Positions 1-64,000 of a stretch of 64,000 nucleotides of DNA are shown in pieces. How positions within the stretch are numbered: position 1 is the stretch's first letter; the number at the start of each line of letters is the position of its first letter. The notes under the pieces were generated by a model. It worked only from the letters and a program-made list of their open reading frames with translations, was not told the DNA's origin and did no database searches. Source of the DNA: Eledone cirrhosa (lineage: Eukaryota); NCBI GenBank assembly GCA_964016885.1, contig OZ024759.1:19220001-19284000 (forward strand), read 5' to 3'. Both the position numbers and the translations under genes were made by a program.

Positions 1-177
1 GGGTTGCACATTTTTTCGGGGGTATGTGTTACCCATATGAACTGTCTCCCCCTATTGGGGAAAATCGACTAATTTTTAAATTGCATTTGTGATATTTTAC
101 ACGTTTTTATTGTATGTAAACTTCCCCCTTTGTATTTGTCCCCTTCTTTTGTGCCCTGTGGCTAATAAAGAAACATA

Positions 178-178
<1 letters not shown>
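1..178 (+). mobile_element. Probable 3' end of a non-LTR retrotransposon, abutting (CT)n
   Basis: Ends TTTGTCCCCTTCTTTTGTGCCCTGTGGCTAATAAAGAAAC immediately before (CT)n. A similar tail occurs on the minus strand at ~56915-56980. Confidence 0.4.
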
Positions 179-267
<89 letters not shown>

Positions 268-322
268 ATACAATTTACATATCTTATCTTCCTCACCTGT
301 CTCTTCTTTTTTAATACAGTTT

Positions 323-1064
323 TGTATGTGTACGAATCTGTGTTTTCGCTTGGTATCACAGTTTTCTCATTTCGCTGTGGCAGGCCCTGAAATTTGAGAA
401 GGAACATTCTTTGATACAGTTTTCCCTCGCTATCACTTTACCTGTGATTGTAATGGAGAAGGGTTCAAAACTGATGTTAGGGATTACAGGATGCACGTAC
501 AAGTTAAAAAAAAAAACTGTCCTCAACAGAACAGCTTATGAAACTTGTAGTTGTTTTTAAGCATGCAACTAATACTATGTACTAAAACACAGACCACCCA
601 CCATTACTAACACAATATATGCTTGGACAGTGTAGGGCTTACTGCTGTTGGTGACTAACTCTGTCGCTATAGCAATGTGTAAGGGGGTGGCTCGGGAGCC
701 CAAAACGCCAGACGTTTTCGCCACTATAGGTTTAACAAGACACCAGTCCATTTCATGGGGTTCACTTCTGCAGTTGGCCCACACAACACTGATAGAAGCG
801 AGTAGGATAGGGGTTTAGGGACCCAAAACGCCAGGAGTCTCCACCGCTATAGTTTTAACGACAAACGGATAGGAAAGCTGCCGATTCTCCATTAGATTTT
901 GACCTTCACCTTGTCGGGTGACGAAGCCTGGGTCTGTCACCGAACTCCCTAATTTGTTCTTGGAGAAGGTGTCGCTACATGTTCCTTCTCAATTTTCGGG
1001 GCCTGCCACAGCGAAATGAGAAAACTGTGATACCAAAGCGAAAACACAGATTCGTACACATACA
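323..1064. mobile_element. Element bounded by ~85-bp terminal inverted repeats (non-autonomous, family unassigned)
   Basis: 323-407 (TGTATGTGTACGAATCTGTG...GAGAAGGAACAT) is the reverse complement of ~979-1064 with few mismatches. An internal imperfect direct repeat CCCAAAACGCCAG...CTATAG occurs at ~699 and ~822. Confidence 0.6.
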
Positions 1065-1516
1065 TACGTACATGCACTTACAGTTACATATACATACACA
1101 CAGTTAAACACATATACACACAGTTACACACAGTTACACTCACATACACACAGTCACACACTCACACACACAGAAACACAGACTTTGCTATATTGACTTT
1201 ACTACATACAAGTAATACAATTGCGTTATATCATTATATAATATATAAGATAATATAATATACATATTTATTATTTTTCTCTTGTGGCAGTCATTTCATT
1301 ATTCATTGAAAATAATTAGCTTCCACAACAGCTTGCAGCTGAGTACGATGTTTTACGACTAATTGAAAACGATATACTTTGCTTACATACAAACGTTAAA
1401 AAGAAAAATTGGAAGTTTGTTATAACCAACTCATTAGTATAATTTGTAAATGCATAATGTATTTTAAATATGTATTAATGTACTCTGGTCGTATGAAAAA
1501 ATCTATGGCATCAATC

Positions 1517-2594
<1,078 letters not shown>

Positions 2595-2596
2595 AC

Positions 2597-4320
2597 TCTT
2601 TTACTCTTTTACCTGTTTCAGCCATCCGGCTGAGGCCATGCTGGGGCACCGCCCTTGTTGCTACACATTTTATCTCCAGCCTGTATAGGTTGGCCACTGG
2701 TGTAGGAGGGAGTTTGTTGCTGCTGCCCTTAGGTTTCCCTCGTGTCTTGCTGTGGGCTCATCCGGGATCCTGGATAACAAGGTGTCGAGATGTTTCTTAA
2801 AGACATCCACCTCCACGTCATGCAAGTCTCGCAGATGCCTCGGCAGCCTGTTGAAGAGTTGAGGGCCCTTGAATCCCAGGCTATTGCAATACCTGCTCCT
2901 TATTCTAGATGTGGAAGACGGGACCTTTGGCACCACACAGTGACGTCCTGTTCGACGGTTGGTCCAGCTCCCAATGCCAAAGTTTGGTGCTAGTCCCTCC
3001 AGGATTTTCCACATGTAGATCACTGCGTATCTCTCCCGTCTTCGCTCCAAGGAGTAGAGGTTCAGTTCCTTCAGCCTCTCCCAGTAGCTTGTCTCCCTCA
3101 TCTTGGCAATCCTCTTGGTGTAGCTTCGCTGGATTGCTTCGAGCTCTGTGGTTAGTTTGACACTATGGGGTGACCACAGCTGGGAGCAGTAGTCCAGGCG
3201 GCTTAGGACAAAAGTCCTCCACAGTGTCAACATGGTGTCTCGATCTCTTGTAAGGAAAGTCCTCAAGATCCAGCCAGCGAATCGTCTACATGCTGTCGCC
3301 ACCTTCATGATGTGTGAAGAAAAAGATGCATCATCGCTCATGTCTATGCCCAGGTCTCGTATCGATTTTGACACGGGGATATCGGTCCCTCCTGGTCCTG
3401 TGTAGCTGTGTTCCGCTATATTTGTGTTTGTGTTTGCAGGTTTGTATTGTAGGGCTTGGAATTTGCCAGCATTAAACTGCATGTTGTTTTCTTCCGCCCA
3501 TCTGTATATGGCATCCAGATCCTGCTGTAAGAGGGCAGCGTCAGCCGGGTTTTTGATTGCTTGTGCTACCTTAGTGTCATCAGCATAGCTAGTGAGGGAT
3601 GTTGTTGCATGCACCACAGAGGGCATGTCCGAGAGAGCCACCAAAAACAGTAGTGGTCCCAGGACTGTCCCCTGAGGCACCCCACTTGTTATCGGTGTTT
3701 CCCTCGAGAGGGCCCCATTTGCTGCGACTGCCTGGCTTCTGTCCCTTAGGAAGCCATGCAGCCACTCACCTACTTTTCCAGTTATGCCGAGTCCGTGTAG
3801 TTTGTGACATATCATTCCGTGGTCGACCTTGTCAAAGGCCTTCGCAAAGTCAAGATATATCACGTCTACATGTGAGCTGTCTAGTAGTTGTCTCAGTACC
3901 CAGTCGTAGTGATGTAGCATCTGTGTAAGGCAGCTTCTTCCTGGGCGGAAGCCATGTTGCGTGCTAGTCAGGCGGTCATTTTCTTCGAGGAAAGTGATTA
4001 GTTTCTTTCTGACGACTCGCTCCATGACCTTACTGATATGCGACGTCAGGGAGACTGGCCTATAGTTCTTGGCCTCCGCTCTACTACCTCCTTTATGGAT
4101 AGGGCATATTGTGCCTTCTTTCAGCTCCCTGGGTAGTACACCGCTAGCCAAGGAGCTTCTGAAGAGCATCTTCAGTGGAGTTGCTAAGGCCCGCTTACAT
4201 ATTTTTAGGAGAACTGCTGGGAATCCATCAGGTCCAGCAGCCGAGTCTGTTCTAATTTCATCAATGGCGTACACCACATCCTCCTCCGTTATGTCTATGT
4301 GGTTGATGGTTGCCATTTCT
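2597..4320 (-). mobile_element. CR1-group LINE copy inserted within (TA)n, including 3' UTR
   Basis: The 3' UTR (minus) has hairpin CAGCC-GGAT-GGCTG followed by (GTAAAAGA)2 short repeats. TA microsatellite lies on both sides. Confidence 0.88.
2670..4316 (-). CDS. Reverse transcriptase (ORF2 C-terminal part) of a 5'-truncated CR1-group LINE
   Basis: Uninterrupted 548-aa frame with [49 protein letters not shown] and YADD, plus the CR1-type C-terminus [25 protein letters not shown]. The endonuclease is missing, so the listed Met is probably internal. Confidence 0.93.
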
Positions 4321-4329
4321 TGATATATA

Positions 4330-4401
<72 letters not shown>

Positions 4402-4496
4402 ATATATATATATGTATATATATATATAATATATATATATACATATATATATATATGTATATATATGTATATATATATAATATATGTATATATATG

Positions 4497-4587
<91 letters not shown>

Positions 4588-4627
4588 TATATATATAATA
4601 TATATATATATATGTATATATATAAAA

Positions 4628-4692
<65 letters not shown>

Positions 4693-4704
4693 GTATATAT
4701 ATAT

Positions 4705-4737
<33 letters not shown>

Positions 4738-4831
4738 GTATATATATATAATATATATATATAATATATATATATATATATGTATATATATATTTTTAAA
4801 AAAATATATATATATGTATATATATATATAT

Positions 4832-4881
<50 letters not shown>

Positions 4882-5982
4882 TTAAAAAATATATATATAT
4901 GTGTGTGTGTGTATGTATATTGTTCTAATATTTAATTGCTATGTGTAAAAGAAATACTGTTACACAGCACTTTAGTTGGTAATATATTTGATATATTACA
5001 TAGCAATATTCAAAATGACTATTTGGTACTTTTATACAGATACTTTTCTTTTTTTACTTTATTTTCTTTTGTTTTCTAAGCCATTTGCATAAAAAAATAC
5101 ACCCAAGACATTTTATTTCTTAATTTCCAGTACCATTATTAGAAATGGTAAGTTTAATTTGTATTGAATTTTTTCAGGCTTCCAACTTTACACACAAAGT
5201 GACTCTAAAAGTGTTCATGGTAGCCAGATTTTATCGTATTTATTCATATACTGTTTTATTTATGCATTGTTTCATCATATACTCAAACGGTTTACTTAAT
5301 TTTTCACACAATGTTTTAGGGTCGGCGCTGAAAAGTTTATAGGCTGACCAAGATACTCTCATGGAATGGCCCAATGTATGTTAGTTATGTTTCTCAGTGA
5401 ATAGGCTCAAAGGTCCTTGGTTCAGAGCACCAATAATTCAAATTTAAAAGATTTATTTAAAAAGAGAGAAAAAGTCATATATCGTTTGAGAAACACAGTT
5501 TTTTGTACACATATATTAATTGTTTCTACTTTTGGCACAAGGCCAGCAATTACCCAATGCATTACTGGTACTTTATTCTATCGACCCCGGAAGGATGAAA
5601 GGCAAAGTTAACCTCGGCGGATTTGTACACATATTAATATAATGAAATAATATTCAGGAAAAAGTAATATCTTCTTAAACGATATATCATTCTTTCTCTC
5701 TCTCTCTCTCTAAATATATCTTTTAAACGTATACATTCATACATACATATATATGAATGTACGTATAGTATATTTGGTAATATACTGTATGTTTATTTTA
5801 AAACATTTTGAAGACCATTCGCTATGAGTTTTAAAGTAGTGACTACGTCACTTACTTGGTCTCGGTAAAAGCAAAGGGAAGCAATTGACGGTCGTTTCTC
5901 GTTTGTTAGCGGTTGTCAAGATTACATATCTCTTCGCTTCAGCCGAGAATTATAGAAGCTGGATTCTAAGTGGTGTAATATA

Positions 5983-6014
<32 letters not shown>

Positions 6015-6055
6015 ATAAGTGGTTCAATATATATATATATATATAATAAGTGGTT

Positions 6056-6111
<56 letters not shown>

Positions 6112-6262
6112 ATACTTTGGGAGGGTCATGTTGCCATTAAGAAACACACGCACCAGTTGCTTTCACTTCAATTTAATTTATTAAATATTTATAAATTTAC
6201 AAATTTATAAATTTCTGGTTGGTTGGTTGGTTCCACAACCAGATAGTTGTTTATATATATAT

Positions 6263-6307
6263 AGTCATAGTTCTTTCGTCACACACTCTGTGACCTCTTC
6301 AGTGACT
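6263..6307 (-). ncRNA. Minimal type-I hammerhead ribozyme (family A)
   Basis: Minus strand: AGTCA-CTGAAGA-G-GTCACA-GAGTG-TGTGAC-GAA-AGAACT-A^TGACT. Stem I AGTCA/TGACT and stem II GTCACA/TGTGAC are perfect; the cleavage triplet is CUA. Confidence 0.8.
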
Positions 6308-6447
6308 GGGGATTTCTTTCTTCGTTTCTGTGCCTTTCCTTTCTTCTATCCTACGCCATTTTGTTTGTGTGTGGGTTGCGTGCTCAGTTTGCGCATGCGT
6401 CACATCCGGGTGTCTGTGTGTGTTTGTGTTCATTTTTCTATCAGAAA

Positions 6448-6515
<68 letters not shown>

Positions 6516-6924
6516 AATGGTTCAAGTTCAATATATATATATTTGTAATAATAAATAAAAAGGCAAAAATCCGAAGAGGGCTCGGTAAAGATTGTATGTA
6601 TATATAAGTATATATATACCCATAGAGCAAGTATTTAATATTAGTATAAAGTTTAAGCAAACAATTTCTGCTTACAGAAGATCTCAGATAAGTTGAAAGC
6701 AAAAATGTATCTTTTATATCTCCATAGTTAATTTATCTGGCAATCAATGTTTATCATTGATTGACCAACGGTTAAAAATACAGATATAAATATATGCAAA
6801 AGTTCTATTTAAAATTGTTGGGTTACAACAAGTAAATATTTTATAACTGATATAAAGCACTCGAAAGTTTTGGAGTAGATATACGATATTAAACAAATGG
6901 AAACTATATTTATAAAACCATATT

Positions 6925-6990
6925 TATTTCATTATACATATTTCGGGGATACCATATTAAAAATATGGCATGCCTTCTTCAGATAAAATA
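6925..6990 (-). ncRNA. Type-I hammerhead ribozyme (family G)
   Basis: Minus strand: TATTTTAT-CTGAAGA-AGGC-ATGCCATATT-TTT-AATATGGTAT-CCCC-GAA-ATATGTAT-A^ATGAAATA. It has an 8-bp stem I with one G.U pair, a 10-bp inner stem II and a near-palindromic helix III. Confidence 0.75.
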
Positions 6991-7082
6991 CAATATATAA
7001 ACAGTTTTATAAATAATTTTGACGTACCATAAATATTGAGCAACCGTTATGTAGGAAGCCGGTTTGGTAGATATAAATATAT

Positions 7083-7262
7083 ATATATATATAGTCTATC
7101 AAAATTCTTTCGTCACACACCTGTGACATCATCAGTGGTACTATTATGTTTCCTCATGATGTATTGTAATGTCTACGCCATAGACATTACGATACAACGG
7201 GAGGAAACATAATGGTACCACTGATGATGTCACAGGTGTGTGACGAAAGAATTTTGATAGAC

Positions 7263-7272
<10 letters not shown>
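7083..7272. mobile_element. Fold-back remnant of family A with two divergent hammerhead cores (7096-7140 -, 7216-7260 +)
   Basis: Inverted arms of ~85 bp around GCCA at ~7177. Each arm carries CTGATGA-T-GTCAC..GTGAC-GAAA; stem I is imperfect. Flanked by (TA)n. Confidence 0.75.
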
Positions 7273-7307
<35 letters not shown>

Positions 7308-7527
7308 CTGTATTTTTATCACAGGTGTGATGAAAGAACTTTGGTCAATCAATGATAAACATTAATTACCAAATATATTAACTATAGGGGTATAAAATAT
7401 ACAGAAGCGAAAACCAAATCAAAACGAATCAGTAAGTGTGTTTTACTATTATTTCTGGCAATATTATAACAATATGACCCTTCCCAAGTAGAACAATATT
7501 TATATACATATATATATATATATATAT

Positions 7528-8060
7528 GATGGCTGCCCCCTCGTTATCGAGTATGGCCATTGCACGATATACCATTATTAATAATTATTAATTAATTCTA
7601 TCGTGCAATGCCTGTGCGTGAAGATATTTTTTAAAGTGAGGAAAGACTGTGCACTGAGCCAATCCCACTCTCTGAGCGACAGTAGCTATAACCCGAAAAG
7701 AAGAAAAGATCAACATTATCGGTAACTACTGAGCCGCAGGTTTTATATCGGAGTTATCCCAGTTTCCTGAGTTGCCTTCTCCTAGAAGAATGCCCTGACA
7801 AAGACTAGGGGTCTTTCAGGTCCAGTGGTTTAAGCGCGCGGTACATGTGTATATACATATTTACACACTTTTGGGTGGCCGTTGACTCTTATGAGTTCTT
7901 TCGCCCTTTGTCAGGTTTTGTTTTTTGTCCTGCAGGGTGTCCAAAATCACCCTCCTCACCAAGTAAACTTGGTGGGGTTGCCCGTTTAGTCGCCGACGAC
8001 CATGCGACAGGTTGTACTGTGTTACATGTTACCACCAGCACTCAAGAGTCACCTGACATG
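7528..8060 (-). mobile_element. Non-autonomous RTE-LINE-derived element (5' UTR-like head joined to a short 3' tail); related copy at 10287-10670 (+)
   Basis: Contains the motif TTCTAGGAGAAGG(C/A)AACTC that I recognise from RTE-clade 5' UTRs. Its 5' start ATGTCAGGT and 3' end GGCC.TACTCGA..ACGAG..GGCAGCCA match the copy at 17591-18200. Confidence 0.6.
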
Positions 8061-8085
8061 TATATATATATGTATATATATATAT

Positions 8086-8272
8086 ATTGTTATACTTTGG
8101 GAGGGTCATGTTGCCAATAGGAAACACACGCACCAGTTGCTTTCACTCCAATTTATTATAAATTAAATTATAAATTTTTAAATTTATAATTTAATTTATA
8201 ATAAATTGGAGTTAAAGCAACTGGTGCGTGTGTTTCTTATTGGCAACATGACCCTCCCAAAGTATAACAATA
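8086..8272. mobile_element. Fold-back of family A 3' part
   Basis: ~90-bp inverted arms (TATTGTTATACTTTGGGAGGGTCATG... / ...CATGACCCTCCCAAAGTATAACAATA). The same tail occurs at 6105, 7475, 12831, 14455, 34211, 51320 and 55180. Confidence 0.8.
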
Positions 8273-8327
8273 TCGGTTTCAACACACGTTTTCAGATAAA
8301 GAATCTTGCTAAACAAATTCATAAACG

Positions 8328-8397
<70 letters not shown>

Positions 8398-8471
8398 TGG
8401 TACAGTCTATTTTACACTCCCTCTATATAGAAATACAACTTTACTGTACACGTCGGCCGCTAACACACTTC

Positions 8472-8511
<40 letters not shown>

Positions 8512-8703
8512 TGAGTGTGTGAATGTATGTATATATATATATGTATATGTGTGTGTGTTTGTATATATATATATGTGTGTGTGTATGTATGTATGTGTGT
8601 GTGTATGAATATATATGTATCTATGTATGTATGTATGTATGTATGTGTGTGTGTGTATGTATGCGTGTGTATGTATGAATATATATATATATATATATAC
8701 ATA

Positions 8704-8746
<43 letters not shown>

Positions 8747-8747
8747 G

Positions 8748-8855
<108 letters not shown>

Positions 8856-9034
8856 GTAAAGTTCAGGTATGAGGCGGTAGATAATGAAAGATATATATCA
8901 AATTAGAAAGGAAAACTATTGGTACGATAACGTATATCAATCTATTATTGTATCTGTATAATGTATCACAAAAGTAATATTTATTACTGCTGTTTCTGCA
9001 TTTCAATCACTGAAAGAAAATATATCAAGGAGCA

Positions 9035-9084
<50 letters not shown>

Positions 9085-9140
9085 CGTGTGTGTGTGTGTA
9101 TGTATATATAATATATATATATAATGTGTGTGTGTGTGTG

Positions 9141-9197
<57 letters not shown>

Positions 9198-9235
9198 CGT
9201 CGGCCGCTAACACACGTCGGCCGCTAACACACTTC

Positions 9236-9283
<48 letters not shown>

Positions 9284-9358
9284 GAAGTGTGTTAGCGGCC
9301 GACGTGTACAGTAAAGTTGTATTTCTATATAGAGGGAGTGTAAAATAGACTGTACCAA

Positions 9359-9419
<61 letters not shown>

Positions 9420-9447
9420 GAAGAGAATATATATCAAAATTAGTGCA

Positions 9448-9495
<48 letters not shown>

Positions 9496-9616
9496 ATGTG
9501 TGTGTGTGTGTATGTATATATATATATATATATATATAAAACAGCAGAGAATATATATCAAAATTAGTGCAGAATATATATATATATATATATATATATG
9601 TGTATATGTGTGTGTA

Positions 9617-9649
<33 letters not shown>

Positions 9650-9797
9650 TTATATATATAAAATAGAGAATATATATATATCAAAATTAAAAGGAAAATA
9701 TTTTATTACACTAGCTGCAATGTAATTCAGATGATGTAGGAGTAAGATAATTCTTGATGCTCGTAATAATAGTAATAATAATAATAATAATAATCAC

Positions 9798-9840
<43 letters not shown>

Positions 9841-9928
9841 ATTATTATTACTTCTTTTTATTTGCCACCAGGGCTTTAATAATAATAATGATGGAAATAA
9901 CAAAATTAATAATAATGGAAACAACAGC

Positions 9929-9978
<50 letters not shown>

Positions 9979-10690
9979 TATCGATAACCATAACAGAGAA
10001 TCAGGAGAAATCACATATAGCAATTCAGTAATGCAAACACTTACATGTTTTCATAATATACTCATCTGGACATTAAACGTAAGATAATAGTTCACACATT
10101 TACACATGTAATGTAAAGTGAAGATATAGATGAAATTTCAGATATATTTACCTATCAACTTACATACCTGCATATCTTTATCTTCCTACATAAATTGATT
10201 GGCCGGTTTGGAAGGAGTAACGCATCTCCAAACATTCTCCCTGTCTCTATACATGGCTATGTTTCTATGTATGTATATATGCTTGTAAAGGGCGGAAGAA
10301 GTCATAAGCGTCAACGGCCATCGGAAAGTGTGTAAATATGTATATACACATGTACCGCACGGTTAAACCACTGGGAGTGAAGGACCCCTAGCCTTTGTCA
10401 GGGCATTCTTCTAGGAGAAGGCAATTCAGGAAACTGGGATAACTCCGATATAAAACCTGCGGTTCAGTAGTTACCGATGATGTTGATCTTTTCTTCTTTT
10501 CGGGTTATAGCTACTGTCGCTGAGAGAGTGGGATTGGCTCAGTGCACAGTCTTTCCTCACTTTAAAAAATATCTTCACGCACAGGCATTGCACGATAGCA
10601 TTAATTAATAATTATTAATAATGGTATATCGTGCAATGGCCATACTCGATAACGAGGGGGCAGTCATCATGTATATATGTATGTATGTAA

Positions 10691-10758
<68 letters not shown>

Positions 10759-11071
10759 TGACGCAATTTCTGGCGGTCAGCGGCCTTTAGACTCACCTGA
10801 TTAATGAAACAATTGTTAATACTCTAAATAAACCATTTTTGTACAGCCGACCATGTTATTCTTCACTCTTTCACTATTATTACTCCAAGAACCACCTGCA
10901 TGGACATTCTCTTAAACTCTCCACATAAGGAAACTTCTTGTTGGGTCAAACAACGCCGTACGTTAAAACTATCCACAGTACAGAGTAATCACAACCTCTA
11001 ACTGGATTACCTTAAACGATGCCTTGTTATCCTATATATATATATATATATGCAGTCATTGTAGCTTTTTC

Positions 11072-11172
<101 letters not shown>

Positions 11173-11282
11173 GTGAGGTTTTTTTTACAAAATGAAAAAT
11201 AACCGAGGTGTCCTACACGAGTGAAAGTATAAAGAAAAAGAGATGAAATCGAAAATGCAACTGGAGTCTTATTTTTTTTTTT

Positions 11283-11323
<41 letters not shown>

Positions 11324-11381
11324 GCAGTCATTGTAGCTTTCTCTGAATATATATATAATATGCAATCATTGTAGCTTTCTC

Positions 11382-11445
<64 letters not shown>

Positions 11446-11462
11446 ATAATTGTAGCTTTCTC

Positions 11463-11502
<40 letters not shown>

Positions 11503-12735
11503 GTCATTGTAGCTTTCTCTGAATATATATATATATAATATGCAATCATTGTAGCTTTCTCTGTATATATGTGTGTGTGTGCGTGTATGTGTGTGTGTGT
11601 GTACACATTGAAAGAAGAGTCACTCGTGGCTAAAGTTCTCAAGGGACAGTAAGAAATGGACAAGACGATAGTCTTAAGTACTATTTACAGATAAAAGAAA
11701 ATTTGCTACTAACCCGTCAGCTGCAACTGAAAAAGAGATATAGACGAGGTCCAACATATCGGTTAGCCAAGGGGGAGAAGTAAAAGATATTGTGAAAGAG
11801 ATTGAAAGTATAGACACTTAGTCCTAAAAAGACTGACACAACGACCATGAGCAAGTGAGAGAGAGGGAGAGGGGAGAGAGAATGAGATAGGGGAGGGAGA
11901 GAGAGAGAAAGAGACTAAGTGAAGAAAGGCAGACAAACGCGGAGGTTTGAAAATAAAAAGAATCCCGCGTGGCTAAAAACATAAGAATGAATATAAAAAT
12001 ATGGGTGAAGGCAGAAAAATGAACGAATACAGAGAGTCCCATCTCATCAGTCGACCGCTAGAGATACATTGTTTCAGGGCTTTTTGATGGATACAACTGG
12101 CTCTAGTACACAAGAGACAGCGGAAAAGAGAAGAAGGAGAACGTATATTTATTTCGTCAAATTTTAGAAACACTACATGCGTAACTTAATATTTTTAAAT
12201 TCCAAATTTTATCCAACCATATTTATTAGAAATATTGATGTCAAAATACTTTTGGTTTTGGTTGGTGTATATCTTATGTCACAGAATTGATAAGCAATCT
12301 ATATATATTGGATTTATATTAAATATGTATGCAGAACGTTGAGGAAATAGCTAGAATTATTTATACAACCGTTTAGTTATTTCTTGCATGAAACGATTTA
12401 GAGAAAGAAAATATTACAATATTTAATGAAATTTCTGCTGTATAAAAAAAAATACCGAGAAATATTGTTGAAAATTTGTTTCCACCAACTATTTATCATC
12501 CCACGCAATTTTCAAGGGATTCGTGACTATGTTTCTACTTGAAATTGAACAATAGTTATGTGTCATATTATGGAATATGTATTAATATCTATTAATATGC
12601 ATTAATACAATTTAATACGCAATATCTGAAATACGACAATAAGAATACTTAATGTATTTAGTTAGGTAATAATCGAGAAATGCAAATGACATTTTGACAT
12701 TTCAATTAGACCTTGGTTTACACACACACACACAC

Positions 12736-12830
<95 letters not shown>

Positions 12831-12832
<2 letters not shown>

Positions 12833-13415
12833 ATACTTGGGGAGGGTCAGGGTCATATTTGTGTAATAATATTGCTAGAATTAATAACAGAACACACTCA
12901 CTGTTTGGTTGGTTTTCGCTTCTGTATCTTTTATATCGGTTAATTTGATTTACTCGGTCCTCAACGTCACCATTGACTGACCAACGGTCAAAAATACAGA
13001 TATAATATAGACACAAACACATATATATAGTCTAACAAAGTTCTTTCGTTGCACATCTGCAACATCGTCAGTGGTGCTAATATGTTTCCTCTTGGCGTAG
13101 ACATACAATACACCACTGTTCTTTTGTTGCAGATGTGCAGCGAAAGAAGTTTGTTAGACCATATATATGTGTTTGTGTCTATATTATATCTTTATTTTTG
13201 ACCGTTGGTCAGTCAATGGTAACATTGAGGACCGAGTAAATTAAATTAACTGATATAAAAGATACAGAAGCGAAAACCAATCAAACAGTGAGTGTGTTCT
13301 ATTATTAATTCTGGCAATATTATTACACAAATATGACCCTTCCTAAGTATAACAATATTTGTTTCGACACACGATTTCATATCAAAAGCCTCGCAAAACT
13401 AATTCATCGCCGTTA
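12831..13415. mobile_element. Family A element as a long inverted repeat, with a hammerhead core at 13032-13076 (-)
   Basis: Arms ~12831-13063 and ~13125-13352. Minus strand reads CTGACGA-T-GTTGCA-GATG-TGCAAC-GAAAGAACTT. Confidence 0.8.
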
Positions 13416-13434
13416 TATATATATATATATATAT

Positions 13435-13650
13435 ATATTTATTAAAATAACAGATTAAAGTTTAAGCAAAGAATCGCTGCTTTCACCCTTAACGGGATCT
13501 TCTGAAACTCAGAAGATCCCGTTAAGGGTGAAAGCAGCGATTCTTTGCTTAAACTTTAATCTGTTATTTTAATAAATATTTGCTCTACGGTTCTTATATA
13601 TTTGATATATATTTTCCTTATCGAGCCCTCTTTGGATTTTAGTCTTCAAT
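13435..13650. mobile_element. Perfect 71-bp-arm palindrome plus tail (related copy at ~6545-6700)
   Basis: 13435-13505 and 13509-13579 are exact reverse complements around loop AAC. The downstream tail matches the reverse complement of 6550-6672. Confidence 0.8.
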
Positions 13651-13661
13651 TTTATTATTAT

Positions 13662-13720
<59 letters not shown>

Positions 13721-13820
13721 CACATACATACATAGAAAACAAAGCGGTTTCCTATTAAGCTATTTATTGATTATATACAGTGACGACCGTTTCACAGATG
13801 GATGGCTCAGGATCTATGTA

Positions 13821-13983
13821 CCGTATTTCCTGGCGCCGAGGACGCTTCGTCCTCGAGGACGCACCCTAATTTTGACAACCAAAAATTTGAAAAAAAATAA
13901 TAAACAATGTCTCCAGGACGCATGGTAGATTTTTTAGACTTATTTCAGGAAAAAAGTAGCGTCTTCGACGCCGGGAAATACGG
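13821..13983. mobile_element. pogo/Tigger-like MITE with TA target duplication
   Basis: TA|CCGTATTTCCTGGCGCCGAGGACGC ... GCGTCTTCGACGCCGGGAAATACGG|TA. It interrupts an older element whose uninterrupted copy is at 33315-33480. Confidence 0.85.
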
Positions 13984-14294
13984 TAAATGGTATTTACCCG
14001 ACCTCCAGCCCGATCTACTCATTAGACATGTTAGTCAAGCAGAATCAAAATCTCAGCTTATATATATATATATATCAGAGGGGGAGAGAGAGATTGATTG
14101 AAGTTGTGTGGTTATATATCAAATTAAAATATAGAGTTACAAAATCACAATAATCCCCCTATGATCAAGGGAGATCAGAGATCAAGGAGGAGAGACCGAG
14201 CTCTTTATAAATCATAGCAATGAGAGAAGGCACATAAAGAATTGTCAGATAGCAGGGGTTCTGACAATTTATTATGTGCCTTCTCTCATTGCTA

Positions 14295-14386
<92 letters not shown>

Positions 14387-14879
14387 AAGTTTGATGTTTA
14401 TATATGTGTGTGTATATATATATATGTGTGTGTGCGTGTGCGTGCGTGTGTGTATTGTTATGCTTTGGGAGAATCATGCTGCCAATAAAAGCACTGTGGC
14501 TTCCTTATTGTTATATTTTACTCCATCCTTAGATAAACAAATACAGTAGCATGAGGTGGTAAACAAAATGTCGTGAATAGAAAAAATGTATTACGACTGA
14601 AAATTAAACAAGATATGGTACAGGAAAAGAAAAAGAAATAGATAGATTGGATTAGCCCTAACGGTAGAGTGTCGGGCAGAATTGTGACATTTTCAATCCA
14701 ATCCAGGGTTTTTCAGTTTGGTTTTTGTCATGTGAGATGTGTAGCGGTACTCTACTCACCACACTTGACCAATTGCGGATTGGTGGGGTTATTTAAACCA
14801 TAGTTGAGGGTGGTTTGCAGTTGACACCGAGGAGTTCATTCGCCGTTTTTACGACTTTTGTATTTGAGCTACTGAATTT

Positions 14880-15410
14880 CCACTTAACCTTCTCACCGGG
14901 CAAGGGTCTGACGGAGGAACTGGTTTAATCACCGACCACCCGACCATGAAGCAGGTTCTACTGGGTTACATGGCAGCAGTAACAGGCAGAAGCCTAACCT
15001 GACATAAGTTGGGCTAAATGGACATTAACTCTGAGGAGTACATCCGCCCTTTGAACAGCTAGTTTTTTGTGCTGCTGGGTTCCACGTACCCTCCTCACCT
15101 GACAAAAGGGTCTTGTGGGGGAGCCGATTTAGTCACCGACCACCCGACCATGAAGCGGGTTCTACTGGGTTACATGGTAGCAGTAACAGGCAGAAGCCTA
15201 ACCTGACATAAGTTGGGCTAAATGGACATTAACTCTGAGGAGTACATCCGCCCTTTGAACAGCTCGTTTTTTGTGCTGCTGGGTTTCACGTACCCTCCTC
15301 ACCTGACAAAAGGGTCTTGTGGGGGAGTCGGTTTAGTCACCGACCACCCGACCATGAAGCAGGTTGTACTGGGTTACATGTTACCAGTAGCAGGGAGAAG
15401 CCTGACCTGA
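14880..15410 (-). repeat. Tandem array of ~2.6 x 204-bp units derived from the 5' head of the RTE-related element
   Basis: ACCGACCACCCGACCATG recurs at 14931, 15135 and 15339. The reverse complement aligns with 17591-17780. Confidence 0.8.
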
Positions 15411-15786
15411 CTGTGACATTTAGTGACGTCTTTTTACGTTCAAATCTGGCCGAGGTCAACTTAGCCTTTCATCATTTCAGGGGTCTATTAAATAAGTACC
15501 AGTCGTGTACTGGTGTTGATATAATCGATTTTCATCTACCCCCTAAACTGCTGGCCTTGTGCCTAAATTAGAAACCAATAATATATTGAGGTATACGACA
15601 CCGCAATAATTCTTGTATTCTCTTACTTTCTGACAGCTTTGGAAATATTGCGATATTTCAATTTATGTGTGTGTGTATATATATTATATATATATGTATA
15701 TATATGTATGTATATGTATGTATATATATGTATGTATGTATATGTATGTATGTATATATATGTATGTATACGTATGTATATGTATG

Positions 15787-15863
<77 letters not shown>

Positions 15864-15978
15864 GTATATGTATGTATATATATGTATGTATATGTGTGTA
15901 TATATACGTATCTATATGTATGTATGTATATGTATGTATGTATGTATATGTATGTATACGTATGTATATGTATGTATG

Positions 15979-16038
<60 letters not shown>

Positions 16039-16090
16039 TATGTATGTATATGTGTGTATATATATGTATATATATGTATGTATATGTATG

Positions 16091-16121
<31 letters not shown>

Positions 16122-16198
16122 GTATGTATGTATATGTATGTATATATATGTATGTATGTATGTATATATATGTATGTATGTATATATATGTATGTGTA

Positions 16199-16231
<33 letters not shown>

Positions 16232-16350
16232 ATATATGTATGTATGTATATGTATGTATATATATGTATGTGTATGTATGTATATGTATGTATATATATA
16301 TGTATGTATATGTATGTATATATATGTATGTATGTATATATATGTATGTG

Positions 16351-16393
<43 letters not shown>

Positions 16394-16542
16394 GTATATA
16401 TATGTGTATATATATGTATGTATGTATGTGTATATATATGTATGTATGTATGTATATATATGTATATATATGTGTGTATATATACGTATGTATATGTATG
16501 TATGTATATGTATGTATGTATATATATGTATGTATATGTATG

Positions 16543-16597
<55 letters not shown>

Positions 16598-16619
16598 GTA
16601 TATATATGTGTATATATAT

Positions 16620-18200
16620 ATCCAAAATCACCGGGAGAGATGACCCCTTAGCCTTTGTCAAGGCAGAATTCTAGGAGAAGGAAAACTCTGATATAACACC
16701 TGCAACCCTGATGGTATCCAATGATGTTGACTTGTTCTTCTTTTTGGTAAATATCATCTTGGTTAAGAGAGTGGGACTGGCTTTGTGCAGTGCCTTTGCT
16801 CACTATAAAAGCTTCACGGCACAGGCATTGCTTTATATCTGGAGATCTCTCTGCACTTGTCGTCACATGGTACCATGGGCCCAGCACTATGTGTCAGTAA
16901 TTGTCACAAGTGTAGTGTTTGTACCAGAGTTTTCAAGTCGCTGGCTGGACTAAAAAGTCACACTCGTTCAGCGCATCGGTAGGGGTTCTCCTACATGGAT
17001 ATAAAGTAGTGGCCGTACTCGAAAACGAGTTGGCAGCCACCATATATATGTGTATGTATATGTGTGTATATATATGTGTATATGTATATATGTGTATGTA
17101 TGTATGTGTATGTGTATATGTGTATATATATATGTGTATATATATATATGTGTGTGTGTATGTGTATATGTATGTATGTGTGTATATATATATGTATGTG
17201 TGTATATGTGTATATATGTGTATATATGTGTGTATATGTGTATATATGTATATATATATATGTATATGTATATGTGTATGTGTATATATGTGTGTATGTA
17301 TATATGTGTATATGTGTGTATATGTATGTGTGTGTATGTGTATATATGTGTATATGTGTGTATATGTGTATGTGTATATGTATGTATATGTATATATATG
17401 TATATGTATATGTATATGTGTATGTATATATATATATATGTATGTATGTGTGTGTATGTGTATATATGTATGTATATGTGTATGTATGTATGTATGTGTG
17501 TATATGTATGTGAGTATATATATATATGTATATGTGTATATGTGTATATGTATGTGTGTGTGTATGTATGTATATATATATATGTATATATGTCAGGTCA
17601 CCAGTTGGTGCTACTGGTAACATGTATCCCGGTACAACCTGTCCCATGGTCGGGTCGTTGGCGACTAAACTGGCAACCCCACCAAGGTTTCTTGGTGAGG
17701 AGGGTGACTTTGGACATCCTGCAGGACTAAAAACAAAACCTGTCAAAGGGCAAAGGAGCTCTTAAGAGTCAATGGCCATCCAAAATCACCGGGAGAGATG
17801 ACCCCTTAGCCTTTGTCAAGGCAGAATTCTAGGAGAAGGAAAACTCTGATATAACACCTGCAACCCTGATGGTATCCAATGATGTTGACTTGTTCTTCTT
17901 TTTGGTAAATATCATCTTGGTTAAGAGAGTGGGACTGGCTTTGTGCAGTGCCTTTGCTCACTATAAAAGCTTCACGGCACAGGCATTGCTTTATATCTGG
18001 AGATCTCTCTGCACTTGTCGTCACATGGTACCATGGGCCCAGCACTATGTGTCAGTAATTGTCACAAGTGTAGTGTTTGTACCAGAGTTTTCAAGTCGCT
18101 GGCTGGACTAAAAAGTCACACTCGTTCAGCGCATCGGTAGGGGTTCTCCTACATGGATATAAAGTAGTGGCCGTACTCGAAAACGAGTTGGCAGCCACCA
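16620..18200 (+). mobile_element. RTE-derived non-autonomous element: full copy 17591-18200 and an identical 5'-truncated copy 16620-17042
   Basis: Identical sequence at offset 1158 (identical ORF translations at 16648 and 17806). Both copies run into (TATG/TGTA)n. Confidence 0.7.
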
Positions 18201-18336
18201 TATATATATGTATGTATATATATGTGTATATATATATGTATGTATGTATGTGTATATATATGTATGTATGTATGTATATATATGTATGTATATGTATGTA
18301 TATGTATGTATGTATATGTATGTATATATATGTATG

Positions 18337-18379
<43 letters not shown>

Positions 18380-18402
18380 GTATGTATGTATATGTATGTA
18401 TG

Positions 18403-18457
<55 letters not shown>

Positions 18458-18736
18458 GTATATGTATGTATGTATATGTATGTATGTATATGTATGTATG
18501 TATATGTATGTACATGTATGTATGTATATATATGTATGTATACGTATGTATATATACGTATGTATATGTATGTATGTATATATATGTATGTATATGTATA
18601 TACGCATGTATATGTATGTATATATATGTATATATATTATATGTATATGTATATGTATATATATGTATATATATTATATGTATATGTATATATATTATAT
18701 GGATGTTTATATATATATATTATATGTATGTATGTG

Positions 18737-18767
<31 letters not shown>

Positions 18768-18956
18768 TGTATGTGTATATATATATATTATGTGTATGTA
18801 TGTGTATATATATAGATAGATTATATGTATATGTATATATATATATATATAATTATATGTATGTATGTGTATATATATATATATAATTATATGTATGTGT
18901 ATATATATATATATAATTATATGTATGTGTGTATATATATATATATTATATGTATG

Positions 18957-19018
<62 letters not shown>

Positions 19019-19021
<3 letters not shown>

Positions 19022-19115
19022 GGTGAGCCCAAACAATGTATACACACATTGATTGCCCGAACAGGCAATATTTATTAGAATGCACAGCCTTTGTGTATAC
19101 ATTTTTGGAGACACC

Positions 19116-19118
<3 letters not shown>
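19019..19118. mobile_element. Tc1/mariner-type 100-bp MITE in (TA)n
   Basis: TA|CAGGGTGAGCCCAAACAATGTATACACA ... TGTGTATACATTTTTGGAGACACCCTG|TA. Confidence 0.85.
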
Positions 19119-19179
<61 letters not shown>

Positions 19180-19512
19180 GTATACTCCTTTTTCTGAATA
19201 CCAATGAAAACAAAAATGTGTAGATCAAATGCTAATGTGTATTCGCATGTTAATACATCCTCACACGTTACTTTGTCATATAAATTAATTTAGAATGCAA
19301 TCGTAAGTACAAACAATTTTACAGCTTTACATATATTCAGCACTAAACTTTATGTTACTAAGTAATTTCACCATTGATGTGTCTGTCCTTTATAAAACAT
19401 TCAATTTGCGGGCAAGAGCGTTAAAACTAATTGTATAATGAGATGTTTCGTATCAGACAAATTGCCACTTGGAATAAATGTTCTCTATACCATATCTCCA
19501 TTAAAATTAATA

Positions 19513-19860
19513 CAGTAGAACCTCGTTTCACGAAGATATCGGTTCAGGAACAATTCCCCCCCCCCCCCCGAACATAAAACGTCTTGGTTGACGAATGGTG
19601 TCTCGTGTAACGAACAGAAGCCGGCAACAACAGTTGGCGACAGGCTGGGAGTATCGACGGGAAAGCCTCATTTGCTGCTGTAGTTATTAATAGTTACTAT
19701 GTTACTATGGTGACATCTATCTGTCTTTCACACTTAGTCACTTTCTCACTGTATTTCTCTCTCAACGTTTCGTCTCGGAAACATGGTTTCGGTTTACGAT
19801 CATTTCGGATGACGAACAGCCTCTAGGAATGAAGTAAGTTCGTGAGCCGAGGATCCACTT
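19513..19860. mobile_element. Tigger/pogo-like MITE
   Basis: TA|CAGTAGAACCTCGTTTCACGAA ... TTCGTGAGCCGAGGATCCACTT|TA; degenerate TIRs. Confidence 0.7.
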
Positions 19861-20235
19861 TATTTATAAAAGCATATATACACGAACAAAACGCAGTTCA
19901 TTGCTTGAACGCTTTTTTTAAAAGAAAAATAGCTATCCAGCATAGTTACGTCCCTTTACGATCTGAGTTCAAATCCCGCCGAGGTTGACTTTGCCTTTCA
20001 TCCTTACGGGGTCGATAAAATAAAGTACCAGTAATGCACTGGGTAATTGCTGGCCTTATGCCTAAAGTAGAAACAATTATTTCTGGTATTTTGGTATTGA
20101 AAACCAAGAATATGCTGCAGGTATTATCTATGTAATAAAATATATAGATACATATATTTGAATAATTCTATTCAGCAAATTTTTTTGTTTTCCTACCCCA
20201 AAACCACGCACGCACGCACGCACGCATGCAGGCAT

Positions 20236-20267
<32 letters not shown>

Positions 20268-20269
<2 letters not shown>

Positions 20270-20602
20270 GGTAGAGGCGTTGAATCGGCAGATAGAATGC
20301 TTTGTAGTATTTATTTTAGCTCGCTGCTCTTTGAGTTCAAATCCTGTCGAGGTCAACTTTGCCTTTCATCCATTCATGGTCGATAAAAAAATGTACCAGT
20401 TAAGTACCGGGGTCGATTATCCCTCTATATCTCTTTCTCACTTCCTTTCTCTCCCTCTCTCTCTCTATCCTTCTCTGGAGGAAGTCTACTGTATTCAGCC
20501 CTGGAGAGGAGATGGACTCCGCCAGGTTTAAAGAAAAAGTGCCCTAGAAACGCCGTATGTCAATATGGCGCCCCTATGACTCCTCTGGAGTTACGGGTCC
20601 GT
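20268..20602 (+). mobile_element. SINE subfamily with the same head/core but a longer alternative 3' tail
   Basis: The core is followed by a CT-rich tract, then CTCTGGAAGAAATCTGCTGTATTCAG...CCCTAGAAACGCCGTATGTCAATATGGCGCCCCT...TTACGGGTCC. Also at ~24150-24450, 24500-24875, 26160-26640, 27060-27375 (-) and 35266-35680, 39453-39765, 43955-44352 (+). Confidence 0.75.
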
Positions 20603-20607
20603 GCATA

Positions 20608-20658
<51 letters not shown>

Positions 20659-20936
20659 AGTTAATATAAATTAATATATATGATAAAACACAAATACCAA
20701 CATATAAGTGTTTGTATTGTAAATGACTAAGTTAGCTAGATTGAAAAATACTAATTATAATAATACAGTTTGCCTGTCTTTACAATACAAACACTTATAT
20801 GTTGGTATTTGTGTTTTATCATATATATTAATTTATATTAACTTGTATTACACGGCTCAGAAATACTTCTTTCTTTGAGCTATTTCATTGTAAAGGACTG
20901 CTTGAGTTTAGAACTCATTATTCTTAGTATATATAA

Positions 20937-21170
20937 GGGCGGTGGATTGGCAGTATCGGTAGAGGGTCGGACGCCATGTTAGGGCGGTGGATTGGCAGTA
21001 TCGGTAGAGGGTCGGACGCCATGCTTTCCAGCATAGTTACGTCCCTTTACGATCTGAGTTCAAATCCCGCCGAGGTTGACTTTGCCTTTCATCCTTACAG
21101 GGTCGATAAAATAAAGTACCAGTAATGAACTGGGTAATTGCTGGCCTTGTGCCTAAAGTAGAAACAATTA
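20937..21170 (+). mobile_element. tRNA-derived SINE (dominant family) with duplicated head and target-site duplication
   Basis: A box TGGCAGTATCGG, B box GTTCAAATCC, central GCCTTTCATCCTTACGGGGTCGATAAAATAAAGTACCAG and tail GGCCTTGTGCCTAAAGTAGAAACAATT. TSD TATTCTTAGTATATATA at 20919 and 21169. Further copies lie at approximately 5515, 15430, 19935, 21300, 26650, 26851, 31280, 31537, 33062, 35697, 43135, 43433, 43755, 47130, 51510, 52207-52960, 54226, 57371, 63478 and 63670. Confidence 0.92.
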
Positions 21171-21630
21171 TTCTTAGTATATATATATATATATCCGGGG
21201 AGTGCAACGCGAAGTTACTGTAGGTTCACCCGGATGAGCACTCCATGTTTAGGTTCACGTCAGTCTCGAGGTGTAGAGCTAGACAGAGTGTAGTATAATA
21301 ATTGTTTCTACTTTTTGGCACAAGGCCAGCAAATACCCAGTGCATTACTGGTACTTTATTTTATCGACCCCCGTAAGGATGAAAGGCAAAGTTAACCTCG
21401 GCGGGATTTGAACTCAGAATGGCAAGGGCCGTAACTCTATGCGTCAAATCATGGCGTCCGACCCTCTACCGATACTGCCAATATAATAATACAAGGGCGA
21501 ATGGTTACTCCTTCATTAGATTTATTGGTTGGTGACGCGCGTTTCGCTACTGATCAGCTCAAGGTTCGATCTCTATCGACCTGGCCCGACTCTGGAATCA
21601 AAAGCCCTTTTGTTCAACACTGTCAAAGGA

Positions 21631-21673
21631 ACGATGTACTAGTTTCAAGCTTATTAGCTATCGTCAGCACCGT
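21631..21673 (-). ncRNA. Type-I hammerhead ribozyme, inverted copy
   Basis: Reverse complement is identical to 22222-22264. Confidence 0.85.
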
Positions 21674-22221
21674 ATACCTTCCTGTCAGATGGTTGAACGT
21701 CTGAAAGTATATACTTTCCTTATGAATATTAACGGCTGAGCAGCCTAATTTGCATATCGAGTGAGTTAATCGGCTGGGCGCACCGAAAACGATAAACGAT
21801 AAATTAATAAGCTTGAAACTAGTTCATCGTTCCTTTGTCAGTGTTGAACAAACGAGCAACGATGGTTGCTAAACACTGTACAGCTTAATTCGGGATTTTT
21901 GTTTACAAACACACCGAGCATTATAATAAATGTTCGGTAAATCCATACGTACATATATATATATGTGTGCATGTATGTATATATATATATATATATATAC
22001 ATACGTCTGTATACATATATGTATGTACGTATACATACTTATATTTAAGTAACAGCCGTACTAAGAGTGAGAAATGAAATTTGGTTTCATTTTTTCCGTT
22101 TATCGTTTTCGGTGCGCCCGGCCGATTAACTCACTCGATATGCAAATTAGGCTGCTCAGCCGTTAATATGCATAAGGAAAGTATATACTTTCAGACGTTC
22201 AACCATCTGGCAGGAAGGTAT

Positions 22222-22264
22222 ACGGTGCTGACGATAGCTAATAAGCTTGAAACTAGTACATCGT
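22222..22264 (+). ncRNA. Minimal type-I hammerhead ribozyme
   Basis: ACGGTG-CTGACGA-T-AGCT-AATA-AGCT-T-GAA-ACTAGT-A^CATCGT. It has a 6-bp stem I (one G.U), a 4-bp stem II, palindromic helix III ACTAGT and a GUA cleavage triplet. Confidence 0.87.
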
Positions 22265-22642
22265 TTCTTTGTCAGTGTTGAACAAAAGGGCAAGATGGTT
22301 GCTAAACACTGTACGGCTTAATTCTGGATGTTTGTTTACAAACACACCGAGCATTATAATAAATGTTCTGTAAATCCATACGTACATATATATATGTGTG
22401 CATGTATGTATATATATATACATACGTCTGTATACATATATGTATGTACGTATACATACTTATATTTAAGTAACAGCCGTACTAAGAGTGAGAAATGAAA
22501 TTTCGTTTCATTTTTTCCGTTTATCGTTTTCGGTGCGCCCGGCCGATTAACTCACTCGATATGCAAATTAGGCTGCTCAGCCGTTAATATGCATAAGGAA
22601 AGTATATACTTTCAGACGTTCAACCATCTGGCAGGAAGGTAT

Positions 22643-22685
22643 ACGGTGCTGACGATAGCTAATAAGCTTGAAACTAGTACATCGT
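22643..22685 (+). ncRNA. Minimal type-I hammerhead ribozyme, next tandem unit
   Basis: Identical to 22222-22264, 421 bp downstream. Confidence 0.87.
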
Positions 22686-25420
22686 TTCTTTGTCAGTGTT
22701 GAACAAAAGGGCAAGATGGTTGCTAAACACTGTACGGCTTAATTCGGGATGTTTGTTTACAAACACACCGAGCATTATAATAAATGTTCTGTAAATCCAT
22801 ACGTACATATATATATATGTGTGCATGTATGTATATATATATACATACGTCTGTATACATATATGTATGTACGTATACATACTTATATTTAAGTAACAGC
22901 TGTACTAAGAGTGAGAAATGAAATTTCGTTTCATTTTTTCCGGTTTATATATATATATATATCATATGTAAACTGGTCACATTTTATCTTGATTCTGTTT
23001 TAGTCAAGCAATGAAAATTGCCTTCAGATTGCTCAAGATTTTCCCTGACTTATCGCCCTGTTCATTCAAGCAATGAGGATAATTGTAAAGATACAGAAAT
23101 AAACAACGCTGCTTGGTCAGTGTGGGCCTCCATCACTTTTGGCGATGAGTAAACCAATCGATTCGTTCAACGGATCAGCCCCCTCGTGAAATTAACGTAT
23201 AATGGCCTTGGGCTAGGCTGGTCTCACTGGGGGATCCAGCCGGATCAATTAGAGACGGTTGCTTGACAGGACCTCCTTCCACGAGGTCTTAAGAAGTCTG
23301 CCCCCTACCCACGACCCACCCCCAGGAATAAGTGGGCGAATAAGCCGAAGAACAAGTAGTGGTTGAGCATAGAATTCTAAAAACGTGTGAGCTGTTAATG
23401 AAGTTATTTCTAAAAGAATGTGTGTGTGACAAAGCTGACCCTTTGAACTTCATATACATTTCGTTGGGGGGGGGGCGTTCCATCTCAGTGTACTTGAGAA
23501 ACATGAAATAAAGTGTATTACTCAAGAACACTTTGCTCCACTAGGTATCGAACTCACAATCGTAAGCTGAACACCCTAACCAGTGAGTTACGCACCCCTA
23601 CATCTAATCAGTATATTAGACATATTTATTGTTGTTCGTTATAAATTTATTTAATATCGGTGAGTTTTATTTAATATTTGTCTTATAAAATAATTATTTA
23701 GTTGTGTAATTATTCCCCAAATGATACATAATTATCTATTAAAATATAATTATTGCGTAATTATTATATAATTACCAAATGCACATTACATAATTAGTTG
23801 TTCATTTGTTGGCTTAAGAATTTGGAGAAGTAAAAATAAAGATAATTATATGTATTTCCGTGGAAATCTCCTAGCCGTTTCCTGTTATCATCTTAGCGGA
23901 GTCATCTAAACAAGACACCTTATTTACTTTCCAGATTAATCAACCTATCTTTGAACTGCTTTCCAGAGTTGAGTTGTCGTGTAGAATGAAAAGCACGTGT
24001 AGATTCTTCGTTTTCCCCAGTAATAGAATCGAAACAGTGTCTCTTTAGAATTGGCATTTCGTATGAAATATATTTATAGATAAGTCAAAAGAAACATTTC
24101 GGTATTTACTTTACACTACATACAGCGTTCCTGAGACACTTTAAACCTGACGGAACACGCCCCCTCTCCATTATTCTGAGCACGGCCGATTTCTTCCAGA
24201 GAGAGAGTGAGTGTGTATGTTAGAGAGGAGGTTGGATAGAGATGGAGAGAAAATAAAAGGGCGACGAAGTGACAAAGATATATAGAAGAAAAGTTGGACC
24301 CAATACTGGGCTAGTAATCTTTTTTTAAATCGACCTCGAAAGGACGAAGGGCAAAGTTGACCTCGGTGGGATTTGAACTCAGATCACAGAGAGGCGGAAC
24401 GAAAACCACAAAGTATTATGTACGACCTTCTAACGACTTTGCCAATTACCTTTTATTCACACACAAATTTGTTATTTACTTTGCATGTATGGTCTCGGGA
24501 TTCCTGATTGAGTAGTATTGACATACGGCGTTTCTAGGGTATTTTAAAACCTGGTGGAGCCCATCCTTCTTATAGATTTTATAAATAAATTATCCTTGAT
24601 AAACGTTGAATTGTGTATAGTATAGCTTTGACCAACTAGCATTAATCTAGCGGAACCTATCACCTCTCCAGGTCTGAACACAGCAGATTTCTTTCAGAGA
24701 AAGCTAGAGAGTGAGAGAATAGATAAGAATCGGCCCCAGTACTTGACTGGTACTTTTTTTTTATCGACCCCGAATGGCTGAAAGACAAAGTTGACCTCGG
24801 CGGGATTTGAACTCAGAGAGCCGAAAGGAATACCACAAAACATTCTATCTAACGTTATAAAGATACTGCCAATTCTCCGTCTCGTATTTACTTTACACAA
24901 CTCAACATCGAGCAGTCAAATCTTTACACAAGAAATCTCAACTGAATAGATAAATATTTATACATCTTCTGCAATAGTACTGTAGGAAGAATGACTTGAA
25001 CTTTAGAAATCCCCAGTTACTGTTTATTGTATAATCAGCTTTTATTCAAGTCCCCGTCCAAAAGAATAGAGTTTCCTACAATGAAAATATTTTAGAAATT
25101 CATTGCTGGAGCTTACAATAATATTTATTTCGGGAATTAGAACCTAGATCCAGTACTCGGTTCAATGGAAGTTCTAAATGATATTTTTAAAATCGTGATG
25201 AATTGTTAAATTTTCAAAAATTTAGAATAACATTCTCAAGCAATTAAGATGACAATACTCATCAAATATTGCCATTGATGGATCGATCGATCGATTTGTC
25301 TGTTTTTGTATGATAACCACAATGACAACAAAAACGGCTGCCATAAATAAACTAAACATTTCCCCCATAACATTAAATTATTCTGCCACCAATTAAATCT
25401 GTTATGGCATATATATATAA

Positions 25421-25460
<40 letters not shown>

Positions 25461-25531
25461 GTTTGTATGTGTATAGTTATATATACATATATGATGCATT
25501 ATATATATTATGTGTATTTATATGTATATAA

Positions 25532-25578
<47 letters not shown>

Positions 25579-25708
25579 CGATAGAATATGTACCATACTT
25601 AAGAAATATCTACAGAGGTCGATATGATCGGCTTAATGAAGCTATACTCCAGTGTGGCCATAGTCTAATGTATGGAAACGGTAAAATATCATCCCATATA
25701 TATATATG

Positions 25709-25742
<34 letters not shown>

Positions 25743-27529
25743 TATATTGTGTGTGTGTGTGTGTATTATTTGCACATAACAGCTGTTTATTCAATTAAAA
25801 GCAATTTCCTTCGCTCCACATCATCAAATGTTTTTGTATTAGGCTTTATCCTCAGGCCTCATATTAGTTTAACTGTTTTTGTGAAGCTGGAATCAATATA
25901 TAACCATCTACTTATTGATTCTTTCCCTACCTTCCCAACCCCCTGAACAAACATTGCTCGAACACTTATGTTTTATCCCGTGTTTCCAGTCGCATTAAAT
26001 ACGTTGAATATAAGGCATGAAGATCCTATGTAACGATAGATCAAGTTAATAACGTTAGAATCATTGTGTAAGGTTTATAGCAAACAATGTTTAAAATAGC
26101 CTTAAGAGTAATTTAATGAAATTCTCACAGGAACCATATTGATTTTTTTTATTTTTTATTTCATGGACCCGTAACTTCTAGTGGTGCTGTAGGGGCGCCG
26201 TAGTAACATACAGCATTTCTTGGGCATTTAAAAAAAATATTTGGTGATACTTATTCCATCTCCATATTGACATACATGTACGCCGTTTCTTGGGCATTGT
26301 AAGCCTGTTGGAGCCTATCCCTCTCTAGGCCTGAGTACAGCAGATTTCTTTCAGAGAAGGATAGAAAGTGAGAGATATAGAGGAAGAATCAACCCCAGTA
26401 CTGCAGTACTGGACTGGTAATTTAATGACATTCTCACAGGAATCATATTGAATTATGGAGTTATAGGGGCGCCGTCGTAACATACAGCATTTGTTGGGCA
26501 TTTTTTTAAAACTTGGCGATACCTATTCCTCTCAGCAGATCTGAATGTAGCAGATTGATTTCTTTCAGAGAAGGATAGAGAGAGAGTGAGAGAATGGAAG
26601 TGAGAAAGAGATATAGAAGAAGAATGAACCCCAGTACTGGACAGGTAATTTAATTATTTCTACTTTTGGCACAAGGCCACCAATTATCCTAGTACATTAC
26701 TGGTACTTTATTTTATCGACCCCGTAAGGATGAAAGGCAAAGTTGACCTCGGCGGGATTTGAACTCAGAATGGCAAGTGCCGTAACTCTATGCTAGAAAG
26801 CATGGCGTCCGACCCTCTACCGATACTGCCAATTCACATACATACATACATAATTGTTTCTACTTTTGGCACAAGGGCAGCAATTATCCCAGTACATTAC
26901 TGGTACTTTATTTTATCGACTCCCGTAAGGATGAAAGGCAAAGTTAACCTCGGCGGGATTTGAACTCAGAATGGCAACGGCCGTAACTCTATGCTGCAAA
27001 GCATGGCGTCCGACCCTCTACCGATACTGCCAATCCACCGCCAATGACATTCTCACAGGAATCATATTGAATTGTGGAGTCGTAGGGAAGCTGTAGTAAC
27101 TTACAGCATTTCTTGAGCATTTTAAAGAAAACCCCTAGAGGTGTCATTCCCTCTCCAAGTCTGAAAACTGCTGATTTCTTCCAGAGAAGGATAGAGAAAG
27201 TCATAGGCATGGAGTGAGAAAGAGATATAGAGGAAGAATCAATCCCAGTACTGGGTTGGTGTTTTGTTTTTTATCAACCTCAAGAGGGTGAAAAGCAAAG
27301 TTGACCCCGATAGGTTTTGAACGAATACCTCAAAGCCGTCTATCCGACGTTCGAGCGACGCTGCCAATTCGTCGCCTCATATTGAAATAGAATACGGAAA
27401 AACAGATGATTAAAGGAAGAACGCTGTGTTATTGAAATTTACAGCAAAAGACATGTATGTATTCAGTTGTATTTATTGACAGTAAAGGCGACTGGATTAG
27501 TGGATGGTCAGGATTTCGTTCCCTTGCGA

Positions 27530-27922
27530 GGGTTCGTGTCATTGAATAAGACACTTTATTTCACGTTGCTCCAATTCACTGAGCTGGAAAAAAATGAATT
27601 GTACTTGTAATTCGAATTGCCAGTTTTGCCATTCATTGTGTTGCGTTAAATCCCGCTGAGAATTACCTTAATGCTACACGTGTCTGTGGCATGTTTACCC
27701 TTTTACATTATAATACAAGATAGATTGACCGGCCCATACAGGTATTTCAAAAGGTCAATCTTGTCACTCACTGTCTCAGGCTGAATCTCTCTGAAAACTG
27801 CGTTAAGGATACACGTGTGTGTGGAATGCTCAGCCACTTTCATGTTAATTTCACAAGCATGCTGTTCTGTTGACCGAATCAACTGGAACACTCGTCGTTG
27901 GAACCGATGGAGGTCCAACAAC
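27530..27922 (+). mobile_element. CORE-like SINE (second SINE family); pieces also at 23130-23200 and 23480-23600 (-), 31010-31135, 38178-38298 and 56210-56320
   Basis: CORE-like TTGA(G/A)(C/T)AAGACACTTTATTTCACGTTGCTCC and 3' end TTAATTTCACAAGCA.GCTGTTC.GTTGA.CGAATCAACTGG...CGTCGTT. The 56210 copy shows tRNA-like A and B boxes. Confidence 0.65.
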
Positions 27923-28059
27923 ATACTTAATACGTGTGCAGAAACTCGCAGATAACAAAATCATTAAGAGTGAAGAATAGACACACTTTATCGAGTAACG
28001 TTACTCCAAAGACCCTTCAGAGGAATCCCATTTCGGCCTCTTGTAGTCGCGATCGTAGC

Positions 28060-28350
28060 CGCTACTACTCCGAATTGAGAGATCACAGCTCCGATACTCT
28101 GGGCATGTGGTTAGAATGTCCCAGGAAAGAATCGCTGGACAGATTTTACGAGCGAAACCAACAGGTAGGAAACGCGGTGGTAGACCCCGAGTAAGATGGT
28201 TGGATAACATCCATGAGCTTCGCTGGTCACGCTTGGGAATCCAGCCGGATCAGTTGGAGACGGTTGCTTATGATAGGACCCGCTAGATGGAGTGTTTTAG
28301 GACTCTGCCCCAACGACCCTCTTAGAAATAAGTGGGAGAAGAAGAAGAAG
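28060..28350 (+). pseudogene. RTE-clade (Rex3/Expander-like) LINE 3' end; shorter copies at 23205-23352 and 42540-42705
   Basis: Translates as RIERSQLRYSGHVVRMSQERIAGQILRAKPTGRKRGGRPRVRWLDNI..., with in-frame stops and a (GAA)n tail. Confidence 0.8.
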
Positions 28351-28354
28351 AGAA

Positions 28355-28830
28355 TAGACGCTTAAAATATCTAGTGTATTGGGGATCGTAAGATCTTTGA
28401 CACATACATCCTACCAGTTGTGTTATATGGTCTTGACTGTGTTAATTGGACGACAAGGTCACTTCAAAAGCCCTCTACATTCCAGAACCACATCATGAGA
28501 CTTATGACTGGCAAGCGGCTCAGCGACCATATCTGTATCAGTGAGCTGCTCAAAATTACCAAACTTAGACCAATTACATCAATTGTCAAGTCAAGAGTAC
28601 TCAAACTATACGGCCATATAAAAAGATCAACTGGTGATGTGAGTAGGTTATGCCTGGGAGGAAGGTTGGCTGGTAGGAGAAGCAGAGGCCGGCAGTCAAA
28701 ACGATGGCTTGACAATGTCAATTCATGGACTGGACTTGATCTTTGCTCTTTGAACTCTGCTGCTGGTGAACGAACTTTGTGGAGAGAGCTATCACATGTT
28801 AATGCTCAGTCTGCAACTGGCGGAGTTTAG
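28355..28830 (+). pseudogene. RTE-clade LINE ORF C-terminal fragment
   Basis: LPVVLYG.DC..W...R.LKLYGHIKR...GRRSRGRQSKRWLDNV..WTG...R.LWR is the typical RTE C-terminal signature. Confidence 0.82.
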
Positions 28831-29973
28831 CGTCACAAGAGAAGCTTCTGAGGCACCGAATATTAATTTCACGAGCACACTGTTCCGAAATACTTGAAAG
28901 ACTACAGGCCTAGCAATAGGTTAATACGTTCCAGTACAGAGCTGAAGCAGCCTAAAAACGTTGATCCACAAATATTAATTACCTGGCAGAGAAACCATCT
29001 AACTGGTAAAGTTATGTGACAAGAGAAAGTACACCGATACTTCATTCCCTTATCAAACAGTCTCTTATATTTTGCTAGTTCATGTGTTTTTATCATTTCG
29101 TGTCTGATATTTATCTGCTTGTGGAAAGTTAAAATGACAATAATATTACGTTTTGATTCTTGCATCAGTATATAAAAAAAATATGTTGCAAAAATCAAAA
29201 CTAAACATACAAAATTCCTTTTTACACAATCAAGCCAAATCATCTTTTTATTTTTTGTATTTTTTTTCTTGCTGGTCGTTAATTTTAACTTGGAGTCAAA
29301 AAAATCTTGCAAATTAGGGTAATTTTTTTCTTCTTTAGCTATATCGGATTCTATTGGAATTTAAAATTATCTGTGTGTTAAATTTCTTATTTCCAAAGAC
29401 TGAAAAATAAATTAACTTTGCATTAATGAGATATCTCTGATTGAGAGGTTCGTCGTTGTGATGATAGCGGTGGCGTTGGTAATGGCGGTGGTGATGGTCA
29501 TCTTGGAATACAAAACAATAACCGTATTTCCGATAGGATTTCAAAGCATCGTTTAATGATTTCCTGCGATTCTTCGATGCTATTGTTAGAAAGTAATTTT
29601 CAGTTATAAAAGACATGCTCCAAACATAGACAGAAATAATTGTTGTTCCAAGACATAAAATGAGTCATTCAACTGATTAATTGACAATCAACAAACATTT
29701 TTGTCTCTGTCACTAACAATATTGTGTTTGATAGTTCACTCCGTAAAGATTGGATTTTCCTCTAAAATTATATTTTTAGCTTTGAGTTCGTAATGGCAGA
29801 AATATAGCATAAACCACTTTTATTTTCGTATTTTCCTAAAGCACTGCTATTCAAGGAATAGGGGCGAGAGGGAGAGAAAGACAGAGTCAGAGAGACAAAG
29901 AGAAACAGAAAAAGAGAGAGACAAAGAGGCGATGAGAAAGAGAGATAGGTAATGACAGAAAGAGAGAAACAAT

Positions 29974-29974
<1 letters not shown>

Positions 29975-30033
<59 letters not shown>

Positions 30034-30741
30034 AAGAGGGACAAAGAAAAAGAGAGAAATAGAGAGAGAGGGGCAAAGGGAGACAGATAGACAGAGAAAA
30101 AGAGAGGAACAGACAGAGGATGAGATAGAGAGAGATGGGAAAGGGAGACAGATAGACAGAAAAAGAGAGGAACAGAGAGAGGATGAGATAGAGAGAGGGG
30201 GGAAAGGGAGACAGATAGACAGAGAAAAAGAGAGGAACAGAGAGAGGATGAGATATAGAGAGAGGGGAAGGGAGACAGATAGACAGAGAAAAAGAGAGGA
30301 ACGGAGAGAGGATGAGATATAGAGAGAGGGGAAAGGGAGACAGAGAAAAAGAGAGGAACAGAGAGAGAGGATGAGATATAGAGAGAGAGGAAAGGGAGAC
30401 AGATAGACAGAGAAAAAGAGAGGAACAGAGAGAGGATGAGATAGAGAGAGAGAGGAAAGGGAGACAGATAGTCAGAGAAAAAGAGAGGAACAGGGAGAGG
30501 ATGAGATAGAGAGAGAGAGGAAAGGGAGACAGATAGTCAGAGAAAAAGAGAGGAACAGAGAGAGGATGAGATAGAGAGAGAGAGGAAAGGGAGACAGATA
30601 GACAGAGAAAAAGAGAGGAACGGAGAGAGGATGAGATAGAGAGAGAGGGGAAAGGGAGACAGATAGACAGAGAAAAAGAGATAGGGCAAAGAGAGACAGA
30701 GATATAGAGAAGAAGGGAGAGGGGGAAATGGATACAGACGT

Positions 30742-30805
<64 letters not shown>
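29975..30805. repeat. Polypurine ~58-60-bp minisatellite between (GA)n tracts
   Basis: About 10 copies of GAGAGGATGAGATAGAGAGAG..GGAAAGGGAGACAGATAGACAGAGAAAAAGAGAGGAAC. Confidence 0.9.
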
Positions 30806-31820
30806 GGATGAGAGGAAATGTAATAAAAGCAACGAAAAAATTGTGAAGTACGGAGATTGTGAGATATTTTCCTCGAGTAGAATATATGATGAGTTAGCTA
30901 GAATAGATTAGATCTGAGGAACATCAACTTAGAAATATCTTACGAAGCTGATGACTGTCAGAGATGTATACATTACGCGAAGTCATATTCCTGAAAAATA
31001 TATTGCTTGTAGGCGCAGCATGGCCCAAGGGTTAAGGAGTTCGCTTTGCAATTATTGGGTCCCGAGTTCGACCCCACTGCGAGGTATCTTGGTCAAGTGT
31101 CATTTGCCGTAGCCTCGGATCGACACAGGCCTCTTGGGAGGAAGGAAATTGTTAGAAAAGACCGTCTAGGTGTCGGCTGAAAGGTTCATATGCTGACCAA
31201 GATACTCTCATGGAATGACCAAATGAGGTATATTTTTCAACATAGTCCCCAGATAGAAACAATGCAGTTATTATTAAGGATTGATTAGCGGTATTGGTAG
31301 AGCGTCAGACACCATGCTTTGCAGCATAGAGTTATGGCCCTTTATGTGCTGAGTTCAAATCCCGCCGAGGTTAACTTTGCCTTTCATCCTTACAAGTTCG
31401 ATAAAATAGAGTACCAGTAATGTACTGAGGTAATTGCTGGCCTTGTGCCTAAAGTAGAAAGAATTATAAGACTATATTATAGTCAGTGTTGACACCCGTC
31501 TTTTCCCTTTCAGTGGGTTTTTACACCCCATTATTAGTGGATTGGCAATACCGGTAGAGTGGCGCATACTCTGCTTTGCACCATAGAGTTATGGCCCTTT
31601 ATATTCTGAGTTCAAATCCCGCCGAGGTTAGCTTTGCCTTTCATCCTTACGGGGCTCGATAAAATAAAGCACCAGTAATGCACTGGCGGTCGATTTGGTC
31701 GACATTCTCTTCCCCTTCAAATTGCTGGCCTTGTGCCAAAAGTAGAAACAATTATAAGACTATATTATTGTCAGTGTTGATACCCGTCTTTTCCCGTTCA
31801 GTGTGCTTTTACGCCCCATT

Positions 31821-32278
31821 ATTAGAGTACATAGAGTTACGGCCCTTGCCATTCTGAGTTCAAATCCCGCCGAGGTTAACTTTGCCTTTCATCCTTACGG
31901 GGTCGATAAAATAAAGTACCAGTAATGCACTGGGTAATTGCTGGCCTTGTGCCTAAAGTAGAAACAATTATTAGAGTACATAGAGTTACGGCCCTTGTTA
32001 TTCTGAGTTCAAATCCCGCCGAGGTTAACTTTGCCTTTCATCCTTACGGGGTCGATAAAATAAAGTACCAGTAATGCACTGGGTAATTGCTGGCCTTGTG
32101 CCTAAAGTAGAAACAATTATTAGAGTACATAGAGTTACGGCCCTTGTTATTCTGAGTTCAAATCCCGCCGAGGTTAACTTTGCCTTTCATCCTTACGGGG
32201 TCGATAAAATAAAATACCAGTAATGCACTGGGTAATTGCTGGCCTTGTGCCCAAAGTAGAAACAATTATTAGACTACA
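31821..32278 (+). repeat. Three tandem 149-bp units, each a 5'-truncated SINE
   Basis: ATTAGAGTAC recurs at 31821, 31970 and 32119, with ATTAGACTAC at 32268. Confidence 0.92.
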
Positions 32279-34171
32279 TTATAGTAACAAAAATATTACA
32301 TCGAAGCTTCTATTTCTATTTCAGTTCTAAACTTCACTCGCCGCGTTCCAAACGTACTTCCTTTGTCTATAGTTAGTTTCATTTCAAAATTCTTTAAGTT
32401 TATTAAATGAATCTAAACTTACCGACACGTTACGCAACTGTCTTTTATTTATTATATGACATACACAGAGAATCAGAATACCGAGGCCAATAATATTGCT
32501 TCCGTTAGCTTCTCTAAACTGACAATCTTCTAAGTTATGTGTCAAAAACATTATTAACGCCAACGATGAATAAAAGGTGTATTTCAATCCACAATAATAG
32601 AAAACTACGAATTATATTTTCAAAGTTCTATGAACTGAATTTATAACAATGTCTGTGACCTATTAAAATGACAACGTGGAAAATGTCTTTGGTTCTCAAA
32701 CTTCTTTGATTCTATCTATATGTATGGCTTTTCTTCTCATTATTCACATTTGAGACTCAGCAAATATTTCAAAGTTCATTTGTTATTGTAAATCGTCAAT
32801 TCATGAGAGCGGCAAAGATAATTTCGTTTTCACAAGTAATTGATGAGACCTAGTGTTAATATCTTGAAGCTATTTTGGTTTTTGAAGATTTCCTTTTTCG
32901 TATATATTGGGTTTTCTTGAAATTACATTTTAGCGTCACTGCGATATATGTTTGTCTTCCGAGAAAGACTCATAATGAGTTGCAGTGGAACCTCGGGTCA
33001 CGGTTTTAATTCGTTCCTGAAGGCCGTTTGTCACCCGAAATGTTCGTGAACTGAATCTATAATAATAGTTTCTTGTATAGGCACAAGGCCACCAAGTTTG
33101 GAGGAGGTGAAAGTCGATTAAATCGACCCCAGTACATGACTGGTACTTTATTTTATCGACCCCGTAAGGATGAAAGGCAAAGTTAATCTTGGTGGGATTT
33201 GAACTCAGATCATAAAGGACCGCAACTCTATGCTGCAAAGCATGGCGTCCGACCCTCTACCGATACTGCCAATCCACCACCCTCACCGAAGCTGTAATAA
33301 TAATAGGTGGTTCAGTAGGGATGAGATTTCGGCTTTGCTTGACTAACACGTCTAATGAGCAGATCGGACAGGAGTCGGATGTATAGCAATAATGTAGACC
33401 CTGAGCCACATATCTGTGAAACGGTCGCAACAGTGTATCACCTATAAAGATCTTAATGTGAAACCTCGCTTTGTCTTAAATATATATATATATATATATA
33501 AAGAATTAGTATATCTACCAACATATATATACAGATGCATATCTTGGCTAGCAAATATATAGGTTTTGTCTTAGTAACTTTGTGGTTCAATGCAAGGGGA
33601 TGCAGAACAATTATATGTTGGTAGATATACTAATTCTTTATAATTATCTCAAAATTATTTTGTTGAGCAAAAATTTGCCAAAACTGCTACTATAGTTCAT
33701 AGTAATAGTTCGGCTACTGTCTTCTTAACACCCCACACCTCACTGATTAACCTCGATGTCACGTGATTGATTCTTTTGAATTTGCCACCGACCAAGTAGG
33801 CAGTGATTTTTTCAATGTCTTGGAACTTAGTCCACGCTTTGCTTTTTTCCATCCACTGAATTATTCTCGTATAAGTTCCCTGTGTCCACGCATTGCCTGG
33901 GAACTTAGCTGAGAATAGACTTCCCTGATGACGAAAGGCTTTCTCCATGTGTTCCTTCGGAAACCATGTTTATTCCCTTTCAGAAACTAATTAGTTGGAG
34001 TGAAATTTTAGTAAGTAAGTTAATTTTTATAATTTTCTTATTTTACGTCTTTCATATATATATATATATAAGACAAAGCGAGGTTTCACATTAAGATCTT
34101 TATAGGTGATAGATTAAAGTGCATGTATTATGAAATACTGTTGGCTTCACGCTCACAATAATTTCTATACT

Positions 34172-34217
<46 letters not shown>

Positions 34218-34365
34218 ATACTTGGGGAGGGTCATATTTGCGTAATATTGCCAGAATTAATAACAGAACACACTCACTGTTTGGTTGGTTTTCGCTTCTC
34301 GCTGTCTTTTATATCTGCGATCTAACTTACTCGGTCCTCAATGTTGCCATTGACTGACCGGCGGT

Positions 34366-34426
<61 letters not shown>

Positions 34427-35439
34427 ATGAATGCTTCTTCATATGTTGTTTAATTTCAAGTATATTTATTCTGTAAGGTGTCTTTTATACTGAATCTACA
34501 ATTTATTTCCATATATTTTTCCATTTTTTTTACACATCTCATGCGTTCATAAAGTAGAAATGTATGTATGTATGGGTGCATGCATGTATGTATTTCTGAT
34601 TGTATGTATGCATGTTTGTGTTATGCATGTGTGTGTATATATACATATATATATGTATGTGTATATATATATATATATATATAAAATCAAAAGATGGTTA
34701 AAAGTGTTCCATGTATTATGCATGTGGGTATATATGAGGGTGTGTATATATGTACATATATATATATATATGTGTGTGTGTGTATGTGTGTGTACGTGTA
34801 CGTAGGTGTGTCTTTGTGTGTATGATTGTACTCAATTTGGAACAGCAATTGTAAAATAGAATTATATCGGAAATACGGAATAAAATAACAAAGCGGCTAC
34901 ATTGGAATTGTATATAAACATTTCCTGCCATTTCTTGTGTAAACATCGCTATTTTCAATTGTCACAATGGGAGTTCCAAGTAACACCAGTGCATAATCAT
35001 TTACAAGATCAAACCAGAATATGTTTGATTCAGTGCGATGTATGCAGGCTTAACACCTCTTAATATTTTTATTGTACAGCAGTTCTGAGATTCTGGCTAG
35101 CAATAGCTGAGATTTCTTAATTAAAATTACGTACTATTAGATATGTAAAGCTCGCTACTGCGTGATGTAATACAGTTTTACGAGATTAATATATATTTCA
35201 CTGTTAATGTGTCTTGAGAAGTTTCGTAATCCTTGTCTTAATGTCGGCGACGCTATTTATCTTAAAGGTGGCGAATTGGCCGAGTCAGTAGAAAGTTGGA
35301 TAGAGTGCTTTGTGGTATTCGTTCTGACCCTCTACTCTCTGAGTTTCAAGTCCCACCAAGGTCAACTTTTCCCTACATCCTTTCGAGATCGATAAAATAA
35401 AAGTATCAGTTTAGTACTGGAGTCGATTCTTCCTCTATA

Positions 35440-35530
<91 letters not shown>

Positions 35531-36034
35531 TTTCTCTCTCTCTCTTACACACACACACAAACACATTCTCTGGAAGAAATCTGCTATACTCAGGCCTGAA
35601 GAGGTATGGGTTCCACTAGACTTGAAATGCCCAAGAAATCCGTACATGTACGTCAATATGGCGCCTCTACGACGCCCTCGTCGTACATATTATTATAGGG
35701 GAGTTGGCAGTATCAGTAGAAGGTCGGACGCCATGCTTTACAGCACAGAGTTACGCCCCTTTATAGTCAAATCCCGCCGAGGTTCAATATGCCTTTCATC
35801 CTTACGGGGTTGATAAAAATAAAATACAAATAAATACACTGGGATAATTGCTGGCCTTGTGCCAAAAGTAGAAACAATTATTAGATATGTAAAGCTGGCT
35901 ACTGCATGATGTAATGCAGTTTTATGGGATTATGATATATTTCACTGTTAATGTGTCTTGAGAAATTGAGTAATCTCTGTCTTAATGTCGGCGACGTTAT
36001 TTACACGTTTGTCCATCTATCTATCTATCTAAGG

Positions 36035-36210
36035 CGGGTAAAATTCCCGAGATCCATGGACGAGTTCTCTCCAGCGGTCTCTGTCCCTCGTTATCGCTGC
36101 CATGTCCTGCATCTCCTACAGACCAGTGTCTGTCCTTAGGGCATCAACATACGTTAACCTTGGTCTTCCTCTTCTAGTGTGTCCATGTCGGGGCTCCCAA
36201 AGGAGTACTG
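36035..36210 (-). pseudogene. RTE-clade LINE 3' end
   Basis: Minus translation VLLWEPRHGHTRRGRPRLTYVDALRTDTGL*EMQDMAAITRDRDRWRELV. Confidence 0.78.
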
Positions 36211-36477
36211 AGTGCAATGTCAACTCTGGATGTCGGTTGTCCATATTTCTTATTAACACCACATATCTCATCATTTACCGAAGAACGGACGCGAGGAGGT
36301 TGAAGTTCTGTGGCTTTCTTACAAAGGTAGTGACGTGTAAACGATGTGGTCGTCTTCAATGTTTTTTTACCATGTTTTACCATGTTTTACCATGTTTTAC
36401 CATGTTTTTTTACCATGTTCTACATGGTATCACAAACAACGTATACATGTCTACATGAGTCGATTCACAAGGATCTT

Positions 36478-36800
36478 ACGAGAGTAGGCTGAAACGTTCA
36501 TAGGGGGACTCTAGTGAAGGAATGATGCTAGAGATGTGAAATCTTGTATGTCTTAATTTCCACTCTTATTAATAACTGTATCGTTTCCTTCCAGGGACTA
36601 TTTTGAAAATATAGATAAACCTCAATTTGGTCATTCGTTGAGAGTATCTTGGTCAACCTATTAACTTTTCAGCCTACACACACACACATACGAGGGTCGG
36701 CTGAAACAGTTCATATGCTGACTATGAAGGAGTGATGCTAGAGCTGTGAAATCTTGCATGCGTTAATTTCTACGCTTCATACTAATAACTACATTCTTTC
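36478..36800. mobile_element. Mariner-like MITE remnants; related ends at ~5320-5380 and 31170-31250
   Basis: TA|CGAG(G/A)GT.GGCTGAAA.GTTCATA termini at 36478 and 36691, and an inverted end ...AACTTTTCAGCCTAC at ~36677. Confidence 0.6.
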
Positions 36801-36824
36801 TAATATCTGTGAAATTCTTGGCCG

Positions 36825-38135
36825 TCTGTTCTAAGCCGAAGGCCCACCAGGCCGGTGCTGATACCCGATTTCTTTGGGGTTTAGACGACTGAGAGTACAA
36901 GACTCTCCCTGGACACGACGCCGGTCTATCGCAGGATTAACTCTCCAGCTACCGCTGGTACTCAATCAAAGTCGAAGGCCGACCAGGCCGGTGCTGATAC
37001 CCGATTTCTTTGGGGTTTAGACGACTGAGAGTACAAGACTCTCCCTGGACACGACGCCGGTCTATCGCAGGATTAACTCTCCAGCTACCGCTGGTACTCA
37101 ATCAAAGTCGAAGGCCGACCAGGCCGGTGCTGATACCCGATTTCTTTGGGGTTTAGACGACTGAGAGTACAAGACTCTCCCTGGACATGACGCCGGTCTA
37201 TCGCAGGATTAACTCTCCAGTTACCGCTGGTACTCAATCAAAGTCGAAGGCCCACCAGGCCGGTGCTGATACCCGATTTCTTTGAGGTTTAGACGACTGA
37301 GAGTACAAGACTCTCCCTGGACATGACGCCGGTCTATCGCAGGATTAACTCTCCAGTTACCGCTGGTACTCAATCAAAGTCGAAGGCCCACCAGGCCGGT
37401 GCTGATACCCGATTTCCTTGGGGTTAAGCGACTGAGAGTACAAGACTCTCCCTGGACAGGACGCTGGTCTATCGTAGGATTAACTCTCCAGCTACCGCTG
37501 GTACTCAATCAAAGTCGAAGGCCCACCAGGCCGGTGCTGATACCCGATTTCTTTGGGGTTAAGCGACTGAGAGTACAAGACTCTCCCTGGACAGGACGCT
37601 GGTCTATCGTAGGATTAACTCTCCAGCTACCGCTGGTACTCAATCAAAGTCGAAGGCCCACCAGGCCGGTGCTGATACCCGATTTCTTTGGGGTTTAGAC
37701 GACTGAGAGTACAAGACTCTCCCTGGACAGGACGCTGGTCTATCGTAGGATTAACTCTCCAGCTACCGCTGGTACTCAATCAAAGTCGAAGGCCCACCAG
37801 GCCGGTGCTGATACCCGATTTCTTTGGGGTTTAGACGACTGAGAGTACAAGACTCTCCCTGGACAGGACGCTGGTCTATCGTAGGATTAACTCTCCAGCT
37901 ACCGCTGGTACTCAATCAAAGTCGAAGGCCCACCAGGCCGGTGCTGATACCCGATTTCTTTGGGGTTTAGACGACTGAGAGTACAAGACTCTCCCTGGAC
38001 ATTACGCCTGTCTATTGCAGGTGCTCACTCATCATGCCGGTTTCCTTGATGTTATAGCAACTGAGAGTAGAAGGCTCTCCCTGGATAGGACGCCGGTCTA
38101 TCGCAGGTTCAACTCCCCAGCTACTACTGGTACTC
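36825..38135 (-). repeat. Tandem array of 135-136-bp units (~8.6 copies plus one diverged), resembling a SINE 3' half on the minus strand
   Basis: GCCGGTGCTGATACCCG starts at 36851, 36987, 37123, 37259, 37395, 37530, 37665, 37801 and 37937. Confidence 0.92.
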
Positions 38136-38145
38136 CCCCCCCCTC

Positions 38146-38178
<33 letters not shown>

Positions 38179-38296
38179 AGCTGAGTATAGTGTACTGGAG
38201 CAACGTGAAATACATGCACATTAATTTCACAAGCAGGCTGTTCCACTGATCGAATCAACTGGTAAAGTCGTCGTCGTTGAAACCGACGGAAGTCCA

Positions 38297-38380
<84 letters not shown>

Positions 38381-38558
38381 CGTCATCCACACACATGCAC
38401 CTACATCCACATCCACACACACATACATATATACTTATGTACATAAATACATACATACACACATACATATACTTATGTACATAAATACATACATACACAC
38501 ACAGATACATACATATATGCATATATGCATACATACATACATACATACATACATTCAT

Positions 38559-38589
<31 letters not shown>

Positions 38590-38755
38590 TACATACATAC
38601 ATACATACATACACACACATACACACATACATACATACACACATACATACATACATACAAACACACACATACATACATACATACATACATACACACACAT
38701 ACATACATACACACACACACATACACACACACACACACACACACATACATACATA

Positions 38756-38797
<42 letters not shown>

Positions 38798-39232
38798 TAC
38801 ATACATACATACACACATACATACACACACACATACATACACACACACACATACATACATGCATACATAAACAGCTTGTATGAGTAGATACAGCGTTAAC
38901 GTCGATGTATCTTCTACAGCTCTCAAGACATTCTATCCTATTTAAATATTACTGTTCGGTAATATTTACGCTATTCGAGGAGTTCGACAATGTTTAACGA
39001 AGTGCGAGCTGAAAGGAAATTGACATTGTGAATCTCCTGTAAATCCAGCAGGGAAAAAGGTTACAATTATGATGATGGTAGTACGATATATCTCTGTATA
39101 TTGATAACTGAATAACTTACTTTTACAACAATAACAGATGTATATAAACACATGCAGATCAATTCAGTAAAGAGCTCCAAAACGAAGAAAGCAGCTTCTT
39201 CTAATAAAGGGAGGTAAGAAAAGTATAGAATT

Positions 39233-39271
<39 letters not shown>

Positions 39272-40103
39272 GAATGAAAGAAAAGAGGGGAAAGGTAAGG
39301 TAGGAATTTATGCATGGCTTATTATTTATTGGAAAGGAAATTATATAACTCAGAAGAGATAATTCTACTATCGCATGTAGAGATATAAATACAAATAATG
39401 TATATTGGAAACGATGTATATTTGAAATATGTATATGAAAAAAAAAAAAAAATGGCGAATTGGTAGAGTCGTTAGAACGTCGGATACAATGCTTTCCAGT
39501 ATTCATTCCAACTCTCTTCTCTCTGAGTTCAAATACCGTAGAGGTCAACTTTCCTTTCATCCATTTAAGGTCGATAAAAAAAGTGCCATAGTACTGCGGT
39601 CGATTCTTCCTCTATAACTCTTCCATTTCCATTCTCTCACACCCTCTATTCTTCTCTGGAAGAAATCTGCTGTATTCAGACCTGGAGAGGAGATTGACCT
39701 CGACAGGTTTAAAATGCCCTTGAAACGCCATATCTCAATATGGCGCCCCTCGCGGGATATGGATCCATATATACATATTTGAAAAGATGTATATTTGAAA
39801 TCTGTATATTGGAAAATATGTATATTTGAAAAGATAAATTTATTGCAGATATGTAAAAATAGGTAGAAAACTTTTGCCTGTTTCACAGCTTGTTGATCGT
39901 TCATCAGAAGAAACCGGCCACCCGTTGTGTAAAATCCCGGATAACAGGCTACTGAATCGGTAAAAAATAAAGTATAAGACTATATTTGACGTTTAACACC
40001 TTTTCCCCAGAATTAAACCCAATAATCATATATATGTGTGTGTTTGTGTGTAGGTATATATATATATATATGCGTGTGTGCGTGTGTGTGTGTGTGTGTG
40101 TGC

Positions 40104-40171
<68 letters not shown>

Positions 40172-40326
40172 GCGTATATATACTTATACACACACACACA
40201 TATATATATGCATGTATACATATGTATGTGTGAGTGTGTGTATAACTATTTATACATGTATATATATATTCGTGCGCGTGCACGTATATACATGCACACA
40301 CACACACATATATATATATATACATG

Positions 40327-40381
<55 letters not shown>

Positions 40382-40615
40382 TAATAAAAACAATGAATAA
40401 AAACAAAGAAACAGTTCCTTATATTAAAAATTCTTTTAATATAAGGAATTGTTTAATATAAGGAACTGTTTGTTTTTATTCATTGTTTTTATTAATTTAT
40501 CTCTGTTTTCCTGATTTTTATCGAAAAAAATTTTGAATACATCTTCTCTTTTCATATTTGGATTACATTGAGTTCTTCATACGGATTGGACACTACCGTA
40601 TATTTTTGGTAGATT

Positions 40616-40670
<55 letters not shown>

Positions 40671-43016
40671 TTATATATATAAACAAATAGTAGAAAGGAA
40701 AAAGGTTTTTTTTTCCGTAAAAAATGAAGAGATTTTTTAGTGAAATTTGAAAACATTAATTTATTTACAATACCGGTTTCAGCATTAAATGCATTGTCAA
40801 TTGAGGGTTTGCAGAATATTGTTAAGTTGCATATTTTGTACAAATAGTGAAGATAATGATGATAACAAAGAGAGAAAAAAAAAGAAAATATAAACAGGGA
40901 AGAAAAGTTAATTTTCACATACGTTTTGCTTTCAGAGAGGAAAGTCGTATTTTCAGTCCATCTTTTTCTGCTGATGGCTTTGTTGTGAGGGTAGAAGCAG
41001 GAGGGGAGAGAAGGGGGGGGGGGATGTTGAATAGCGGATACAAGGTTTGGCTGGGATTGGTTTGAAAGGCTGGGTGACCTTAGAGTTGACGGAGGGGGGG
41101 GGGGGGGCTAAAAATATCTGTCTTGGTATTTTTTCTTAGAAGAGATCATCATTGACCTACTTTTTTTTTTTGCCACAAAGAAGATTTAGAGTTATTGAAA
41201 TATTAATTCCATCCCTAGTAGTAATTTTAGATTTAGGGGGATGGAGAGAAAGTTTTGCTATAAAGAGGAGTTCAGAGCCACTGGAATACCCATGCTATCT
41301 TCAGCAGAAGCTTCCAGATTCAGGGGAATTATATATATATGAGAGAGAGAGCTAGAAAACCATACAGAAGCTCACGTTTACATGGCTATATCTGTAGTAA
41401 GAAATTTACAAACCTCTGTGCAAATAGTTTGGTATCAGTCGTCGCTAACCAAACGACAAAAGGAGAAAAGACAGTACTAACGAACTGCCGCCATTTTATT
41501 GATATCAATCAATAACTTAGAACAGTTCTTTGAAAAAAAATGATAAAGAAATAAAATGGAGGTCTATTGTACAGCATAATAGTTGAATATCACAATGTGT
41601 TGAGACCTATAGAATGTAATTCATATCACATCAATTTGTACTTCTACTTGGAGCAATTGCCTTACAGGCTGTCATGTTTTATCAGCATCTATAGAAGTGG
41701 CTTCAATAAGATGTTTATTATTCAAATTGTGAAGAATATATTGAGGGGATGTAAATTAGCACCCGCAGTTAAAATGGCGTCCTTCAATATGTCTTCTTGA
41801 AATCATTAGCTTTGTTTTTTTTGCTGTTGTTGCTGTCGTTGTTGTTTTTTCTGTTGTTGTTTTTTTGTTTCGTTTTTTTTTTTGTTGTTGTTTTTTTTTT
41901 ACCATATCTGGTCACACCTCAAACTCAATTTATGCTACTGGACAATTATTATACGTAAAGTAATGTTTTCGTGACAAAGGAAAATAAGACGACAGGAGTG
42001 AAAAAGTGTACATGTCAAAACATTGGGTTGGTAGACGGAGGGCGGGGTAGGCGAGGAATCTACATGATAAAAAATGGACCCCCCCCCTCCCCTCCCCCCT
42101 AAAAAAAGGCAAGAAAAATAGAACAAAATTTCCATTATACCAATAGATTTTCAATAACTGAGGAAATCAAATTTAAATTTATTTTCGGTTTTGTTTTTTT
42201 CAATATCATGTATGCTGCAAATATGTACTATATAATAATTTTATCGTTGATAAACATTATTGAGAAATCTCAGGGCCAATCTCAGACGTCAGGTCATGTG
42301 GGACCGGACCCATTTTACAGCCCTTGACACTTTACCAGGCCCTTTTTTGTTTCGGTATTGACTATCATGTAGCTAATTTTGAAGTCCCCTAATTGTAATG
42401 GTAAAGTGTGTTTCAACAGCTGTTCTCAGTATTTCAAATTCAACTCCTCTTGGGCGACATTCTTTCTGTCCCTGGAGACGACGAGGAAAAGTGACCGTTC
42501 GCCCTGGGTGACACTTTCGGATCTGTTGTATATATTTGAGCAATGTGGTTGGATAACATCCATGAGCTCTGCTGGTCTCGCTTAGGTATCCAGCCGGATA
42601 AATTAGATACGGTTGCTCCTGACAGGACCTGCTGAAAGGTGAGTTTGAGGACTCTGGCCCCACGACCCTCCCAGGAATAAGTGAGCAAAGAAAAAGAAGA
42701 AATAGGATGTTACCCTTAGAATTCACATATCAAGTTGGTCACAGTATTTGAATTACTGTAAGAGGATTTTGATAGGCCTCTCTCTCTAGACTGTGTCTAT
42801 GTCAGTTATGATTTGACTTATTATTATTTCTACTATGTACCCTAACTATATTACATATACAGGGTCATCTTTTTGACTGAAATCCTCTTTTCTAAAACGG
42901 GAACAACTATCAACTACACATGTTTGTAAACAACATTGAAAATAAAAAGTATGGAAGCGTTGATTAGATTTGAAATTCTTAGATGTTGGAATCCCAGAAA
43001 ATAACTGTAGCCACAG

Positions 43017-55961: not shown

Positions 55962-58566
55962 GCTTCTCTGCCCCCCCCTCTCTCTCTCTTTCTTTTTTCT
56001 TATGTTAGGTAGTAATGTTGGTAGAAGGTGAATTGCCTGAATCGTTAGAACTCCGGATAGAATTCTTCGCGGCATTCGTTCCGAATTTCTGAACCCTACC
56101 TCCTTTTGTTTGCTTACCCGCTATGTTTAAATTCCCGGTACGATGGGCATTTAAATCGCCAATCTGTATATACATTATACATACATACACACACAGATAC
56201 ACACATATATAGGCTGAGTGGTTAGAGAATTGGATTCGCAATCGTAAGGTTGTGAGTTCGATTCCTGGACCAGGCGATGCGTTATGTCCTTGAGCAAGAC
56301 ACTTTATTTCACGTTGCTCCTTCTACCTGGAGTTGCGACCGATAGATAGTATTAGCAATTGGAAAGACCAACGGAAACATTGTTCCCTCGGTCCGATTTG
56401 ACGAAAGTCGATCGTTCCTTCATATATATATATATATATATATATACATACATATCTATACACACAGATGTGTGTATAGGTATGTAAATGTGTGTATATA
56501 TGTATACATACATATATATTATTTATATATATACACACATTTATCTGTATATACATATATGTATGTATGTATGTATATCAATATATCAAAATATATATAT
56601 AATATATATATAATATATATGTGTGTGTGTGTATTTAGAGAGGAAGGAGAGGGGGAGATTATCGAGCTTATTTGAGTCTTAATCAGTACATCATTGAATA
56701 TTTTTATATTGAAACGAAACTTCTGCATGACAAACTGTATATTTACGATGCAAACCATAGCTTACTTTGAAAGAAAAAAAGCCACGTCCGGTTTTTAATC
56801 TCATGCATCAAAATCTCTTTTGACACAAAAGTTTGCGAAAGTTATGATTCCACATAAAAGCATTCTTTTGCATACTGTTACTTACTAGACAACCAATAAT
56901 AATAATAACAAGAATTATTTCTTTATTGTAACCACGCAGGGCTCACATTAAGAAAACTTTAAAGACAGCACGGGACGATGCAGTGCGGATTTTTGTGATA
57001 ACGAAAACAAAGAAAGATCTAAAAATTTTAATAATAATAATAATAATAATGCTTTCTTTCTTTATTTTTTTATTTCTTTCTTTATTTATTTATTTATAAT
57101 AATAATAATAATAAAAAAAATGATAATGGTTTCTTTGTAAACCACGTAGTGCTGACACGAAGGAAACATTAAAGACGACACAGGGTGATATATTGTGAGC
57201 TTTTTTCGTGTAGAAAATGTGATAACAGAAAACAACAAGTGCGTACAAAGTTTCAAACAATAGAAAATTCCCCCAATATGGGGTGGAGGAGACTTCCGAG
57301 GGTCACTCGTGGAGAAAATAGTCAAACACAAGCTGGACTGATAATAAGACAAAGATATTTTCACTTTTAAATAATTGTTTCTACGTTAGGCACAAGGCCA
57401 GCAATTACCCAGTGCATTACTGGTACTTTATTTTATCGACCCCGTAAGGATGAAAGGCAAAGTTAACCTCGGCGGGATTTGAACCCAGAACGCAAAGGGC
57501 CATAACTCTATGCTGCAAAGCATGGCGTCTGACGCGCTACCGATACTACCACAAAAATGTCCATCTCTTTAAGTTTTCTGTTTTTCAGGTCATTTGGAGT
57601 GGAGAGGGAGGGGTGTTTTTCTGCTTTGTTTTTTGTTTCGTTTGTTTGTTTGTTTAACGAAGGGCGGGGGTTACAATTTCTTTTTAAAAAACTGAGCGTG
57701 CAGGCTATAGTTGGTGCCATATATTTTCTGCACTAATCTTTTCTTTGTTTCTGTGGATTTCTTTGCCACAAATCTTTTGGTTTTGTTTTCATCTTTCTTT
57801 GGGGGGAGAGGGGGGGGGGGGGGGTTCTTGTGTCTTTCGGTAAGTTTGTTTTTTTTAACAAGTGGACGTGCTTGTAAGAAGTTAGACGGGGCGAGGCCAA
57901 TGATAAGACGTTAGTTATTAGTAATAATAAAAATGAAAATAAATGGAAATGAAAACTTTACAAACAAAAACAGGAAAAAATAAGAAAAAAAAAAAATAAG
58001 AAAAGAAAGGAAACCGATGCCAAAATCGTAAAATACAGTTCTTGAAAAGAACACGAACGGAATTTGCAGGAGCCAACAACGACCACAACAACAATAACAA
58101 TATCTAACAAAGAAAAAATAATAATAAAATAGAGGAAAGATTCTATAGCAGAATCATTGAAAAAAAATATTTTTTTTTTTTTCAAAGTGAAAGAAAGTGA
58201 GGTAAAACAAAGACACTCGGTTGTGGCGGGGTGGGGCTGGGTGGAGGTGGGAGGTAGGACTGTGAAGATGTAAACAACAACAAGACTAATAGTGTCCCTT
58301 TCCAATACCACCCCCATGCACCGCACCACCTGCCCGCCCACCACATAGTAAAAAAAATTGGAAAAAGTGGAGAAAATAGTGTAGAAAGTTTTGAAAGAAG
58401 TGAGGAAAAGGTGATGAAAAATAGGCAGCTGGGGGTGAGGGGGGGAGGGGGGGATAATGCAATAATGTTGGTGATGATGATGATGATAATAATAATAATA
58501 ATAATCGCGGAAAAGCTCTTAAATGATAAAAAAATACATTCCTGTATGGTGTTTGTGTCTGCTTAT

Positions 58567-58602
<36 letters not shown>

Positions 58603-59032
58603 ATAGTGGTGGAAGGAGGAGTTAAAGGAGGAGGGAAGAATCAAAGGACAATATAAAGTAACATACACATACATACATACACGCGCATACAGACACACAC
58701 ATACATTCACACACACACACAAATAAAATGAAGGATGAAGCAAGCAGATGTGCAATTAAGTGAACAGTGTCTTCTACTCTGCTGTAATCTCGGATTGAGT
58801 AATGCCTTGCAATTGGAATTTGCTAGACGAAAACTACAAGGGCCCGTCACATGTTTGTGTGTATATATATATATACGTGTGTGTGTGTAAACTCAAAAAT
58901 CAGTTTTTTATGAGAGAAAAATTAAGATTATTTATATATATATATATATATATTATAAAGAGAACCATACTCTACTCCCTGAAATATCGGGTACTCTGTT
59001 GAGTAACCTGTTGCAATCTGTTTTCATCCTGA

Positions 59033-59100
<68 letters not shown>

Positions 59101-59105
<5 letters not shown>

Positions 59106-59385
59106 ACACGGGTGTGTATGATTGTGTATAGAAGATTATATTAATAAGAGGAATTCCAACTTTGTCTGATTTACTCGTTTTATTTACAATCCTTTAAAAT
59201 TTATAATGGTATTATAATGAAATAGTATGATAGAATATTAAATTCTAAGTGTTAATTGAACTAAGGTTCAATTAACACTTAGAATTTAATATTCTATCAT
59301 ACTATTTCATTATAATACCATTATAAATTTTAAAGGATTGTAAATAAAACGAGTAAATCAGACAAAGTTGGAATTCCTCTTATTA
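59101..59385. mobile_element. Family H fold-back: 120-bp perfect palindrome 59142-59385
   Basis: Arms 59142-59261 and 59266-59385, loop TAAG. Homologous to 50453-50615. Confidence 0.88.
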
Positions 59386-59458
59386 GTATATATATATATA
59401 TATATATATTATAAAATAACAGGGGGCTGGACTGGTGTAATTCCTTAAAAGGTTTATT

Positions 59459-59516
59459 ATACTATGATCATTTCAGTGACCGTGTTCAGTATGAATCCGG
59501 TGACATCATCAGGTAT
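59459..59516 (-). ncRNA. Type-I hammerhead ribozyme (family D)
   Basis: Minus strand: ATAC-CTGATGA-T-GTCACCG-...-CGGTCAC-T-GAA-ATGATCAT-A^GTAT. Palindromic helix III; one C.C mismatch in stem II. Other family D pieces lie at 61830-61880 and 62878-62946. Confidence 0.7.
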
Positions 59517-59722
59517 TCGAAATATAACAAAGGAATATAATAGACAAAATCCATGGGCCTGAAAATCAGAGACATGAGGGCGGCCGAACATCTAGCAGCT
59601 TCTAGCCAGGTCGGCCGCCCTCCATAATATGACCATACGGAATGACCAGTTCTATCCAGTGGTGAACTAACAAACCTAAATATATATAGAGCACGCAGTC
59701 CATAGGGCGAGTTTAGTATAAA

Positions 59723-59932
59723 TAATTACAACAGTGACATAAACAGGTACCCAAGTTTCGTTGGGTTCTGGGCCCTAACTCATTCAGCCTGTCATGAGAA
59801 AAATAAAAATAAAAGTGAAAATAGAAACAATGATGGCCATCTTTGATTTTATTTTTCTCGTGACAGGCTGAATCAGTTGGGGCCCAGAAACCAACGAAAC
59901 TTGGGTACCTGTTTATGTCACTGTTGTAATTA
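59723..59932. mobile_element. Fold-back with two hammerhead-like motifs (59743-59792 -, 59863-59912 +)
   Basis: ACAGG-CTGAAT(G/C)A-GTT(G/A)G..CCAAC-GAAAC-TTGG-GTA^CCTGT. Perfect stem I; the core has one extra nucleotide. Confidence 0.68.
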
Positions 59933-61134
59933 TCTATACATCTATATATATATATATATATACAGAGGTATCCACAGTAAGTTGTGGGGTCTATTCTGTA
60001 TGAAGAACTCGATGTAATCCTTATATTGAAAATGTTGTAGGTTAAGATAAATCTCGGAAAACAATAAAACATTAAAAGGAAAACAGAGTCATGATATAAG
60101 TTAAAACAATGAAATAAAAAATCAAGTCATTAGAGATATACTTCACTGCTTTACGATCGTTTCTAGATGATGATAATACATTGTAGCTATTCCCATTTAT
60201 TGATCTATGTAAGGTTAGTTACAAAATATCAGATAAAGAGAATATTTACTTACATGCATATCACCAGCTGTTTTCAAAAGCAATAATAATTTTATTCAAT
60301 AATAATTTTATTCAGAATTAGTAGTATGTTAGTATCATGTCCTTATGGAGGTAGTTGAAGAACTAACGAATCAAATTGTTTTTTTCAAATGGTGTTAAGA
60401 GGAAAAGTAATACACTTTAGTTGAGGTCATGACCCTTTGAAGGGTGTTTATAGTAGAATTGGCATAAAAATCTATTAGGAGGAAAGGGATTGTCAAACTG
60501 ATAGTTGAATGTATCTGGTATAGTGAAGTTTAAAATGAATGTCAAAATAAAAGGTGATTAGTGTTATATTGAGTTTTAAGGTGAATATAAATTAAGGTTA
60601 TGGCTAGGAAAGATAGTATATTAAAAGATGAAAATTATAATAAGATAATGAAATATAGTAATGCGATAATATAGAACTTAACCAACACAATATAGTACGG
60701 TGTAGTAAATTGCACTTAGTATAATATAGCATATGATATGCTCTAAAATACTATCAAGTATGTTAATGCATAAATAATCAAACTCAAATAAATACATGTT
60801 GGCATAGTTAAAACACATAAATTTCATAGATTACAAAGTGTATATATCCACACTACATATAGAGAGAGGTACAGTTATATTGATATACAACCAAAAATAT
60901 ACACACGTACGAATAGATACAAACCTAAATACTCATTTACACGTATGTATATAATCATATACATATATATATATCCATACATATCTATATCCACACATAC
61001 ACATCTATACCCACATATATATATGTATATATACATATTCACACACACACACTCACATACATACATACATATATATACATACATACACACACATATACAT
61101 ATACATATATATATATATATATATATACATATAT

Positions 61135-61216
<82 letters not shown>

Positions 61217-61700
61217 CATAAAACATGTCTATAGAATCACAAGATAAAATATATACTATTTCCTCTCCCAATTAGCATAATTAACTATATAAAAAATCGA
61301 ATAGACCAGGCTATAAGAATTTGTGATTCTATAGACATGTTTTATGATATATAGCTCTGATTGTTTAATTTATTAATTTTTCATTGAGCCACAAAGTGAC
61401 CGGTTGCAAAACACGTATATGTATGTGTATGTATATATATGTAAACTTTTATATGTATATATATATATATACACACACACATACACATACATATACATGT
61501 GTGATTATATGTGAGAAATAAGACTTGCCCTGTAAATTGATAAAAACGATGATGCATACAGATAGAACTTTATCGAACACTTCGATTGCTTAGCGCACCT
61601 CTTATATATATATATATATATATACGTTATTCCGGGTTGAATCGGAGGTAACCACAGTAAGTAAGGTACTCAATACATAGCAGAGTATAAAAGTTTTAAT

Positions 61701-61810
61701 ATAGATGAGATTCTACAGGACTTGAACTGTTTCATTCTTCAGAAATCATCAGGAATCCTGATGATTTCTGAAGAATGAAACAGTTCTAGTCCTGTAGAAT
61801 CTCATCTATA
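61701..61810. mobile_element. Palindrome whose arms start at a hammerhead-like core
   Basis: Axis at ~61755. Each arm begins TCCTGATGA-T-TTC-TGAA-GAA-T-GAAAC; the 5' strand of stem I is absent. Confidence 0.6.
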
Positions 61811-61967
61811 TATATATATATATATATATTTAGGTTTGTTGGTTCACCACTGGATAGAATTGGTCATTCCGTATGGTCAATCTTGGTGTAATATTATGGA
61901 AAGTACTCAACGTAGTGCAGTTCACCCGTCTTCGTTTGTGTAGTTGGTGGTGCGAATACGGAGTTAA

Positions 61968-62872
61968 TCTATATATATAAAACTGTGGTTGTCTGTCTGT
62001 CTATCGATTTTTGGCACACATCTCCTCTTAGAATCTCTCACGGAATTGCACCGAAATTGCTATACTTGTACATTGAGCCCTAGCGAAGACATCAGAAAAA
62101 AAAAATTTCAAATTGACCCACCCTATGTGACGAAATCGAATATAATGTATCGATTTTTGAGCGTAAGTGATCAGTTATTTCCCTTTGTTCTGTTTACATT
62201 GAGCGTCTTACGTAAAAAATTACGCTGGCTTTCTCAGCGTTTAAAATGACATTTGCAAAATTCATCAGTTCGAACACTAAGCTTCCGTTTTGCTTCATTT
62301 CCATTTAAAAGCATTTTAAAACAATATTTTTACTTGAAAACAAGTCTATTTAAAGACTACGTAAAACAAGCAAATATTTCGTCGTTAGGCGTGCAGACAG
62401 ACAGTCGTGCAGACAGACAGTCGTGCAGAGAGGTGATATACGCGTGCAGACAGATAGTCGTGCAGAGAGGTGATATAGGCGTGCAGACAGACAGTCGTGC
62501 AGAGAGGTGATATAGGCGTGCAGACAGACAGTCGTGCAGAGAGGTGATATAGGCGTGCAGACAGACATAACTGATAATTTGGTTACGCTAATGTTTTTCT
62601 CTGCGTTGCAGTGTTTACATTTTCGATCTTTGTTAATAAATAACCAGTGCAGTTTCTATCCCCAGCATCCTCTTTTGTTATAACATTCGGGTTATCGTTA
62701 TGTTTTCTTAACTTCATAAGGCATATTGTTGGTTGAGGGAATATTAATCAAAAACACCACATGCAAGTCTGCACAGTAGACACTACAGTTTTTAAGCCAA
62801 GAAAGAAACTTAACATTGTAACTTTAACACAGCTACTGAGCGACCCCGAGCAACGCCGGGCTTTACTGCTAG
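61968..62872 (+). mobile_element. Non-autonomous Helitron
   Basis: A|TCTATATATATAAAA start, (CTGT)n near the 5' end, subterminal hairpin CCCG-AGCAACGC-CGGG and CTAG|T end. Internal ~37-bp tandem repeat at 62386-62566; no TSD. Confidence 0.85.
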
Positions 62873-63270
62873 TTATAAATAAAATAAAATAACAGGAGGT
62901 TGGACTGGTGTAAACTGGTGTAAACAGCCTCCTGTTATTTTATTTTACTTATATATATATATATATAATGTATGTGTGTGTGTATGTGTGTGTGTATATG
63001 TATATGTGTGTATATTATGTGTGTGTGTATATATATGTGTGTGTGTATATATGTGTGTATATATATATGTGTGTGTGTGTGCGTGTATGTATATATATGT
63101 ATGTGTATATATATATATGTGTGTGTGTGTGTATATATATGTATGTGTGTGTGTATATATATGTGTGTGTGTGTATATATATACTATATGTGTGTGTATA
63201 TATATGTGTGTGTGTGTATATATATATGTGTGTGTGTATGTGTGTGTATATATATATATGTGTGTGTGTG

Positions 63271-63301
<31 letters not shown>

Positions 63302-64000
63302 ATGCGTGTATATATATATATGTGTGTATATATATATGTGTGTATATATATATATTTGTGTATTAATTAACAGTAGTTATTTCACTAACCGTTCTTGTTT
63401 GTCTTTGTTTTTAATTATTTATATTCTACTACAATTCTGATTCATTAATTTTACCAATCTTTTATTATTATTATTATTTGGATTGTCAGTATCGGTAGAG
63501 GGTCGGACGCCATGCTTTGACGCATAGAGTTACGCCCTTGCCATTCTGAGTTCAAATCCCGCCGAGGTTAACTTTGCCTTTCATCCTTACGAGATCGATA
63601 AAATAAAGTACCAGTAATGCACTGGGGTAATTGCTGGCCTTGTGCCAATAGTAAAACCATTATTATTTCTATTGGCAGTATCGGTAGAGGGTCGGACGCC
63701 ATGCTTTCCAGCATAGTTACGTCCCTTTACGATCTGAGTTCAAATCCCGCCGAGGTTGACTTTGCCTTTCATCCTTACGGGGTCGATAAAATAAAGTACC
63801 AGTAATGTACTGGGTAATTGCTGGCCTTGTGCCTAAAGTAGAAACAATTATTATTATATTATAACAATTATTATAAATATTGTTAACACTTTGAAACTGA
63901 ACCACGATGCTGGCTTATTTCCAACTATTAACAAATTAAATAAAATAAACCTTTTGTCTCATTGACGTGATGAAAGTGTCTGGAATTTGAAAATGTGAGA

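Follow-up and report, generated by a model that had tools for sequence, protein, structure and literature searches.

A hammerhead-bearing 421-bp repeat family of Eledone cirrhosa with Penelope-type insertion ends, a probable non-LTR retrozyme

The stretch of DNA analyzed here (the window: 64,000 nucleotides of Eledone cirrhosa contig OZ024759.1) contains a short tandem array with hammerhead motifs, and the question it raises is what kind of element the array represents and how it came to lie at its present site. The locus is best explained, with good confidence, as the insertion of a non-LTR retrozyme that was copied in trans, into an (AT)n tract, by the reverse transcriptase (RT) and endonuclease of a Penelope-like element (PLE). 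At the level of sequence, the family has the characters of a non-LTR retrozyme, its hammerhead being a predicted one. The original prediction was partly supported as a whole; its central proposal, a retrozyme-like element with PLE-type integration, was borne out by the dispersal of the copies and the Penelope signature of their ends.

The proposed 421-bp tandem array was confirmed both from the sequence and by TRF (21805-22948; period 421, 2.7 copies, 96%), and its right end runs into (AT)n, as had been noted. The array itself stood, with its limits corrected from 21602..22942 to 21604-22948. Its features are collected in Table 1, in which unit positions are counted from window position 22104 (position 1), the core occupying positions 125-155 and the predicted cut following position 155.

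Table 1. Features of the insertion, in window coordinates.
Feature	Position	Strand
Whole head-to-head insertion: 200-bp inverted arm and 2.7 direct units	21604..22948	.
Inverted arm, unit positions 410-421 then 1-188	21604..21803	-
Hammerhead copy of the inverted arm, helix I to helix I	21631..21673	-
First direct unit, 5'-truncated (starts at position 136, inside stem II), without CUGANGA	21805..22103	+
Complete 421-bp unit, numbered from its natural 3' end; 36% G+C, non-coding	22104..22524	+
Type-I hammerhead with predicted extended helix I (22197-22218 with 22266-22283)	22197..22283	+
Sole predicted cut-to-cut 421-nt monomer of the window	22259..22679	+
10-bp hairpin; compensatory changes in the sister subfamily	22346..22371	+
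Self-complementary AT/GT microsatellite-like stretch; TTATAT at its end is the short 3' end site (position 362)	22376..22465	+
Optional 59-nt tail with hairpin, between both 3' end sites; ends in TTTAT (position 421)	22466..22524	+
Second direct hammerhead, predicted cut after 22679	22643..22685	+
Terminal tail: long (421) end of the window insertion	22889..22948	+
(AT)n target adjoining the 3' end	22947..22963	+

The inverted partial unit expected upstream was present with its third hammerhead, and this arm is 97% complementary to 22092-22291. Its outer end, at position 188, is atypical and shows a 2-nt GC overlap with a different repeat, itself the 5'-truncated end of another PLE-like repeat; at this joint, either the other repeat was inserted, deleting the end of the arm, or the RT switched template. 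Of 20 diagnostic sites, 3 set the first direct unit apart from units 2-3, and the window array is a subfamily mosaic. No target-site duplication was visible in the flanks of the insertion. The non-coding nature of the array was upheld, as the longest Met-ORF across two units measured 68 aa. A 30-codon ORF spanning the unit junction was rejected, its frame being broken by indels in relatives, and so was an intron over the microsatellite (GT..AG), whose AG is lost in other subfamilies; no GT..AG joint across the microsatellite occurred among the matches listed in assembled contigs of unrecorded kind.

A hammerhead pattern search of the window gave 14 matches against 0.42 expected, most of them from other families. 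In the array, the cores lie at 22228-22258 and 22649-22679 on the plus strand, with type-I hammerheads in two consecutive units (22228 and 22649), and at 21637-21667 on the minus strand. Helix I (ACGGTG/CATCGT) starts at 22222 and 22643, and the cuts are predicted after 22258 and 22679, all as originally proposed. A complete hammerhead in each full unit had also been claimed, and this was correct for those at 22222 and 22643; the first direct unit lacks CUGANGA, so that the window has a single cut-to-cut monomer. The core nucleotides C3-A9, G12-A14, A15.1-U16.1 and H17 are present together with helices I and II, and helix III is indeed palindromic (ACUAGU, 6 nt). The term minimal did not hold, however: next to helix I of 6 bp, helix II of 4 bp and the 6-nt helix III palindrome, an extended helix I is predicted. 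The base of helix II is a U10.1·U11.1 mismatch, leaving 10.1-11.1 unpaired; it is fixed in the family (163/164 segments), and further hammerhead families of the same genome have it too.

A check against the Rfam hammerhead model, suggested in the original prediction, gave no match within 20500-24000 at E<=5, the only hits being AT-repeat miRNA matches under gathering scores, and the hammerhead stretch alone folded no better than its shuffles (z -0.25 to -0.80). The hammerhead was taken as real because of its core motif, its conservation and its covariation. Across 61 loci chosen independently of the core, variation amounted to 3.1% at invariant core positions versus 14.8% in the flanks, with 4/24 variable columns in the core versus 38/77 in the flanks (p=0.005). 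RNAalifold recovered helices I and II (48 of 54 diversity-picked copies). Among 164 segments, the pair 122:158 was kept as U·G (80), G·U (40) or A-U (32), and it remained paired in 33/35 among held-out loci. On a tree built without those columns, with rough support values, this pair changed several separate times, G·U being spread over separate clades and U·G confined to a single clade. The expected constraint on the hammerhead among genomic copies was thereby found. The 36-pair structure comprising the extended helix I and the hairpin 243-268 was 95.7% paired; two-sided cells numbered 32 versus 9.7 in shuffles (0 of 500), while neither the pairs with two-sided change (6 versus 4.1; 60 of 500) nor the number of pair types (118 of 500) rose above shuffles, all these covariation counts being inflated by related copies.

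Helix III requires a dimer (predicted -6.8 kcal/mol), in which pairing of helix I is predicted at only 0.10-0.40. Since this helix is weak in the model and U10.1·U11.1 is fixed, the activity of the ribozyme may be low. Natural U10.1-U11.1 hammerheads are described in PMC3088659, where this mispair is said to be the most active of the mispairs and the variant is reported as partly active; here the same mismatch is fixed in a family of >10,000 cores. Poor cleavage in vitro is reported for PLE-type hammerheads in the text of PMC4209133, and in a recent preprint 8/9 Xenopus retrozyme dimers are given as uncleaved in vitro (Li, Clavereau and Pollet 2026, bioRxiv 10.64898/2026.07.22.740005). The cut base is seldom G, with 17 G versus 80 U in the first 100 non-A copies listed. 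The circular monomer gave a folding z of -7.75, a value inflated by the AT hairpin; with this hairpin removed, both strands scored alike (-4.2, -4.3), and folding z therefore cannot fix the strand.

The genome-wide check likewise supported a dispersed, high-copy family: the exact 33-nt core occurs 10,581 times in the 3.0-Gb genome, and its reversed control 0 times. A 321-bp query returned 1,342 candidates; scoring 40 of these yielded 43 matches, and all but two of the matches were near full length at 95-100% (41/43). In one of four assembled contig sets of unrecorded kind the variants stood in other proportions than in the deep run; this set was left out of the evidence, as were small shares in two other organisms. 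The census comprised 79 loci on C1 in chromosome order, drawn from 100 core places listed of 10,581, and in every case the hammerhead sat in a non-coding unit. The longest same-strand run of cores was 1 in 67/79 loci, 2 in 8, 3 in 3 and 5 in 1, giving at least two tandem hammerheads in 12/79, and head-to-head cores were found in 21/79. The anatomy was that of the unit only, with no LTR, in 30+79 loci. A sister subfamily is about 80% identical and has a unit of 460-470 bp. Hammerheads sharing helix III were considered as relatives or parent and proved to be point mutants plus two unrelated palindromes.

The ends of the copies were the most informative feature. Copies are either 5'-truncated or head-to-head, and their 3' ends fall not at the predicted cut but at two fixed sites beyond it, one about 207 nt and the other about 266 nt away, with 59 nt between them. 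After removal of duplicates, 182 unit ends in 105 loci were classified: 58 lay at 421, 55 at about 362 and 44 continued, the remainder falling in the microsatellite (15), in the tail (8) or at the locus edge (2). Both sites end in TTTAT or TTATAT, and (AT)3 followed directly in 45/58 ends at 421 and 34/55 at 362 (79/113). For the 421 site, exact junctions genome-wide numbered 1,849 into ATAT and 2,041 into the next unit.

Pairing of the two ends was strict in head-to-head insertions. Among 32 of them, 24 combined a short with a long end (362+421), none had two alike and 8 had an unclassed end; the 6 found in 27 held-out loci comprised 4 short+long, 0 alike and 2 unclassed. All 28 main-family insertions with both ends classed were therefore short+long (28/28, p=7e-9). 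In the sister subfamily (20 loci), 3 were mixed and 1 was scored short+short, with one end beyond the scored span and the tail present on one arm. The rule is the optional one-sided tail of PLEs: autonomous PLEs, as described in PMC3846280 and PMC8557442, carry such a tail together with a pLTR and an inverted 5' copy, and in the anole PLE the tail results from RT starting at two internal sites that lie downstream of the hammerhead (PMC11167929). Taken together, the end pairing, the core constraint and the combination of fixed 3' with variable 5' ends point to retrotransposition, and since the ends match PLE ends, the element is likely a small parasite of PLEs.

Which PLE would serve as helper was approached through a search for an autonomous parent. 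At least six PLE families, judged by GIY-YIG motifs, are present in the genome, and the unit sequence was found in none of 48+46 PLE-picked loci of >10,000 candidates, barring separate unit insertions. PLE protein fragments occurred in 11/79 census loci, none of them as an adjoining ORF by coordinates, and no RT/GIY-YIG ORF was found in or joined to the unit in the census loci or the window. The original prediction had allowed that the unit might be the pLTR of a known Penelope family; no ORF-bearing parent appeared in the loci searched. Penelope/Poseidon-type elements and a second PLE family, seeded from the window, were tried as parents with none found. The same was true of the GIY-YIG loci, and widely spaced junctions led to satellites. 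Neptune-type ORFs of 844-1096 aa exist in the genome, the clade label being our assumption from the GIY-YIG motif; a protein search for the clade gave no useful result. In one Neptune-type family the hammerhead shares the U·U base and likewise has a palindromic helix III of 6 nt, and the ends are at (AT)n; a family of this kind is a plausible helper.

Two other readings of the family bear on these observations. The copies could be truncated pLTR ends of an unsampled autonomous Penelope-like family, which we consider improbable. Their ends are exactly as in PLE insertions, most genomic PLE hammerheads occupy truncated copies according to the text of PMC4209133, and the parent search spanned 94 PLE-picked loci only. 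Against this, the sequence upstream of 122 core-bearing segments was another unit, not an ORF, in 65; the others showed an inversion (31) or truncation into unrelated flanks (26), with no foreign sequence common to these non-unit joints. The 2,041 exact unit-to-unit junctions are equally at odds with it, and the best-supported loose-end motifs, followed as a lead to a parent in a DNA run, gave the sister subfamily in one case and nothing in another. The family could also be a satellite grown by local duplication or recombination, with a hammerhead motif that is fortuitous or dead; this is very hard to maintain. Satellite arrays of 20-40 or more units with higher-order repeats do exist, a few arrays have near-identical neighbour units, and the Rfam scan found no hammerhead. 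However, 67/79 loci are dispersed sites with a single hammerhead per strand, and the fixed 3' ends, variable 5' ends, end-pairing rule and core constraint all stand against it. For the dispersed copies this reading is largely refuted, and satellite-type recombination remains true for the growth of long arrays.

With retrotransposition of a retrozyme as the preferred reading, the nature of the RNA template had to be considered. A cut linear monomer could yield at most positions 156-421, and the copies run through the cut site. Arms starting within 150-162 were seen in 0/75 junction-crossing and 1/177 of all arms, these counts coming from loci picked by an intact core, in which core-less copies are invisible. 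As 5' ends are not piled at the cut, the template was either a ligated circle or an uncut multimer. Units diverged by 3.7% within direct (52 pairs) and 4.6% within inverted (49 pairs) arrangements of one insertion, versus 8.1% between loci. At most one diagnostic difference was found in 39/52 direct and 36/49 inverted pairs versus 1,671/17,102 between loci, within-array pairs not being independent. Such sharing of subfamily type fits one template per insertion.

The chances that an RNA circle served as template are about even. A circle would account for selection acting on the core as well as for the way multimers are renewed. The evidence did not clearly support a ligation scar: some 5% of copies are non-A at the cut base, mostly U, and such bases are often common within arrays. 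The alternative keeps the same parasite and the same PLE-type enzyme and takes as template an uncut linear multimer transcribed from source arrays, with no circle needed; the hammerhead would then cut rarely, or act as a protein-binding or 5'-trimming fold. We regard this as possible though rather unlikely. In its favor, 10/52 direct pairs from 6 loci, the window included, have at least three diagnostic differences, and for this reason these mosaic arrays did not come from one circle. The long satellite arrays are possible sources, and the U·U closing helix II and the weak predicted helix I fit rare cutting. The anole PLE, moreover, mainly used unprocessed RNA as its substrate, and cleavage was dispensable for its insertion in vitro (PMC11167929). 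On the other hand, most insertions are homogeneous in type despite high diversity between loci, the catalytic core and helix III are constrained, with the cut base seldom G, and 5' truncation would shorten arrays in each round unless multimers were regenerated. In the most specific version of the preferred reading, the hammerhead makes the RNA circle, and a PLE enzyme acting as a dimer copies it, its two active sites always starting at different fixed points, one per nicked strand, so that one end is strictly short and the other long; this version is put forward tentatively and falls short of an even chance.

The retrozyme insertion could have proceeded as follows. Arrays with two or more hammerheads would be transcribed by read-through, and two hammerheads would pair via the ACUAGU palindrome and then cut. 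The monomer would be ligated to a circle, with about an equal chance that an uncut multimer serves as template instead. A PLE protein, most likely Neptune-type, would nick both strands of an (AT)n tract, and reverse transcription would begin at internal points of the RNA, 421 for one strand and 362 for the second, the match of TTTAT/TTATAT to the target presumably helping the RT to start. The RT would then continue beyond the hammerhead, copying one unit or several. Mosaics may arise from occasional template switches or nested insertions, and unequal crossing-over may later convert some copies to satellites.

Both the class and the PLE link are already published, and the Eledone cirrhosa family is, by its sequence, a new member of the animal non-LTR retrozymes. 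A search of the literature on octopus or cephalopod hammerheads, retrozymes and Penelope, in sources other than Repbase, Dfam, subscription journals and supplements, yielded no description of the family. Mussel units are given as 350-390 bp, and circles as shown in coral, mussel and axolotl, in the text of PMC7229834 (Cervera and de la Pena 2020). Animal retrozymes are argued to be non-autonomous PLE sequences in the 2026 preprint, which covers 35 species, with no mollusc among the classes named in its text. Mobilization by PLEs has been argued from co-occurrence and pLTR similarity; in the preprint its mechanism is presented as unresolved, and plain local amplification is allowed too. Like the retrozymes so described, the present family has a non-coding tandem unit that is short and low in GC; helix III of its type-I hammerhead is palindromic, its copies number thousands and range from monomers to long arrays, and PLEs co-occur with it. 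It differs from them in its slightly longer unit (421-470 bp), U10.1·U11.1 and an internal AT-rich hairpin; their cleavage and circles are reported as demonstrated, whereas this family is known from sequence alone. Two fixed RT starts and a one-tail rule on a retrozyme do not appear in the accessible text of PMC7229834 or bioRxiv 10.64898/2026.07.22.740005.

With endonuclease-bearing PLEs, as far as PMC3846280, PMC8557442 and PMC11167929 describe them, the family shares partial tandems, head-to-head inversions, a tail at one end, ends downstream of the hammerhead cut and AT-rich targets. In contrast to those elements, it lacks an RT/GIY-YIG ORF, and its tail measures 59 nt against their 30-40. 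Unlike in anole PAc, whose start is not homologous to the cut DNA (PMC11167929), the ends of the 421-bp unit match the target (TTTAT/TTATAT). MRC1 of Chlamydomonas is likewise non-coding, head-to-tail multicopy and PLE-dependent; derivatives of that type, according to the text of PMC8557442, have a 3' end similar to that of an autonomous family, and most of their clade lacks hammerheads, whereas here no parent was found and the hammerhead is kept.

What is new is that the footprint of Penelope integration has been quantified for a retrozyme: the insertion ends themselves carry it, in a family that is large and young and has no ORF. Any account of how the two target strands are primed has to produce the strict short+long pairing, and the compact unit could serve as a substrate in PLE biochemistry, including tests of circular versus linear templates. 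If a hammerhead-made circle is indeed copied from two fixed starts, the 421-nt RNA would be a natural minimal substrate carrying both start sites and working although no surviving helper has sequence in common with it, and it would allow a direct test of whether PLEs carry out rolling-circle reverse transcription.

The predicted cut of the 421-bp unit lies after unit position 155 (window 22258), and a base other than A was found there in 518 exact hammerhead cores. The first 100 of these listed comprised 80 with U, 17 with G and 3 with C; the cleavable U was thus more common than the transition to G.

The 5' ends of the arms of the insertions were also considered relative to the core. Unit positions 119–128 (window 22222–22231), directly upstream of the core or at its start, contained 10 of the 177 arm 5' ends and 7 of the 75 belonging to junction-crossing arms. 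The pattern looks as if reverse transcriptase had stalled at helix I; the choice of loci by an intact core may contribute to it.

Both the unit and its sister subfamily form satellite arrays, observed at L184, L185, L189, L190, L192 and L193 and at G000:C3:12.27–12.29 Mb; some of the arrays have higher-order repeats (e.g., a 1,713-bp 4-mer).

Other features of the window are listed in the table.

Reverse transcriptase, endonuclease and hammerhead features in the window
Feature	Window position	Strand	Remarks
LINE RT fragment	2670–4250	−	
Additional hammerhead families	6268–6302, 7102–7254, 13038–13071, 54407–54608, 55370–55403, 61724–61786		Motif pattern search
PLE-like repeat	21195–21605	−	Abundant; 2,701 candidates
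Penelope/Poseidon-type RT fragment	45562–46347	+	
PLE GIY-YIG domain fragment	49092–49196	+	
Predicted hammerhead, autonomous Neptune-type PLE family	50424–50452	+	Also L231, L240

The repeat resembling Penelope-like elements (PLEs), here split by a SINE, adjoins the left arm of the 421-bp element. It has (AT)n ends and inversions, and its hammerhead-like core deviates from the consensus. The hammerhead of the autonomous family, presumably of the Neptune clade judging by its GIY-YIG motif, has a U·U base of helix II and a palindromic helix III; about 190 nt further on, the sequence ends in (AT)n.

The additional hammerhead families number at least three, three of them forming inverted pairs, and are likely truncated PLE ends. 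A second tandem hammerhead family, with a period of 310, was found at L114 (G000:C1:20778944–20782944); its stem II begins with U·U, its helix III reads ACGCGU, and it is a candidate for another retrozyme.
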